Source of the DNA: Ignavibacteriota bacterium
Lineage (GTDB): Bacteria; Bacteroidota; Ignavibacteria; UBA10030; UBA6906
DNA length: 64,000 bases
NCBI GenBank assembly: GCA_963801355.1
Contig: CAWDEM010000008.1
Location: 1,120,001-1,184,000, forward strand
Reading direction: 5' to 3'
The notes beneath the pieces are model-generated. The model was given only the letters and a program-made list of their open reading frames with translations, made no database searches and was not told the origin of the DNA. Positions 1-64,000 of this stretch are shown here, one piece after another; the first letter of the stretch is position 1; each line of letters starts with the position of its first letter. The position numbers and the translations under genes were made by a program.

Positions 1-33
1 TCTGGTTCTCGACAATATCATATAGAACTCCCA

Positions 34-333
34 ATGATGAAGAGACCAGTCTACCTGCCGGATGTCGTCACCCTTGCATTGGATGAAACTATCTGCAACG
101 GATGTGGCATGTGTACAAAGGTGTGCCCGCATGCCGTTCTTGAAATGCGTGACGGCAGAGCTCATATCGTTGATCGTGACTACTGCATGGAGTGCGGGGC
201 GTGTGCGCGCAATTGTCCGCTTGCGGCCATCTCTGTGCGCACCGGGGTCGGCTGCGCGGCGGGTATCATCAGAGGAACGCTTACGAACAGCGAACCTTCA
301 TGCGGATGCGATCAACAGGCAGTGTGCAAATAG
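34..333 (+). CDS. hgcB: 2x[4Fe-4S] ferredoxin, HgcB-like (mercury methylation)
   Basis: Two CxxCxxCxxxCP motifs (CNGCGMCTKVCP, CMECGACARNCP). Carries the HgcB-type CMECGAC, N-terminal 'YLPDVVTLALD', post-cluster 'GVGCA' and a Cys-rich tail (SCGC...CK). hgcA would lie outside the window. Confidence 0.8.
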   Translation: MMKRPVYLPDVVTLALDETICNGCGMCTKVCPHAVLEMRDGRAHIVDRDYCMECGACARNCPLAAISVRTGVGCAAGIIRGTLTNSEPSCGCDQQAVCK

Positions 334-370
334 TTGCCGGCAGGTCTTTCAGAATACTCGCATCTCCTTG

Positions 371-398
371 AGGAGGCCCGGATATCCCGAGCCTTCTT
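371..398 (+). terminator. Possible intrinsic terminator hairpin between convergent genes
   Basis: AGGAGGC-C-CGG...CCG-A-GCCTTCT imperfect stem followed by T-rich bases. Confidence 0.35.
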
Positions 399-425
399 GT
401 TGCATCAACGCGGGGACAAATGTCC

Positions 426-2252
426 CTATCGCAAAAGAACCAACTTGCGCGTCTGAACGAAATCTCCCGCTCCGCTCTTCGAGTCTCGCCCTCTGGCGGA
501 GTCCAAAGGGCGGACCTGCATGCGATAGAAGTACACGCCGCTGGGCAGACGTGAGCCGTCGAACTTGACTTCGTGGTAGCCTGCATCCTCTTCCCCATTG
601 TGCAGAAGGGCCACCAGCTCGCCAAGGGTGTTGAAGACTGTCAGGGTCACCTGAGAACGAGCGGGCAGACCGTAGCGGATTGTCGTCGAAGGGTTGAAGG
701 GGTTGGGGTAGTTCTGCGAGAGAGAGAACGATCCAGGAGAATTCCCCGCATCGGGGACATCCAGATTCAAGTCGATGGCGTCGAAGTAGACATTCGCCGG
801 ACCGTATCCTACGTAGGCGACGTTGCCGCGGTAGAATGTCCCGGATATGTCACGGTCGAAGCTGACCACAGGAGCGATGGAATAGTCCGACCGGAACTGA
901 TTGACAACCTCCGCACTCTCATCGTACCAGGAGCTGAGTTTGCTTTGCAGTGCCTTGTAGTAGATAGTCCCATCGTTGTATGTCGATCGATAGGCTACAC
1001 GCCAGTAATAGCCTGAACCCCACGGAGCAAAACTGATTGATGGAACACCCTCGTAATACGTTGATATGGCGATGCTGTCGTGGGCGTACGTCCTGAACTG
1101 GTTGCTGGAACGGAAGCTCCTGACATCCTGGTAGGTCGGAGCTGCTGAGTTGCGTGTATACACAATCATTGCGTTCCCACGGCTGGGATCGATCGCCATC
1201 GCCGGATCATAGTTGTCGCCTGGCTGCGGTGAAGGAACGGTAAGGGCCCATGAAAACGGAACGATCTTGGGACTGCGCACGATTCGGATCACACGGCTCG
1301 GGTACTCGCCACGCGCGTATGCGACGAGGAGGGTGTCTGGTGTCGTGCCGTAGTCAACAGCGATCACCGGCGTTCCCTCCTGGCCTGAATGAAGGCTCGT
1401 GTCCGGAGTACCCCAGGTCACTCCGCAATCTGTGGTCTGCACGATGAAGAGCCCCCGCGCAATGTCGGTCGAGGGAGTGATGTACTCAGCCGCAACGTAG
1501 TGATATGTCACTTGCGGCAGATAAGTAGCGCCATCCGTGCATATGCTCGGGTTGCGGAAGCCCAGCCCCGTTCCGGTTGAAGCGATCGTTTTCGACCGCC
1601 AGTTTGTTCCATCGCTGAGCAGGCTCATCCACCCGAGCGACCCTCCGCCATCCACGCTCTTGTCCGACTTGATCACATATGCCACGGAGACAAGCCATTT
1701 CCCACCCGCCGTATCAGTGACACACATATCGAACGCCTGCATTGGACCACCAGGCGAGTAGACTCCGCCGATCACTGACCAGCTCGTGCCGCCGTTTGTC
1801 GACCGATAAATGGAGATCTGAGAGAGCGTGTCCCTGAACACCCTGTTCAATCCAAGATAGATGCCTCCAGCCGTGTCCGCACACATGCAGATCTGGCGTT
1901 TGCCCTCGCCCGGATAGACTGCTCCGTTGAAAACCTCCACATCGTTCCCCCAGAGCGGAGACGTGACTTCCTCCAGCTTTTCGCAATCGCCGGAAGCGAT
2001 CGCAAGGACATCCTCAGCAGGTGGTGTGGGCGATTCAGGGAAGAGGGCTTTCTCCAGTTCTCGAACCTTTGGGATGCTGCCCGCTTTGCGCGCCAGCGAA
2101 AGCTCGCGCAGAAGGCGGAATGTCTCCGCCGGTAGAGCGTTGTCTGCAGCAATCATTTCATCAGAGCAGAGCTCTATTGGTGTCTGGGCCGGCATCGCAG
2201 TGTAGCACAGGAGAAGAGCCAGCAAAAACGCAATGGAAAAGGCAGTTCGCAC
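426..2252 (-). CDS. Secreted BNR/sialidase-like repeat protein with T9SS type-A C-terminal domain
   Basis: Likely GTG start at 2252 after GGAGG, then a signal peptide (RTAFSIAFLLALLLC). Asp-box motifs (RSTNGGTSW, TTDCGVTW). C-terminal QNYPNPFNPSTTIRY...SGVYFYR. Confidence 0.8.
   Translation of the reverse strand: MRTAFSIAFLLALLLCYTAMPAQTPIELCSDEMIAADNALPAETFRLLRELSLARKAGSIPKVRELEKALFPESPTPPAEDVLAIASGDCEKLEEVTSPLWGNDVEVFNGAVYPGEGKRQICMCADTAGGIYLGLNRVFRDTLSQISIYRSTNGGTSWSVIGGVYSPGGPMQAFDMCVTDTAGGKWLVSVAYVIKSDKSVDGGGSLGWMSLLSDGTNWRSKTIASTGTGLGFRNPSICTDGATYLPQVTYHYVAAEYITPSTDIARGLFIVQTTDCGVTWGTPDTSLHSGQEGTPVIAVDYGTTPDTLLVAYARGEYPSRVIRIVRSPKIVPFSWALTVPSPQPGDNYDPAMAIDPSRGNAMIVYTRNSAAPTYQDVRSFRSSNQFRTYAHDSIAISTYYEGVPSISFAPWGSGYYWRVAYRSTYNDGTIYYKALQSKLSSWYDESAEVVNQFRSDYSIAPVVSFDRDISGTFYRGNVAYVGYGPANVYFDAIDLNLDVPDAGNSPGSFSLSQNYPNPFNPSTTIRYGLPARSQVTLTVFNTLGELVALLHNGEEDAGYHEVKFDGSRLPSGVYFYRMQVRPLDSARGRDSKSGAGDFVQTRKLVLLR
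471..515. repeat. 45-bp imperfect palindromic element, copy 1, in frame within a T9SS CTD
   Basis: Encodes VRPLDSARGRDSKSG between RMQ and AGDF. Arms TCCGC(C)CTT/AAG(A)GCGGA and inner CGCC-AGAG-GGCG. Similar copies at 16344-16388 and 31407-31451. Confidence 0.8.
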
Positions 2253-2416
2253 GGAGAACCTCCGATTGAGATTGACGCAGCATTCACACACTTCGGCAGG
2301 AATGTTACATTTCGCCCAGCAAAGGGACAATACCGCAAACGCGGGATATTTCTCTGAGGGGATAATTCTCTGAGGGATGAAGACCGCCGTCAGGCTTGAA
2401 TCACTCTTTACGTCCA

Positions 2417-2474
2417 ACGCGTTGCGCTCAACGCGTCTTAGCAGCTTGACAAACGTCCGACTTCAGCTTATACT
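2417..2474 (+). promoter_or_regulatory. Sigma-70-type promoter for ggt with an upstream palindrome
   Basis: TTGACA (2446-2451), 17 nt, TATACT (2469-2474). Perfect inverted repeat ACGCGTTG-CGCT-CAACGCGT at 2417-2436. Confidence 0.65.
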
Positions 2475-2586
2475 GCTGTCTGGCGTTCCCGCCGGCAGGG
2501 CACTGCAGCCCACCTCTCCAGGTGCAGCAGACGACAAGCTGGCCGGGCTCAAATGCACATATGCCTCACCACACACAGCTGGCATC

Positions 2587-4287
2587 ATGACCCGATCCTG
2601 CAAAGACTTCCTTGTGATCTCTCTGTACCTTCTCGCGGGGTGCACCCAACGCTCTACTGGACCTTACCGTCCCGCCGAAGACACCGTCTCCGTGCTCACT
2701 GCGCGCTCGAACACCGCAATGGTGGTTTCTGCTCATCCGATCGCCTCGAAGGCTGGAGTGGCCACACTCCGTTCCGGCGGCAACGCGGCTGATGCGGCAA
2801 TCGCGGCCGTCACGACCCTTAACGTTACAGAGCCGCATGCGTCCGGTCTGGGCGGAGGCGGTCTGTGCCTTTTCTACGACGCGAAAAGGGATTCTTTCTT
2901 CGTCATTGACTACCGGGAGCGGGCGCCTCTGGGCGTCGACCGCAGACTCTACTACAACGCTGCAGACACTCTGCATCGGAAACTCGAACACGGCCCGACT
3001 GCTATTGCCACACCGGGTGCTCCGGCAGGGTGGCAAGCGATTTATGACAACTTCTGCACGAAGCCGCTTGCAGAACTGGTGCGCCCAGCCATTGCGGCTG
3101 CCGACACGGGGTTTGAGTTGACCGAAAAACAGGTGGCGATACTTATGGATCACCTGAGCGATATTGAATCGGATGCGGCTATTTCGTCGATCTTCCTGGA
3201 CGGGGGCTTTCCTCCGGAAGTGGGCTTTCGAGTGAAGCAGCCGAAACTCGCTGCAACCTTGAGAGCGCTCGGAACCACGGCTTTCACGCGTCTCTACCAG
3301 CCGCCCTTCGCCGAAGATATCGCCGGCGCCGTCCAGGCACGCGGAGGCGTGCTTTCAAAGGAGGATCTTGCGTCGTACAGGGTTCAGATCCGGGAACCGC
3401 TGCGGGGGTGGTATAATGGCTTTGAAATCATTACGCTGCCACCTCCAAGCCTCGGGGGGACCGCGCTCCTCGAGATCCTGCGCATCGCCGAAAAGAGCAA
3501 CTTGAAGTCCAGAACATATCTCTCTGCGGACTATGTCCATTGCCTCGCTGCTGCAAGCCGCCAGGCGCTCACCGATGTGAACACGTGGATCTCTGACCCG
3601 GATTTTGGCAAACAGCCGGTGTTGTCACTTCTTTCCGACGAATGGATCGCTGATGTTTCGCGGCGCATGGAAGATGAAAGCCCGGCCTCCCAGCCTCACG
3701 CCTGGCAGCCAGGACCGGAAGCGAAGTCGACGGGCAACACGACACACCTGGCAATAGTGGACAGCGCCGGGAACATAGTCAGCCTCACACAATCCATCAA
3801 TGACTTCTATGGGGCGGGCGTGATGGCTCCCCGGTCGGGTATCCTCCTGAACAATCACATGGGAGACTTCTCCGGAGATTCGACACGGAACAACAGCGTC
3901 AGGCCCTTGCATAGGCCGACATCCAACATGGCGGCCACCATTGTGCGAAAAGACGGCAAACCCGTGCTGGTGATCGGTTCGCCCGGTGGCCCGCGCATCG
4001 CTCCCACAGTGGCGCAGGTCATTACTGCAGTGCTGGACGGCTGGCTTCCGATCGATGAGGCTATCAGAGCCCCAAGGTTTTTCCCGAAGGGCAACACGCT
4101 CGTCGTAGAGACGCGTATGCCAGATGAGACCATCAAGGGATTGCGCGCGAAAGGCTGGAAGATCGAGATGAACGGCAGCGTGAATTCCTACTTTGGAGGG
4201 GTGCACGCAATTCTGATCAACCCGGTCATCCATACTCTCACAGGTGCAGCGGATCCACGACGCGACGGTGCACCGGCCGGGTGGTAA
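2587..4287 (+). CDS. ggt: Gamma-glutamyltransferase (lipoprotein)
   Basis: GGNAADAA, PHASGLGGG, IDYRERAP, autocatalytic Thr motif NTTH, GSPGG and DPRRDG. Lipobox LAGC after the ATG at 2587. Confidence 0.92.
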   Translation: MTRSCKDFLVISLYLLAGCTQRSTGPYRPAEDTVSVLTARSNTAMVVSAHPIASKAGVATLRSGGNAADAAIAAVTTLNVTEPHASGLGGGGLCLFYDAKRDSFFVIDYRERAPLGVDRRLYYNAADTLHRKLEHGPTAIATPGAPAGWQAIYDNFCTKPLAELVRPAIAAADTGFELTEKQVAILMDHLSDIESDAAISSIFLDGGFPPEVGFRVKQPKLAATLRALGTTAFTRLYQPPFAEDIAGAVQARGGVLSKEDLASYRVQIREPLRGWYNGFEIITLPPPSLGGTALLEILRIAEKSNLKSRTYLSADYVHCLAAASRQALTDVNTWISDPDFGKQPVLSLLSDEWIADVSRRMEDESPASQPHAWQPGPEAKSTGNTTHLAIVDSAGNIVSLTQSINDFYGAGVMAPRSGILLNNHMGDFSGDSTRNNSVRPLHRPTSNMAATIVRKDGKPVLVIGSPGGPRIAPTVAQVITAVLDGWLPIDEAIRAPRFFPKGNTLVVETRMPDETIKGLRAKGWKIEMNGSVNSYFGGVHAILINPVIHTLTGAADPRRDGAPAGW

Positions 4288-4333
4288 AGATGCTCAGTTC
4301 GCTTTCAAGGATTCCAACGCAGCAGTTCTCCAC

Positions 4334-5701
4334 TCATACTCGAGAGGTCACGCCGGCGGGAGTCCGCTCACCTGACATGTGTCGCCGTTCGGACATCCCC
4401 TTCACGTACTTCCGCGCTTCGATGTTCATGGTCCATATTGCTGCAGCCACACGCATATCCGGGATCAGGCTTCTACGAACGATCCGTGGCAGCGCCGAGA
4501 GCCTCTTCGCGAGACTGAAGTAGCCATCTTCAAGTTCCTGTGTTGTGAGGCCCTTGGGACAGAAGTAGGCAGAACTGCACGGCACGCTGTAGCGGGGATC
4601 CAGGCGGGCGAACTCATCAAAAGCCCCCGCAACAAGCCGTCCCTCCGACTTGAGACTATCATAGAGTGCCGTTCCGGGAATCGGGATGAGTATGTGGACA
4701 AATGGAACGGCGATAGGAGCGTTATCAACAAACTCTTCGATCTCACGAAAAGTATCGAGACTATCCCCATCCAGTCCGACGATGAAGTATGCGGCGCACA
4801 GGATCCCGGCGTTTCGAACACTCTTGAGCTGACGACCGTATTCACTCGTCAGCACCGGCTTGTTAAGTTGGCTCATGTTATCCTGTCGCAGCGACTCCAG
4901 ACCGAAGAAAATAAGCCTGCAACCGGCGCGCCGCATGGCTTCGAGAACCTCGGGGTCATCTCCGATATCCACGGTGCACTGAGCCCCCCACGCGCACCGG
5001 ATGCCTCGCGCAGCGATACTTCTGACAAGCCTGAGCAGATATTCCCGATTGTTGTAGAGGTTTGCGTCCTGAAACGCGACCGGTCTATTGAAAGAGGCGG
5101 CCGATTCGAGATCCGTAAGGACCCTGTCAATTGGACGGAGGTGATACCGACCATGGTAGAAAGGAGGATGGCAGCAGTACGAGCATCTGTTTCTGCACCC
5201 AATAGAGGCAACTACCTGGAGGTATCCCAAGGGTTTGTCACGAAGAATCTCATAGTCCAGCGGATAATCCATGTTCAACCTGGCCGGGACGTACGTACGC
5301 TGCAGAATCCCCGCGGCCGCGTCGTCAAGCATGCGTCCCATCATCGGCGGATCAGGAAAGCCGATGAACGTGGCGTCGCAGCATTCGCCCAACAGCTGAT
5401 CGCTCAGGGAGTCCATGTTGGCACCGGCGATCACAGTTTTCCCGCGCGCTTTGAACCGGCCGACTATATCCAGTGCATGGGCAATATCGTAACCCGCACA
5501 TGTTACGATAACTACAGAAGCATCGGTGTCATAATCGATGGCCTCACAGTATTCCAGGCAGAAGCGTTTCTCTCTGCCCGCAGGTATCGTCGCGCTGAGA
5601 ATTGGCAGATTCAGGGAGTGGTTGAAGATGGGGACCCGTGTGATCGGCTGTCCGTCCATCGTTCGGTAGGTAGGCTGAATTATATACACGGATTGTCGCA
5701 T
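4334..5701 (-). CDS. B12-binding-domain radical SAM protein
   Basis: CRNRCSYC motif, 'FQDANL', 'AGCRLIFFGLES', and an N-terminal cobalamin-binding-like region. Confidence 0.85.
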   Translation of the reverse strand: MRQSVYIIQPTYRTMDGQPITRVPIFNHSLNLPILSATIPAGREKRFCLEYCEAIDYDTDASVVIVTCAGYDIAHALDIVGRFKARGKTVIAGANMDSLSDQLLGECCDATFIGFPDPPMMGRMLDDAAAGILQRTYVPARLNMDYPLDYEILRDKPLGYLQVVASIGCRNRCSYCCHPPFYHGRYHLRPIDRVLTDLESAASFNRPVAFQDANLYNNREYLLRLVRSIAARGIRCAWGAQCTVDIGDDPEVLEAMRRAGCRLIFFGLESLRQDNMSQLNKPVLTSEYGRQLKSVRNAGILCAAYFIVGLDGDSLDTFREIEEFVDNAPIAVPFVHILIPIPGTALYDSLKSEGRLVAGAFDEFARLDPRYSVPCSSAYFCPKGLTTQELEDGYFSLAKRLSALPRIVRRSLIPDMRVAAAIWTMNIEARKYVKGMSERRHMSGERTPAGVTSRV

Positions 5702-5768
5702 TGCCGGAATCGTATTTTGGGGTCTAGATCACCCTGGTCTCTCGTCAGTACGAGAGGAGACGGAAGCT

Positions 5769-7085
5769 TCACTTTTCCAGAAACATCTCCTGCCATTCGG
5801 TTTCAATCGTCCGGTGCGGGACCGGCATCGCACCTTCGGTATCCATCTTCTTCCTCAACGTCGACTGAAGTTGAAGCGAGGGACACTCTTTGTGCAGCGG
5901 ATGCGGAATCGCCACTCGCATTCTGCGGTAGATCGACTGAAAGTCCTCTTCCATGATGTTGCCAAACGTCACCGGCAGGAAAACACACGGGTTGACATTC
6001 CCCCGGCTGTCAATACTGAGATGCGATAGCCCTCCCATCATGCATCCCAGCTGCGCCGGGCTTTCTGCGAACGCAACGTAGTGAACGACCGGGTAGTCCC
6101 GATACCGCCTGTGTGTGTTCATTTGGCGGAAGAAATGCAGGAGCTGTTTGCGGTCGTCTTCCGTGAGGAGCACGCCTGGCAGAGCATTGAGATAACCGCC
6201 GCACGGACGGGGCTCGAGGAGTTGAATGAATCCCACACCCAGATTTTTCGCAAGCTCTGCGTAACGGCTGAGATCCCCCGAGCGCACCATCCGCTGTGTC
6301 GCGCACACATTGACATACGTGAAGATACCTGCCTGGCGGAATATGCGGAGCGCTCGCACCGCTTCTTCATGCGAACCCGGATACCCGCGAAGCTCGTCGT
6401 GTCGAGCCGGATCCACATCGTCAAGTCCCACCGCAGCGGCAATGAGTCCCGCCCTTTTCAACTCGAGAGCCCGCTCCAATGTCACACCGTGTCCGGAAGT
6501 GTGCACATGGATATCGGACAAATTCTTATCGGCATACCGCACCAGTTCCAGCAGGTCGTCGAAGCGGTTCATGGGCTCGCCACCTGTGAGTACCAGCGAG
6601 CCCACACCCTGCTTCTGTAGTTGCGCCACGACCTCTTTCAGGCGCGTGAGCGGCAGTTCATCTCCACGGCCGACATTGTGGCGCTCATAACAGTGCTGAC
6701 AGTGCAGATCGCAACGCTGCGTAATGGCCAGAAACACGGAGTCGATGTGTTGCTTCAGCGGCGTTCCTGCAGCACCGACGTTGAGCCCGCCATTTGCCAC
6801 CATGCGATCGAACGCTGCCGATGGGTGGTGCGGGGAAGTAAGGGATGAGAAATACACATCGCCGAATTGCACCAGCTTGCGGAGACCGATGTCGTGAACG
6901 ATCTTTGTTGTATACAACGCACCTGATGTGAGTGGAAAGATTCTGAACAACGGAAAGTCCCGGCGATGGAGGAGATACCGGCCCCACCCGAGCGCGAACT
7001 TCAGATTGAGGTACAAGAACTTCCAGCCGGTGTTGAACGTAAGCCTGGGACCGTGATTGTCAGTCTGGTATTCCATGATCTGCAC
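5769..7085 (-). CDS. Radical SAM protein with SPASM/twitch domain
   Basis: CDLHCQHC, LTGGEP, and C-terminal GCMMGG...GNVNPC...C. Confidence 0.85.
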   Translation of the reverse strand: MQIMEYQTDNHGPRLTFNTGWKFLYLNLKFALGWGRYLLHRRDFPLFRIFPLTSGALYTTKIVHDIGLRKLVQFGDVYFSSLTSPHHPSAAFDRMVANGGLNVGAAGTPLKQHIDSVFLAITQRCDLHCQHCYERHNVGRGDELPLTRLKEVVAQLQKQGVGSLVLTGGEPMNRFDDLLELVRYADKNLSDIHVHTSGHGVTLERALELKRAGLIAAAVGLDDVDPARHDELRGYPGSHEEAVRALRIFRQAGIFTYVNVCATQRMVRSGDLSRYAELAKNLGVGFIQLLEPRPCGGYLNALPGVLLTEDDRKQLLHFFRQMNTHRRYRDYPVVHYVAFAESPAQLGCMMGGLSHLSIDSRGNVNPCVFLPVTFGNIMEEDFQSIYRRMRVAIPHPLHKECPSLQLQSTLRKKMDTEGAMPVPHRTIETEWQEMFLEK

Positions 7086-7110
7086 CTGTGGATGAACGCG
7101 CGTCCTCCCT

Positions 7111-9034
7111 TTACTCAGATTGCGACCGGTTCAATGCCGCCTGCTGTCCGGCTTCCCAGCTTCGATATTCTTCCATTGTCGCCTTCACTATCCGTCCGGG
7201 GTTCATTCCGATGTCATACAGGCGCGCCAGCTGGTCGGGCAGATCCTGAGGCAGATGAAGTTCGTAGTAGCCCCTTGTCTCCAGGTACACCGATCGGACT
7301 GTCGCCGGCGGTTGCGGAGGCGCCTCGAAGCTGATGTTCGCCCAGTCGCCGACCTCCGGCATGGAGTAGTATTTCTCATCGATGCTCGTGAGAGCACCCA
7401 GGATTGAATTCTCTTGTTGATCTTCTGCACGGCGGGCATCGACAGTGGAAGCGTGCATCACCGCCGGCTCTTCATAACTCACGCCGAGGTAGTCGAACGT
7501 CCAGAATCCCTTGGGCGGATCGAAGCGAAGCACGAGCGAATCGCCGACGACATTGCTCACGTCTATCGGGTATACTCTGTCTTCGCTGATGAATGGCCCC
7601 TGTCCCACAATGACACCTTCCTGTTTCCACGACTCCCCTTCCTTCACCCATGTCTTCAAATGGTACATTTCTTCTCTCTCGAGGAACTGTTGCATCTCGA
7701 TAAAGGACTGACTTCCCGGTGTGACCGACTTCAACCAGGCCCCGGCGGTTTGCCCTCTATACTCGACGGTCTTCCGGATCATGTTCGATCCCCACGATGA
7801 GGTGCCGATGTTCGTGATGAGCCACGCCCTTTTTGCATCCACAGGTTTCGGGAGTGTAACCGTGAGTTCATGCCGTCGCAGGTGCGTCGACCTCCCTGCT
7901 TGCGGATGAGAGATGTGTTTGCCACACAACATTGTCGCTTGCCCGCAGAAAATTGGTCAGGCTCATCCCTTTTTCGTCGAATGCGGATGAAACCCCCCGG
8001 ACCTGTTTGAAGGCGTAGAAGTTCCCCTGGAGGTCAGGATACACAAGTGCGTCTGCGGGGTGGTCTACGACAAGTAGTTTCATCCGGTCGATGAATTGAG
8101 TTTCAGGTACCTCGTTCCTCACAAGCAGTCTGTACTCACCATCCACCGGTTTCACGAAGTCTAGCCGTGACAGGTCTGTTCTCGCCAGGCCGGCGCAGAT
8201 TGCGCCGCCAAGAGGCTCTGCGTCAAAGACAAAGCGTTGACCATCAAAGGAGTAAATGAACGGACAGGACTGTTTGGTCGCTATAGCGATGAGCGCGATG
8301 ACGCCGACCACTCCCACGAGGACCAGCAACGTTGCTATGATTGATCCCACAGCATCGGTCGTCTCGATACTGGCATAGAGTACACTGTCAGCGGGCATTT
8401 CGACGTGATTCATCAAAACGTCCCTGCCCATGAACACTGAGGGCCGACGTTCAAAAAAGCCTCCCGAAGAGTCAAACGCGGTCAAATACCCCAATGAGCC
8501 GACAACTTCATATACAGGCCGTTCCGGAGTCTGCGAGAGCTCGCCAACGCCAATGGCGGTAGGGCTCTCAGTGCGGATGGAGTTCACTATATCAATCCGG
8601 TATGACGTCTGGCTTCCGGTACGCGACTTCCCGGTGATCTTCTGTCCCCCCTTGTCATAGCGGCCACCTGGTTTCTGGAAGGTGACCAGGAGGTTGCTGC
8701 GCAAGACCATTTCTGCAATGTATGTGCTGTCCAGGTCCGCGAGGGCAATGATCTTGGGAGGACTCATCCTGCATTGGAGGGAGTCCCCCGACGAGACAAA
8801 GACCGACTTGCCGTCGGTGGACTTCCCCCGGACGCCATCACGGTACGGATAGAATGTCCCGCCGTTTTTATTGAACGTAACCGTGGAGCCATCCAGAAGG
8901 ACAATCTCGACAACTTTCTGTTTGATTCGTTGCGCTTCCTGTCCCGGGACTTTTTGCAGCTCCGTAACTCCGCATCCCATCATGAAGTTCACAAACGCCA
9001 GGAGAATAAACCCGGTAACGATTTGACGGACCAT
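7111..9034 (-). pseudogene. Hypothetical membrane lipoprotein split by a single frameshift (or assembly error)
   Basis: ORF 7868-9034 (lipobox MMGC, TM segment, SCPFIYSFDG) continues in another frame as ...RRHELTVTLPKP (7111-7932). The shift is near 7880. Confidence 0.65.
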
Positions 9035-9082
9035 ATGCGTATCCTTTCGGGTGTCAGACGAAGTTGTGCACCGGATCAGACA

Positions 9083-10237
9083 TCAGAAATGATAACCAAC
9101 GACAAACCCCACGCTCGTCGAGGTGAAGGTCCCCCTTTCGAAAGTGACGTTTTGCACAGAGGGCACGTCTTCCGGAATATACACCAGATCAGCGTTGAAA
9201 CCGACCGAAAGATTACCGGTAAAGAACAATTTGAGTTCAGCATACATCATGGCACTGAATGTCTTCTTCTTCAACCCGACCGGAGTCATGGGCGGTGAGG
9301 ATGAAGGGTAGTAGTCGTAGACGACTCCCGGGGATGCGCTGAGATCGACGGAAGCCATCCCCACCCCCACCCCTATATCCCACTGCAGGCTTCGGCCACC
9401 CAGCAACCATAGCGGTTTGAACACGCCGACCGCGTAGTAACCTCTCCCGTTCAGGTGCATTTCGGAGACGTACGGGGAGTAATACCAGAGTGACGGTTGT
9501 CCCAACCACATCAAGGCGATCCCCGCATCGGCGTAGTCGGTAATAGTATAAGTAAGCTGCAGCTTGCGCATCATGTTCAACGATGACAAGTCCCGCGCAT
9601 AATAGCCACTGTTGGCACCGCCATGAGGCACGGGACCGCTCACCCATGATCCTTGAAAGGAAAAATGAACAGAAGTCTCCCTGCCGGCTTTCTGTCCACT
9701 TTCGCAGAGCTCTTCCCAACGGACTCCCCGTTCTTCGTCGGTTCCCGAAAAATCGAATACCACTTCATTGCTCTGGCTGGTCCCGATGCCATACCCGATC
9801 AGATATCCACCCAGGCAGAAGAGTGCATTGTAAAGGAATGCCTCTCCGGTCCCGCCATTCCCCCCCACGAACAAGAAGGGCTCCCTTTCGTCACTGAGAA
9901 CCAACGCACTCCCCAGGTATGCTGCTGTGATCATTCCGACAACTGCCGGTCCTCCTTTAGAGGGCTTTACTTCGATGGCGACACGGAGCAGATCCCGACG
10001 CGAAATCCGCTCGGAATTTCTTCCAATCTGGATGACCATGGAATCCTGATGGGTACCCACAAACCAGCCAAGCTTCACTGTACCGTCTTTCAGGAGCACC
10101 CGCGTCAACTGGTAGAAGTATCCGGCAGGTTTCAAATTCTGGGATGACTGCGATGGTTGTGATGGCTGGGCCCGGGTGAAAGCAATCGTGCAAAACCCGA
10201 GGAAGATGAACAGGAGGATTCTTTTCATATGACCCAT
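9083..10237 (-). CDS. Hypothetical outer-membrane protein (C-terminal beta-barrel)
   Basis: Signal peptide, alternating beta-strand pattern, terminal ...VVGYHF. Confidence 0.65.
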   Translation of the reverse strand: MGHMKRILLFIFLGFCTIAFTRAQPSQPSQSSQNLKPAGYFYQLTRVLLKDGTVKLGWFVGTHQDSMVIQIGRNSERISRRDLLRVAIEVKPSKGGPAVVGMITAAYLGSALVLSDEREPFLFVGGNGGTGEAFLYNALFCLGGYLIGYGIGTSQSNEVVFDFSGTDEERGVRWEELCESGQKAGRETSVHFSFQGSWVSGPVPHGGANSGYYARDLSSLNMMRKLQLTYTITDYADAGIALMWLGQPSLWYYSPYVSEMHLNGRGYYAVGVFKPLWLLGGRSLQWDIGVGVGMASVDLSASPGVVYDYYPSSSPPMTPVGLKKKTFSAMMYAELKLFFTGNLSVGFNADLVYIPEDVPSVQNVTFERGTFTSTSVGFVVGYHF

Positions 10238-10326
10238 CCTTTCACGGCACCTTGAAGCTTGATTTCAAAGTGGTTAGGCCTGATCGCATCGTTGTGCGGG
10301 CCGTCAAGTCTCTACTTCTTCTCCGG

Positions 10327-10899
10327 TCAGTCATCCTTTTCCACTGCAGGCACTTCCGGCTGCCCTGGCTTGTCTAGCAAGACGTAGCTGGGGGTGAAGG
10401 TTGCCGCGTCGAGGATAGACTTCCCGAAGTACACTCCGGCAACCGCACCGATCGCACCACCTAAAGTCAAAGATAGTATGCCTTGCCCCAAGTTTTCAAA
10501 ACCCTTTTCCTTCGGCGCAAGAGCGATACCAGCTTCCACTCCTCCCAAGCCCCCTAAGATCCCTCCCACCACAGCGCCGAGAACGACCCACCCGACATTA
10601 GAGCCGCTGCTTATCCGCAGGACGCTGTCCATCGGTATCACTAGTCCAGTACCACTGGAATTATCCCCCAGGGTGATCTGCTCTGCGTTTAGAGCAAGAA
10701 TCTCTCCCTCGTATCTCTGTTCATTGCAGAGGTCGACCTGAACATCCTTCCCCTTCAGATCGTGAGCTGCTTCAACCGCCCACTCCGGATCCGCAGGGCG
10801 TTCCACCACGCGAGTTCCGTGGTGTCTCGTGGTGAGTCCAGAAGCGCACCCGCAAAGTATCACCAAGGAAGCAACCAGCAGTTCCTGAAGAGTCTTCAA
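10327..10899 (-). CDS. Hypothetical lipoprotein with glycine-zipper-like segments
   Basis: Lipobox LCGC and GxxxG-rich hydrophobic helices. Confidence 0.65.
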   Translation of the reverse strand: MKTLQELLVASLVILCGCASGLTTRHHGTRVVERPADPEWAVEAAHDLKGKDVQVDLCNEQRYEGEILALNAEQITLGDNSSGTGLVIPMDSVLRISSGSNVGWVVLGAVVGGILGGLGGVEAGIALAPKEKGFENLGQGILSLTLGGAIGAVAGVYFGKSILDAATFTPSYVLLDKPGQPEVPAVEKDD

Positions 10900-11021
10900 G
10901 GTTGACCTCCACCGAGAAAGCGCCAGACTACGTGTACGAATGCCGGCAGAAATATGAGGAAAGCGAAGGGGGCATGTGTCACAGAATTGTCATCATTTTC
11001 ACACAAGGGGAGCCCAGCGGG

Positions 11022-11231
11022 TCACGATCCCCGGACCGGCTGGTCTGGATTTCTTGCAGATTTCTCCTTCGACTGTGGGGATTCTGCCCGGGGCCGACGA
11101 TGTTGTGAGACAATGATCCCGATCCCGACTGCAATGAGCAGCAGCCCCGGGCCGGGCAGGATCAGCAGTGGCACTCCTACCACTATCAAGGCGATCCCAA
11201 CGCACGTCAAGATAATCCGCTTTGCACTCAT
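11022..11231 (-). CDS. Small PGPGW-like membrane protein
   Basis: MSAKRIILTCVGIALIVVGVPLLILPGPGLLLI; the LPGPG motif between two hydrophobic helices. Confidence 0.65.
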   Translation of the reverse strand: MSAKRIILTCVGIALIVVGVPLLILPGPGLLLIAVGIGIIVSQHRRPRAESPQSKEKSARNPDQPVRGS

Positions 11232-11374
11232 GGATGGTGCCGCCTCAACCAGTGATGGTCGTCGTTGTGTAATCGTTGTGTAGCAACGGGCATTTGGCAA
11301 AAATGATGTGGCGATAGTCGCGTCAATTGACAATAGTCCCTGCAGCACCTATCTTACGGCCCAGGAGGGCCCAT

Positions 11375-12784
11375 CTATTTCTTCATCAGAGTCTCAATCT
11401 CACCACGGGTCCTCGGCAAGGACGCATTGAGGAATTCACATCCGGTGCTCGTGATTCGGATGTCATCTTCGAGGCGGGCGCACACGCCGCGGTACGGCGG
11501 AGCCACGGTAAGATCTCCCGCGCTGAGATAGAGGTGGGGTTCGATGGCCAGAACCATGTTTTCACGTAGGATCTTGCTGCCGTTCGCGTCTTTCGGCCAG
11601 GGATCGTGAACATCTAAACCGATCGAATGCCCGAGTGCAGCCGGAATGTAGAGTCGATACTGTCCGGAGGAGATGATCGTCGACTTCACTCCACTGATGA
11701 CGCCCTGTTGCAGCAGCCCTTCAATTAGGATGTCGGTATTCATCGACGAGAGTGCTGCAAAGCTCACGCCCGGCGCGGCGGCGGCAATGACGGCATCGAA
11801 GGCTTTGTTGACAATATCGTAGATCACCGCTTGTTCAGGAGAGAATTTGCCGCTCACCGGCACTGTTCTGGTCAGATCGCCAGCGTAGTAGCCGTACTCC
11901 GCGCCAAAGTCAATCATGACCAGGTCACCGCTCGCCATCTGCCGGTGATTCGCTGTGTAATGAATGGTCGTGATGTTCGGCCCAGAAGCGATGATGGTCT
12001 CAAACGCAGTCCTGGGACACCCATTCATGTGAAGGACAAGCTCAAAAACGGCATCCACTTCGTACTCGTACATTGACGGTTCAATGGCGCGAATCCCCTC
12101 CGTAAACGCCTGGACAGACACGTCGACTGCCCGCCGGATATGTCCCAGCTCGAGGGGCTGTTTGATGAGTCGCATAGCATCAAGAAGCGTGTCGACATTG
12201 TACACAGCGAAACTGGAGCCACCTGCTTCTCTGAAAACCTGTTCTGTCCCTTGATTGTCGTCCAGGTTGGCATAGATGTAATTTGCTGTTCCTGAACCTA
12301 AATAGGCACGAAGCATTTTCGGAAACTCAACTGAAGGATAAGCTGAATCGGCTCCAAAGTATTGAACAGCCCCGGCCGGCCCGTACACAGACCCGAGCCA
12401 TTGTGCTGAACTCGCAGACCGCTCCTCAACAAACATGATCAACTCGCTGGATGACGGCGCCGCCGTCTTTCTGCGAATTACAGCGAGTGCGTTTGGTTCG
12501 TCGAAGCCCGTGAGATAGTAGAACGCGGAGGCCGGGCGGAATTCGTAGTTCACATCACCGTTTCGGAGATAGACGGCATTAGTTGTGAGTAGGACAATAC
12601 TGCCGGCGGGTAACTGCTGCGCGAGATCATCCCGGCGCTGCTTGAATGCAGCGGCATTGTAGACAACTTCGTAAGGATAGAGCTTTGTGGGGAACCTCGA
12701 AGTGGCGGGTTCAGAACTATACTCGTTGCAGCTCACCAGGAGTATCTGAAGGAGGACACAGCAGAAAAGCCGCAAGAAGCGCAT
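11375..12784 (-). CDS. Xaa-Pro aminopeptidase (M24B), probable lipoprotein
   Basis: AMP_N region (RNGDVNYEFRP...FYYLTGF), metal ligands D-x10-D (IDFGAEYGYYAGD), GHSIGLDVHD, EP and RLEDD. Lipobox LVSC. Confidence 0.9.
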   Translation of the reverse strand: MRFLRLFCCVLLQILLVSCNEYSSEPATSRFPTKLYPYEVVYNAAAFKQRRDDLAQQLPAGSIVLLTTNAVYLRNGDVNYEFRPASAFYYLTGFDEPNALAVIRRKTAAPSSSELIMFVEERSASSAQWLGSVYGPAGAVQYFGADSAYPSVEFPKMLRAYLGSGTANYIYANLDDNQGTEQVFREAGGSSFAVYNVDTLLDAMRLIKQPLELGHIRRAVDVSVQAFTEGIRAIEPSMYEYEVDAVFELVLHMNGCPRTAFETIIASGPNITTIHYTANHRQMASGDLVMIDFGAEYGYYAGDLTRTVPVSGKFSPEQAVIYDIVNKAFDAVIAAAAPGVSFAALSSMNTDILIEGLLQQGVISGVKSTIISSGQYRLYIPAALGHSIGLDVHDPWPKDANGSKILRENMVLAIEPHLYLSAGDLTVAPPYRGVCARLEDDIRITSTGCEFLNASLPRTRGEIETLMKK

Positions 12785-13034
12785 ACCGTCCCTCATGAAG
12801 TCAAGCCGGCAGCCACGAGAACTGACTTCAGGCAAGATACAACCCGGCTCACAGAGATACAACACTCATCGAAACACTCACTTAGCACTCATTTTGGCGG
12901 GCCTGGGGGCAAAATCACACTGACTTGAGAGAAACACGGCACATATCATCTCGTAGTACAGGATGAGGCGCTTGGATTGTGGTGGTCGCCGGAAGTCCGA
13001 AAATCTCACAACGTGGAACAAGGAGGATTTGCCC

Positions 13035-13232
13035 ATGAATTGGGAATATAAGACCGTGAAGACACCAGCCAGAGGGGGTATAATGGGCGGGAAGTTCAAT
13101 GAAAAGATCCTCGAGGCAAAGCTCAACGAGCTTGGTGATCAACGATGGGATCTGGTTGCTGCATTCGCGACACACATGGGATATGGCAAGTCCCGGGACA
13201 TCGTTGCGATTTTCAAACGCGAGAAGAGATGA
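13035..13232 (+). CDS. DUF4177-family small protein
   Basis: MNWEYKTV...LNELGDQRWDLV...IFKR; AGGAGG RBS upstream. Confidence 0.8.
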   Translation: MNWEYKTVKTPARGGIMGGKFNEKILEAKLNELGDQRWDLVAAFATHMGYGKSRDIVAIFKREKR

Positions 13233-13240
13233 GGTATACT

Positions 13241-13876
13241 ATGAAAAAGCTCATGCTCGTTGTTTTGCTCTTCGCCACGGCGGCTCTGCTCTCCCCTGCC
13301 GCCCGATCCCAGGAACCCGTCTTGAAAGGGCGCTCAGGACTTGAACTGAATTTCGGACTCTGGACGGGCCCCAATACGTCCATTGCTGTCGGCGTGCAGG
13401 GTGTTGGAGTTGACGTAAAGAGCGGGGCATTCGCAGGCGGGATTCTTTTCGCTCATTGGGTGCAGGAATACCTGTCGGTCACTATGAGTGCCGGCCTCCT
13501 CGCCGGAAGGGCAAGCTCAACAGTCAGCATCCTGAATGTCTCGCAAAAGGTGAGCTCGGTCATTCCTGTCCTTCTGGGTGTGCGGTACTACGCCCTGGGG
13601 TCAGCAGCCGGAGAGCGGGTCCGTCCCTATCTGTCGGCTGGCGTTGGACTGTACGCCGGGTCCGAGGTCAAGAACTCCATCCTGTCGCACGAGGCCCGGA
13701 CCGAGACCGCGTTTGGGGGGCGTGCCGGCGCGGGCTTGGATTTCTTCCTTGGGGATCATTTCAAGCTGGGCGCCAGCGCGGGATATCACCTGATGTCCGA
13801 CTTCGATACCTCGATCGGCGGTAGGAAGAACTACAATGGGGGTGACTTCACCATTGGAGTGGGGTACGTGTTCTAG
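13241..13876 (+). CDS. Small outer-membrane beta-barrel (OmpW/OmpA-like)
   Basis: Signal peptide, RPYLSAGVG strand, terminal GVGYVF. Confidence 0.8.
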   Translation: MKKLMLVVLLFATAALLSPAARSQEPVLKGRSGLELNFGLWTGPNTSIAVGVQGVGVDVKSGAFAGGILFAHWVQEYLSVTMSAGLLAGRASSTVSILNVSQKVSSVIPVLLGVRYYALGSAAGERVRPYLSAGVGLYAGSEVKNSILSHEARTETAFGGRAGAGLDFFLGDHFKLGASAGYHLMSDFDTSIGGRKNYNGGDFTIGVGYVF

Positions 13877-14083
13877 ATCTTCTGTTCAAAAAGTGAGTCG
13901 GAGGTCAACGAGCTCGCGGTCACGAATGTAATTGCGAACCTGAAATCGACCGAGAGCTTACCAGGCGTTTTCTGCTTGACGGGCATTGCTCACTGCAATG
14001 AATCCGATTGCCGAGTTTGTGCGAAATCCCTCGACTCCGAGCCGTTTGAGGGGTCGATGCTTGATCCACGACTCTGCGTGTCT

Positions 14084-16246
14084 CTATTTCAAGAGCATTA
14101 AACGCTTTGTCTGTGTGAAGTCTCCCGCTTGTAGCCGGTAGAAGTACACACCGCTCCCCAGGTTCGAACCGTCCAGGGCGACATTGTGAACACCCGCCTC
14201 CTTCTTCGCATCCACAAGGACACTCACTTCACGGCCGAGAAGGTCATAGAGGGCAAGTCTCACATCACTTGCTACCGGCAGCTGATAACTGACAACTGTG
14301 GTTGGATTGAACGGATTTGGATAGTTCTGGTGGAGCGTGTACTGTTTGGGCGTACTGGCACTTCTTACCTCTCCAACAGAAGTGTAGCCTCCGGTAGTTG
14401 TTCTTAGAATTGTACCTCCCTCACCAACTGCGGTTCCGGTATTTGCAGCCGCAAGACACACTCCGCGCAGCCGGCCGCTCCCACTGAATTGCTTGGACCA
14501 GTGCTTCCCCCTATCCGTTGTTCTCAAAATGATACCAGCACTGTGACTCGCACCCGCAACCGTTCCGTTTTCTTGGTCCGTGAAGCAAACGTCAAAAAAT
14601 CCGTCATAATCGAGGGCAGAGCCCGCCAATTGGGTAACCCAGGTTTCGCCCGCATCTGTTGTGCGTAGAACAATCGCTCCTTCAAGCCAGCCACCTCCAA
14701 CAACGGTTCCTGTGTTTACGTCTGTGAAATACACATCTTGAAGTGTCTGTCGTGTCCCGGATGACTGCCTGACCCAGTTGGCACCTCCATCCGTTGTTCG
14801 AAGGATGACGCCCTCATACCCACGCCAGTCAATCCCAACAGCCGTTCCGGTATTCGCGTCCGTAAAGAACACTCCGTGAAGTTGGTATTCTGAGGCCTGG
14901 ATAATCCATTTTCCCCCCCCATTTGTTGTTCTGAGGATTGCATTCGCGCCCACAATCCAACCGGTTTCTGCATCGACAAAACAGACTCCGTTGAGTACGT
15001 CCGTGGAATCCTCCAGTTGAATTGCCCAGTTTCGTCCGCCATCTGTTGTGCGAAGGACTATCCCCTCTTTGAGACCCATCGGACCACCCCCAACGACTGT
15101 TCCCGTGTTTGCGTCGGTGAAGCAGATATCATTAAGGCCTCTCGTGGTTCGAGCTGTCTGACTCAGCCAACTGTCTCCGCCGTCTGATGTTCTGAGGATT
15201 GTCCCATAGATACCCACGGCAGTTCCCGTATTAGCGTCCGTGAACGACACTCCATTGAGCCCGTAACTCGTCCCCCGTATTTTGCTGAACCAGTTATTGC
15301 CGCCGTCTGTTGTGCGAAGAATTATGGGACCGATGAGTCCGTACGACAGTGTGCTACCACCGACAGCCATTCCGGTATTGCGGTCGGCAAACCATACGTC
15401 GAGCAGTTCCTCCGTTGTTCCACTAGACTGCGTGACCCAGTTCTTGCCGCCATCTGTTGTGCGAAGGACTACGTTCCCCCCGACCACCGTCCCGGTCTTT
15501 GCATCCGTGAAACACACACTCGAGAAAATGGAAGCCGAATACTTCAATTGGGTGACCCAGTTTGTCCCGCCATCCGTTGTCGCGAGGATTGTATTGTTTC
15601 CTACAACCCAACCGGTATCGGCACTCGTAAACCAGACTCCACAAAGAGACTCACTTGTTCCACTCGACTGACTGAACCAGTTTTCTCCCCCATTTGTTGT
15701 TTTGAGGATCGTTCCGTCAGGGCCAACAGCCGTGCTCGTATTTGCGTCTGCACCATGCACTCCAAACAGATGGGCAGAACCGCTGAACTGGCTCATCCAG
15801 CTGTCCCCTCCATCTGTTGTCCTAAGAATCACGCCTCGCGTACTTCCCCATACAGCTCCCACGGCTATTCCGCTGTTTGCATCGGCAAAGCACACGCTTG
15901 TAAGACCGACAGTATCGTTTGCGTATTTCTTAACCCAGTTGTTTCCTCCATCAGTCGTCTTGAAGATTGCTCCTGTGCCAACAACCCACCCGGTATTCGC
16001 ATCAGTGAACCAGAGGTCACTGAAGTTTTGGTTTTCGATGAGCTGGGTAGCCCAGGTGGTTCCACCGTCAGTGGTCTTGATGATTGTTCCCCCACTGATA
16101 GCGGTGCCTATGTCTGCATCGGTAAGATGGATAGCTTTTAGAGTACCCACGGTGGGTAGCGGACTCTGATGGAACCAACCTGATTGCGCAGGTGCATCCA
16201 GCTGAAGGCCCATTGCTGCAAGAACCACTACGTATAGCTTGCTCAT
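14084..16246 (-). CDS. YCF48-like/BNR repeat beta-propeller protein with T9SS CTD
   Basis: Many 'FTDANTG-x-VG...ILRTTDGG-x-W' repeats and C-terminal QNYPNPFNP. Confidence 0.88.
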   Translation of the reverse strand: MSKLYVVVLAAMGLQLDAPAQSGWFHQSPLPTVGTLKAIHLTDADIGTAISGGTIIKTTDGGTTWATQLIENQNFSDLWFTDANTGWVVGTGAIFKTTDGGNNWVKKYANDTVGLTSVCFADANSGIAVGAVWGSTRGVILRTTDGGDSWMSQFSGSAHLFGVHGADANTSTAVGPDGTILKTTNGGENWFSQSSGTSESLCGVWFTSADTGWVVGNNTILATTDGGTNWVTQLKYSASIFSSVCFTDAKTGTVVGGNVVLRTTDGGKNWVTQSSGTTEELLDVWFADRNTGMAVGGSTLSYGLIGPIILRTTDGGNNWFSKIRGTSYGLNGVSFTDANTGTAVGIYGTILRTSDGGDSWLSQTARTTRGLNDICFTDANTGTVVGGGPMGLKEGIVLRTTDGGRNWAIQLEDSTDVLNGVCFVDAETGWIVGANAILRTTNGGGKWIIQASEYQLHGVFFTDANTGTAVGIDWRGYEGVILRTTDGGANWVRQSSGTRQTLQDVYFTDVNTGTVVGGGWLEGAIVLRTTDAGETWVTQLAGSALDYDGFFDVCFTDQENGTVAGASHSAGIILRTTDRGKHWSKQFSGSGRLRGVCLAAANTGTAVGEGGTILRTTTGGYTSVGEVRSASTPKQYTLHQNYPNPFNPTTVVSYQLPVASDVRLALYDLLGREVSVLVDAKKEAGVHNVALDGSNLGSGVYFYRLQAGDFTQTKRLMLLK

Positions 16247-16298
16247 CTTTGCCTCCTGAACAAGACTCTGTGAAGAACATTTCCCATAAGGTCACAGC

Positions 16299-18176
16299 TC
16301 ACTTCACAAATGTAAGTTTCTTCGATTGGACGAAATCATCCGCTCCGCTCTTGGCGTCACGCCCGATGGCGGAGTCCAGAAGGCGCACCTGCAGTCGGTA
16401 GAAGTACACGCCGCTCGATAGCCCTGAGCCATCGAACTTTGCTTCATGATACCCTGCGTCTCTCGTGTCGTTCACCAGAACCGATACATCACGTCCGAGC
16501 ACATCGTACACGGTCAATCTCACCTCCGAGGACTTCGGCAACTCGAACCTGATGGTCGTGCTCGGATTGAAGGGGTTGGGGTAGTTCTGTTGCAGCGAAA
16601 AGCTGGTTGGCAGCGCATCAGGTGGCTCATCAACTCCTGTGGTTGGTTTGCCGAAAAGATGCTCGTAAGCACCAATATCCGGCTTCGAACCGGAGGGACT
16701 TGGGCGAGGATTCCCTCCAACACAGTATGCAGGAATATGATACCAGACTCCCGCAACCTCTACCGAATCAATACCGGCACCGATACATGGCGATGCATCT
16801 GAAAGCCGGTAATCTTCTGAGGCAGCATTAACGAACAGAGGGTCAGCGTCTATGTTGTGTTCATAGAGCCCGGCATAATTTGCTCCCGCGCCTGTCCCTC
16901 CGATTCCTGCCTTACCACCCTCGATATCGCAGTACAGAATAGTCGGATCACAAGATTCGTCGTCAAGGGCTACTTCTTTTCCCATAGGCGCAGCATTGCC
17001 ATAGATGTTGTTGTTTATGAGAACTGGATTGCCATCCTCTCTACAGCCAATACCGCCCCCTGCATAGCTAGCTGTGTTGTAGGCAATAGTATTTCCGATC
17101 ACGATTGGCTTGCCACCCTTATAGCACAAGATGCCGCCAACGAAGCCTTGGTTGTGGACAATGACATTGTTTGCTATGGTCGGAGCCCCACCATTGTCAA
17201 TGAGAAGTCCACCTGCAGCTTCAGTTGCGACATTGTTGTAGAAAATGTTGCCTGATATCGTTCCCCGGCTATAGTAGCAACAGGCGACGGCGCCATACTT
17301 TCCAGTGTTGTTGTGAAACACGTTGTTTGATATGATGACATTTGGACAATATACACAACCGATCGCGCTACTTTTTGAACTTGAATTGTTAGAAAACGTA
17401 CTATTCGTAATTGTCGTTGAAGCATAGAAAACAAAGATTCCGCCATCTGCTTCGGGCGGATGCCACCCTTCACCACTCTGCTTATTGGAATCAAACAGGC
17501 AGTGGGACACTAAGACTTTGTCGAAATGAGATATCAGCATTGCACCGCCACTTCGATCAAGACCACTGCCTGTGTTTGCATTTCCATACTTCAGTGAGCA
17601 GTAGAAGATCTTTGACGTATCGTTTGTACTGGGGGTATCCTCGAACCGAATCCCGTGCCAGCCAGTCTGCGTATCCGCAGCCGTGAATCGTATCGTATCC
17701 TGTTCTGTGCCGACTGCCAGCAGCCTGCCCTGGACATTCAACTTGTAATGCCCCAGGAAAACGACTTCCACTCCCGGCTCTATGGTGAGTGTTGAGTCGT
17801 TTGGTACTGTGATTTCGCCATTGATGTGATATGGAGAGCCATCCAGCGTCCAGGTGCCACTTATATTTCCTGCGGGAATATCCGTATGGAATGTGGGATC
17901 ATAAGCTTCGTAGTCAGCCAAACCGACAACATCTTTGTCCACTCCTCCGATCACATAGATCTTGTTGTTGACCACAGCGGCACAGGACGCCGCCCGTCCT
18001 GTTGGCATATCTTTCTTCCTTGTCCAGGCTCCACTTTGTGCCCAGAGGTCGGCAGGGGACAGGAACACAGAAATAAGCAAAGCGCAATACACGATCCTGG
18101 GAGACGTTCTCGCGAATTGACGAGCCTTCACGATCCTCCCCCGTCGAATTGATCTTTGTGTCATGGGACCTCCCAT
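16299..18176 (-). CDS. Secreted protein: single Kelch blade, right-handed beta-helix and T9SS CTD
   Basis: Signal peptide, one Kelch repeat (WTRKKDMPTGR...IYVIGG...YDP), Asn-ladder 'IxNNxIxxN...GGGI' repeats, DPLFV...SPCIGAG...DIGAYE, then the CTD. Start codon uncertain. Confidence 0.8.
   Translation of the reverse strand: MGGPMTQRSIRRGRIVKARQFARTSPRIVYCALLISVFLSPADLWAQSGAWTRKKDMPTGRAASCAAVVNNKIYVIGGVDKDVVGLADYEAYDPTFHTDIPAGNISGTWTLDGSPYHINGEITVPNDSTLTIEPGVEVVFLGHYKLNVQGRLLAVGTEQDTIRFTAADTQTGWHGIRFEDTPSTNDTSKIFYCSLKYGNANTGSGLDRSGGAMLISHFDKVLVSHCLFDSNKQSGEGWHPPEADGGIFVFYASTTITNSTFSNNSSSKSSAIGCVYCPNVIISNNVFHNNTGKYGAVACCYYSRGTISGNIFYNNVATEAAGGLLIDNGGAPTIANNVIVHNQGFVGGILCYKGGKPIVIGNTIAYNTASYAGGGIGCREDGNPVLINNNIYGNAAPMGKEVALDDESCDPTILYCDIEGGKAGIGGTGAGANYAGLYEHNIDADPLFVNAASEDYRLSDASPCIGAGIDSVEVAGVWYHIPAYCVGGNPRPSPSGSKPDIGAYEHLFGKPTTGVDEPPDALPTSFSLQQNYPNPFNPSTTIRFELPKSSEVRLTVYDVLGRDVSVLVNDTRDAGYHEAKFDGSGLSSGVYFYRLQVRLLDSAIGRDAKSGADDFVQSKKLTFVK
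16344..16388. repeat. 45-bp palindromic element, copy 2, in frame within a T9SS CTD
   Basis: Encodes VRLLDSAIGRDAKSG between RLQ and ADDF. Confidence 0.8.
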
Positions 18177-18260
18177 TTCTTAAGACGCAATTGCAGGATC
18201 CACCCTCATCGATAGATCGAGTCCCCACGAATTGTATCGAACCACGACATACGCACCCCT

Positions 18261-18662
18261 CTACTCGGCGGAAGCGAGACAACCCTGTCGCAGCATCACC
18301 ATCTTTTTCGTTTCAGAAAACTCCCCTGCCTGGAGTTTATAGAGATAGATGCCTTCCGACATCGCACCGCCATGGCCGGCAGGAAAGGATTCACCTCCGG
18401 CGACAAACTCGATTTCATACGTGCCCGCATTTCTTTCTTCATCCAGAAGGGTTCTCACCATCTTGCCTTCAGAGTCTAAGACTTCCAATGTGACTCTCGT
18501 CCTGTAAGCCACACAGAACTTTATTGCCGTTTTCTCACTGAACGGATTTGGGTAGTTCTGACTCAATTGGAACTCAGATGGAACCAGGCGAATGTGATCT
18601 TTACTTTGCGCTGGATTCACGATGTGAAGTACCCCCGACCTAGCCTTGCACGACTTGCCCAT
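18261..18662 (-). CDS. Stand-alone T9SS CTD-like protein without a signal peptide
   Basis: FQLSQNYPNPFSEKT...GIYLYKLQAGEFSETKKM. Short hydrophilic N-terminus. Start uncertain (18662 or 18713). Confidence 0.7.
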   Translation of the reverse strand: MGKSCKARSGVLHIVNPAQSKDHIRLVPSEFQLSQNYPNPFSEKTAIKFCVAYRTRVTLEVLDSEGKMVRTLLDEERNAGTYEIEFVAGGESFPAGHGGAMSEGIYLYKLQAGEFSETKKMVMLRQGCLASAE

Positions 18663-18866
18663 GGCGGTCCCTCTGAACATGTGGGCCACGTAGGGATGAT
18701 TGACGACGGACACATGATAACACCGGAGGCGGCGGGCTTTCTACCAGTCTCGCATCAAAAACTACCGATTCTGAGTCCGGGCAGAAGGCATTTGCCCTGC
18801 AAGTCGTTAGTTCACAGAGAGTTGTGCGCTCGGTGTATCGGCAGATGCGTTCGTAATGCGTGCCGA

Positions 18867-21800
18867 CTACTGGTGGGGGGTCCTGAGGTGATAGTGTGAA
18901 GGGATTGTGCCAAATTGCTTCTTGAAGCATTCGGCGAAATACGACGGGTTGTTGAAACCTACTTCGAGTGCGATTTCGGACATATTCCCAAACTTGCCTT
19001 CAATGAGTTCAGCGGCCCTGTTCAGCCGGGTCCTCTTGATCAGCTCGCTCGGCGGCTCACCGACCAATGCCTCGATCTTCTTCAAAAGCACCGATCTGCT
19101 CACCGCCATTTCCGCTGCAAGAGTCTCTACGCCGAAAGAAGCATCCGACATATGCGTGGCGATGACCGCGACAGTGTTTTGCAGAAATTTGCTGTCAAGA
19201 GACGTGATTTTTTCTTTTTCTATCTCAAATAGTCCATGCTTTCTGAAATGCTCATGAACTCTTTTCCGTTGTTCAATGAGATTCCCGATTCTCGCCTTGA
19301 GTTCCGCCGGCTCAAAAGGCTTCATGATGTAGTCATCCGCACCTATATGGAGCCCTTCAATCCTGTCCTGACTCGAAGCCTTCGCCGTCAGCAAGATGAC
19401 AGGAATGTGGCTTGTTCTTTCATCTCTTTTGAGTTTATCACAAAGTGCAAACCCATCCATCTTGGGCATCATGACATCGCTGACGATGACATCGGGGATG
19501 TGCTCAACGGACTTGTTCCAGCCATCTTCTCCATCAACGGCTTCCAGAACTGCATATTCCTCCTTCACATTGCCACGTATGTAGTATCTCACGTCAGTAT
19601 TGTCTTCGACTATCAATACCAGTGGCTTTCCTGTGTCAACGGGGACACCAGATTCAGGTTTCCCAGACTTCGTTTCTTCATTATCGATCACAGCCTCCGC
19701 GGGAAGTGAAGCCTGCATCCCCGCAAGGCCGCGGCTCTCATCACCTTCCTCCGGTTCGCATATCTCTTCCGGCTGCAAGTGTGCTTTCCCCAAAGGAAGA
19801 TGAATCGTAAAAGTTGTTCCTTTCCCTTCTGTACTTTCGACTTCGATTGTCCCCTTATGCAACTCAATCAACTCTTTTGTGAGTGACAGGCCAATACCAG
19901 TCCCTTCCTGAGCTCGTATTTGGCTTCCGTCAACCTGGTAGAAACGATTGAAAATGCTGGGGATCTTGTCAGCCGGAATCCCGATCCCCGTATCACGAAC
20001 GGCTACATTCACGTAGTGTTCGTCTCTTGTTATAGCAACGTCTATTCCCCCGCCGTCCGGGGTGAATTTGAACGCGTTTGAGAGTATGTTCGTAACGATC
20101 TTATCGATTTTCCCCTTGTCGACATAAACCGGTATGTCCTCTGCTTCTGCGTTGAACGTGAGCGCGATCCTCTTTCTTTCGGCGTATGAGCTGAATGACA
20201 GCGCCAGGGCCTTCAGTAACTGCACAATGTTCAGAGGAGCAGTCCGAAGCTTCATACTGCCCGATTCAAGTTTGGATATATCAAGCAACTGGTTCACGAG
20301 CCCGAGCAACTTGTGTGCGTGCTTCTGCACAAGCTGGAGGTCACCCCGGATCTTCTCGTCCTGTACGGCCTCAATGGCCTGTTCTACCGGCCCGAGTATC
20401 AACGTCAGCGGCGTTCGGAATTCGTGGGAGATGTTCGCGAAGAAGCGCGATTTCAATTCATCCACTTCGTGCAGCTTGTCTGGCTTCGAACCTGCTCATT
20501 TCGTATGCGTGTCCCATCCGTATGCTTTTTACTTGCATTTTCCAGGCAGCATACAGCAGGCTGAGAAGAAGTAGCGAAGCGAGGATATAGGCCCACGCAG
20601 TTTTCCACCAAGGAGGAGAAATGAATACTGCAATGGACGTGCCGGCCTCATTCCAGACGCCATCATTGTTTGATCCTTTCACTCTTAACGTATATTTGCC
20701 CGGCTCCAGTCCTGGATAGGACGCATAACGTCGGGTCCCTGAATACACCCAATCCTTATCCAAACCCTCCATTTTGTACGCATACTGATTTCTTTCCGGA
20801 CTTATGTAGCTTAACGCCGCGAACTCAAAGGCTATGAAATTCTCATCATACGGTAGACGCACATCACTGGTGAGAGGAGCCGGTTTATCGAATTTCTTGA
20901 ATGATGTTATGACGATCGGAGGTACAAACGGATTGTCTTTCACGCTGTCAGGATGAAACCGGGTGAGCCCCCCTGCCCCCCCGAAATACATCTCGCCGTT
21001 TCCTGTTTTGCACCCCTTTCCGAAGGATATATCGGCCGTTGGTTCCAGGCCGTATGAGACGTCGTAATGTTTGACCTGATGAGTTTCAGGATTAAGCTTG
21101 GAAATCCCCTTGTTGCTGCTGATCCACAAACACCCATGATCATCCTCCAGAATGCCAAGTATGTCAGTGCTCGGCAAACCGTCCTTTTCGTAAAAGCGAA
21201 TGAAGCTGTTCGTTGAACGGTCAAATCTATTGAGGCCGTTGTTTGTAACGAACCATAGCCTTCTCTTTGTATCCTCATAGATCTCATGAATCTGTTTTCC
21301 ACTTATGGTTCCAGGATTGCCGGGTTCAGAAACAAATTCGACGATCGTGTCCCGGTCTTGATTGTAGCAGAATAGCTTTCCCATGTAGGTGGCAATCCAG
21401 ACCAAGCCAGTGGCATCTTCGTAGATGTACCGTATTCGCAGTTTCACATTCTTGACTTCTGTTAGCGATCTTGATTTAGGATCAATGAACCAGAGATTAC
21501 CAGAGCGAGTCCCAATCCAGAACCCTTTACTGCTTTTCCACGTGACGGAAACCGATCTCACGACATCTCGCGAGTACGGACCCCACACGTGTCTCACGCC
21601 AAGACTATCTATCGTAGAGAGAATCCCTCCCTCTGAGTAAAGCAGTACATCACCTCCTGAGTTGTACACAAACAATACGGAATCCTTGCCAAATGAACAT
21701 GGAACCAACTCCTCTTTTTGTATGTCGAATTTCTTGTATCTCTTGGATGTGAAGAGCCAGAGTATTCCTTCTCTCCCGCTCTTGACTACATAGACTATGT

Positions 21801-22860
21801 CATTCATTGGATACTTTTTGAAGGGCTGCTTTGACCGGTTAAGCTTTTGAATGTACGTATCTGTTCCGGCCCAGAATGTTCCGGATCGCTCGCTGCATAC
21901 AGCGTTTGTTCGATACTCATATTGAGCAAATGCTCTGGATTGTCTGTCAAAGGAAAGAAGTACTCTGCCGGTTGCCGCCCAGAGAGAACCAGTCATGACA
22001 TCCTGGCAAATTGAATAGATGCGATTATGTAGCCCCTTGGGATTATGGCGATAGTGTGAGAAAGTGCCTTCCTTAGGATTGAATTCCACTAAGCCTTCCT
22101 CCGTCCCCAGCCAGAGCGCGCCGTTGTTATCTTCACACAGTGAGTTGATCCAGTATTGCGAACCAGTAGTGTCCCGTGGCGCATGCTGTTTGCCCGAGTC
22201 ATACCAACAGTGGACAAACTTTGCTGTCGCGAAATCATACCTATCGAGCCCTCCACCAGTGGCAAACCAGAGCGATCCTTCCTTGTCTTCGTAGATGGCA
22301 TTGACCGAGTTGTGTGCGATGCTGCCGGGATCTGTGCTGTCATGTCGCAGTGATGAGAAGGTCCCTGTCGTTCTGTCGAACTGGCACAAACCCCATTCAG
22401 TCCCGACCCAGAGTATTCCACGCTTGTCTTCACAAATTGCCCCAACATAGTTAGTCGCACCTTCAACGGCACCGGATGGGTTGGGTGCATAATGCATGAA
22501 CGTGCCCGTCGTGCGATCGAATCTCTCAAGGCCAGAAGAACTCCCTATCCACAATACTCCGGCTTTGTCCTCATACAGGGTGGATATTCTATTGTCTGCT
22601 ATGCTGGTACTATCATCAAAGTCGTGCTTGTAAGACACAAAGCTGTACCCGTCATATCGATATAGGCCACCATACGTACCAAACCACAAATAGCCTGTTC
22701 CGTCTTGAAGAATGCACATTACGGCAGTGGGCATGCCATGCTCCACAGACAGCGTCTCAAAGGCAAGGTTCTGTTGCTGTGAGTACACGAAGGCTGAGGG
22801 AATTGCCAGGACAAGGGATAGGAGGATCAATATCTTCAGCAGGGAAGAACTCTCAGGCAT
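18867..22860 (-). pseudogene. Hybrid two-component sensor/regulator (Reg_prop, Y_Y_Y, TM, HisKA, HATPase, REC, AraC) split by one frameshift
   Basis: The sensor half ends ...MSRFEA; the kinase half reads DKLHEVDELKSRFFANISHEFRTPLT in another frame. One extra base near 20481. Confidence 0.85.
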
Positions 22861-22951
22861 GAGCTTGACCCAGAGACAATGACTTCCATAAAAAAATGCA
22901 GCCGTCAACTGATATGCACATCGTACCGACGTCGGCAGAGGCCGTTTCCGG

Positions 22952-23887
22952 TCACGACAACAGCGCACCCTCTTTCCATCCCAGGTGCACCAAATCAATG
23001 CGCTTCAGATCAGAAACCCCAAGGCCGTGCCTCGTCTCGGCCATCTGGATGTGCTTTGTAGGTGTGACCGCCTTGTCCTCCCCAAAGTGGTCGATGCGCT
23101 TGAGGCGGAGCAGCTCCGCGCCCAGGGCATCCACAGCCACCGGGTCCTTCGAAGCGAAAATCCCGCAGTAGTCCCACTGATATCGGGGATCGAAGGCGTG
23201 TGGTCCCCGACCGTAGAAGAGCGGCTTGAGCGCCAGGAGGATATTGAGGCGTGTTTTCCCCTTCAATATGGGGAGGTTCCAGATGGCCCCGAGGTCGGCA
23301 CAGGAATCTGCGTGGTAGTCTGAGGGATTCTTCACGAACATGATATGGTTCTTGATGCACCCTCCGATGCCGGACCAATGATGGGTCCTCACCGGACGTA
23401 TGTTCAGGATGGCCGTGCGGTCGGCAAGCAGCGTGCGTGCCTCGCGGTCCGTGACCGGGATGTCCGCTTCAGGGTTCACACACGCAGCCAGCCTCCTTTT
23501 GAGCAGCATGCTAAGGTCAGGAGGCGTATCCAGGTACCCGTAGACGTTGGTTTTGATTCCTACCAGGTCGTGGGGGCCGAAGAGCTGTCCCCACGCGTCT
23601 TCAGGTTTCTTCGTGCCGAGCAGTTCGCACAACGCCTGATCAATCATGGAGGCAGCCACCGCTGCATTTACGGCACCATCCGTGGTGATCACGTTCTTGT
23701 CGCGGATGAGGACCACCTTGGCCCGGGGCTTCACCGCAGGACCTGCTTGATCCTCCTTCCCCGCTTGCTTGACCTCCTGCCGGGTTTGTGCCGCTGAGAG
23801 ACTCTGTCCAAGGGCCACACCTGTTGCGGCAAGCGCCGTCTCTATCAGGAATTCCCTGCGTGAGGATATTTTGTCTTTCCTGCTCAT
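22952..23887 (-). CDS. DUF362-domain protein with Tat signal
   Basis: SRREFL twin-arginine signal; VGIKTN, RTHHWSGIGGCIKN and DPVAVD motifs. Confidence 0.8.
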   Translation of the reverse strand: MSRKDKISSRREFLIETALAATGVALGQSLSAAQTRQEVKQAGKEDQAGPAVKPRAKVVLIRDKNVITTDGAVNAAVAASMIDQALCELLGTKKPEDAWGQLFGPHDLVGIKTNVYGYLDTPPDLSMLLKRRLAACVNPEADIPVTDREARTLLADRTAILNIRPVRTHHWSGIGGCIKNHIMFVKNPSDYHADSCADLGAIWNLPILKGKTRLNILLALKPLFYGRGPHAFDPRYQWDYCGIFASKDPVAVDALGAELLRLKRIDHFGEDKAVTPTKHIQMAETRHGLGVSDLKRIDLVHLGWKEGALLS

Positions 23888-24789
23888 CGAGAGATCTCCA
23901 TCAGTTTGAGTGTGATTTGTTCAAAGTGTTTCCGAACGCTGGCTTCATCCGGGGCGTCAAGGATCAAAACCCCGTGGTTGCCGAGAGCAGCAACCAGGTT
24001 CCAGCCGGTGTCACACCGGAACGCTTCTGCCGGCATGTGCGATTGCCCACAGCGGAGCTTGAGATAGGATCCCACCCCTATTCTGGCGGCCTCCTCGTCG
24101 GGGAACAGCACAACGAGAATGCGCTCCGGATTCCCGGGATTCCCGTAACGGCCCATCACTGTAGGCGCGTGCTGTGGAAGTCCAAGAGGGTTGTCAAAGA
24201 GCGTGGGTTCGAGATTTCTGAGCGTCAGTGGTGAAAGAACATAACGCTCACTGAGCGGGCGCAATCCCTCTTTGGGCAGAACACCATGCAGGTAGGGATG
24301 GCTGGCATCCGGACCCAGGTGGGTTGCCAGGTCTTTTCCCAATGCGAGGACTGCATCGCGGGATGCAGGGGTTTCCTGTTCCGATTGAACGAAGACGAAG
24401 TATCGCCCCCGCCAGAATCTCAGCATCCCTCCACCATATTCGGAATCCTGCCCAACGCCCGCGTCGGCATCGAGGCGCTCGTAGGTGAAGACACCGAAAG
24501 CACCTGCGGGTTCTTCCATTTCGAAGATGCTCATTTCGATGGAGGGTTCACTGGGACTGGTGTATCTCACGGCACGAACACTTTTCATCCCGTAGGCCAG
24601 GTACACCTCGGCCCCACCGTCCATATAGTCGAACACCGTCTGCCGGTCGTAGGTGAAAGGTTTCCCTTCGGCATGCCATTTCCCAATCGAACCGGGAATG
24701 GCTTCGTTCTGTAGTACATCCTGGGCCTGGGCTGATATGCAGGAGCCCTGGGTCAGGATGAGTGGGATCAGATAATGTGCATGACGCAT
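23884..24789 (-). CDS. Hypothetical exported protein (DUF6599-like)
   Basis: 'YDRQTVFDYMDGGAEVYLAYG...AFGVF' pattern; 4-bp overlap with the DUF362 gene. Confidence 0.6.
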   Translation of the reverse strand: MRHAHYLIPLILTQGSCISAQAQDVLQNEAIPGSIGKWHAEGKPFTYDRQTVFDYMDGGAEVYLAYGMKSVRAVRYTSPSEPSIEMSIFEMEEPAGAFGVFTYERLDADAGVGQDSEYGGGMLRFWRGRYFVFVQSEQETPASRDAVLALGKDLATHLGPDASHPYLHGVLPKEGLRPLSERYVLSPLTLRNLEPTLFDNPLGLPQHAPTVMGRYGNPGNPERILVVLFPDEEAARIGVGSYLKLRCGQSHMPAEAFRCDTGWNLVAALGNHGVLILDAPDEASVRKHFEQITLKLMEISR

Positions 24790-24950
24790 ATTGGCAACTC
24801 CGGTCACATTACGAATCACGCTTCCAGTCTGCCAAGTAGGGAGTGCGGACAAAGAGGCATTTCATTCTGGGAATATAACGAGAGCGCATTCGACAAACAA
24901 ATGGTAGCAGGAGTGACTGGCAATGACAAACCCCGGGGCCTGAAGGGGTC

Positions 24951-27713
24951 CTACTGCATCTTTAGTACCACGAATGTCACATCATCCATCTGCGGGCGAC
25001 CGCCGGCCCAGTCTTTCATTCTTTCCATGAGATGCCTGATAATTTCCTGAGGGTTCTGGTCTGCAACCTCTTTGAACGATTCGACCGTCCTTGGTTCATC
25101 GAGTGTCTCATCGTTTGCGTTGAACATCTCAAGGAAACCATCACTCATGAGCAGCATCACATCTCCTGAACCGAGGGTTGTTTCCTTCGTCTGATATGGA
25201 AAATCCGTAAACCCTCCGAGCGGCATCCCTTTCATGACAAGTTGTTCCACCTCACCTGTTGATGACCTGAAGATGAGTACCGGCGGCATTCCAGCCGATG
25301 AGGCTGTTACCGTATGATCCTTTACCCGCAGCAAGAGCAAGGCCATATAGAGCTGCCCAAGATTCATTCGCTTGAATGCCCTGGTGAATCTTTCAAAGAT
25401 GGTTTGAAAACTGGAGAGGTGTGCGAACTCATGGAAAAGGCCTTTCGTCACCGACACCATCGTTCCTGCCTTTGCCCCATGACCCGTTGCATCGCCGAGT
25501 GCTATGGTCAGGGTCCCGTCCTCGCCAAGGTGAAAGTCATAGTAGTCGCCGCCAACCTCCGTTGCTGTTTCCATTTTCACCGCTATCTCGACGTGCGGTA
25601 TTCGCGGAATTTCCTTCGGCAGCATGGAAAGTTGCACCTGCCGCGCCTCCTCAAGTTCTCTGGTTTTGCGCGCATTATCCGCTTCCAGCATGCGCCGAGC
25701 AAGCTCTTCTTCTTTCGCAAGCCGCTCAGTCTCGATCGCTTTGCGGGAAAGGTCACGAACCTGTATCAGCTGTTCCTCGAGGTTCTTGCTTGTTCTGGCA
25801 AAGTTGCGGGACATGTCGATTGAAAAACAAACACTCATCACCAGCGTGCCGACGATGACAATACCAACGCCCGACAATGGCGAAAGGATGGACAGTTGAA
25901 TCGCCACCTGCCAGACGAGACTCAACATGAACACCGCGAACCCCAGTGCAGCAATCCATTTGTCGCGCCAGCGTTGTCGTCCGGCAACAACAAAGACCCT
26001 GAAAGTCTCGAGTGTCGCCGCGCCGATGAGCACGTACACAATGTAGACGCCTTTCATCCCACCAGGGGGAACAAATAATGCGAATATGGCAAGCACAGCA
26101 CATGTCGCGGCAATGACATAGCCGGTTTTCGGAATCCTAGAGAGGAACCGGGTATAGATCGTCAGCAAACCAAAGACGATTGCGCAACTCAGGAGAGCAA
26201 CTGTTCCCTTTGCGGAATTTAGAAAACCTTCAACAGAAGGGGTAAAGGCACTCTGGAACGACAACCATATGAAGCCCCCCCAGGAGAACATGAAGAGAGC
26301 GAAATAGAGGTTCTCCCTTGGACGCGGCAGAAACAGAAAAAGCAAAAGGTGCAGGACGCCGAGAACGAGCGCAATAACAGGAAAGACAATCTGGGTTACC
26401 GTCATTGTTCTGATTTCTTCAGCCCGCTGTTGAATCATCCCATTGAGATCGCTGGTAAGGATACACGCAAACCCTGCGTCGCCTCCCATGTTAATAAGAT
26501 CGTCCGTGTTGGCATTCGAATAGCGGATGGCGAGAAGATGGTCCCGTCCCTGCCGGAAGACGAGGACCCTCGGGTTGCGTTCGATGAACGATTGCTCCGC
26601 AGTTCCGGCAACGGCCACATCGCCGAAAGCATAGAGCAGGGTTCCATCAAGGTAGACTTCGCAGGCGCCCCCGTGATTGACAATCAAGCCAAGGGGCACA
26701 CTCCAAAGCGAGGAATCCACAACGATGCGCTCACGAAACCATCCAATCCCGCTCCACTTGCTTTCTGGCTTCTGTTCCCTCGTGAGCCGGGCATATGTGA
26801 TTTCCCAGGAGCGATCATCAAACGACGGGTTTGCCCATTCAAGGTCGTCACCGGGGTGGTAACGCCAGTTTTCAATTGTGATTGGAAATTCCGGGCGATA
26901 CTCGAACGCCGGGGCGGACAGAAATGTCCTGGCCCTGCAATCGGATGTATCGATGGCATTTCTTCGGATGAACTTCATCATGTGGTTTGGGGCAAATGCG
27001 ACGGTCCCCAACAGTTGTGGGACGAGCCACACATTATCCGCCATTCCAGCGGACCATTGGATTGTCCCATCACGCTCCATGGCACCGAATATCTTCGATA
27101 CCCCGTCATTGTCATGGAAGCTTACGGCAAAACCGAAGCTTTCACCGACGCCGACATGAACGGCACGGCCTCTGCACGCAATCAATTCCCACTCCAGACG
27201 CAGTTCGAGGGCGTATCCGTCACGCGTTGGCCGGCGGGCATAGTTTCCCGGCAAGGTCGCTTTTCGCGAAAGGAGAGAGTCTCGTTCAGGATAAAGGTTG
27301 TCAACACCCAGAATGTTGGAGGCATCGGCACTGTCCAGAGCAGTCAAGCGGGCATTCACGATTCCGATGAGAGGCTTCGTTGCAGGATCAGGATCGAACT
27401 TCAGTTCGATGCAATCGTTCCACGGCCGGACAATGCTTCCGACATGAACGACGTCATCTTTCACTTCAGCATAGAGGTAGAAGTACTTCTCGTCCCATGC
27501 AGCCCACACATCAGCCGAGAGGTCGGAATCACCATCAGGCTTAGGTCCACTGAGCGAAATGAAATCCAAATGAGAGAGATGGATGTAGCTCTCAGTCGGC
27601 GTGTTAAGGCCGGAATACCATGCATCCTTGCGAGCGTCAATTGCTATTGAGAACTGAGCAACAATTGCGTTGCACGACAGAATTTGGAGCAAGACCAAGA
27701 GTCTGAGAGACAT
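24951..27713 (-). CDS. Membrane-bound SpoIIE/PP2C phosphatase with CBM9-like and sugar-binding extracellular domains and a 7TM region
   Basis: AWDEKYFYLYAEVKDD (CBM9/DOMON-like), WRYHPGDD...GIGWFR, multiple TM helices, EVGGDYYDF, GDATGHG, SDG and DDVT. Confidence 0.88.
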   Translation of the reverse strand: MSLRLLVLLQILSCNAIVAQFSIAIDARKDAWYSGLNTPTESYIHLSHLDFISLSGPKPDGDSDLSADVWAAWDEKYFYLYAEVKDDVVHVGSIVRPWNDCIELKFDPDPATKPLIGIVNARLTALDSADASNILGVDNLYPERDSLLSRKATLPGNYARRPTRDGYALELRLEWELIACRGRAVHVGVGESFGFAVSFHDNDGVSKIFGAMERDGTIQWSAGMADNVWLVPQLLGTVAFAPNHMMKFIRRNAIDTSDCRARTFLSAPAFEYRPEFPITIENWRYHPGDDLEWANPSFDDRSWEITYARLTREQKPESKWSGIGWFRERIVVDSSLWSVPLGLIVNHGGACEVYLDGTLLYAFGDVAVAGTAEQSFIERNPRVLVFRQGRDHLLAIRYSNANTDDLINMGGDAGFACILTSDLNGMIQQRAEEIRTMTVTQIVFPVIALVLGVLHLLLFLFLPRPRENLYFALFMFSWGGFIWLSFQSAFTPSVEGFLNSAKGTVALLSCAIVFGLLTIYTRFLSRIPKTGYVIAATCAVLAIFALFVPPGGMKGVYIVYVLIGAATLETFRVFVVAGRQRWRDKWIAALGFAVFMLSLVWQVAIQLSILSPLSGVGIVIVGTLVMSVCFSIDMSRNFARTSKNLEEQLIQVRDLSRKAIETERLAKEEELARRMLEADNARKTRELEEARQVQLSMLPKEIPRIPHVEIAVKMETATEVGGDYYDFHLGEDGTLTIALGDATGHGAKAGTMVSVTKGLFHEFAHLSSFQTIFERFTRAFKRMNLGQLYMALLLLRVKDHTVTASSAGMPPVLIFRSSTGEVEQLVMKGMPLGGFTDFPYQTKETTLGSGDVMLLMSDGFLEMFNANDETLDEPRTVESFKEVADQNPQEIIRHLMERMKDWAGGRPQMDDVTFVVLKMQ

Positions 27714-28275
27714 CCTCGTACCTCCTTGGTTCCGGATCGGAGCGTTCGGACCAGAGTGACATGTAGGCGACCACCATCATTATGGCATCAAAAACCTCTT
27801 CTTGACTGGTCGCCCCCCACATGTGATGCAGGAATTGCTGCCCCTACTTGTCATACGTGCCAGGATGGCAGAAGATTCTCAGAACCTGGTAATCTCGGGA
27901 AACCGCATATTCCTTATCCGGCTGGCGGTTTCGCGCATTGGGCCAGCTGTAAGGGCCACATGCAAAGGCCCGAGCAAAAAGGCCCTTTGACAAGGGAATG
28001 TGTGACAAGGGAATGGATTGATGGTTTGACAATCCCCCCGTGAAGCCCTATCTTTGCTGCGGACCATCTCTCGGCAAAGCCTCTGTTTCAATTCCTTCCA
28101 GCATCTCCCAGGGGCTTTGTGGATTCTCGAGATGGCCCTGCACCTTGATTTTAGGAGATCTCTCCGTGGTCCGCGAGTCTGTTGTCCGCAATCGATTCTT
28201 CTCGCGGATACTAACCCCCGTAAACGCAGGCTTCTTCTTTACACACTCACCCGAACACCCAACAAGGAGGAAGAG

Positions 28276-29808
28276 ATGAGACCACAACCGAGGGTCTTCA
28301 TCCGATTGGCATATGTTCTTGCCGCCTTTCTTTTGGCGACAGGCTTGCTCGCTGCTCAGACATTCGACGCCATCAAGGGTCAGGTGAAGGAACACATACT
28401 TCCCAACGGCATGAAGTTTCTTGTGCTGGAGCGGCCAGAGGCGCCGGTGGTTTCGTTCCACACCTACGCAGACGTCGGATCATCGAACGAATCGTACGGT
28501 ATCACCGGTATTTCCCACCTGCTGGAGCATCTGGCCTTCAAGGGAACGAAGGTCGTAGGGACGAAGGATTATGCTGCAGAGCAGAAACTCATGGATCAGA
28601 TAGACCGTGTCTATCAGCAGCTCGTGCGGGAACAAACTTCAGTCAAACCGGACAGTGCAAAGATAGTGACGCTGCAGGCGGAGTTCGACAGACTCGGCAA
28701 AGAAGCTCAGGGGCTCGTGGTCGTAGATCAATACAGCGACATGTTGAGGGAGCAGGGCGGCCCCATGATCAATGCGTATACAAGCAACGATGCCACACAG
28801 TACATCAGCAGCCTTCCATCCAACAAGCTGGAATTCTGGATGGCGATGGAATCCGATCGATGGATGAACCCGGTCTTCCGGGAGTTTTACAAAGAACGCA
28901 ATGTCGTCATGGAGGAGCGGCGGCTCGGAGTGGAGACACAGCCGACCGGGAAGCTGGTCGAGGATTTCTTGGCCGTCGCATTCAAGGCACATCCTTACCA
29001 CCACGAAGTGATCGGGCATATGTCCGATCTCCAACGTATCAATCGAGCGGACGTCACAAGCTATTTCCAGAAATTCTACGGACCCAGCAACTTGACTGTG
29101 GCGATTGTCGGGGACGTCAAAGCTGATGAGGTTTTCAGGTTGGCGGATACGTATTTCTCGCGTATCCCCACTGCACCGAAACCTGAGCCCCTGCGGACGA
29201 CTGAGCCCGAGCAGTGGGGTGAAAGGCGTGTGACCGTGGAGGCAATGTCCCAACCGTGGCTGGTGATAGGCTACCACCGCCCGGATATCAACAGCAAGGA
29301 CGATGCTGCGCTGGACGCTATGGCCAACATCCTCGGCCGCGGGCGATCCTCGCGCCTCTACACGAATCTGGTCAAGAACCGGAAGCTCGCCGTCAGTGTC
29401 TCCGCTGGGAATGGATGGCCGGGCAATAAGTACTCCAGTCTCTTTGTGGTCTTCGCCGTGCCTTCCATGGGTCACACGGCAGCTGAGTGCCAGAAGGCTA
29501 TCGAAGCCGAATTGGAAAAAATCAAAACGGAACCGGTGACGGAACAGGAGCTGGCAAAGTACAAACGCTTCACGAGGAAGTATCTGATCGATGGCATGAA
29601 GATGAACAGCAGGATGGCTGCATCCCTTACATTCAACGATGTGATCCGCGGCGACTGGCGAAAAGCATTCGAAATCATCAAAGTTGTCGACTCGGTGACC
29701 ATACCGGACATTCAGGCTGTCGCACAAAAGTATCTGGTCGAGAAGCATCGCACGATCGGGGAAGTCAAACCTGAACCGAAGCCCGAAGAGGGAGGAAAAC
29801 AACAATGA
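28276..29808 (+). CDS. M16 (pitrilysin-family) zinc peptidase, catalytic subunit
   Basis: HLLEH inverted zinc motif, NAYTS, ERNVVMEERR; signal peptide; AGGAGG RBS. Confidence 0.92.
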   Translation: MRPQPRVFIRLAYVLAAFLLATGLLAAQTFDAIKGQVKEHILPNGMKFLVLERPEAPVVSFHTYADVGSSNESYGITGISHLLEHLAFKGTKVVGTKDYAAEQKLMDQIDRVYQQLVREQTSVKPDSAKIVTLQAEFDRLGKEAQGLVVVDQYSDMLREQGGPMINAYTSNDATQYISSLPSNKLEFWMAMESDRWMNPVFREFYKERNVVMEERRLGVETQPTGKLVEDFLAVAFKAHPYHHEVIGHMSDLQRINRADVTSYFQKFYGPSNLTVAIVGDVKADEVFRLADTYFSRIPTAPKPEPLRTTEPEQWGERRVTVEAMSQPWLVIGYHRPDINSKDDAALDAMANILGRGRSSRLYTNLVKNRKLAVSVSAGNGWPGNKYSSLFVVFAVPSMGHTAAECQKAIEAELEKIKTEPVTEQELAKYKRFTRKYLIDGMKMNSRMAASLTFNDVIRGDWRKAFEIIKVVDSVTIPDIQAVAQKYLVEKHRTIGEVKPEPKPEEGGKQQ

Positions 29809-31238
29809 GAACGCCAAGAGTGTTCGTCGCATCATTGGTCATGGTTCTCCTGGCCGGTTTCCTTGGGACGGTCGTCGCACAGAAGGGACCTAAAGAAAAA
29901 TTCACGTTCCCCAAGCTCCATGACATTTCCATGCCGAAAGTCCGGGAGGCAAAGCTCAAGAACGGCATGCGGATCTTCCTTGTGGAAGATCGGCAGTATC
30001 CCACAATCGATCTGCGCGCCATGGTTGGCGCAGCCTCCGAGTTTGACCCCGCGGAAAAGGTCGGACTGGCAAGCTTAACAGGGAGCGTCCTGAGAACCGG
30101 GGGCACCGAAAAGATGACCGGTGATGAAATGGACCAGATGCTCGAGACGATGGGAGCATCGGTAGAAACGGGCATTGGATCCGGCTCAGGATACGTGTAC
30201 GTCTCCGTGTTGAAGGATGACATCGACAAGGGCGTCAATGTCCTCGCCGACATCCTGATGCATCCCGCATTCCGGCAGGAGAAGATCGAGCTCGCAAAAA
30301 TCCAGCAGCGTTCCTTTATCTCCCGTCGCAATGATGATATCTGGGAGATCACTGGCCGTGAGTTCAACACCTTGATCTACGGCAAGGGACATCCCTATGC
30401 GCGCTATCCCGAATTTGCGACGATCGATTCAATCAGCAGGGACGATGTTGTCGCGTTTCACAAAAAGTATTTCCATCCCAACAACATCATCTTCGCGGCG
30501 TGGGGAGATTTCGATGCCAAGCAGATGGAAAAGAAGCTGGAAACGGCCTTCGGCGCCTGGCCAAAGGTGGATATCCCCGTGCCTCCCAAGCCCAAAGTGG
30601 ACTATCAGTATGTGCAGACGGTGAACTACGTGAACAAGCCTGACGTGAACCAGACGCATATCCAGATGGGACATATCGGAGGACAGCTGAACAGCCCGGA
30701 CTATCCGGCCCTGGTGATCATGAACCAGATTCTTTCCACAGAAAGGATGTACAAGGTCATTCGGACGCAGGAAGGTCTCACCTATGCTCCGTGGGGATAC
30801 TATGGAGCGGACTACGACCATCTGGGTGTCTTCAATTGCGGGACGCAGACGAAGTCGCGGTCGACGGTGTACGCTCTCCGCCTGATGCTGAAGGAAGTGA
30901 AACGGATGACAGAAGAACCTGTGACCGATGAAGAGCTCGCTCGTGCCAAGGACACGTATCTGAACAGCTTTGTCTTCAACTTCGACACCAAGAGCAAGAT
31001 CGTCAACCGGATGATGGTGACGGCCTACCACAACTACCCGGTGGATTTCATCAACCAGGTCAAGGACAAGGTCGAGAAGGTAACGAAGGAAGATATTCTC
31101 CGCGTCGCGAAGACCCATCTGCATCCCGAACAGCTCCACATTCTGGTGGTGGGGAAAAAGGAGGAATTTGACGAACCGCTGTCAGTATTGGGAAAGGTTA
31201 ACGAAATCGATATCACCATCCCACAGCCCAAGCACTAG
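29805..31238 (+). CDS. M16 peptidase non-catalytic partner subunit
   Basis: LKNGMRIFL, GLASLTGSVL (no HxxEH), IRTQEGLTY; 4-bp overlap with the upstream gene. Confidence 0.9.
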   Translation: MRTPRVFVASLVMVLLAGFLGTVVAQKGPKEKFTFPKLHDISMPKVREAKLKNGMRIFLVEDRQYPTIDLRAMVGAASEFDPAEKVGLASLTGSVLRTGGTEKMTGDEMDQMLETMGASVETGIGSGSGYVYVSVLKDDIDKGVNVLADILMHPAFRQEKIELAKIQQRSFISRRNDDIWEITGREFNTLIYGKGHPYARYPEFATIDSISRDDVVAFHKKYFHPNNIIFAAWGDFDAKQMEKKLETAFGAWPKVDIPVPPKPKVDYQYVQTVNYVNKPDVNQTHIQMGHIGGQLNSPDYPALVIMNQILSTERMYKVIRTQEGLTYAPWGYYGADYDHLGVFNCGTQTKSRSTVYALRLMLKEVKRMTEEPVTDEELARAKDTYLNSFVFNFDTKSKIVNRMMVTAYHNYPVDFINQVKDKVEKVTKEDILRVAKTHLHPEQLHILVVGKKEEFDEPLSVLGKVNEIDITIPQPKH

Positions 31239-31278
31239 ACCCGCGCGCCAGGAGACGGACGTTCGATAGTGCGTTGCT

Positions 31279-31315
31279 CCCGCCTGCACTTTAAAGGTCG
31301 ATCGGTGCAGGCGGG
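31279..31315. terminator. Strong GC-rich hairpin downstream of the M16 operon
   Basis: CCCGCCTGCAC...GTGCAGGCGGG perfect 11-bp inverted repeat; no clear U-tract. Confidence 0.5.
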
Positions 31316-31373
31316 TGCGGCGGCTGTCTCGATGTCCTCATCGTACGAGGACAGACTTGCGCGTCTGCACAAA

Positions 31374-31397
31374 GCTTTGTCCTGAGCCTGTCAAAGG
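31374..31397. repeat. 24-bp REP-like palindrome inserted in frame (PLTGSGQS)
   Basis: Minus-strand CCTTTGACAGGCTCAGGACAAAGC with CTTTG/CAAAG arms; absent from the other CTDs in the window. Confidence 0.6.
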
Positions 31398-31406
31398 ATC
31401 CCCCGC

Positions 31407-31451
31407 TCCGCTCTCAGAGTCACGCCCGATGGTGGAGTCCAGAGCGGGGAC
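31407..31451. repeat. 45-bp palindromic element, copy 3
   Basis: TCCGCTCT...AGAGCGGG arms; same insertion point as copies 1 and 2. Confidence 0.8.
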
Positions 31452-31719
31452 CTGCATCCGGTAGAAGTACATGCCGCTTGACAGACCTGACGCGTCGCAC
31501 TTGACTTCGTGAGCCCCCACTTGCCTCCTCTCGTTCACCAGTGAGACAAACCGACGCCTGAAAATGTCATAAATCGTCAGGGTCCCGTGTGATGCTCTCG
31601 GCAACTCTCACTTGATGATCGTGGAAGGATTGAAGTGATTCGGGGCATTTTGGCACATCGATCGTGATCGATTTGTGATTACAGGAGCAAATTCGGACGG
31701 ATTCTTGGTTATGCTGCAG

Positions 31720-31748
31720 TTGACAGGCGGTGTAAAGAATAGTAGATT
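31720..31748 (+). promoter_or_regulatory. Sigma-70-type promoter of the selenoprotein/DsbD-N operon
   Basis: TTGACA (31720-31725), 17 nt, TAGATT (31743-31748). Confidence 0.55.
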
Positions 31749-31801
31749 TGCATGAGGGACGAGGGGGCGAACCGAACACACCATCGTGGAGAATCATCAC
31801 C

Positions 31802-33331
31802 ATGCAAAAGCAACTCACTGGATTGGCGGTGCTCGTCGCATTGGTCTCGACTGCCTCCGCTCAGAACTGGTTCAAGGGAAGCCTCGACGACGCTCTCGCT
31901 AAGGCAAAGACCGAGAACAAAAAGGTGCTCGTGGATTTCTTCTCTCCTGGCTGAGGTGGCTGTAAATTGCTGGGTCAGCAATATTTCGAGAACCAAAAGT
32001 TTCAGGATTACTTCGGCACTCACTTCGTGATGTTCCGAGCCGACAGGACACAGAAAGTTGGCGAGGAAATCTTCAAGAAGTTCAACATCATGGGCACCCC
32101 AACCGTGATGATCCTCGATTCAGACGGATCCGAGGTTGATTGGCACGTTGGGTATGGTCCCCCGCCCGAGAAATTCCACGAGCGCATCGACAAGTCTTAC
32201 AGAGGAATTGAGACGTTCAAATTTTACGCGGATCAGTATGCCAAAGATCCAAAGAATCTTGACGTCGTCTTCCGCCTGGCTCAAAAGCACGGCGACCGGT
32301 ACGATCAGGGCAAGGCCACCCCGTTGTACAGAGAAGTGCTCGCGATTGATCCCGATGGGAAGAAAGGAAGCACAAATTATAACAAGACACAGGTGTCGTA
32401 CACTCAGTATGCCGAGTTCCAGATAGCTTCGTTGGCTCTCTACGCGGCAAACGGAGGCCCCGCGGGATTCAAATCATTTATCGCGAAGTATCGGGGCGGC
32501 GAACTGGCTAAGTCGGCGTACCAGCGTCTTGCGTCCTTCTATTTGAGTTCAACCGCCAATGACACAGTGACACAATTCTATGAGGAAGCGATCAAGGAGT
32601 ACCCGAACGACGCAAGTCTCCTCGGTACTTATGTCGAGTATGTCAACAACAGCAAGCAGAATGTCGATAGGGGCATCGAGGTCGCTGAGAAGATTATGGA
32701 GCTCATGACGTACAGGAAGGATCCAAGGTACGTCGGGGCCCTTGCCAAACTCTACGTCCTCAAAGGAGACAAAGCAAAGGCCGACAGCGTGTATGGCAAA
32801 GAATTCATCGACAATCAGGTATCTTCCCTTTCTTACAGTCTCATCGACTATGCCAACTTCTGGGCCGGGCAGAACATGAATGCTGGGAGCGCACTTGCAA
32901 TGGCCGAGATGTCTCTCAAGCTGAACCCGGATAATTCCTATCTGCTTCGGCGGGCCGCTGAGGTCTGCAGCAAACTCAACAAGCTGGATAGCGCGCTTGA
33001 GTTCTTCGGGCCGGAGTTTGCCGAGAAGAACATCGACGACGCCAATAGACTCTACAGCTACGCGAGTTTCTGGGCGGGCGAGGGGAAGAACCTCAAGAGT
33101 GCACTTGCAGCCGCCAAGAAAGTGGTAGAGCTCTCACCGACTACTCCATCCTACTGGGGGGTTCTTGCTACAGCTCACCAGAAGATGAAGAACTACGATG
33201 AGGCAATCAAAGCGGCAGGGAAAGCAGTCGAATTGGCGGATGACAACCGGAAGGCGTACTACAAAAGCAGGCTCGATGCCATCACGCAGGCCCGCCAGAC
33301 AGACGGTGGGCAGCCGATAGAGGGGAAATAG
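31802..33331 (+). CDS. Exported thioredoxin-fold (UxxC) selenoprotein with C-terminal TPR repeats, 509 aa, Sec51
   Basis: Signal peptide, then ...KVLVDFFSPG-TGA-GGC-KLL... in one frame; cis-Pro loop 'GTPTVMILD'; SECIS-like hairpin right after the UGA; TPR helices downstream. Confidence 0.88.
31952..31987 (+). promoter_or_regulatory. In-frame UGA with bacterial SECIS-like stem-loop
   Basis: TGA at 31952-31954; perfect stem ATTGCTG (31966-31972) / CAGCAAT (31976-31982) with a G-starting loop GGT, 18 nt after the UGA. Confidence 0.8.
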
Positions 33332-33344
33332 AAGTAGAACCGGA

Positions 33345-33911
33345 TTGCTTGGAGCACCCGTGGCGATCAAAAGAAGTGGTCTGGGGATACTGGTATGGTT
33401 TCTTGTTGGCATGCGTGTTGTGATTGCGCAACCACCATCGAGTGTGGTTTCGGTGACTCTCGACAAGAACAATGTGCACGTGACTGCCGGAGCAGAATTC
33501 ACAGTCGTATTGAATGCAACGATCGCAGCCGGCTGGCACATCAATTCCAGCAAGCCGAGTGAGGAGTCACTCATTCCTACCTGCATCGACGCAAAAGGCA
33601 AGTCAATCACACTCGTCAGTGTCGAGTATCCGAAGGCTGAAGATATCAAGCTCGGGATTTCCGATAGCCCTCTTTCAGTATTTGAAGGTAACTGTCAGTT
33701 TACGCTCACCCTCAAAATCGGTGACGCACTGCAGAGTGGCAGAGAAGCGACGGCGGTCATCTTGTACTACCAGGCGTGCAATGATCAGATCTGCATGCCT
33801 CCGACGAGTGTCAGAGCGACGCTCCTCGTTGATGTCGAAGCGAACGCGAAGAAAAAGCCCTCATTGGATGGCACGGCCACACCAGGAACCGGCCGGTCCG
33901 GCTCTCCGTAG
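33345..33911 (+). CDS. Stand-alone DsbD N-terminal (alpha, 'disulfide bond corrector') domain protein
   Basis: GWHINS, VEYP, YYQACNDQICMPP (C-x4-C); hydrophobic N-terminus. Exact start uncertain. Confidence 0.82.
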   Translation: MLGAPVAIKRSGLGILVWFLVGMRVVIAQPPSSVVSVTLDKNNVHVTAGAEFTVVLNATIAAGWHINSSKPSEESLIPTCIDAKGKSITLVSVEYPKAEDIKLGISDSPLSVFEGNCQFTLTLKIGDALQSGREATAVILYYQACNDQICMPPTSVRATLLVDVEANAKKKPSLDGTATPGTGRSGSP

Positions 33912-34053
33912 GCAAAGGACAGAGTTCGCAACAACTCACAACTCCATTCATTGCACGTTTGCAGTTCCAGGCTCAGGGACCAATCGTCACAACTGCTTTG
34001 GAAGGGCTGGCTCAGATCTTCTTAGACTCAGGTAAAACGCCATCTCCGGGACG

Positions 34054-35115
34054 CTATTTCTTTCCGATCTGTTTCTTTGAAGTCTTGATCATTCGGCCAA
34101 ACTGCCTGTCTTTCTTGCGCCTCTCCAGGCGCGACAACTGATGAAACTCAGACTCCTTCCTCAACTTGATGTAACTCTGGTACCGCTGCTCACTCAACCC
34201 ACCGCTTTCAAGTGCCATCAGTATTGCGCAACCGACTTCGCTCGTATGTGTGCAATCACTGAAACGGCAATCCTTAGAGAGTCCATGAATATCGGAAAAG
34301 CTATCATCGATGCTTTCGCCGACGGCGATCAAGCCCAGTTCCCTCATCCCGGGTGTATCAATAAGTAGAGCGCCGCTATCCAGGGCAATCAATTGCCGGC
34401 TTGCTGTAGTATGTCTCCCTCTGCCGTCTTTCTCGCGTATAGGATTTGTCTCAAACAGCTCCTGACCCATGAGATGATTCACGAGCGTCGTCTTGCCAAC
34501 CCCGGAGGGTCCCAGCAGGCAATACGTTCTTCCTCCCTCAAGCAACCCTTTCAGTGCATCCAGTCCGCTTGGGGCAAGGCTGCTGATTGGGATGACTTTG
34601 GCGCCAATATGCGCGGATCTGATCTCTGAAATCCTCTTCTCCAGATCTGCTGCACTAACGATGTCACTTTTGCTGAGGAGGACTACTGGCTCGATATGAC
34701 CCTCGATCACCATGACGAGGTATCGTTCCAAGCTGCGCAGGTTCAGGTTGTCACAGGACTGGACTATCAGGCCTTTGTCGATATTTGATGCAATCATCTG
34801 AAAGTCAATGTTTTTACCGGCAGACTTCCGGCGCAGAAAGGATCTTCTGGGGAGCAGGGCATGAATGATTGCGAGGGTGCCGTCATTGTGATACTGCACC
34901 AGGACCCAGTCACCGACGCACGGGAGGTCTTGACTCGAGTCAGCAGAGAACAACAGTCTCCCGGTCAGCTCGGCCAGGACTTCGTTCTCTTCATTCCTGA
35001 CAAGATATCTGTCCCGGTCGACCCTGGCGATGCGTGCAACGCTGCAGTCCGGCCTCTGCAGCTCCTCTCGCTTCTGTTGAAACCAATGATCAAATCCAAG
35101 ATCTGCTAGTTCCAT
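34054..35115 (-). CDS. rsgA: Ribosome small subunit-dependent GTPase A
   Basis: Circularly permuted GTPase motifs SKSD, GPSGVGKTT, GRHTT, DTPGMRE, and zinc finger CRFSDCTH...C. Confidence 0.93.
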   Translation of the reverse strand: MELADLGFDHWFQQKREELQRPDCSVARIARVDRDRYLVRNEENEVLAELTGRLLFSADSSQDLPCVGDWVLVQYHNDGTLAIIHALLPRRSFLRRKSAGKNIDFQMIASNIDKGLIVQSCDNLNLRSLERYLVMVIEGHIEPVVLLSKSDIVSAADLEKRISEIRSAHIGAKVIPISSLAPSGLDALKGLLEGGRTYCLLGPSGVGKTTLVNHLMGQELFETNPIREKDGRGRHTTASRQLIALDSGALLIDTPGMRELGLIAVGESIDDSFSDIHGLSKDCRFSDCTHTSEVGCAILMALESGGLSEQRYQSYIKLRKESEFHQLSRLERRKKDRQFGRMIKTSKKQIGKK

Positions 35116-35243
35116 CGTTTTTCTCAAATTGGAAAGCACCCATACCAATCAGGGGTGAGATTGGTCACGCCATATCTGAACTATGCACGCTTCGGTGGTG
35201 GGAGTGTCACAGCCTTTCATGTATTTTGTGCGCCATCCCCGCC

Positions 35244-36092
35244 TCATCTGATTCTGACTATACCCTCTGCAATTGATGGGAACCCGGCGAGCACGAGTGG
35301 ATCATGCCCGGGGATAATCAAAGTGGTATCGGAGACAAGCGTCTTCATTCGTCGCAGTTGCCGGATGTACGCTGCGGGGTCCTGGACCAATACTACGGAG
35401 ATCAGTTCGTGCAGGTTGTGGTAGAACCAGCAATCGTCAGATGCAAGAAGCACCTTGTCCGTTTGGGTGTCTACGAGAAGGTGCTGGCTTTCGTACGTGT
35501 GTTTTGAGCCGATAAATGTCCGGATGCCCGGGATGATTTCCAGGCTGTCGCCGTTCACGAGTGTGAGTCTTCCGTCCAGGTTGGCCTGCACGATCATCAG
35601 AACGTCTTGCTTGTCAAACCCACCATGCGATCCCCCTTTCTGCCAAGCAGCACCGACGAAGGCATCGTAGTCATTCTTCTGCATCCAGACATTCGCCTTC
35701 TGGAAGAGACTGAGCCCGCCGATGTGATCATAGTGGGGGTGCGTGATGATGACATCGGTGATCTCGTTCGGTTCGACGCCCATGCGTCGAAGTGCGAGGT
35801 CTGGGCGCACATAGTATGCGTATGACTTCCGGATCATCGCAGTATCTCCGACAAAACCCACGTCCACGAGAATGCGACGATCGTTGTGACCTCGCAGATA
35901 CCAGATGTAGTATACGAAGGCAACACTGTCTTTCGACTGCGTGTTGAGCGCGACCTTGGAGACAGCCGCGTACCCGTTCCCTCGAGCATACTCGATTGCA
36001 TACACGTCATACACATTCTGGGTTTGCGACAGTCCCGAAGTGGCACCAAAGCAACAGAAGAAAAGCGTTGCCACGAAAAGCTTCAGCCTCAT
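35244..36092 (-). CDS. Exported metallo-beta-lactamase-fold hydrolase, N-acyl homoserine lactonase family
   Basis: ILVDVG, THPHYDH, HT, ASD and PGHD motifs; signal peptide. Confidence 0.82.
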   Translation of the reverse strand: MRLKLFVATLFFCCFGATSGLSQTQNVYDVYAIEYARGNGYAAVSKVALNTQSKDSVAFVYYIWYLRGHNDRRILVDVGFVGDTAMIRKSYAYYVRPDLALRRMGVEPNEITDVIITHPHYDHIGGLSLFQKANVWMQKNDYDAFVGAAWQKGGSHGGFDKQDVLMIVQANLDGRLTLVNGDSLEIIPGIRTFIGSKHTYESQHLLVDTQTDKVLLASDDCWFYHNLHELISVVLVQDPAAYIRQLRRMKTLVSDTTLIIPGHDPLVLAGFPSIAEGIVRIR

Positions 36093-36278
36093 GCCAGCCT
36101 CCTGGTTGTGCCAAAAGGTACGCGGAAACCACGGGATAGTCAATTCACTGAACGAAACCAGAGTCTCAAAAGAACAAAGCCTCTATCAATGGTGACGCTG
36201 GAGTTCTGGCCCGGATGGAATTTGGGAGAGGGATACTCTCCAGAGCAGAATGTCGGCACTTCAAGGTCAGATGTTGCC

Positions 36279-36307
36279 TTGACATTGTGTACATAATGTG
36301 ATTTACT
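36279..36307 (+). promoter_or_regulatory. Toxin-antitoxin promoter with overlapping palindromic operator
   Basis: TTGACA (36279-36284), 17 nt, TTTACT preceded by TGn; near-palindrome CATTGTGTACATAATG at 36283-36298. Confidence 0.55.
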
Positions 36308-36315
36308 GCAATGTC

Positions 36316-36378
36316 GTTTTGAAGACCGCATTCCCGAGTCGGAAGTTCCAGAAGAGATGGGGAGGCCAGCAACCATGA
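36316..36378 (+). pseudogene. C-terminal remnant of a BrnT-like toxin
   Basis: Reads VLKTAFPSRKFQKRWGGQQP*, resembling the 'LKTxxPSRK' toxin tail; its stop overlaps the antitoxin ATG (ATGA). Confidence 0.55.
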
Positions 36379-36674
36379 GTGTGAAGCTCGACAAATATGA
36401 ACGAGAGATTGAACGCGAAGCTGATGCATATCGGTCAGTCTCGAAAAAGGAACGGGACAAGCTTGAGGGAATGCTTGACAAGATACGCAAGACACGCAAC
36501 GTGAATATCCGTATCTCGGAGTCTGTTCTAGAGCAGTTGAAACGTCGATCGCAAGAAGAAGGGATTCCTTATCAGACTCTGATTTCGAGCATTCTGCACA
36601 AGTATGTGACGGATCGGCTCGTTGATGAGAAGGCAATTCGTCGATCGATGCATCTGCTTTCCTCTTCACGCTAG
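36375..36674 (+). CDS. CopG/BrnA-like ribbon-helix-helix antitoxin
   Basis: LDKYEREIE...VNIRIS...LKRRSQEEGIPYQTLISSILHKY. Confidence 0.8.
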   Translation: MSVKLDKYEREIEREADAYRSVSKKERDKLEGMLDKIRKTRNVNIRISESVLEQLKRRSQEEGIPYQTLISSILHKYVTDRLVDEKAIRRSMHLLSSSR

Positions 36675-36685
36675 CACTTCGTACT

Positions 36686-36713
36686 CGTAGGGGGACGTAT
36701 TCCATCCCCTACG
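36686..36713. repeat. GTAG-type REP-like hairpin
   Basis: CGTAGGGG...CCCCTACG perfect 8-bp arms. Confidence 0.5.
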
Positions 36714-36815
36714 CCGCCTGTCTTTTCCGATTCACCCGGCTTCGGAATCTGGTGCTGAATCCCCTGATGCGGTCGCTGACCGTCATAGAACGCGACATAT
36801 TCATCCACAATACTA
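36714..36815 (-). mobile_element. Integrase-core transposase C-terminal remnant
   Basis: Minus-strand frame reads IVDEYVAFYDGQRPHQGIQHQIP (YN-x-x-RPHQG motif). Boundaries approximate. Confidence 0.6.
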
Positions 36816-36965
36816 CATCCTCGCCGACGACAAAGCCCCTCTTCGGACTGAATCTGTGCGCGTTCCCCTCTCCTTCACTCAATGACTCTTGTCCACTGAC
36901 CTTCCCATCGCACAGAACAATACATTCAACTCATGATCCGTGGTGGCGTTTTGCTACGCATGGAA

Positions 36966-37280
36966 TTATAGCAGCAGACTTTCGCGGGAGACATTCTGGT
37001 AGAATGGTGTCGCAACCGATTGCTCACTACGTCAGTCGTCGATGCTTCGGACAACTACCGAAATCACCTCACCGCTCATCCACTCAATTTCATAGAGTGC
37101 CCGGCGAAGCCTGTGTACTAGATCATCGGAAACAGGGCTTTGCAGCAATACGAGGAGATCCCAATCAGATTCGGGCCGTGCTGTGTCCTGCGCTCTGGAA
37201 CCATACAGGTACAGTTGTGCCGTAGGCGCAATAATGCGCACCGCCCCTCCCATCCGCTCTATGAGTTCGCTCCGTTTCAT
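36966..37280 (-). pseudogene. Minimal nucleotidyltransferase (MNT antitoxin-like) with a premature TGA
   Basis: LYGSRA...SDWDLL motif; after TGA (37032-37034) the frame continues RSEQSVATPFYQNVSRESLLL*. Confidence 0.75.
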
Positions 37281-37404
37281 CGAGGCCGAATAGTCTCGTA
37301 GTTCAGACGAAAGCTAATAAAGGAAGTGACGAAACGCATCCGCGAGCAAGACAGCGAATCCGAACCCAAATTCTTCTTCAGTGGCATGACCGATGCATTC
37401 AACT

Positions 37405-37498
37405 CTACAAAAGAGACAGTTCTCGTCCTCAAGCCCGAAACAGTCATCCGGTGGCACCCCGATAAGGATTCAGATTGTACTGGAGGTGGAAGAGCTGA
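37405..37498 (+). mobile_element. Integrase/transposase N-terminal remnant
   Basis: VLVLKPETVIRWH followed, after a frameshift, by GFRLYWRWKS*. Boundaries approximate. Confidence 0.6.
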
Positions 37499-37546
37499 TC
37501 ACCTTCGCTCACTTGGGCAGTCTATACTTGGTCGAGGCGGCGAAAC

Positions 37547-37573
37547 AAAAAGCCCGGACATCTCTGCCCGGGC
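37547..37573 (-). terminator. Intrinsic terminator of the minus-strand gene run
   Basis: Minus strand GCCCGGGCA-GAGA-TGTCCGGGC followed by TTTTT. Confidence 0.6.
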
Positions 37574-37653
37574 CATTGCTGAACTCAGAGACTGCTGACC
37601 CTCATGCCCTCCCATCGGCCTTGGAGGGATAAGGAACATTCACCAGGCCAGGT

Positions 37654-38253
37654 TCAATGTTCTTTGATGATACCGGTGCCGGTGGCCTGCCAGCCGGTGG
37701 GCAGTGGGTAATGATTGTTGTCAGTGGTCACCCTGAGGACGGCATTTGTAAAGATTTGCATTCCATCAATAGTCCCCCCTCTTCCGTGTCCCACCATCTT
37801 CAGAGGCAACGTGAAGACAAACGGATCAGCTGTTCTGGACCTGTATCCCTCGTAAGTACCTTCCCACGTTCCACCGCCAGCGCCTGCAGGTTTTGATGTC
37901 CACGACCCGTGGCAAGGACCCTCGCCGGTTGCAAGGTCGAGCTTAAGACTTAGCAGGTGCTCCATTCTTCCTGATACACGCGCGTCGGATGCGGTAACCA
38001 AGTCCACTATGGGTACATCCTTCATGTGCACGGTGTTTCCCGCAATCTTCAGGTATGGTGTGGGATCAACCGGAACAACTATGGGGACACTGAGGATAAG
38101 GTCGAAAGGTACATTGGTGCTCTTCTCCAGTGAAGCCGGTGTTTGTGCCGACTGGTCTGTCGGCGATACCGGCACAGCCGAGTTGTCCGAACACCCCACC
38201 ACCACAAACGCCAAGGTCGCCATCAGCAGCAAAACAAAAGAGACGGTTTTCAT
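37654..38253 (-). CDS. Hypothetical lipoprotein
   Basis: MKTVSFVLLLMATLAFVVVGC lipobox; beta-rich body. Confidence 0.72.
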   Translation of the reverse strand: MKTVSFVLLLMATLAFVVVGCSDNSAVPVSPTDQSAQTPASLEKSTNVPFDLILSVPIVVPVDPTPYLKIAGNTVHMKDVPIVDLVTASDARVSGRMEHLLSLKLDLATGEGPCHGSWTSKPAGAGGGTWEGTYEGYRSRTADPFVFTLPLKMVGHGRGGTIDGMQIFTNAVLRVTTDNNHYPLPTGWQATGTGIIKEH

Positions 38254-38346
38254 GACTTTGCCCTTTCTGGAATGTTGTGTAATATTAGGATTGTCGCTGC
38301 CGCACATCGTCCTCCCGGTCCAGGCGAGAGGACGCGTGCGGTCGAC

Positions 38347-40512
38347 TCATTTCATGAGCACCAGTCGCTTCGTGTGTACCTCGTCCCCCGCCACCAGGCG
38401 GTAGAAATAGACCCCGCTGGAAAGTCTGAACCCATCGAACTTAGCCTCGTGATAACCTGCGCCTTGTTCCCCATTGATGAGTTCAGCGACCCGCTGACCA
38501 AGAATGTTGAAGACGGTCAAGCATACTCGTGTCCGCACTGGCAAGCCGTAGCGGATTGTCGTTGAGGGATTGAATGGGTTCGGGTAGTTCTGATGGAGCA
38601 CACAATCCCGTGGCAACTGCTGCTCGCTCTCAGCACCCGTATTCGTTTCTGACAACGACCGTCTCCAGACACCATTGCCAGCCCCGGCAAAGATGTCTGC
38701 ACCCGAGATGGCAAAGGACCTGATTGTAGTGTTCGTCAAGCCGGCATTGATACCGCTCCAGTGTGTGCCGTTGTCGGTGGAAAGGAAGACGCCCAGATTG
38801 TCAGGCGCAACGAATACCCGTGTACCGTGAGCCGTAATGGCTACAATGGACTCAGGTTGATTGCGATTCAAATTGTCCGATGGAAGTCCATTGCTCACGG
38901 CTGTCCAGCTTGTGCCGTTGTTCGTGGAGAGAAACACGCCATTGCTCCATGTCCCGGCGAAGAGATTTGTATCTGAGACCGCTAGCGAATAGATGCCTCC
39001 CGGCAGACCGGCATTGACTGCCGTCCAATGAGAGCCGTTGTCGGTGGTACGAAAGACGCTGCCGGAAATCCCGGCGAAGAGATACTGGCCTGAGACCGCA
39101 AGCGCGGAGGTAGTCGCGTTGTCCGGCAGGCCGGAATTCACTGCTGTCCAGCTCGCACCCTTGTTGGTGGAAAGACAGACACCGGCATATGTGCCGGCAA
39201 AGAGATTCGTGTCCAAGACGGCAAGAGCGAGGACAGTGGTATCCATCAGGCCGGAATTTGCGGGGGTCCAGCTCGCACCGCTGTCGGTGGAACGATAGAT
39301 CCCCGAGCCGAAAGCCATCGAACTCCTCGTGCCTGCAAAGAGATGTGACCCGATGGCAGCAAAACAACTGACATGCACAGTCTCCTCGAAATCGAGAGGA
39401 AGCCGTACCCAGGTCGAGCCATTGTCGGTCGAACGAAACATGTTTCCCTCATATGCTCCCGCCAACATCTCTGTACCGAAGAGTCCAAGGGCATAGACGG
39501 GAATGTTGAGCATCCCCGTGTTGACCTCTGCCCAACTTCCCCCGTTGTCAGTCGAGCGATAGACTCCTCGCTCGCGTGTGCCTGCGAAGATGCTCGTGCC
39601 GGAAACGGCAAGCCCCCCCACGCTGGCATTTGACGGCACACCGTCACGGAGCGCAGTCCAGCTCGTGCCATGGTCTGTCGAGAGATAGATGCCGCTGCGA
39701 TAGGTCCCTGCAAACAGATGCACACCAGCTGTCCCGCCACTTGCGGGAGAAACAGCGAGAGACCAGATATTGGTGGTCGTGAGGCCGCCATTGACCGCCG
39801 TCCAATGCGCACCGCTGTCGGTGGAGAGAAAGACCCCTGCCTGATTTGTCCCGGCAAAGAGCAACATGCCCCCTGAGCCGGCTTCACCGGGGCACACAGC
39901 AAGGCAATGGACAGAGGGATAGAAGCCGTACGGGGATCTTGGTATGCCCTCATTGACCGCAACCCAATTTGTCCCGTTGTTCGTGGAGAGGAAGACGCCG
40001 CTGGAAGTCCCGGCAAAAAGGTTGGTTCCACATTGGATCATCTGTGAGAATTCTGAGAAGGGTGTATTCGCCGGCATCCAGCCGGCGCCGTTGTCGATGG
40101 AAAGGAAGACGCCACTTCCATAGGTCGAGGCATAGAGACGGCTGCCGACGGTGGCGAGGGCACTGAGACCGGAAGCGGTAAATCCGGAAGCTACCTCCGT
40201 CCAACTTGCGCCGTTGTCGGTGGAGCGGAAGATGCTATTGAAGTAAGTTGCAGCATAGAGATTCGTGCCCGACACGGCAAGAGCGTTAACAGAGGTATTC
40301 GTTAATCCGGTATTGACCGGCGTCCAGCTTGCGCCGTTGTCGACTGCATGGAAAACACCGCCACACCGCCCCCCGGCAAAAACATCGGTTCCAATCACCG
40401 CGAAGCACGTCACCTCTCCCCCGTAGGGGCCATTCGTGGGAACCCACTGAGCACCGGAGTACGAATGACAGAGGACAGCCGCCAGTGTGAGACAGATGAA
40501 TAGAGTCTTCAT
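38347..40512 (-). CDS. BNR/Asp-box repeat beta-propeller protein with T9SS CTD
   Basis: Repeated 'LFAGT..GVFLSTDNG.SW..VN.GL'; QNYPNPFNP CTD. Confidence 0.88.
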   Translation of the reverse strand: MKTLFICLTLAAVLCHSYSGAQWVPTNGPYGGEVTCFAVIGTDVFAGGRCGGVFHAVDNGASWTPVNTGLTNTSVNALAVSGTNLYAATYFNSIFRSTDNGASWTEVASGFTASGLSALATVGSRLYASTYGSGVFLSIDNGAGWMPANTPFSEFSQMIQCGTNLFAGTSSGVFLSTNNGTNWVAVNEGIPRSPYGFYPSVHCLAVCPGEAGSGGMLLFAGTNQAGVFLSTDSGAHWTAVNGGLTTTNIWSLAVSPASGGTAGVHLFAGTYRSGIYLSTDHGTSWTALRDGVPSNASVGGLAVSGTSIFAGTRERGVYRSTDNGGSWAEVNTGMLNIPVYALGLFGTEMLAGAYEGNMFRSTDNGSTWVRLPLDFEETVHVSCFAAIGSHLFAGTRSSMAFGSGIYRSTDSGASWTPANSGLMDTTVLALAVLDTNLFAGTYAGVCLSTNKGASWTAVNSGLPDNATTSALAVSGQYLFAGISGSVFRTTDNGSHWTAVNAGLPGGIYSLAVSDTNLFAGTWSNGVFLSTNNGTSWTAVSNGLPSDNLNRNQPESIVAITAHGTRVFVAPDNLGVFLSTDNGTHWSGINAGLTNTTIRSFAISGADIFAGAGNGVWRRSLSETNTGAESEQQLPRDCVLHQNYPNPFNPSTTIRYGLPVRTRVCLTVFNILGQRVAELINGEQGAGYHEAKFDGFRLSSGVYFYRLVAGDEVHTKRLVLMK

Positions 40513-40536
40513 CGTATCCTCCAGAGAATGCGCCCG

Positions 40537-42636
40537 CTATTTTAAAACCAGCATCCGTCTCGTTGACACGAAATCCCCAGCGCTGAGCCGGTAGAGGTAC
40601 ACACCGCTCGCGAGATTCGCCCCGTCAAACTGCACCTCGTGAACCCCTGCATCCCGTCTGTCGTTCACCAGCACGGTTACCTCCCGGCCCAGAACATCAT
40701 ACACCGCCAGCGTCACAGAGGCTGACACAGGCAACTGATACCTGATGATCGTGGTCGGGTTGAAGGGATTGGGGTAATTCTGCTCAAGAGCGAAGTGCTC
40801 TGGCAATTCGGATGATGTTTCCACAGCATCAAATGGCGATTTCGGGGGAGTAAATTCCCAGATGTCTCCTGTTCCGGAGTAGCCTCCATCCGGAGTTCCT
40901 GAAATCACATAGATCTTGTTATTATGGACAGCACCCCCAAACCAGGCGAGGGCCACTGGCATAGGATCCAGTGTCTTCCACGTATCGCTCACAGGATTAT
41001 ATACTTCTACGGTAGTCAGAGCGACGTTTTGGGTTCCGCCTATGGCATAGATCGCATCGCCAACCAGATACGTCTGAAAGCCTTGTCTTGCAGTCGGCAT
41101 ATCGGCCTTCTTCGTCCAGTTATCGGTTTGGGGATCATATGCGTAGACATTCTTCTGTGCAGTCCCGGTAGACCCGCCGCCAAATGTATAGACCAGTCCG
41201 TTGTAGACGGTCACAGCCAGCCAGCCTCCGGACTCAGGTCTTTCCTTTTTGGGTGTCCATGTATTGGTGACTGGATTATAGGCCTCACAGTTTCGTTCGG
41301 TCTCATTGCCGCCTATGTTATAGATTATTCCGTTAACCACACCGGCTTGCGCAGCCCTCCTCGGACTAAGCATATTCGCTTTTTCTGTCCAGGTATTTGT
41401 CACAGGGTTATATGCTTCCACTTTGCTTGTAGCGGTGGGGTAACCGCCGCCAATGGCATAGATGGTATCGTTCACAACAGCCGAGGAAAGAAATCCTCTG
41501 GCAGTTGGCATAGGCAATTTCACCGCCCAGGGGTTCAAATCGTACACTTCATTGGCTGCCAAATCAGTCAAGGGATAGACGGTGGTTCCCCCAATGGCGT
41601 AGATCTTCTGACCTATGACACATGCTGAAAGCGCTCCCCTCAGTGTGGGTAATGTCGTCTTCTTAGTCCATCCTCCACCTGTCAACGCCGGATCATATTC
41701 CCAGATGTCTCCCGTGCCTGTGTAGCCACCATCCGATGATCCTGAAATCACATAGATCTTGTTGTTACTGACAGCCCCTGCAAACCAGGCGAGGGCCACT
41801 GGCATAGGATCCAATGTTTGCCAGGTATCGCTCACCGGATCATACACTTCCACATTCTTCAGACTGATGCTCATTGTCTGGGTTCCACCGATGGCATAGA
41901 TCTTTCCGCCAACCAGATACGTCTGAAAGCCAAACCTTGCAGTCGGCATATCGGCCTTCTTTGACCAGTTATCGGTTTGCGGGTCATACGCATACACATT
42001 CTTCTGTGCAGTCCCAGTATACCCGCCGCCAAATGTATAGACCAGTCCGTTGTAGACGGTCACAGCCAGGTCCCCTCCGGACTCGGGTCTTTCCTTTTTG
42101 GGTGTCCATGTATTGGTACCTGGATTATATGCCTCACAGTTTCGTTCGCTCTGATTGCCGCCTATGTTATAGATTATTCCGTTAACCACACCGGCTTGCG
42201 CAGCCCTCCTCGGACTAAGCATATTCGCTTTTTCTGTCCAGGTATTTGTCACAGGGTCATATGCTTCCACTTTGCGTGTAGCGGTGGGGTAGCCGCCGCC
42301 AATGGCATAAATGGTATCGTTCACAACGGCGGAGGAAAGCCACCCTCTCGGGGTTGGCAGAGGCAATTTCACCGCCCAGGGGTTCAAATCGTACACTTCA
42401 TTGGCTGCCAAATCAGTCCAGGGATAGACGGTGCTCCCCCCAACGGTGTAGATCTTCTGACCTATGACACATGCCGAAAGCGCTCCCCTCGGTGTGGGTT
42501 GTGTCGTCTTCTTTACCCAGCGCCCATCTTGTGCCCGGGCATCAGTGTGGATCAGCACTGAGGACGCGAGAATTAGACAGCATGTCACGAGCCCCGACAA
42601 TCGTCCCGGATGACGAAACCTCGATACACGTTGCAT
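40537..42636 (-). CDS. Double six-bladed Kelch propeller protein with T9SS CTD
   Basis: 12 Kelch repeats (IYAIGG...YDP...W) in two near-identical halves; signal peptide; CTD. Confidence 0.9.
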   Translation of the reverse strand: MQRVSRFRHPGRLSGLVTCCLILASSVLIHTDARAQDGRWVKKTTQPTPRGALSACVIGQKIYTVGGSTVYPWTDLAANEVYDLNPWAVKLPLPTPRGWLSSAVVNDTIYAIGGGYPTATRKVEAYDPVTNTWTEKANMLSPRRAAQAGVVNGIIYNIGGNQSERNCEAYNPGTNTWTPKKERPESGGDLAVTVYNGLVYTFGGGYTGTAQKNVYAYDPQTDNWSKKADMPTARFGFQTYLVGGKIYAIGGTQTMSISLKNVEVYDPVSDTWQTLDPMPVALAWFAGAVSNNKIYVISGSSDGGYTGTGDIWEYDPALTGGGWTKKTTLPTLRGALSACVIGQKIYAIGGTTVYPLTDLAANEVYDLNPWAVKLPMPTARGFLSSAVVNDTIYAIGGGYPTATSKVEAYNPVTNTWTEKANMLSPRRAAQAGVVNGIIYNIGGNETERNCEAYNPVTNTWTPKKERPESGGWLAVTVYNGLVYTFGGGSTGTAQKNVYAYDPQTDNWTKKADMPTARQGFQTYLVGDAIYAIGGTQNVALTTVEVYNPVSDTWKTLDPMPVALAWFGGAVHNNKIYVISGTPDGGYSGTGDIWEFTPPKSPFDAVETSSELPEHFALEQNYPNPFNPTTIIRYQLPVSASVTLAVYDVLGREVTVLVNDRRDAGVHEVQFDGANLASGVYLYRLSAGDFVSTRRMLVLK
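40846..42519 (-). repeat. Intragenic tandem duplication of ~830 bp (units 41688-42519 and 40846-41670)
   Basis: Long identical DNA stretches in both halves, e.g. ...gttaaccacaccggcttgcgcagccctcctcggactaagcatattcgcttttt... Confidence 0.9.
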
Positions 42637-42698
42637 AAGCCCTCCTGCGTTTTGAGTGGGGGAATTTCAGTGTTGCGCTGGCTCTGCATTCGTGCGCA

Positions 42699-42715
42699 CC
42701 CAAAAAGAGTGCCAA
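42699..42715 (-). promoter_or_regulatory. Putative sigma-54 (-24/-12) promoter upstream of the Kelch gene
   Basis: Minus strand TTGGCAC-TCTTT-TTGG: perfect -24 element and correct spacing, but GG instead of GC at -12; about 65 nt before the ATG. Confidence 0.5.
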
Positions 42716-43019
42716 CGAACATTTGCAGGGTTGCTTTGGCAACAAGCCTTTACTCAATGCGCACTTACGGCTTAAACGAGGTTGAGCGAATCAGGTGTGC
42801 GAATGCCCTCCTGAGCTCGTCAATCTTGACGAATTACAGGAAAACTACTGAGGGAGATTACGGAGGTGCCTGGTAGGGGGCAGGTCAGGCATCAGGCAGA
42901 TGATGGGACAAGGGCCCGCTTGGCGGAGGAAGCCGAAGAGACGACTCGTGGCTCTCTTGCCTGGCAAACCGTGTTATAATGGCACTGAACTGAAGCAGCG
43001 AGCGCGGCATCGGCCATGG

Positions 43020-45245
43020 CTACCACCCTGCCGCCTTGAGGTACTCCTGGAAGCGCGGATCTTCACGAACATTTCGCCATTCCGGATCCACGTTGAGGAA
43101 GTGCAATTTGGGATCGCGTTCCTGAACCGATGTGCCCACCCAGGCCAGGGCCTCTTCCTGTTTTCCCGCATGGGCAAACAGAATGGCAATATCATAGGGA
43201 GAAACGTACTGGTGCCTGTAGATTTCAGCCATCGTGGAGGCAGCCGCTCCAAAGGCATGGTCAACCCCAGCCTTCTCCATTGCCTCTGCAACGATCTTTG
43301 CACCTGCCGCAGCAAAGACTTTCTTGCACACCTCTACAGCCTCTGCCGTTCTTCGTACGAAGGCATACGTCCGCCACAGGAACCACAGCCCCCAAAGGAA
43401 GGGAGGGTTCGCCTCCGAGTACCTGGAAATCCTCTCGAGCACCCGGTCATACTTGGCGCTGTAGAAATCAGGAAAGGCAACGCACAGTCCGATATAATCG
43501 GACAACGGATCAAGCGTTTGGGCTCTCCCGGCAAGTTTTCTCGCGTACTCAAATTCTCCCATGGACACTCGATTAATACTATAGTTGCGCAGCGCGATCG
43601 TATCATTGGGATCCAGTTCCAGACTTCGCTCGTATGCCGCTTCTGCCTCAGCATGCTTCCATTCCATACAAGCTGTGAACAAGCCCAAAACGTGATGTGC
43701 TAGTGAGATATTTGGATCTAATTCAAGCGCCTTTTGAACGTACTTTTTCATAAGAGGCTTCACTTCCGCACTTCTCTTCAAACCAAAGTATGTGAGGCCA
43801 AAATAGCAGCCCACAAGCCCCGCGTAGGCCGGCGCAAAGTTGGGGTCCTTCTCGATAGCCTGATGGAAGTACGCGATCGATTTGTCAACAATGCCGAGAT
43901 CGATCTGATTGAAAAAGTAGTATCCTTGTTGATAGTAGTTATAGGCTTCCAGGTTGTCGGTATACCTCTTGAACAGCTTTTGACGCTCATCTTCAAGAAG
44001 CTTGACTTTCAAAGCAGCCGCTATTGCGAGCGAGATTTGTTCCTGTAGATCGAACATGTCCTCGAGCCGACGGTCGTAGCAGTCGGACCAGAGGTGATAG
44101 CCATCCATGACGTTGATGAGCTGAGCCGTGATGCGGAGCAGGTCGCCGGATTTCCTCACGCTTCCTTCGAGCACCGTTCTCACATCCAGCTTCCTTCCAA
44201 CCTTCCGCACATCATGCCCTCCTCCCTTGAAGGCAAACGCAGATGTGCGGGCGACAACCTTCAAATCGCTTATCCTGGAGAGCGTAGTGATCAGCTCTTC
44301 CGTCAAGCCATCGCAGAACAACTCCTGTTCAGGAGCCGCGCTCAGATTGACAAACGGGAGCACAGCAATGGATTGGGATGGCACCGGCGCAGGCAGCTCA
44401 AACCGTTCCGTCCGCTTCTCATGCAGATCTGCAATGCTCCTTATGTCCTGGAGCAGAGACGCCATGTCGTCATACCGGTCTTCCCTCTCCTTTGCCATGG
44501 ATTTTTCCACGATCGCGAGCAAAGTTTCTGGAATGTCTTCCCGCAGTTTCCGCAGATTCTCAGGTTCCTGATTCAGAATCAGATACACCATTCCCTGTTC
44601 GTAATCTGCCTGAAACGGAGGTTTCCCTGCTACCATCTCGTACAGGGTCACGCCCAACGACCAGATGTCGGTCCTCTGGTCTACCCGTTCTCCTTTTATC
44701 TGTTCGGGCGACATATAGTCTACGGTCCCGAATTTCGTACGCTCCTTCGTGAACTGTGTCCGATCCTTTCGCTTGGCAAGTCCGAAGTCCAGGAGCTTCA
44801 CGCTGCCGTCCTCCGTGATGAAGATATTGGCAGGTTTGACGTCCCTGTGCACGATCCCGTTCTCGTGTGCCTTCTTCAATCCTTCGGCGGTCTGTCTCGC
44901 AATATCGAGGATCTCCTTCACTTCGAGCGTGCCACGACGTATCCTCTGCTTCAGCGTTTCTCCTGTGTAGTAGTCCATCGCGATGAACAGCTGCCCGTCG
45001 GGAGTCTCGTCAATCTCGTGAATCGTGCAGATGTTGTTGTGCTGGAGCGATGAGGCACTTTGGGCTTCAAGGATGAAACGCCGCTTGGATTCCTCGTCTT
45101 GCGTGAAGGATTCCGTCAAGACCTTGAGAGCAACAGTGCGTTTGAGTTTCAGATCCTCGGCGCGGTAGATGACTCCCATGCCGCCTTCCCCGAGCTTCTC
45201 GAGGATCTTGTAGTGGGAAAGTGTCTTGTCGACGAGGGATGCCAT
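43020..45245 (-). CDS. Cytoplasmic Hanks-type Ser/Thr kinase with 'SIAVLPF' (TolB-like/FlgO) domain and TPRs
   Basis: LGEGGMG, VALK, HRDVKPAN, DFG, YMSPE, DIWSLG; SIAVLPFVNLS; TPRs; no TM segment. Confidence 0.92.
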   Translation of the reverse strand: MASLVDKTLSHYKILEKLGEGGMGVIYRAEDLKLKRTVALKVLTESFTQDEESKRRFILEAQSASSLQHNNICTIHEIDETPDGQLFIAMDYYTGETLKQRIRRGTLEVKEILDIARQTAEGLKKAHENGIVHRDVKPANIFITEDGSVKLLDFGLAKRKDRTQFTKERTKFGTVDYMSPEQIKGERVDQRTDIWSLGVTLYEMVAGKPPFQADYEQGMVYLILNQEPENLRKLREDIPETLLAIVEKSMAKEREDRYDDMASLLQDIRSIADLHEKRTERFELPAPVPSQSIAVLPFVNLSAAPEQELFCDGLTEELITTLSRISDLKVVARTSAFAFKGGGHDVRKVGRKLDVRTVLEGSVRKSGDLLRITAQLINVMDGYHLWSDCYDRRLEDMFDLQEQISLAIAAALKVKLLEDERQKLFKRYTDNLEAYNYYQQGYYFFNQIDLGIVDKSIAYFHQAIEKDPNFAPAYAGLVGCYFGLTYFGLKRSAEVKPLMKKYVQKALELDPNISLAHHVLGLFTACMEWKHAEAEAAYERSLELDPNDTIALRNYSINRVSMGEFEYARKLAGRAQTLDPLSDYIGLCVAFPDFYSAKYDRVLERISRYSEANPPFLWGLWFLWRTYAFVRRTAEAVEVCKKVFAAAGAKIVAEAMEKAGVDHAFGAAASTMAEIYRHQYVSPYDIAILFAHAGKQEEALAWVGTSVQERDPKLHFLNVDPEWRNVREDPRFQEYLKAAGW

Positions 45246-45285
45246 CGCCGTTCCTCTTCTCAAGGTAATACGGTCGGCGGAGTTG

Positions 45286-46812
45286 TTATGCCGGTCTGTC
45301 GATTCCCAGTTTCTTCATTTTATACCGTAAAGCGTGTTCCGACAGATGCAGCGTTCGTGCGGCGCTTGATTGATTCCAATCACAGCTTTCCAAAGCTTTT
45401 CGAATCAACTGCTCCTCATAATCCGCCAAGCTGTCAGCGAGAGACTTCGTTGACGGGATTCCCTGATGAATCCTTTTCCTCTTTGTGAGTTCCTTCTGTA
45501 GATCAGGTGGGAGAGTCTTTCTGTCTATGATAGCCGTCTTCGCGGCAGCCAATGTAACCAATCTCTCGACGAAATTTGAGAGCTCTCGCACGTTGCCGGT
45601 CCAGCGGCGCTGCTTCATGAAGTCCAGGACTTCTTCATGAAATCCCGCTATCTCCTTTTTCTGTTCGAGTGAGAACTTTCTGAGAAAGTGATCAGCTAGT
45701 TGAGGAATATCTTCAACTCTTTCATCGAGCGAGGGAACATAGATGGGGTACACATTCAGTCGATAGTAGAGATCTTCCCTGAAGCTCTTCTCCACCAGCA
45801 GTTTCCGAAGAGAAGAACTGGAAGCAGATATGATGCGGACATCTACTTTGCGCGTCAGGTTGCTTCCCACAGGCCGGACTTCCTGATCCTGGAGGACCCT
45901 GAGCAACTTCGACTGCATTTCGAAAGGAAGATTGTTTATCTCATCCATGAAGAGCGTCCCGCCGTTTGCTTCTTCAAGGAGTCCTTTCCGGTCAGTGATC
46001 GCCCCTGTGAACGCGCCCCGGGTATGGCCGAACAGCTCGCTCTCCACCAGATGCGGCTGAATCGCTCCACAATCGATGGCAACGAAGCGGTTCTGACTCC
46101 TCCGGCCGAGCGTATGCACGGCTCGCGCGACAAGTTCCTTGCCCGTCCCGCTTTCTCCTTCCAGGAGTGTTGTCACATCACAACGAGCCGCTGCTTCGAT
46201 AGCCGTCAAGAGGTCGAGGAACCTCTCGCTTTTCCCGAGCAACCCCAGTGCTGCATACTTGTTCAGTAGGGCACGCTTTGGCAGTGGTGCCGCGAAATAC
46301 TCGGCTATGCTCTGGGTGCAGTGCAAGAAGGGCGCAGCAATTGCCGAGAGGCTCTCAATGAGAGAAAGATCCTGCTCCGCAAAAGGACCTTTGGCTTCCG
46401 CATTGAGAAGCAGCATGGTGCCTATGATGATGTTTTCCACTGTGAACGGGACACAGATGGCCGATTTGGCCCGCACCCTGTCAAAAAGCTTCTTTCGAAA
46501 CCTGCTATCAGATTGTATCTCCTGACTGAAGAACGAGGAGTGGTTGAGAATCACCCATCCGCTGATATTAGCATGCACAAAATGATTCTGTTCATCATCC
46601 GCATTCCTCTCCGCATACACTGTCTTGACAGTATCCCGCGTTTTGGGATTGATCAGCATCACGAACGCCGAGTCGGACCGTACCAGATCAGAAGCTTTCT
46701 GCGCGACCAACCGGAGCACCTCTTCATAGTCATTCTGCTGGCCCAGTATGTGCGCCAGGTCGATTAACGATTCGAGGTGCGTGAGGCTGATTCCTCGCGT
46801 GGCTTCATTCAT
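45286..46812 (-). CDS. GAF-domain sigma-54-dependent transcriptional activator (Fis-type HTH)
   Basis: N-terminal GAF, GESGTGKE, ESELFGH, GAFTGA, FREDLYYRL, WTGNVREL and C-terminal HTH. Confidence 0.93.
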   Translation of the reverse strand: MNEATRGISLTHLESLIDLAHILGQQNDYEEVLRLVAQKASDLVRSDSAFVMLINPKTRDTVKTVYAERNADDEQNHFVHANISGWVILNHSSFFSQEIQSDSRFRKKLFDRVRAKSAICVPFTVENIIIGTMLLLNAEAKGPFAEQDLSLIESLSAIAAPFLHCTQSIAEYFAAPLPKRALLNKYAALGLLGKSERFLDLLTAIEAAARCDVTTLLEGESGTGKELVARAVHTLGRRSQNRFVAIDCGAIQPHLVESELFGHTRGAFTGAITDRKGLLEEANGGTLFMDEINNLPFEMQSKLLRVLQDQEVRPVGSNLTRKVDVRIISASSSSLRKLLVEKSFREDLYYRLNVYPIYVPSLDERVEDIPQLADHFLRKFSLEQKKEIAGFHEEVLDFMKQRRWTGNVRELSNFVERLVTLAAAKTAIIDRKTLPPDLQKELTKRKRIHQGIPSTKSLADSLADYEEQLIRKALESCDWNQSSAARTLHLSEHALRYKMKKLGIDRPA

Positions 46813-49040
46813 GGCTTTAGCCGGACTGCCCGAAGGAATTCCTGAAAATAGGGTTCTTCACGAACGCTTTGCCATTCCGGATCCACGTTGAGGATATGGA
46901 GTTTGGGGTCTTCGTCCTCGATGGCCTTGACTACCCACTCCAGCGCCTTTTCCTGTAGTCCCGCATGGGCATACAGAATGGCAATATCATAGGGCGACAC
47001 GTGCCGGTGATTGAAAACCCCGGCCATTGCAGAGGCGGCTGCTCCAAACGCAGCGTCAATGCCCGCCTTCTCCATTACCTGGGCAAGGATGGGTTGGCCT
47101 GCTGCAACGAACATCTTCTTGCACACTCCCACAGCTTCTCCCTTCCGATGGAGCAAGGAATACGTCCGCCACAGGAACCACATCCCCCAGAGGAAGGGGG
47201 GAGACACCTCGGCAAATTTGGCAAGTCTCTCAAGAACCAGGTCATACCTGGCAGTATAGAAGTCCGGAAAGGCAACGCACAGTTCAACGAAATCGGCCAG
47301 CGGGTCAATCGTTTTGGCCCTCCTGGCGAGTTTCCTGGCATACTCGAAATCTCCTAAGGAGATATGATTGATGCTGCAATTTCGAAGCCCCATTGTTTCG
47401 TTCGGGTTCAATTCCAGGCATCGTTGGTATGCAGCTTCTCCTTTCACATAATCCCGCTCCATGCATGCAGTGGACACGCCCAACACGTCATATGCTTCTG
47501 CGCAATTCGGATCCAATTCCAGCGATTTCTGTAAGTACTTCTTGACAAAAGGTCTTGCATCGCTGCATTTTTCCCCGCCGAAGTAGGACTTGACAAAATA
47601 GCAGCCTGCAATTCCCGCATAGGCCGCCGCAAAGTTGGGATCCTTTTCAAGCGCTCGATGGAAATATTCCTTTGACTCGTCAACGATAGTAAGATCGATT
47701 CGATTGAACACGTACATGCCCTGTTGCAGGAGATTGTAGGCCTCCACATTGTCGGTGTAGTGTCTGAAGAGTTTGTCTCTTTCAGCGTCAAGAAGTTTGA
47801 CCTTCAAGGCGTTTACGATGGCCAGCGAGATTTCTTCCTGCACGTCGAACATGTCTTCCAGCCGACGGTCGTAGCTCTCGGACCAGAGGTGGTAGCCATC
47901 CATCACACTGATGAGCTGAGTGGTGATGCGGAGGCGGTCGCCGGACTTCCTCACGCTACCTTCGAGTACTGTCCTCACATCCAGCTTCCTTCCGACTTTC
48001 CGTACATCATGCCCTCCTCCCTTGAAGGCAAACGCTGAGGTGCGGGCAACTACCCTCAAGTCGGTTATCCTGGACAGTGTCGCGATCAACTCCTCCGTCA
48101 ATCCATCGCAGAACAATTCCTGTTCAGGATCTGCGGTCAAATTGACGAACGGCAGTACTGCGATGGACCGGGATGGAATCGGTTCAGGCATGTCAAGCCA
48201 GTCAGGCCGATTCCCACTCCGGCTTGTGATGGTCCGTAGTGCTCCAAGCACAGCCGCCATATCGTCGTACCTGTCTTCTCTCTCCTTTGCCATCGATTTC
48301 TCTACAATGGCGAGGAGTTCCTGCGGAATATCCTGGCGGAGTGTCCTCAGATCCTCAGGGTCCTGATTCAGAATGAGATACACCATTGCCTGTTCGTGGT
48401 CTGCTTTGAATGGAGGCCGACCGGCGAGCATTTCGTACAGGACAATTCCCAGCGACCAGATGTCCGTCCTCTGATCGGCTTCTTCTCCTTTGATTTGTTC
48501 CGGCGACATGTAGTCTGTGGTACCAAATGTCGTGCGCCCTCTCGTGAGCCGGGTCTGATCTCTTCTCTTGGCCAGTCCGAAGTCCAGTATCTTTACGGTG
48601 CCGTCATTCGTGATGAAGATATTGGCTGGTTTGATATCCCTGTGCACAATCCCGTTCTCATGTGCCTTCTTCAATCCTTCGGCGATCTGCCGGGTTATGT
48701 CTGTAATCTCTTGCACACCGAGCGTGCCGCGACGTATCCGTTGCTTCAGCGTTTCTCCTATGTAGCAGTCCATGGCAATGAACAGCTGTCCGTCGGGAGT
48801 TTCGTCAATCTCGTGTATTGTGCAGATGTTGTTGTGCTGAAGCGACGAGGCACTTTGGGCTTCAAGGATGAAACGCCGTTTGGATTCCTCGTCTTGCGTG
48901 AAGGATTCCGTCAAGACCTTGAGAGCGACAGTGCGTTTGAGTTTCAGATCCTCGGCACGGTAGATGACTCCCATGCCGCCTTCGCCGAGCTTTGCGAGGA
49001 TCTTGTAGTGGGAAAGTGTATTGCCAATGAGGGATGCCAA
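46809..49040 (-). CDS. Cytoplasmic Hanks-type Ser/Thr kinase with SIAVLPF domain and TPRs (paralog of 43020-45245)
   Basis: Same motifs as its paralog; TTG start after GGAGGAG; 4-bp overlap with the sigma-54 activator. Confidence 0.92.
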   Translation of the reverse strand: MASLIGNTLSHYKILAKLGEGGMGVIYRAEDLKLKRTVALKVLTESFTQDEESKRRFILEAQSASSLQHNNICTIHEIDETPDGQLFIAMDCYIGETLKQRIRRGTLGVQEITDITRQIAEGLKKAHENGIVHRDIKPANIFITNDGTVKILDFGLAKRRDQTRLTRGRTTFGTTDYMSPEQIKGEEADQRTDIWSLGIVLYEMLAGRPPFKADHEQAMVYLILNQDPEDLRTLRQDIPQELLAIVEKSMAKEREDRYDDMAAVLGALRTITSRSGNRPDWLDMPEPIPSRSIAVLPFVNLTADPEQELFCDGLTEELIATLSRITDLRVVARTSAFAFKGGGHDVRKVGRKLDVRTVLEGSVRKSGDRLRITTQLISVMDGYHLWSESYDRRLEDMFDVQEEISLAIVNALKVKLLDAERDKLFRHYTDNVEAYNLLQQGMYVFNRIDLTIVDESKEYFHRALEKDPNFAAAYAGIAGCYFVKSYFGGEKCSDARPFVKKYLQKSLELDPNCAEAYDVLGVSTACMERDYVKGEAAYQRCLELNPNETMGLRNCSINHISLGDFEYARKLARRAKTIDPLADFVELCVAFPDFYTARYDLVLERLAKFAEVSPPFLWGMWFLWRTYSLLHRKGEAVGVCKKMFVAAGQPILAQVMEKAGIDAAFGAAASAMAGVFNHRHVSPYDIAILYAHAGLQEKALEWVVKAIEDEDPKLHILNVDPEWQSVREEPYFQEFLRAVRLKP

Positions 49041-49261
49041 GGCAGCTCCTCCCCTCCGGGTAAGGTTGGGACCTTATTGAGCCCTTGGGGGTCGTCGAAA
49101 TGGGCTCTAGTGCGGAGGTACTGGAACAGGGTCCAGAACGGCAGCCCTCAGGCTGCAGAAGCAATCAGGCACCGATGTGTGTGTCAGCAACATACGTCGG
49201 AGAAGGGGAAAATGCAAGGGTTTTGGGAAGGAAAGACGCACTCAGTGTTTTGTTTGTGCCC

Positions 49262-52200
49262 TTATCCCCGCTTCAACCTGGCCAGTCTCGCCCGCGCATC
49301 CGCCGGCTCCGTGTACACCGGATCGGCCTTCCCCCAGACCTTGAGGAATTGCGTGTAGTTCTCGATCGCTTTATCTCTCATCCCTTTCTGTTCATAGAGT
49401 TGTGCGACGCGGTAATAGTAACGGGGAATGATCGGGCCTAGCAAGTGAGGTGGCTTCTTGAGCGCGAGCTCGTAGGAGGTAATCGCGCTGTCAATCATGC
49501 CGCGCTCGACGTAGGCGCGTGGGAGAATGTCAAAGGGTATTGGAATCCAGTCAATCCAGGTGGGCTCGCCGTTCCACGGGGTGCAGAGTGGCCAACTGGC
49601 AGCTGTGAGCGAATCTGGCAAGTGGGTGAGCCAGCTTCTCCTCGGTGTCCAATTCGGCTGGACTTCCGCAGGACGACCCGCCGCAAGGAGGCGAAAGCCC
49701 TTCAACGCGTTCATGAAACAGCGCCCGGTTTCTTCATTCTGCTCCAAATTCGCGGTGTCGCGTTGAGAGAATGCCAGGAGGGTATCCTTTATCCGCTCCA
49801 GTCGCATGTCGATAGAGTCCCTCTTCCCTTCCTGTAAATCCACAAGCCCGAGACAGAATTGGGACAACCACGGCCCGTCCCCTAGCTCTGGTGAGTATGA
49901 AAAATGCAAGCGAGCCTTCTTCCAGTCGCCTCTTTCATACGCACACCATGCTCTCAGCCAATTTATTCCCCCGAGATTGCCATTATTATCGGAATCAGTG
50001 ATATTTTTCTTCTGGAACTCACGCGACATTTTCTGCTCACTCGCTCGGAGGGCTTCTTCAGCCTCCCACAACCGGCCAGACCATACCAAATACCATGCAC
50101 GATACCAGAGGCAATAGCCCCAAAGTAGTGGAGCAGGAGCCATTTCGGATGCGCGAGCAGACCATTTGATTGCTTCCTCGTAATCCTCTTTCAGGAAGTG
50201 CAACTTTGCCAGCGTCATTCCGGCATACCACGCGTCAGGTTTGACCTTAAGAGCTTCCTCGCATTTAGCGATACCTTCGTCGTATCTTCCCAGGATCAGG
50301 AGACACTCTGCCGCAGAGTGGAGGGGGTTTGGATCTCCGGGTTGCAGTTCGGCATATCGTTCAAGCATCTGCATCCCTTTTTCACCCTGTCCATCAAGTA
50401 CGTAACTATACGCAAGTTCATTGTACGCCGGCAGAAAGGCCGGGTCCAGCTGCAGCGCCTTTTCATATTCTGCAATCGCCTGAGTCAATTTTCCCGACCT
50501 TTTCAGCCTCTGCGCATAAACCCGCCTGAACTCGGCATCGAACGAGAAAATCTCGGCGCGCGCCTTAACCCATGACATCAAATCACCTCCCGCTTCCTCG
50601 CGCCCGCGACTTTTCAACAGAGAGGCCTTGAGGCTCGGATCAATAGAGGCTATCACGAACTTTTCTCTTTCGGTCGCTCTGGACGCGTTCTTCACTGCCT
50701 GCTCACGCGCAAACTTTTCGGCTGGCCTGTCTCCAAGGATTGCACAGGGCCCGCTTAGCCAGAGCCACGCGATGGCAAATGTTGAATCTTCCTTCACAGC
50801 AAGTTCGAGGAAGCGGCGAGCATCCTCCCAATTGTACTTGTCGATCTCCCGTTTGCCCCTCTGGAAATACCTCTGCGCCTCGATGGAACTGCTGCTCACC
50901 TCGGCAACAGGCTTGACTGCGGCCTGAGAGCCCAGCTGCGAAACTCCCATTCCGTGCGATACCTGCCTGGCAAGATCATCCACAATCCCGTCTTCCGTAA
51001 GAAAACTCTCGACTTCACGTCCCCGGGCCTTCATTGGGCTTCCCAGTTTCTCACCCGATTGCACATCAATCAGCTCGAGTTCCGCGAGGAAGAGCGGTCC
51101 TGCCTTTGTGTAACTGCCGACACACATGACGTCGATCCCCGCTCTCCGGCACAACAGCAATCCTGTCTCCCTGTCGATAAACTCCACGGAATCTTTGCCG
51201 ACCTGTTTCATCAGCTCGCGCATCCGGTCGGACCGCGTCACGCGGACATACTTCGAGTCCCCCAGTGTCGTGGCGAGAACATCAGGGAGCACGTTCCGAA
51301 GATACTTCAAAGAGTCTTCGCCGGTCTTGTTTTCCATGCTGATAAATGCAATGCCCCTGGGATGAGATGCAAGAGCCTGATCCTGGAGCAACGGGGTGAC
51401 AACAAACAGGCCGACTGCCAGGATCGCCGCTGCCAGTCCTGCCGCGATGAGTCTTCGCCTCAGTTTCCTCTTCTGCTTTGTCTTTGCCGCCCCTGCTGCC
51501 GCAATTGTCCCGCCCGGTTCTTCTTTGCCCCGGGCGATCTTCAGATCTGACAATAGCTCTTCAGCCGTCTGGTACCGCTCCTCCCGATTCTTTGCAAGTG
51601 CCTTGCCAAGAATCTGTTCTATCACCTCCGGTACCTCAGGTCGGACCGATCTGATCGGTTTCGGATCTTCATTCAAGATCGCATAGACAAGTGCCTGTTC
51701 ATAGTCGCTCTTGAATGGCAATTGTCCTGTGAGCATCTCGTACACCACGACTCCCAACGACCAGATGTCACTCCTCTGATCTACCGGTTCTCCGCGCGCC
51801 TGCTCGGGCGACATGTACGCCGCCGTCCCCAGCGTACTTCCCGTCTTCGTCAGCATCGACTGCCCGATGAGTTTCGCCAGCCCGAAGTCCAGTATCTTCA
51901 CTTCACTGTGGTCTGTGAGGAAGATGTTCGCGGGTTTGATGTCACGGTGGACGATCCCGGCCTCGTGTGCCCGTGAGAGTCCCTCTGCTATCTGTATGGC
52001 GATGTCCAGGGCGCGATCGAAGTCCAGGGGGCCCTGATCGATTGTTTTCTTGAGTGTCTGGCCCTCATAGCATGCCATGACGATGAACATCTGCCCATCG
52101 TCAGTATTACCAAAGTCGTGGATGGTGCAGATGTTGGAGTGGTCCAGGGCCGAGGCCGCGCGGGCTTCGTGGATGAAGCGTTCCTGGGCTTCGGGGTCAA

Positions 52201-52336
52201 GGGTGAGAGTTGGAGGGAGGAACTTTAGTGCAACGGTACGATTGAGGCGAGTGTCCTGGGCCTTATAGACGACTCCCATCCCTCCGCCGCCGAGTTTTTC
52301 GAGGATCTTGTAGTGGGAAACAACTTCGCCGACCAT
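49262..52336 (-). CDS. Transmembrane Hanks-type Ser/Thr kinase with extracytoplasmic TPR region
   Basis: Complete kinase motifs; basic patch KRKLRRR then TM LIAAGLAAAILAVGLFVV; long TPR region. Confidence 0.92.
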   Translation of the reverse strand: MVGEVVSHYKILEKLGGGGMGVVYKAQDTRLNRTVALKFLPPTLTLDPEAQERFIHEARAASALDHSNICTIHDFGNTDDGQMFIVMACYEGQTLKKTIDQGPLDFDRALDIAIQIAEGLSRAHEAGIVHRDIKPANIFLTDHSEVKILDFGLAKLIGQSMLTKTGSTLGTAAYMSPEQARGEPVDQRSDIWSLGVVVYEMLTGQLPFKSDYEQALVYAILNEDPKPIRSVRPEVPEVIEQILGKALAKNREERYQTAEELLSDLKIARGKEEPGGTIAAAGAAKTKQKRKLRRRLIAAGLAAAILAVGLFVVTPLLQDQALASHPRGIAFISMENKTGEDSLKYLRNVLPDVLATTLGDSKYVRVTRSDRMRELMKQVGKDSVEFIDRETGLLLCRRAGIDVMCVGSYTKAGPLFLAELELIDVQSGEKLGSPMKARGREVESFLTEDGIVDDLARQVSHGMGVSQLGSQAAVKPVAEVSSSSIEAQRYFQRGKREIDKYNWEDARRFLELAVKEDSTFAIAWLWLSGPCAILGDRPAEKFAREQAVKNASRATEREKFVIASIDPSLKASLLKSRGREEAGGDLMSWVKARAEIFSFDAEFRRVYAQRLKRSGKLTQAIAEYEKALQLDPAFLPAYNELAYSYVLDGQGEKGMQMLERYAELQPGDPNPLHSAAECLLILGRYDEGIAKCEEALKVKPDAWYAGMTLAKLHFLKEDYEEAIKWSARASEMAPAPLLWGYCLWYRAWYLVWSGRLWEAEEALRASEQKMSREFQKKNITDSDNNGNLGGINWLRAWCAYERGDWKKARLHFSYSPELGDGPWLSQFCLGLVDLQEGKRDSIDMRLERIKDTLLAFSQRDTANLEQNEETGRCFMNALKGFRLLAAGRPAEVQPNWTPRRSWLTHLPDSLTAASWPLCTPWNGEPTWIDWIPIPFDILPRAYVERGMIDSAITSYELALKKPPHLLGPIIPRYYYRVAQLYEQKGMRDKAIENYTQFLKVWGKADPVYTEPADARARLARLKRG

Positions 52337-52421
52337 GGATCGGCCTCGGAAATCATCCATTGTCTACGGCTTCCTGTGCTTAGGTCCAGCCGGAGGCGGG
52401 ACGAGACTCTTTCTCAGTCCC

Positions 52422-53444
52422 CTACAGTCCTATTTTCACCGACAATACCTGGTTGCCATCAAAGAATTTCACGGACCGGTACGCGTAGTCAAACGTCACA
52501 TCCATGTTCCCGACGGTTGCATGGATTCCTACGCCAAGTGAGGGACCATAGATGTTCTCGCGCTCGTCCATCGTCGGTGGTGAATAGTCGTACCCGCCAC
52601 GCGTGAACAGAAGATTCTGGAATCCGTATTCAAAGCCGAAACGGTACGCATCGTCGGTGAAATTGTTGTTCTGAAAAGCAGCTCCCAGGATGAGTGTATT
52701 CTCATCGTCGAAGGTCGTGCGGTAACCGACACCGAGTTCAATGGTAGAGGGCAACTCGAAGGAGGCCGCTTCCACACTGTAGTAGAATTCAGAACGCTCC
52801 AGTCCCGATGCCGTTGCGGCGATGTTAAGCCCCGGACCCTCAAACCTCATCTGGGGCCCTATGTTCTTCACGACGACGCCAAAGCTCAGGCCGTTCAGGT
52901 TGGCGAGGTCGGTGTAGATAACCCCCATGTCAAAAGCAATGCCGGCTGCACTGACTTCAGCCATGCGCTCCGAGATGAGACTGACCGTCCCGCCCACGCG
53001 GATTCTGTCCGTGAGCTGTCTTCCATAAGTCAATCCCAGCGTAAAGAACTGGGGCGAGAATGTCTGGCCTGATCCGTCGGGTGTGTTGGCGGTGGTAAGA
53101 GGGATTTCGCCGATGGAGAGCGCCTTCAGCTGAAGCGCCATCACACCGAAATCGGTGAAATCCACGGCCACAGAGGCACATTCCACACCGATGTCAGCAA
53201 TGTAGTTCATGTGGGAGGCGAAGAGGGTGACGGCACGCTGGGGCCCGGCGATCCCTGCCGGATTCCAGAAGAGAGCTTCCGGCCCGGATGTGAGTGCCAC
53301 GGTTGATCCTCCCATGGCGATATCACGGGTCCCGATGGGAATCAGCAGTTCCGAAGCGCCGTTCGTGCCCGTGCGGTTGCCCGAACCTGCGATCAATGTC
53401 GCAGCGGGCAGCAGACAGGCAAGCATGAGCATGGCGAGTTTCAT
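52422..53444 (-). CDS. PorV/PorQ-family (UPF0164/FadL-like) outer-membrane barrel
   Basis: GTNGASELLIPIGTRDIAMGG...ALFWNPAGIA N-terminal signature; beta-strand body. Confidence 0.85.
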   Translation of the reverse strand: MKLAMLMLACLLPAATLIAGSGNRTGTNGASELLIPIGTRDIAMGGSTVALTSGPEALFWNPAGIAGPQRAVTLFASHMNYIADIGVECASVAVDFTDFGVMALQLKALSIGEIPLTTANTPDGSGQTFSPQFFTLGLTYGRQLTDRIRVGGTVSLISERMAEVSAAGIAFDMGVIYTDLANLNGLSFGVVVKNIGPQMRFEGPGLNIAATASGLERSEFYYSVEAASFELPSTIELGVGYRTTFDDENTLILGAAFQNNNFTDDAYRFGFEYGFQNLLFTRGGYDYSPPTMDERENIYGPSLGVGIHATVGNMDVTFDYAYRSVKFFDGNQVLSVKIGL

Positions 53445-53466
53445 TGGATCACCTTTGCGAGGTTGA

Positions 53467-56400
53467 TCAATACCTGTCGAGGATCTGTTGCTCCTGCACG
53501 ATCGCGATCTTCACAATCTTCGTTGCGTTCACATCGGGCATATCGATATACGCTATGTACAGGCCACTGCCGACCGGAAGTCCCGAATCGTTCTTGAGAT
53601 CCCACCGCTCGAATTGCGAATCATTCTCCCGGTTGATGGTTCGTACCTGAACTCCTGCCAGGTTGAAAATGCGGATTGTCGCTTTTTTCGGAAGGTGGTT
53701 AAACGTCACGAACCGTTGATATTTGTTCAGCTCCTGTGGATTGACGCCATAGTAGGGATTGGGGAAGACATTGATCTGACTCACATCATTCTGCGCAAGC
53801 GTCATGTCGCCGGTTACGTTCTTCGGTGATGTAAACGAGAACGTGTTCCCGGGGAAGTTCATGTGATTGGCAACGATCAGAAATTGATCGTCCGTCCCCC
53901 AATCCACCGCGGCACGGCGGTTTGCGAGCGATATCCACATGAAGGGGAGGCTCGGATCCGTCAGGGCATTTGTCTGAAACGCCGGGTCGGGCGTTTGGCT
54001 GGTATAGGGCGCCGACATGATCCAGAACCACTCGCGCGGACTTGAAGAGCTGCAGTTGTCCACGTAGGCAATGTCCGGCCACCATTTGCCGTCGACACGG
54101 CCTCCGGAAACATTGTTTTCAAGAAATGCCACGGCCAGCCGCCGTGGCGGGTTTGCATCAACGTCCCAGGCCGAGAATGGAATACCCTGGACATAGTCCT
54201 GGAACGCGTAAGTTGCGGTGGCGTCTACGATGAATGGGGCGAACTCTGGTTTTGCCGGCGCGTTCTGAGCACCCCGGAGGAACCGGTAGGCGTAGGATAC
54301 ATTCTCATCGCCGGCTGGGAAAGTGCCGTCGGCCTTTGCCGGAGCCAGCTTGAGCAGGACACTCTTGAGGCCTGAGAATGGCACACCGAATCCGGAGCTC
54401 CCAAGAAGAACATATGCGTAGAAGTCAGTCGAATTCCCCATGGCACCGCTGAAACCTTCCAAGCCGTAAGCATCGGCACCAGACCACGTGAACCTGCGGG
54501 TCCCGCTTGGAATTTGCCATTCCTTCCAACCCGGAGTTGGTCCGGTGACAATGACCTGCACCCCGTCGACCGCCTTGTACTGTTGATCCCCGCTCTGGTT
54601 TTGTTGATCTGCAAGCTTCACCTGGCCGCTTGTGATGTCTCTCAGCTTCCAGGATACCACCCCACCGGCTGTGTCGAAGGCGACTTCATATTGATGTCCG
54701 GTGAGCGTCGCTGGATTCACGATGAGCGGCAGAACCGTGCCGTCGCAAGGGGTGAGTCCAGGAAGCGTTGTGTGGATCACCGGTGCGATTGTATCGCCGT
54801 AGACCGCGGCGTAACGGGTGCCCGGGTCGGGAGAATGAGGGATAACCGTCTTGACGATACTTTGCGTCTCGAGAGTTGCCGGAACCGCGCCCGGGGTCGG
54901 ATTGTAGTTGTACGCCGTAACAGCAAAGTAGTAGGGGTTGCCATTGATCAGCGGTCGTTCATTGTTGAACACGTCTTTCGTGATTCGTAACCATCTCTGG
55001 ACGCCGCTGTCGGCACCATATTGCTTCACTGTTGGTAGGACGGTTCCTTTGGCGGCATCAAACTCGTTGTCTATGATCTTCCCAACACCATCGATGACAT
55101 CGAATGTTGCGATGCGTTTGCCGTCAGCCAGCGATGCCGACGCTGAAGGGAGCTGATACACATTGTACCCTTCGAACGCATATCCCAGCGGACTCGGCAC
55201 CTCGGTGGCCGCCACGGCTGCCGAATCGCCACCCCAGTCAAGTATGATTTCATAGTTGAGCGCCGACGCCGTCGCTTGGGGTTGCGAAGGAGCGCGTGGA
55301 ACAGCGAAGAAATTGTTGTACGCTGCCTGCGCCTGATCATCGTAGAACTTCATGAGGCCGATCGCAGAGAGTCTGTCACATCCGGAAAATGCTCCGGCGC
55401 AAATCTCCGCAATGACAACCTCCTGCGTATCGCCACGCATCATGGTAAACGGTCCCGACGAGATTCCCATCCTCCGATCACCGAATGTCAGCCCGTGTGT
55501 CCCGTCAAGCCAGCCAGTTCGCTTTTCAGGATCGCCCGCGAAGGGAAACTTTGTAGGAGAACCACTGTTTGGATCGACATAGGGTTCACCGGAAACTGCA
55601 AGAAGACCCTGGAGTGCCCTGTACGTTCTGGTGACACCCAGAGCGCCAGCTGCCGCGAGCGGATCCAGGAGCACGGGATCGAGGGCCCCACCTGTGTTGG
55701 CGAAAAATGCCGTCATGGGAAGGTTACGTTTCCCATATACCCGTTTCCCGTTGAAGATAGCAGAGTCGGTGGGCAAGCCCGCGACGATCGGTCCCTGGAA
55801 GAAATCAAATCCCACTGCCGGAGGCGGGAGCGGGGAATACACTTTGTCTGTCTCCTCGCCGTTGTAGACGAATCCAAGACTCCGAGAAGTATCGCACCCG
55901 GCCAGATCATCGCCTGCGTTGCCGTCATCCGGATCCGACCACATCGCCACGAACATACTGTCGAACGGAATGGAGTTACGGTTTATCAGTGCATACCGTC
56001 TGAAGAACATGTAGCCCAGGGCACCTTCACTCCGATATCCCCAGATGGTCGTGTGCATTTCGATTCCCAGCGGAGGAGAGTCAAAGGCCCAGTCGGTATT
56101 GGGAACGTCGCGCGCAACACCCCAGATAGTCTGATCTGCTCCGGGAACACCCGGGATGTCGATTGAGGGTTCATAGGTACCATTCTGATTCTTGTCCTCG
56201 AAGGGAGCTCCTTCCTGCCAAGGCCATTCAGTCCAGTCCTTGTCGTACTGGGAATAGATCTCCGCTGCGCTCCCCTCTCCGTCACCCAATTCCGAGCTGA
56301 TGTCGGCCGTCTGGTTACCCGGGGGGATGTCGGGACGGACGCGATAGATGCGATTCTTAGGCAGGTCCGCTGATTCGGGCTGCATATTGTCCAATATCCT

Positions 56401-56745
56401 GCCCGGCTCAAGAGTTGTTCCCCACGTCACACCTCCGATCCGGATTTCTCCACCCAAACCAGCGTGAGCACCCCACAGGAGACCAGATGCACAGACAGGA
56501 CCTTTGCCACTCCCTTTGGGATAAAAAAGCCCCGGGAGAGCAGCCCAGCTCACCAGACTCCCATCACTGCAACCGTTCACATTGACACTAGTGGAGAGGT
56601 GGTTGATGTTGAATCTAGTCCACGTGGGGGAACCCGTAACTTTCGCGACGGAATTCGCCGGCCGCCGGCCGGTTTCTTTCGCCCGGGCTTCGGGAACCGC
56701 CGAAAGGATCGAGAGCGCAGTCAGAAAACAACAGAGTCGCTTCAT
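53467..56745 (-). CDS. Large secreted protein with a variant T9SS CTD
   Basis: Signal peptide; WSDPDDG...DDLAGCD; C-terminal INVFPNPYYG...FNHLP...IRIFNLAG...WDLKN...SGLYI. Confidence 0.82.
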   Translation of the reverse strand: MKRLCCFLTALSILSAVPEARAKETGRRPANSVAKVTGSPTWTRFNINHLSTSVNVNGCSDGSLVSWAALPGLFYPKGSGKGPVCASGLLWGAHAGLGGEIRIGGVTWGTTLEPGRILDNMQPESADLPKNRIYRVRPDIPPGNQTADISSELGDGEGSAAEIYSQYDKDWTEWPWQEGAPFEDKNQNGTYEPSIDIPGVPGADQTIWGVARDVPNTDWAFDSPPLGIEMHTTIWGYRSEGALGYMFFRRYALINRNSIPFDSMFVAMWSDPDDGNAGDDLAGCDTSRSLGFVYNGEETDKVYSPLPPPAVGFDFFQGPIVAGLPTDSAIFNGKRVYGKRNLPMTAFFANTGGALDPVLLDPLAAAGALGVTRTYRALQGLLAVSGEPYVDPNSGSPTKFPFAGDPEKRTGWLDGTHGLTFGDRRMGISSGPFTMMRGDTQEVVIAEICAGAFSGCDRLSAIGLMKFYDDQAQAAYNNFFAVPRAPSQPQATASALNYEIILDWGGDSAAVAATEVPSPLGYAFEGYNVYQLPSASASLADGKRIATFDVIDGVGKIIDNEFDAAKGTVLPTVKQYGADSGVQRWLRITKDVFNNERPLINGNPYYFAVTAYNYNPTPGAVPATLETQSIVKTVIPHSPDPGTRYAAVYGDTIAPVIHTTLPGLTPCDGTVLPLIVNPATLTGHQYEVAFDTAGGVVSWKLRDITSGQVKLADQQNQSGDQQYKAVDGVQVIVTGPTPGWKEWQIPSGTRRFTWSGADAYGLEGFSGAMGNSTDFYAYVLLGSSGFGVPFSGLKSVLLKLAPAKADGTFPAGDENVSYAYRFLRGAQNAPAKPEFAPFIVDATATYAFQDYVQGIPFSAWDVDANPPRRLAVAFLENNVSGGRVDGKWWPDIAYVDNCSSSSPREWFWIMSAPYTSQTPDPAFQTNALTDPSLPFMWISLANRRAAVDWGTDDQFLIVANHMNFPGNTFSFTSPKNVTGDMTLAQNDVSQINVFPNPYYGVNPQELNKYQRFVTFNHLPKKATIRIFNLAGVQVRTINRENDSQFERWDLKNDSGLPVGSGLYIAYIDMPDVNATKIVKIAIVQEQQILDRY

Positions 56746-56760
56746 GTGTGTCCGCTCCTT

Positions 56761-59715
56761 TCAGTACTCGAGCCTCAAACCGAGGCGAATTTGGCGGGGT
56801 GGGCCGAAGAGATAGGGGTCGTTGAAGTATCCAGAAGGCCGGACGTACGACAGATTCACCAGCCGATAGACGTCCGCATACTGCGGACCATATTTTTGGA
56901 GCAATGCTGAGCTCAGGTCAGGGTTACTCAGGTAACCGTCATCGTCGGCGCTTCCAGTTCGCGACCATACATTGAGCACGTTCCGGTTGTCGAAGAGATT
57001 GATGACGTACAGGGAGATTGTCCAGGCCAGATGGTCTGTGAACCGGATCGTTTTATCCAGACGCAAATCGAATTGGAAGACCCATGGAGTGGTCGATGAG
57101 TTCAACGCCTCGATCGGCCTGCGGTCGCGGGCATAGAATTCATCTGAGTTTGCCGATGAGCGGGTATAGGGATGCCCGCTGTTGAACGTAAAGAGGAGCG
57201 ACGCACCCAGTTCGCTGAGGATGGGACCTCCATCGTCTTTTGCGAATCTGTAATCAACGGATAAATTTCCCCGCACGGCGTTCATGTAGCTGAGGGGGGA
57301 TATGTAGTATGGGGTGAAGGCAGTGTCGGTGCCTGCACCGATGATTCCCCAGTTCGAATTCGGAAATGAACCGGAGCCCCGCGCATCCTGCAAGGAGAGC
57401 GAACCGTTTACCATAAGCCGTTTGTATCTCCGCATAGCGAACATCAACTCGAGCCCTTTTGTCGTCGCGAAGTCCCCGTTGGCATAGGCACCATAGGTGA
57501 TGTACTGGGAAGTGCGGTCGGTTTCTATCACTCTCATCATTATCTGATCCTTGATGTCCTTGTAGTAGCCGGTCACGTCAACCGAGGCGAAATCACCAAT
57601 CTGCTGTGTGAAACCGATCTCGTACTGTGTCGTTCGTTCCGGACGGAGGTCAAACCCAATTGGCGTGGCCGAGTTCGTGAAGATGGAGTAACTGTAAAGG
57701 CCGACATTGATATCCCTCAATCCGGACTGCTGTACGAGCTTGGAATACTGGACGTGAAACACTGTGAGATCTGAAACAGGATAGGCGATGCCGAGACGCG
57801 GAGTGACACTGTGGAACGGAGTGGATTTTCGAAGGCCGTCGGGCTTGATGGCATTGGTATAGAAATCCCGTGTGAGCTCGGGACGGCTGGGGTCGACCGG
57901 CACATACGCTGCTGTGTTTATGTAGTCGTAGCGCAGGCCAATATTCAGAACGAGATCGTTGAACTCCATCCTGTCCTGAATGTACCCCGAGGCAAACACG
58001 GGATGCCTGGGTCCCTGGAAATCATCGCCTTCATACAGGTTTCCGAGAACGTCATAGCCGTAGTTGTTCACCATGAAGTTCCAGATCATGATCTGTTCCA
58101 AAGTCCTCTTCGAGGGATCTCCATCAGCGAGGGCGGCGTTCTGTGCTACGATCCGGCCCAGTACCCGGAGGCCGCCAATCGAGTATGTGCGGATGGTGTA
58201 CCGTTGGAAGTCGCCTCCGAGTTTGACCGTGTGGTAGTCACCAAGGATCGCCGACAACGCAGCATTGAGTGAGATATTCGATCGTCGAAGTTGTATGTAG
58301 TCTGAGATGGGCTGCGTGGGCGCGGCGAAGTAGTAGCCGTAGACAGTTCTAAAGTAGGGAGGCACATAGCGTCCCGTTTGCTGGTCCCCGGGACGACGGT
58401 ACCATGTCACGCCGGCCTCCGCGTTGGCAACGCTGTCTCCGTACCCCCAGAAATTATCCCGCAGTATGGGATCGTACGTTTTGGAGGAATAACCGAACCA
58501 TCCTCCGCTGATCTCTCCGAAGATTTTTGGTGTGAAGAAACAGGTTGCCTTCAACGATCCGAATCCGTCGAGATCAGTCTTCTCCGGAATCCGGGACCGA
58601 TCATCGCCAGGCCAAAAGTCCCGGCCTTCAAGGGAAACATTTCTTGTGTACGACCCGGAGAACCGGAGGAGCAGCGGGTGGAAATCCAGGGCGAGTGTGC
58701 CGGTCCCGTTGTAGGTCTCCTCCGAAAATGCCAGTCGTATCCCTGCCGGATAGTTGAAATTGACGCTGTCTCCTGTACCCGGATCGATCACGGCGCCGAT
58801 GGTAGAACCCGGATACGGCTGGGGGTGTTTGTCGGCCATGTAGTTGTGATTGAATAGGCCGAACAGCTTGACCTTCTCCGACAGCACAGGAGTGCTGATC
58901 ACCGCGTTGAAGTCACTGTACCCATACCAGGTTGTGCCGAGACGCCGTTTCCCTTCCCCCCAGGATTTCTTACTGGCGAATGTGATATTGTCGGTGACAA
59001 ACTCCACCGAAGCCTTGAACTCGCTTCCGCCGGTTCTCAACTGATGCTGCACGATCCCCGCATTGGCACGGCCGTATTCAGCTTCGTACCCGGCAGACTG
59101 GACGGAGATTTCTTCAAGTGCCTGCGACGCGATCGAAATACCGCGCCCTCCGTACTGCGGGTCGGTCACGGAGACCCCTTCGAGGTAGTAGCCTGCCTCG
59201 TCGACTCTCCCGCCCCGAATATAGATGTTCCCGTCCTGGAAGTTGACACCCGGCATGAGGGAGAGGATCTCGTCGACGGACCGGACGGGGAGTGCAAGGA
59301 TCTGATCGGCTGTTGCGATCCGCACGGCGTTCGTCGCGCTCTTGTTCACCAGCGGCCGCTCGGCCACCACGGTGATCGCCTGAATGTTCACGCCTTCGCT
59401 CGGCAACGCGAACTCAGCGTCCGTGGTGAGATCGTTGAGGATACGAATGTCGGCGATTGTCACGGCAGCGTAGCCGATGTAACTTGCCTTCACCGCGTAG
59501 ACGCCGGCGGGGAGATTGATGATGCTGAATTCGCCTTGCTCATCGGCAACTGCGCCGTACTTTGACCCGAGAACAATGACACTCGCGCCGACCAGCGGGT
59601 CTTCGGTGACCCTGTCGATGACCCTGCCTTTTATCTTTCCTGCAGCGACTCCTTCTACCGTCACTGCAACTACGAGAATCAGCCCAAGGAGTATTACTGC
59701 CACGGTTCGTCGCAT
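56761..59715 (-). CDS. TonB-dependent receptor with N-terminal carboxypeptidase-regulatory-like domain
   Basis: GKIKGRVID...PLVGASV; plug motifs (PGV, IRGGR, GYEAEYG); LRPERTTQYEIG; C-terminal PRQIRLGLRLEY. Confidence 0.92.
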   Translation of the reverse strand: MRRTVAVILLGLILVVAVTVEGVAAGKIKGRVIDRVTEDPLVGASVIVLGSKYGAVADEQGEFSIINLPAGVYAVKASYIGYAAVTIADIRILNDLTTDAEFALPSEGVNIQAITVVAERPLVNKSATNAVRIATADQILALPVRSVDEILSLMPGVNFQDGNIYIRGGRVDEAGYYLEGVSVTDPQYGGRGISIASQALEEISVQSAGYEAEYGRANAGIVQHQLRTGGSEFKASVEFVTDNITFASKKSWGEGKRRLGTTWYGYSDFNAVISTPVLSEKVKLFGLFNHNYMADKHPQPYPGSTIGAVIDPGTGDSVNFNYPAGIRLAFSEETYNGTGTLALDFHPLLLRFSGSYTRNVSLEGRDFWPGDDRSRIPEKTDLDGFGSLKATCFFTPKIFGEISGGWFGYSSKTYDPILRDNFWGYGDSVANAEAGVTWYRRPGDQQTGRYVPPYFRTVYGYYFAAPTQPISDYIQLRRSNISLNAALSAILGDYHTVKLGGDFQRYTIRTYSIGGLRVLGRIVAQNAALADGDPSKRTLEQIMIWNFMVNNYGYDVLGNLYEGDDFQGPRHPVFASGYIQDRMEFNDLVLNIGLRYDYINTAAYVPVDPSRPELTRDFYTNAIKPDGLRKSTPFHSVTPRLGIAYPVSDLTVFHVQYSKLVQQSGLRDINVGLYSYSIFTNSATPIGFDLRPERTTQYEIGFTQQIGDFASVDVTGYYKDIKDQIMMRVIETDRTSQYITYGAYANGDFATTKGLELMFAMRRYKRLMVNGSLSLQDARGSGSFPNSNWGIIGAGTDTAFTPYYISPLSYMNAVRGNLSVDYRFAKDDGGPILSELGASLLFTFNSGHPYTRSSANSDEFYARDRRPIEALNSSTTPWVFQFDLRLDKTIRFTDHLAWTISLYVINLFDNRNVLNVWSRTGSADDDGYLSNPDLSSALLQKYGPQYADVYRLVNLSYVRPSGYFNDPYLFGPPRQIRLGLRLEY

Positions 59716-59764
59716 GGTGATATCCTCCCGGATGAACGTGTGTCAACAAGACTCATCGACCGGC

Positions 59765-62700
59765 CTAACCGCGTTTTAGTTTCACCAATCTTGCCCTTGC
59801 GTCCGCCGGCTCCTTGTAGATCGGGTCGGCTTTCCCCCAGATTTTGAGAAACTTTTCGTGCTCGGTGACAGCTTTCTCCTTCATCCCCGCCTGTTCGTAG
59901 ACCAGTGCCAGCCGGTAGTGGTAGCGCGGGATGATCGGGAAGAAGGGTTCGACTTCATGGGAGACTGCTCTCTCGTATGCGGCGATGGCACTATCCAGGT
60001 TCCCCAGCGCGACATAGGCCCGGGGATAGGGATCCTGAGGGAGCGGAAGTACCCGAAACTGGACCGCGACCCCGCTTTTCAAGACGTCTGGTCGACTCGC
60101 CCCGTAATGCATCTGGCGTACTGCGGGCATAGCTTCCAACGCTTCAGCAGGACGACCACGTTTCAGGAGCAACTCTCCGCGTAGCAACCCTCCCAGCTCG
60201 GTGTAGTTTGCCTTCACGAAACCTACGCTACCCAGCGTTGAATCAGCAGACTTGTACGGAGAAGCCAGTTTGTCGATCAGCGACAGTCTCGACTCCACCG
60301 AATCGAGCTGCCCTGCCTTCATATCCATGAATCCAAGGAAGAAGTTGAGTTTGATTTGTCTTGCCGCAGTTAGCGCGGTATCAAGAGTAAAGGAGCGGCT
60401 TCTGGTCCACCATGAACGAAGAAGATCACGCGCTTCTTTCACTTTGTCCCGATCGCACAGAATCCACGGTTCGATAGGATCCACGGTTTGTTCGACTTTG
60501 TGATGTTCGTCTCTCAATCCCGCGCTGACCATCAGCTTTTGGGCAGCCCGCAGTTCTCCCTCCGCATCCTTGACTCTTCCCAACCAGAAGAGGTAATACG
60601 CCTTCGCACTCATCTGGTTGGCGCGAATCGCGGGTGCGGGAGAGATCACGATTGAACTGTCGACCCATCGGAGGGCTTCGCTGTAGTCTTCTCTATTGAA
60701 GCTGATCCTGGCGATGCTCATGGCTGACGAAACGAAATCCGGCTTCACCGCGAGCGATTGCTTGTACGCATCGATCGCCTCTGCTTCCTTACCGTTGTAC
60801 GTATATATATCTCCCATACTGTCATACGGATTGGCGTTGCCCGGGTGCGCAGACATGTATCTCTTCAGTGTCTCGATGGCCTTTGCGAGCTCGCCTTTGG
60901 CGTTGTATTCATACGCGAGCATGTTCAGGGCGCCCGCCGATCTGGGATCGAGCTCCAGTGTCTTCGTGTAGGCTGCGATTGCTTCGTCAGTGAGGCCTCG
61001 AGCCGAAAGTGAGAAACCGAGGACCTCCCAAAACTCCTTTTCTCTCGGAAACCGTTCCGTGGCATATCTGCTAAACTCCAGGTCGTCGATGGATCTTCCT
61101 CCCATCACCTCTCTCCTGGCAACCGTATCGTACATGGCGATCAAAAGTCTTTCCTTCTCTGTGGCTTTCAGGGCCAGTGATCTCACTTTCTTCCTGCATA
61201 ACTCTATTGCACTTTCGTCCCCCATTACCTCGCATGCCGTCTTCAGCCAGATCCACGCCATGACGAAATTAGAATCGTGCTTCACTGCCAGCTCGAGGCT
61301 TGGTCTGCCATGCACCCAGTCGGCATCGTCGGTTTTTTCCCGTGCGGCCAGGTAGATCTGGTAGGCCTCGGGCGAGCTTGTGGTCACATCCGCGATCGGT
61401 CGCAGCGTCTCTTCCGTAGTCTTGCGTCTGATCCCGAATCCATTTGAGATGTCTTTGCTCAGCTTATCGATCTGCGTGAGGAGGTAGCTCTCTACACCCT
61501 GACCATTTGCGGTGCACGTATTCAACGGTTGAAGCGTTGCAGTATTCACGAGCCTCGCCGTTGTTGCAAACAGGTCCCCTGCTTTCGTGTAACTCCCTTC
61601 CACAATCACCTCGGCTCCCTCCCTCCGGCACAACTCCAGCCCCAGCGAGTGATCTACCCGTTCTGTCCCCTGCTTCCCCATCTGTTTCAGAAGATCCGTG
61701 ATCCTCTGCCGGGTCACCACCCGGAAGTACTTCGACTGCTCAAGACTCGTGATCAGTTGATCCTGAATCGAGATCTGCAAGTTGTCAAGGTCACTACTCC
61801 CCGTCTGGTTTTCGAATGGGAGAATGAGGATCGTCTTAGGGTTCGAGGCAAGAGCACTCTCCTGCAGAACGGGGGAGAGGAGGAGATACGCGACAGCGGC
61901 AATCACCACAATAGCGGCTCCTATGCCGACCCTCACCAGTGTTCTTCGTCGCGCAGCCTTCTTCGCCAGTTGTCCAGCAAGCGTCACCCCGCCAGTCTCT
62001 TCGCCCCCCTTGACAGCTTCCAGATCTGCAAGCAACTCATCAGCCGTTTGGTACCTTGCCTCCGGCTCCTTTGCCAGAGCCTTCTGGACAATCTGCTCGA
62101 GTGATAGAGAGATACCGGGCCTGACCTGACCCGGTGGAGGTGGTTCCTGATTCAGAATGGCGTACAGGAGGGCTTGTTCATTTTCGAATTTGAATGGAGC
62201 GCGGCCGGTGAGCATCTCGTAGAGCACCACGCCCACAGACCAGAGGTCAGATCTCTGATCAACGGCCTCACTCCTGGCCTGCTCCGGTGACATATAGGCA
62301 GCCGTTCCCAGTGTGGTGCCAGTCCTTGTGAGGCGTGTCTGTCCGGCAAGCTTTGCCAGTCCGAAGTCAAGAACCTTCACCTCGCCCCGTTTGGTGAGCA
62401 TGATATTGGCCGGTTTGATATCCCGGTGAATGATGCCGGCCTCGTGGGCACGCGAAAGCCCTCGACAGATCTGCACTGCAATATCGATGGCACGGTCGAC
62501 GCTCAGAGGGCCATGCTCGAGCGCATCCTTGAGCGTTTCACCCTCATAGAAATCCATGCAAATGAACAACTGGTCGTCGGTAGTCTCGCCAATGTCGTGG
62601 ATGGTGCAGAGATTGGCGTGCTGCAGTGCGGAGGCAGCCTGTGCTTCGTGCAGGAGCCGTTGCTTCGCCTCAGGGTCCAGTGTAAACTCTGGAGGGAGAA

Positions 62701-62824
62701 ACTTGAGGGCGACAGTACGCTTGAGTGCGGTGTCCTCGGCCTTATAGACCACGCCCATTCCGCCACCGCCCAACCTCTCGATGATCCTGTAATGCGAGAT
62801 CACCTGGCCGATTCTGACACTCAT
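59765..62824 (-). CDS. Transmembrane Hanks-type Ser/Thr kinase with extracytoplasmic TPR region (paralog of 49262-52336)
   Basis: Kinase motifs, TM VGIGAAIVVIAAVAYLLL, ILILPFEN, TPRs and the shared C-terminal tail. Confidence 0.92.
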   Translation of the reverse strand: MSVRIGQVISHYRIIERLGGGGMGVVYKAEDTALKRTVALKFLPPEFTLDPEAKQRLLHEAQAASALQHANLCTIHDIGETTDDQLFICMDFYEGETLKDALEHGPLSVDRAIDIAVQICRGLSRAHEAGIIHRDIKPANIMLTKRGEVKVLDFGLAKLAGQTRLTRTGTTLGTAAYMSPEQARSEAVDQRSDLWSVGVVLYEMLTGRAPFKFENEQALLYAILNQEPPPPGQVRPGISLSLEQIVQKALAKEPEARYQTADELLADLEAVKGGEETGGVTLAGQLAKKAARRRTLVRVGIGAAIVVIAAVAYLLLSPVLQESALASNPKTILILPFENQTGSSDLDNLQISIQDQLITSLEQSKYFRVVTRQRITDLLKQMGKQGTERVDHSLGLELCRREGAEVIVEGSYTKAGDLFATTARLVNTATLQPLNTCTANGQGVESYLLTQIDKLSKDISNGFGIRRKTTEETLRPIADVTTSSPEAYQIYLAAREKTDDADWVHGRPSLELAVKHDSNFVMAWIWLKTACEVMGDESAIELCRKKVRSLALKATEKERLLIAMYDTVARREVMGGRSIDDLEFSRYATERFPREKEFWEVLGFSLSARGLTDEAIAAYTKTLELDPRSAGALNMLAYEYNAKGELAKAIETLKRYMSAHPGNANPYDSMGDIYTYNGKEAEAIDAYKQSLAVKPDFVSSAMSIARISFNREDYSEALRWVDSSIVISPAPAIRANQMSAKAYYLFWLGRVKDAEGELRAAQKLMVSAGLRDEHHKVEQTVDPIEPWILCDRDKVKEARDLLRSWWTRSRSFTLDTALTAARQIKLNFFLGFMDMKAGQLDSVESRLSLIDKLASPYKSADSTLGSVGFVKANYTELGGLLRGELLLKRGRPAEALEAMPAVRQMHYGASRPDVLKSGVAVQFRVLPLPQDPYPRAYVALGNLDSAIAAYERAVSHEVEPFFPIIPRYHYRLALVYEQAGMKEKAVTEHEKFLKIWGKADPIYKEPADARARLVKLKRG

Positions 62825-62987
62825 CAGGGGATCCTCTCAGGCTGATTCGATCCACAGTAATCGATCAACGATCCACAATTGTGGATCGCTTCGTGCAGGA
62901 TTGTTGAGCCCATCGTGGTTAGTCTTTTTCCCATCGTCGAAGCTGCCATACTTCTCCCGCTATCCGACGTGAGTCTTTTCTTGCTCT

Positions 62988-63998
62988 CTATAAGCGCCTC
63001 AATCTGGCCAGCCTTGCCCTCGCATCCGCCGGCTCCTTGTAGATTGGGTCGGCCTTCCTCCAGATCTTCAGGAACTTCTCATATTCGGCGATGGCTTTTG
63101 TGTTCAACCCTTTCCGTTCGTACACCTGGGCCAGTCGGTAGTGGTAACGGGGGAAGATCGGCCAGTCACAGAGCGAATGGTCGACCGCCCTTTCGTACGC
63201 TGCCACAGAGCTGTCGAGCTGACCCAGGGCAAGGTATGCCCGGGGCAATTGGTCGACCATGATAGGCATGAAGAACCCATGTGGGCGGACCTCTTGAACG
63301 CCGGGGAAGAACGCCCATCCCAACGCCCAGACAGGCCCGCTCGCGAGGTCGCGAGGATCATCTCTTGGTCTAGCGGCCACTGCTTCCTGGATGCGACCAG
63401 CTGTCATGAGCCATTCACTCCGCAACCGGAGGCTGTACTTTTGGTAGTACGAAATGATGAGCCTGGCTGGATTCGTCGTGTCGGCCGGGGGGATCTGTGC
63501 ACGTATGCTATCCATTCCTGCAAGATGGGTGGCGGCGGAATCCATCCTCCCTTCTCCGATATCAATGAAGCCGCGGCATATCTGAACAAACAACTCCCGG
63601 GTACGACGATTTCCTCTACGACCCCGTTGTTCATAATAGGCTGCCCACGAATCGAGTGCGCGCCGGCTCTGGGCGAATTGTCGCCGTTCGTAGGCAATCC
63701 AAATGTCGAGGAAGTTGAGCCCATATTCGACGTGCTGACCGGCTCTGACCAGTATCGCATCGTGCTTCGCGAGCAATCTCTCCGCTTCGTTCAGCCTCCC
63801 CCGCCAGAAGGCGACGAGGGCGCGTTCCCACATCTGGCCTGCCTGATTTCCGGGACCCGTGCCCCTGGCGGCGGAGGTGTCCACCCACTGAAGTGCGGTA
63901 TCGTACTCTTCCTTTGTGAAATGGTACCACATGATCTTCTCCGCTGACACAAACCAGTTGGGTTTCACCGCCAGAGCTTGTTTGTAACTCGATATTGC
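62988..63998 (-). CDS. C-terminal TPR part of a probable third paralogous transmembrane kinase (5' end outside the window)
   Basis: Frame open to the window edge; tail PRYHYRLA...FLKIWRKADPIYKEPADARARLARL matches the two complete paralogs. The kinase domain itself is not visible. Confidence 0.75.
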   Translation of the reverse strand, partial: AISSYKQALAVKPNWFVSAEKIMWYHFTKEEYDTALQWVDTSAARGTGPGNQAGQMWERALVAFWRGRLNEAERLLAKHDAILVRAGQHVEYGLNFLDIWIAYERRQFAQSRRALDSWAAYYEQRGRRGNRRTRELFVQICRGFIDIGEGRMDSAATHLAGMDSIRAQIPPADTTNPARLIISYYQKYSLRLRSEWLMTAGRIQEAVAARPRDDPRDLASGPVWALGWAFFPGVQEVRPHGFFMPIMVDQLPRAYLALGQLDSSVAAYERAVDHSLCDWPIFPRYHYRLAQVYERKGLNTKAIAEYEKFLKIWRKADPIYKEPADARARLARLRRL

Positions 63999-64000
63999 CT

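Follow-up and report, generated by a model that had tools for sequence, protein, structure and literature searches.

The question raised by this locus is whether two adjoining open reading frames in the window (the whole stretch of 64,000 nucleotides analysed here, from an Ignavibacteriota bacterium) are separate genes or a single gene interrupted by a codon that is translated. The ORF caller divides the region into 31748..31954 (68 aa) and 31967..33331 (454 aa), which share one frame, and translation from the ATG at 31802 with TGA read as selenocysteine (Sec, U) continues for 509 aa with U51, at 31952–31954, as the sole recoded codon. This codon lies in the context VLVDFFSPG-U-GG-C-KLL, i.e., where the first Cys of a thioredoxin CxxC motif would stand, the motif here being U-G-G-C. 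The original prediction, made from the letters of the DNA, had described exactly such a split gene with a TGA in place of the first Cys and a 509-aa product with Sec at residue 51; both descriptions are confirmed, and all of its sequence-level statements hold. Judged from its sequence, 31802–33331 is most likely a single gene for an exported redox protein that has Sec at its active site. The features at the centre of this reading are:

31802..33331, + strand: coding sequence of the candidate thioredoxin-TPR selenoprotein, 509 aa and a TAG stop, with one UGA read through
31952..31954, + strand: UGA read as putative Sec (U51), the in-frame TGA being kept in homologues and replaced by Cys in remote ones
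31952..31963, + strand: redox motif U-G-G-C, at the N-terminus of helix 52–61 (sequence and model)

The in-frame TGA is kept in 188/188 homologous copies (HSPs covering the codon, from genomes and metagenomes), and TGA-bearing copies reach down to about 40% identity. In the genome set it is present in 94/94 HSPs from 80 loci, at the aligned codon in 90 and one codon later in the remaining 4, where a one-residue insertion precedes it. In the metagenome set, fetched with a database homologue that shows Trp at this position as the query, it is present in 94/94 HSPs and 79/80 loci, with TGG in none. In the 90/94 genes that are complete, the sequence before the TGA is also conserved at the protein level; these genes share the layout of the window gene, beginning at a start codon some 150 nt ahead of the TGA and encoding a signal peptide. 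The second Cys codon of the motif (T-G-Y, columns 16–18 of alignment A2) has T16 and G17 invariant in 95/95 sequences. The family is found mainly in MAGs of Candidatus Aminicenantes, Ignavibacteriota and Bacteroidota, with up to four tandem paralogues at some loci.

Cys forms of the protein also exist. Remote homologues of the same class have W-C-x-W-C in 18/18 cases, with a Cys aligned to U51, and the remote Cys homologue L025 has the same succession of signal peptide, thioredoxin domain and TPR as the window protein. P0124 (509 aa) has C-Q-G-C at the Sec column and is 41% identical over 436 ungapped residues, the other Cys forms being at most 31% identical; at the residues that encode the hairpin considered below it has LLSRQ where every Sec form has LL-x-Q/E-Q. 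An in-frame TGA or a Cys at this column is what the original prediction had expected of homologues, and Trp rather than Cys is what it had regarded as evidence against itself. Trp does occur at the column in three database homologues, and a fragment (P0250) has Ser there. As the three Trp-showing proteins all come from short contigs (1.7–2.7 kb) and are 82–87% identical to loci with TGA at that codon, and as 94/94 fetched copies have TGA, their Trp is best read as a TGA translated under another code by the gene caller. Contigs of near-identical environmental relatives have no listed difference at 31952–31954, where TGC, TGT or TGG in reads would, by the original prediction, have counted against it.

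The protein itself can be divided into an N-terminal export signal, a thioredoxin fold and a long helical arm:

31802..31861, + strand: predicted signal peptide, residues 1–20 (MQKQLTGLAVLVALVSTASA / Q), read from the sequence
31862..32206, + strand: thioredoxin-fold domain, approximately residues 21–135 (Pfam; DSSP on the model)
32096..32104, + strand: putative cis-Pro loop T99-P100-T101, invariant in the 51-row alignment A3 and preceding strand 101–105
32216..33304, + strand: all-helical TPR region, residues 139–501 (Pfam TPR_19, TPR_8, TPR_2, TPR_1 and others; model)

In 88/90 complete homologues the N-terminus opens with M-K/R-K/R, continues with a hydrophobic segment and ends in a small-x-small motif ahead of Q/E, the shorter N-termini of the other two arising from the start codon chosen in the analysis; residues 1–20 have pLDDT < 50 in the AlphaFold2 model. 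The domain that follows is recognised in Pfam by Thioredoxin_2 (PF13098; 52.7 bits, cut-off 27), Thioredoxin_7 (PF13899; 44.4 bits, cut-off 27) and Thioredoxin (PF00085; 32.4 bits, cut-off 23.5). The model (pTM 0.77) has a pLDDT of 91.1 across the UGA junction, and DSSP assigns to it strand 41–47, helix 52–61, strand 75–81, helix 85–93, strands 101–105 and 111–116, and helix 122–133. In the model the fold thus straddles the TGA, with strand 41–47 before it and helix 52–61 after it; the dyad U51-x-x-C54 sits at the N-terminus of this first long helix and the conserved Pro loop before strand 101–105. The loop is the GTPT that had been singled out downstream of the UGA: G-T-P-T occupies residues 98–101, and P100 would be cis, as in the thioredoxin fold generally. 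In the TPR region of about 365 aa a conserved motif, Y-A-x-F-W ... N-x-x-S-A-L, recurs at residues 350–364 and 420–435; Foldseek matched the region only to generic TPR superhelices. The signal peptide, the Pfam matches and the model together support the exported thioredoxin-TPR protein of the original prediction, with export itself a predicted property. A look for transcripts turned up no RNA run containing this stretch.

Immediately downstream of the UGA lies a candidate for the kind of element that directs Sec insertion in bacteria:

31966..31982, + strand: SECIS-like hairpin, 7-bp stem ATTGCTG/CAGCAAT with loop GGT (conservation, covariation)

Counted from the A of the UGA, its stem begins at a distance of 11 nt and its loop at 18 nt, the latter in agreement with the spacing first given for it. 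Across the 7 pairs there are 0 broken pairs in 95/95 aligned sequences, and three pairs show compensatory changes on both sides—CG/UA in 12 sequences, GC/CG in 11 and AU/CG in 2—which are spread, by the tree, over several separate clades. The covariation score of 0.193, against a shuffled mean of 0.083, is equalled by 0/500 shuffles, and paired cells amount to 96.9% (reached by 0/500 shuffles) as against 14.7–63.9% when the 3' partner is slid by 1–3 columns; the first loop base, a G, is invariant in the 95-sequence alignment. The intact and covarying pairs support the SECIS hairpin that had been proposed. Folding energies gave a divided answer: the isolated 17-nt hairpin, at −5.8 kcal/mol, is more stable than its shuffles (z = −4.08; 0/200 as stable), whereas the 39-nt context (z = −0.73; 45/200 shuffles equally good) and the 71-nt context (z = −0.66; 41/200) are unremarkable. 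Since the energies in context are unremarkable, the case for the hairpin is one of conservation and covariation rather than of energy. Among three homologue 39-mers folded, the minimum-energy fold differs from the conserved hairpin in two (L063, L084) and departs partly from it in the third (L065). Moreover, as the stem consists of Leu-Leu-x-Gln-Gln codons, constraint at the protein level adds to its conservation, and the RNA-specific signal lies only in the synonymous covariation of TTG/CAA with CTG/CAG and in the GC-to-CG swap coupled to a Q-to-E change. The region matches no Rfam family, the best E-value being 7.7 to an unrelated one. A parallel may be drawn with the fdhF-type SECIS of E. 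coli, which is likewise a short hairpin within the coding sequence, 11 nt past the UGA, with a G (and a U) in the apical loop; the window hairpin differs in having only 7 bp, a 3-nt loop and no evident bulged base.

The machinery that such an element would call upon is complete. As the original prediction required, selA, selB, selC and selD are all found in this genome, which is rated 100% complete; they form one cluster (contig C4:1340671–1347278) on a different contig from the selenoprotein gene, and all score above curated cut-offs: selA 584.4 bits, selB 359.5 bits, selD 320.7 bits with its own in-frame TGA, and tRNA-Sec 67.9 bits against a cut-off of 47, with the anticodon tca by ARAGORN. 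Within the window TGA terminates 17/34 ORFs of at least 300 aa, so TGA is not a general sense codon in this organism.

In light of these observations, the readings that dispense with selenium can be weighed. That the TGA is a true stop, leaving either a pseudogene or two genes, one for an exported peptide of 50 residues and one for a distinct TPR protein begun from the TTG at 31967, is how gene callers read the locus. Among the 120 best database homologues 116 are of 312–458 aa, with no more than 89% of the query covered, and P0039 (520 aa), the 117th of them, likewise begins only beyond the UGA. No nonsense mutation, however, would persist at one codon in every one of 188 copies down to such low identity. 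The fold in the model needs residues from both sides of the TGA, and a protein begun after the UGA would have neither the signal peptide nor the first strand and would lack the first residue of the active site, whereas the Cys forms run on uninterrupted. A true stop is thus exceedingly improbable, and the truncated 'tetratricopeptide repeat proteins' under which public databases almost exclusively hold the family bear out the expectation that annotation misses the gene. Decoding of the TGA as Trp, Gly or Cys, by a variant code or by leaky read-through and without selenium, is very improbable too: it can appeal to the Trp in the three database proteins, yet 0/188 DNA copies have TGG, TGA serves as the ordinary terminator of half the long ORFs of the window, the genome has the full selABCD set, and the covarying hairpin stands at the position expected for the recruitment of SelB. 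Taken as a whole, the sequence patterns would be best explained by a single exported Sec51-Gly-Gly-Cys54 thioredoxin-TPR selenoprotein, a reading that we hold with good confidence.

A mode of action for this selenoprotein may be sketched from the anatomy of the locus and the classical bacterial mechanism of decoding, whereby the UGA at 31952 would be decoded as Sec by SelB and Sec-tRNA(Sec), recruited by the hairpin at 31966–31982. In the cell envelope, the Sec51 selenolate would attack disulfides or other oxidised sulfur of client proteins, Cys54 would resolve the resulting mixed selenosulfide, and the TPR arm would probably serve to recruit the clients. Such a domain logic would be that of the thioredoxin-plus-TPR 'chaperedoxins' such as CnoX/YbbN, in this case exported. 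CnoX/YbbN is a cytoplasmic holdase. In both it and the window protein a TPR region comes after a thioredoxin fold at the N-terminus, but the window protein has a predicted export signal, carries Sec in its active site and has a TPR region of roughly double the length. Its highest-ranking TPR family is TPR_19 (PF14559), with TPR_20 (PF14561) appearing in homologues and in the Cys form L025; no CnoX structure is among the Foldseek matches listed and no profile match is specific to CnoX/YbbN.

Among selenoproteins already described, the nearest by descriptors alone is the 'Thiol:disulfide interchange protein' family (PF13098, UxxC) predicted in Geobacter and Syntrophus (Table 1 of PMC13188914; tables of PMC1794560). 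The window protein fits both table descriptors, with Thioredoxin_2 as its top Pfam domain and Sec for the first Cys of a UxxC motif. It differs in the addition of a TPR region of about 365 aa and a signal peptide, and in the phyla where its relatives are chiefly found; the words TPR and tetratricopeptide are absent from the main text of PMC13188914. Three thioredoxin-type (seleno)protein models of NCBIfam show weak similarity over the thioredoxin domain, and membership was rejected for each: TsoB (NF045694; 45.4 bits against a cut-off of 805, E 3e-12), VPGUxxT thioredoxin-like type 2 (NF041383; 21.9 bits against 275, E 1.1e-4) and Trx7/PDZ (NF041199; 17.4 bits against 300, E 1.7e-3).

The gene that follows the selenoprotein raises the further question of whether the two proteins work together:

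33345..33911, + strand: stand-alone DsbD_N (DsbD-alpha-like) protein, 188 aa, with a signal-peptide-like N-terminus (Pfam PF11412)
33777..33794, + strand: Cys145-x4-Cys150 of the DsbD_N protein (YQACNDQICMPP), from alignment A4

Its ORF starts with TTG at 33345 (alternatively GTG at 33362), 13 nt past the selenoprotein stop codon or 14 nt from its last base, and matches DsbD_N (PF11412) with 41.3 bits (E 1.8e-10; cut-off 25; 41.8 bits in the whole-genome family search). The stand-alone DsbD N-domain protein with C-x4-C that had been predicted 14 bp downstream is thereby recovered. In alignment A4, which comprises the window protein and 9 neighbours of homologous genes, the Cys pair is present in 9/9 rows that reach the column, the tenth ending at a contig end, and the window protein is 17–26% identical to the other members. 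The gene is probably co-transcribed with that of the selenoprotein and its product would also be exported. A DsbD_N gene occurs in the flanks of 9/80 related loci, directly downstream in 6, and is absent from 71/80, including the closest relatives with flanks read, L040 (78% identical) and L041. The family tree places all the linked copies, that of the window included, in a single subgroup of 25 rows. Elsewhere in the genome there are a canonical DsbD with alpha, TM and gamma domains and a CcdA-like protein.

The arrangement recalls the DsbD relay of Gram-negative envelopes, in that an alpha domain with a Cys pair is placed beside a domain of the Thioredoxin_7/Thioredoxin_2 type, as is DsbD gamma, with both partners apparently exported. 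It departs from that relay in consisting of two separate soluble proteins with no membrane domain, and in having a thioredoxin site with Sec that is fused to a TPR region; the CxxxxC of the window protein is also one residue shorter in spacing than that of E. coli DsbD-alpha. Tentatively, the DsbD_N protein may be seen as a redox partner that links the selenoprotein to the electron supply of the membrane, with either protein as the donor.

That partnership has to be set against others, all of which retain the selenoprotein. The relay might run in reverse, a DsbD-gamma-like thioredoxin domain reducing DsbD_N, which would then serve other envelope proteins, or the adjacency might be incidental; this is rather unlikely. 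In its favour, the thioredoxin domain scores best in NCBIfam against the C-terminal (gamma) portion of DsbD (PRK00293, positions 465–553 of 574, E 5.4e-12) and against the corresponding part of the DsbD-like selenoprotein TsoB (positions 451–568 of 572, E 3e-12), sequence matches in the PDB include DsbD gamma (4ip1, 1uc7, 2fwe; E about 2e-4), and in E. coli DsbD it is gamma that reduces alpha. Still, the NCBIfam scores are far below the cut-offs (45 bits against 330 and 805), and since DsbD-alpha also reduces several thioredoxin-fold proteins, similarity to gamma does not fix the direction of the relay. The missing pairing at most of the 80 loci would suit an incidental adjacency, but the adjacency recurs in two distant lineages even though DsbD_N genes are rare, with only 2 matches to the family in the whole 4.8-Mb genome.

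The pair might alternatively be a module for handling selenium, one that reduces or binds oxidised forms (selenite, selenotrisulfides) outside the cytoplasm and feeds SelD. What suggests this is that sel genes adjoin the selenoprotein gene in 8/80 loci and that, on contigs of sufficient length, its place is between selD and selB: so it is at L056, L063, L083, L091 and, without DsbD_N, L054, the order being selA - selD - Trx-TPR(U) - DsbD_N - (marR) - selB. The selenoprotein–DsbD_N pair has this position in 5 of the 9 DsbD_N-linked loci, as in some Aminicenantes. On the other hand, the flanks of 72/80 loci, the window included, hold no sel gene, the sel cluster of the window's genome being on another contig, and co-transfer alone can place selenoprotein genes beside sel genes. 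The tandem paralogues fit a client-diversified oxidoreductase better than a carrier of a single substrate, and in a paper on candidate selenium-metabolism genes the passages searched make no mention of thioredoxin, DsbD or TPR. A selenium-dependent envelope module that belongs functionally to the Sec pathway, with the tandem paralogues elsewhere being later recruits to general envelope redox repair, is improbable.

By its sequence, the window protein is an architecturally new form of the known UxxC thioredoxin-fold selenoproteins; because these are already known, its chemistry is not new. The family was not found among the NCBIfam selenoprotein models, nor by word searches and in parts of section 7 of the 119-family inventory of a 2026 review, and it appears to be uncatalogued. 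As its database entries are almost all truncated, selenoproteins are under-counted in Aminicenantes and Ignavibacteria-like bacteria, and the compact hairpin consensus YUGCUS-GNY-SAGCAR could readily be used to search for such genes when genomes are re-annotated. In most selenoprotein families Cys forms predominate, which makes this one unusual: the close family is nearly all-Sec, with TGA in all the DNA copies, beside which a single Cys form, 41% identical, was found. The repeated association with a stand-alone DsbD-alpha, sometimes within a sel operon, provides a testable entry to the use of selenium in the envelope; were the selenium-capture reading to prove true, the pair would represent a missing first step of bacterial selenium assimilation, readying oxidised selenium for uptake and passage to SelD.

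The window's ORF list holds two same-frame ORFs, 31748..31954 and 31967..33331, which are divided by the TGA at 31952-31954. When this codon is translated as selenocysteine (Sec), the frame from the ATG at 31802 yields 509 residues with U51 as the sole recoded position, set in the context KKVLVDFFSPG-U-GG-C-KLLGQQYF. The original prediction was of a hidden, exported thioredoxin-TPR selenoprotein with a SECIS hairpin and a DsbD-alpha neighbor, and its factual claims, i.e., the split ORF, the U-G-G-C motif, the position of the hairpin, the length of the product and the ORF downstream, all agree with the sequence and the ORF list.

Features of the selenoprotein locus and of two related loci
31802-33331 (+): selenoprotein CDS, a single frame with U51 and a TAG stop
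31966-31982 (+): hairpin ATTGCTG-GGT-CAGCAAT, stem 11 nt and loop 18 nt after the UGA
32849-32893 and 33059-33106 (+): two copies of the motif Y-A-x-F-W...N-x-x-S-A-L, recognized by conservation
33345-33911 (+): DsbD_N ORF, 13 nt past the TAG stop
L063:1119-8819: homologous locus with the selenoprotein gene inside a Sec-machinery operon, DsbD_N and marR-like genes included
L054:5784-5999 (-): small zinc-ribbon (Zn_ribbon_8) gene
L054:6104-6517 (+): MarR-like gene

A promoter scan returned one sigma-70-like site at 31720-31748 (10/12 matches against 1.5 such sites expected by chance), which is uninformative, and past 33911 the same scan, which also covered terminators, found no terminator-like site. 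On the same strand, two successive M16-family peptidase genes (28054-31238; 584 and 477 aa, Peptidase_M16 and M16_C) lie upstream and end about 560 nt before the selenoprotein gene; further up, 24951-27713 (-) codes for a 920-aa protein with a CBM9-like carbohydrate-binding domain and a SpoIIE-type phosphatase domain.

Several lines of evidence indicate that the UGA at 31952-31954 is very probably recoded as Sec. The genome, assembled to 4.8 Mb in 8 contigs and rated 100% complete, holds all four of selA, selB, selC and selD, which the original prediction had named as a check, in a single cluster on C4, another contig of the assembly: selA scores 584.4 bits and selB 359.5 bits, the tRNA-Sec (C4:1340671-1340765) scores 67.9 bits (cut-off 47) and is called by ARAGORN as tRNA-SeC with anticodon tca, and selD (locus L017, C4:1340952-1341872; 320.7 bits) adjoins it. 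This selD contains one in-frame TGA, which argues that SelD is itself a selenoprotein in this genome. TGA is the stop of 17 of the 34 window ORFs of at least 300 aa and is thus an ordinary stop here, so that recoding at U51 would be site-specific. Nor does the codon appear among the differences listed, out of a total that includes 83 more, for X2 and X3, two contig sets from near-identical environmental relatives that span 31858-32121. No RNA-sequencing run is listed as containing the stretch, and no sequencing run of any kind contains more than 0.15 of the sampled words.

The homologues speak to the same codon. When one genome per species was scanned, 80 loci came up, the majority in Candidatus Aminicenantes MAGs and a few in Ignavibacteriota and Bacteroidota, and an in-frame TGA occurs in 94/94 HSPs spanning residue 51; it occupies the aligned codon in 90, and in 4 an inserted residue shifts it one codon downstream. 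Metagenome contigs, scanned in turn with the database protein P0073 as the query, gave another 80 loci, with the codon covered in 79, whose 94 HSPs all carry TGA, with no TGG and no TGC. The U51 column is therefore TGA in 188/188 copies, which are not all independent as the genome and metagenome collections may share source assemblies. Of the 94 homologous genes, 90 are complete, and 88 of these begin with M-K/R-K/R, a hydrophobic stretch and small-x-small before Q/E, followed by a conserved (N)WFKG(S/T)LD(E/D)A...AK...K.VL.DF; the remaining two deviate solely by the choice of start codon made in the analysis. To judge from this conservation, the region upstream of the UGA is coding. Tandem copies, each with its own TGA and hairpin, are seen among the Aminicenantes loci: four consecutive genes at L075:2280-9085 and two each at L065, L066, L067, L073, L081, L082, L087, L093, L097, L100 and L119.

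Database proteins present a different picture of this residue. Among the best 120 homologues, 116 are 312-458 aa long with query coverage of at most 89%, and one more, P0039 (520 aa), also starts after the UGA position; a RefSeq/nr copy, named 'tetratricopeptide repeat protein', is truncated, since it is 446 aa long. The three remaining full-length entries, P0017, P0033 and P0073, have Trp at the Sec column. They come from contigs of 1.7-2.7 kb and are 82-87% identical to loci with TGA, and their Trp probably reflects a metagenome gene caller that applied another code to a TGA. A profile search of 1.84 billion representatives returned 45,390 matches at E 1e-3, 4,985 at 1e-10 and 230 at 1e-30, counts that mostly measure TPR similarity. 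Most rows of the underlying alignment begin after the UGA, so that the profile has 448 positions and misses the Sec column; its use lay solely in finding P0124, with Cys at the site, and P0250, a 153-aa fragment with Ser there. A further database protein, P0189 (267 aa), resembles the window's gene plus its upstream region but is out of frame where it passes the site; it looks like a close relative assembled with many indels.

More distant relatives have Cys at this position, the other outcome anticipated in the original prediction. Remote homologues with 23-31% identity and no stop occur in 18 of 200 other sampled genomes of the window's class, and in 18/18 a Cys aligns to U51 (W-C-x-W-C). 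One such Cys form, L025 (356 aa), has the layout of the selenoprotein, with a signal peptide, Thioredoxin_2 and TPR_19/TPR_20. P0124, like the selenoprotein 509 aa long, has C-Q-G-C at the site and 41% identity over 436 ungapped residues; its LLSRQ takes the place of the LL-(G/V/D)-(Q/E)-Q common to all Sec forms, the residues that the hairpin encodes, and this would fit an RNA constraint acting on that stretch under Sec use alone.

A crude scan of the window for TGA-split genes gave 28 candidates, the selenoprotein gene included. The candidate at 9083-9085 (-) looks like two ordinary same-frame neighbors and not a split gene; these 388- and 384-aa genes (7868-10237, -) have the TGA and 48 nt between them. 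The other candidates resemble noise.

With its stem 11 nt past the UGA and G(U) in the apical loop, the hairpin resembles the SECIS of E. coli fdhF, which has both features. Comparison among homologues supports a SECIS element: in a gap-free alignment of 95 sequences (the window and 94 copies), which extends from 6 nt upstream to 51 nt downstream of the UGA, RNAalifold recovers exactly the 7-bp stem, not one sequence breaks a pair, and G never varies at the first loop position. Three pairs show compensatory changes on both sides (C-G/U-A, 12 sequences; G-C/C-G, 11; A-U/C-G, 2). In the first of these switches both changes are synonymous (Leu CTG/TTG with Gln CAG/CAA); in the second, a synonymous Leu change (CTG/CTC) goes together with a Gln-to-Glu replacement. 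On the family tree, the alternative state of either switch is spread over several separate clades and thus does not go back to one inherited event. In an 8-pair version with 89 distinct rows, 96.9% of cells pair, and sliding the 3' partner by 1-3 columns leaves 14.7-63.9% paired; the covariation score of 0.193 against a shuffled mean of 0.083 was matched by 0/500 shuffles. As the stem consists of Leu-Leu-x-Gln-Gln codons, protein constraint adds to its conservation. Single-sequence folding energies in 39-nt and 71-nt contexts are no better than those of shuffles; thus, the case for a SECIS rests on covariation. Among 39-mers from three homologues, the minimum-energy fold is another structure in two and partly departs from the conserved hairpin in the third, and no relevant Rfam family matches within 31700-32200, with E allowed up to 10.

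The ORF at 33345-33911 matches DsbD_N in Pfam (41.3 bits, cut-off 25) and by eye has a signal-peptide-like N-terminus with KR, a hydrophobic stretch and VIA-Q. It is one of only two such matches in the whole genome, the other belonging, as its alpha domain, to a canonical DsbD of 732 aa (DsbD_N, DsbD_TM, Thioredoxin_7). Neighbors at the 80 related loci were identified by targeted searches of flank ORFs, with an iterated profile search for DsbD_N; an all-against-all clustering of these ORFs was discarded because spurious antisense ORFs from GC-rich contigs distorted it. A DsbD_N-like ORF lies in the flanks of 9/80 loci: directly downstream in L048, L050, L058, L060, L063 and L083; beyond a 676-aa ORF without a Pfam match (5669-7699) inside the sel operon in L056; about 2.2 kb downstream, across a gap similar in size, in L091; and upstream on the other strand in L049. 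It is absent beside L040 (78% identical) and L041, the closest relatives among the flanks examined. At L040:6377-8026, about 870 nt downstream and in the place of the window's DsbD_N, there is a 549-aa protein with a C-terminal AhpC-TSA/Redoxin/Thioredoxin_8 region. An alignment of ten DsbD_N proteins shows conservation of the CxxxxC pair and of a PGWH motif; the window's member is just 17-26% identical to the other nine. A FastTree phylogeny of 91 family members places all DsbD_N-linked copies in one 25-row subgroup (support 89) of poor inner resolution, and the window's copy in a well-supported five-row clade of MAGs labeled Bacteroidota or Ignavibacteriota together with L061 (NCBI label Eubacteriales). 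Gene order thus points to an adjacency that is real but partial, and the rarity of DsbD_N genes makes it a moderate sign of a functional partnership. That the DsbD-alpha-like protein is a redox partner of the selenoprotein is plausible, with a probability that we place a little short of even.

The sel genes themselves adjoin the selenoprotein gene in 8/80 loci (L047, L049, L050, L054, L056, L063, L083 and L091). On long-enough contigs from Aminicenantes MAGs, the genes run selA - selD - Trx-TPR(U) - DsbD_N - (MarR regulator) - selB, whereas in L054 the zinc-ribbon and MarR-like genes stand before selB where the sister loci have DsbD_N. This operon context is the reason for considering the selenoprotein and the DsbD_N protein as a selenium-handling module, a reading that we regard as unlikely.

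Pfam assigns residues 25-126 to Thioredoxin_2, Thioredoxin_7 and Thioredoxin and finds many TPR families between about residues 230 and 490. No NCBIfam model reaches its cut-off; the best of the sub-threshold matches fall in the gamma part of two proteins, DsbD and the DsbD-like selenoprotein TsoB. Among solved sequences, the nearest is 2kuc, a 130-aa 'putative disulphide-isomerase' (E 5e-14), with DsbD gamma domains at E near 2e-4. The AlphaFold2 model, built on a 51-row alignment (pLDDT 91.1, pTM 0.77), has residues 1-20 disordered, a thioredoxin fold with U51 at the N-terminus of helix 52-61, and unbroken helices over residues 139-501. A Foldseek search of the whole model against the PDB returned generic TPR superhelices (OGT, SPINDLY, APC/C subunits) and no specific relative. 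The TPR region carries the conserved motif Y-A-x-F-W...N-x-x-S-A-L at two places, residues 350-364 and residues 420-435, and this motif may mark a client-binding groove. In L077 and L079 (576 aa), an insertion of about 70 residues seemingly adds a third copy.

Taken as a whole, the best explanation is likely an exported Sec-containing thioredoxin-TPR protein acting as a selenol/thiol oxidoreductase, to which the TPR arm would bring clients, on the model of the thioredoxin-TPR chaperedoxins, in which the TPR arm recruits clients. Sec has a low pKa and high nucleophilicity, and such reactivity would favor fast reduction or isomerization of oxidized envelope cysteines.

A 2026 review (PMC13188914) lists 119 prokaryotic selenoprotein families, and the words TPR and tetratricopeptide are absent from its main text by word search. 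Passages of the deep-Sep paper (PMC12013277) make no mention of a thioredoxin-TPR selenoprotein, nor do those of a paper on candidate selenium-metabolism genes (PMC5322559) mention such a protein. Judged by title or abstract, the papers retrieved on bacterial thioredoxin-like or tetratricopeptide selenoproteins held nothing relevant, and none of the papers searched names both a selenoprotein and Aminicenantes; supplementary tables might list the protein. The 'Thiol:disulfide interchange protein' UxxC family (PF13098), an entry in Table 1 of the review, is reported, in a passage of PMC1794560, from Geobacter and Syntrophus. The protein described here is thus a new architecture within a known kind, the UxxC thioredoxin-fold selenoproteins. 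As such, the find is unsurprising in principle; it is useful for annotation and for counting selenoproteins in Aminicenantes and in Ignavibacteria-like bacteria, and the link to the sel operon merits experiment.
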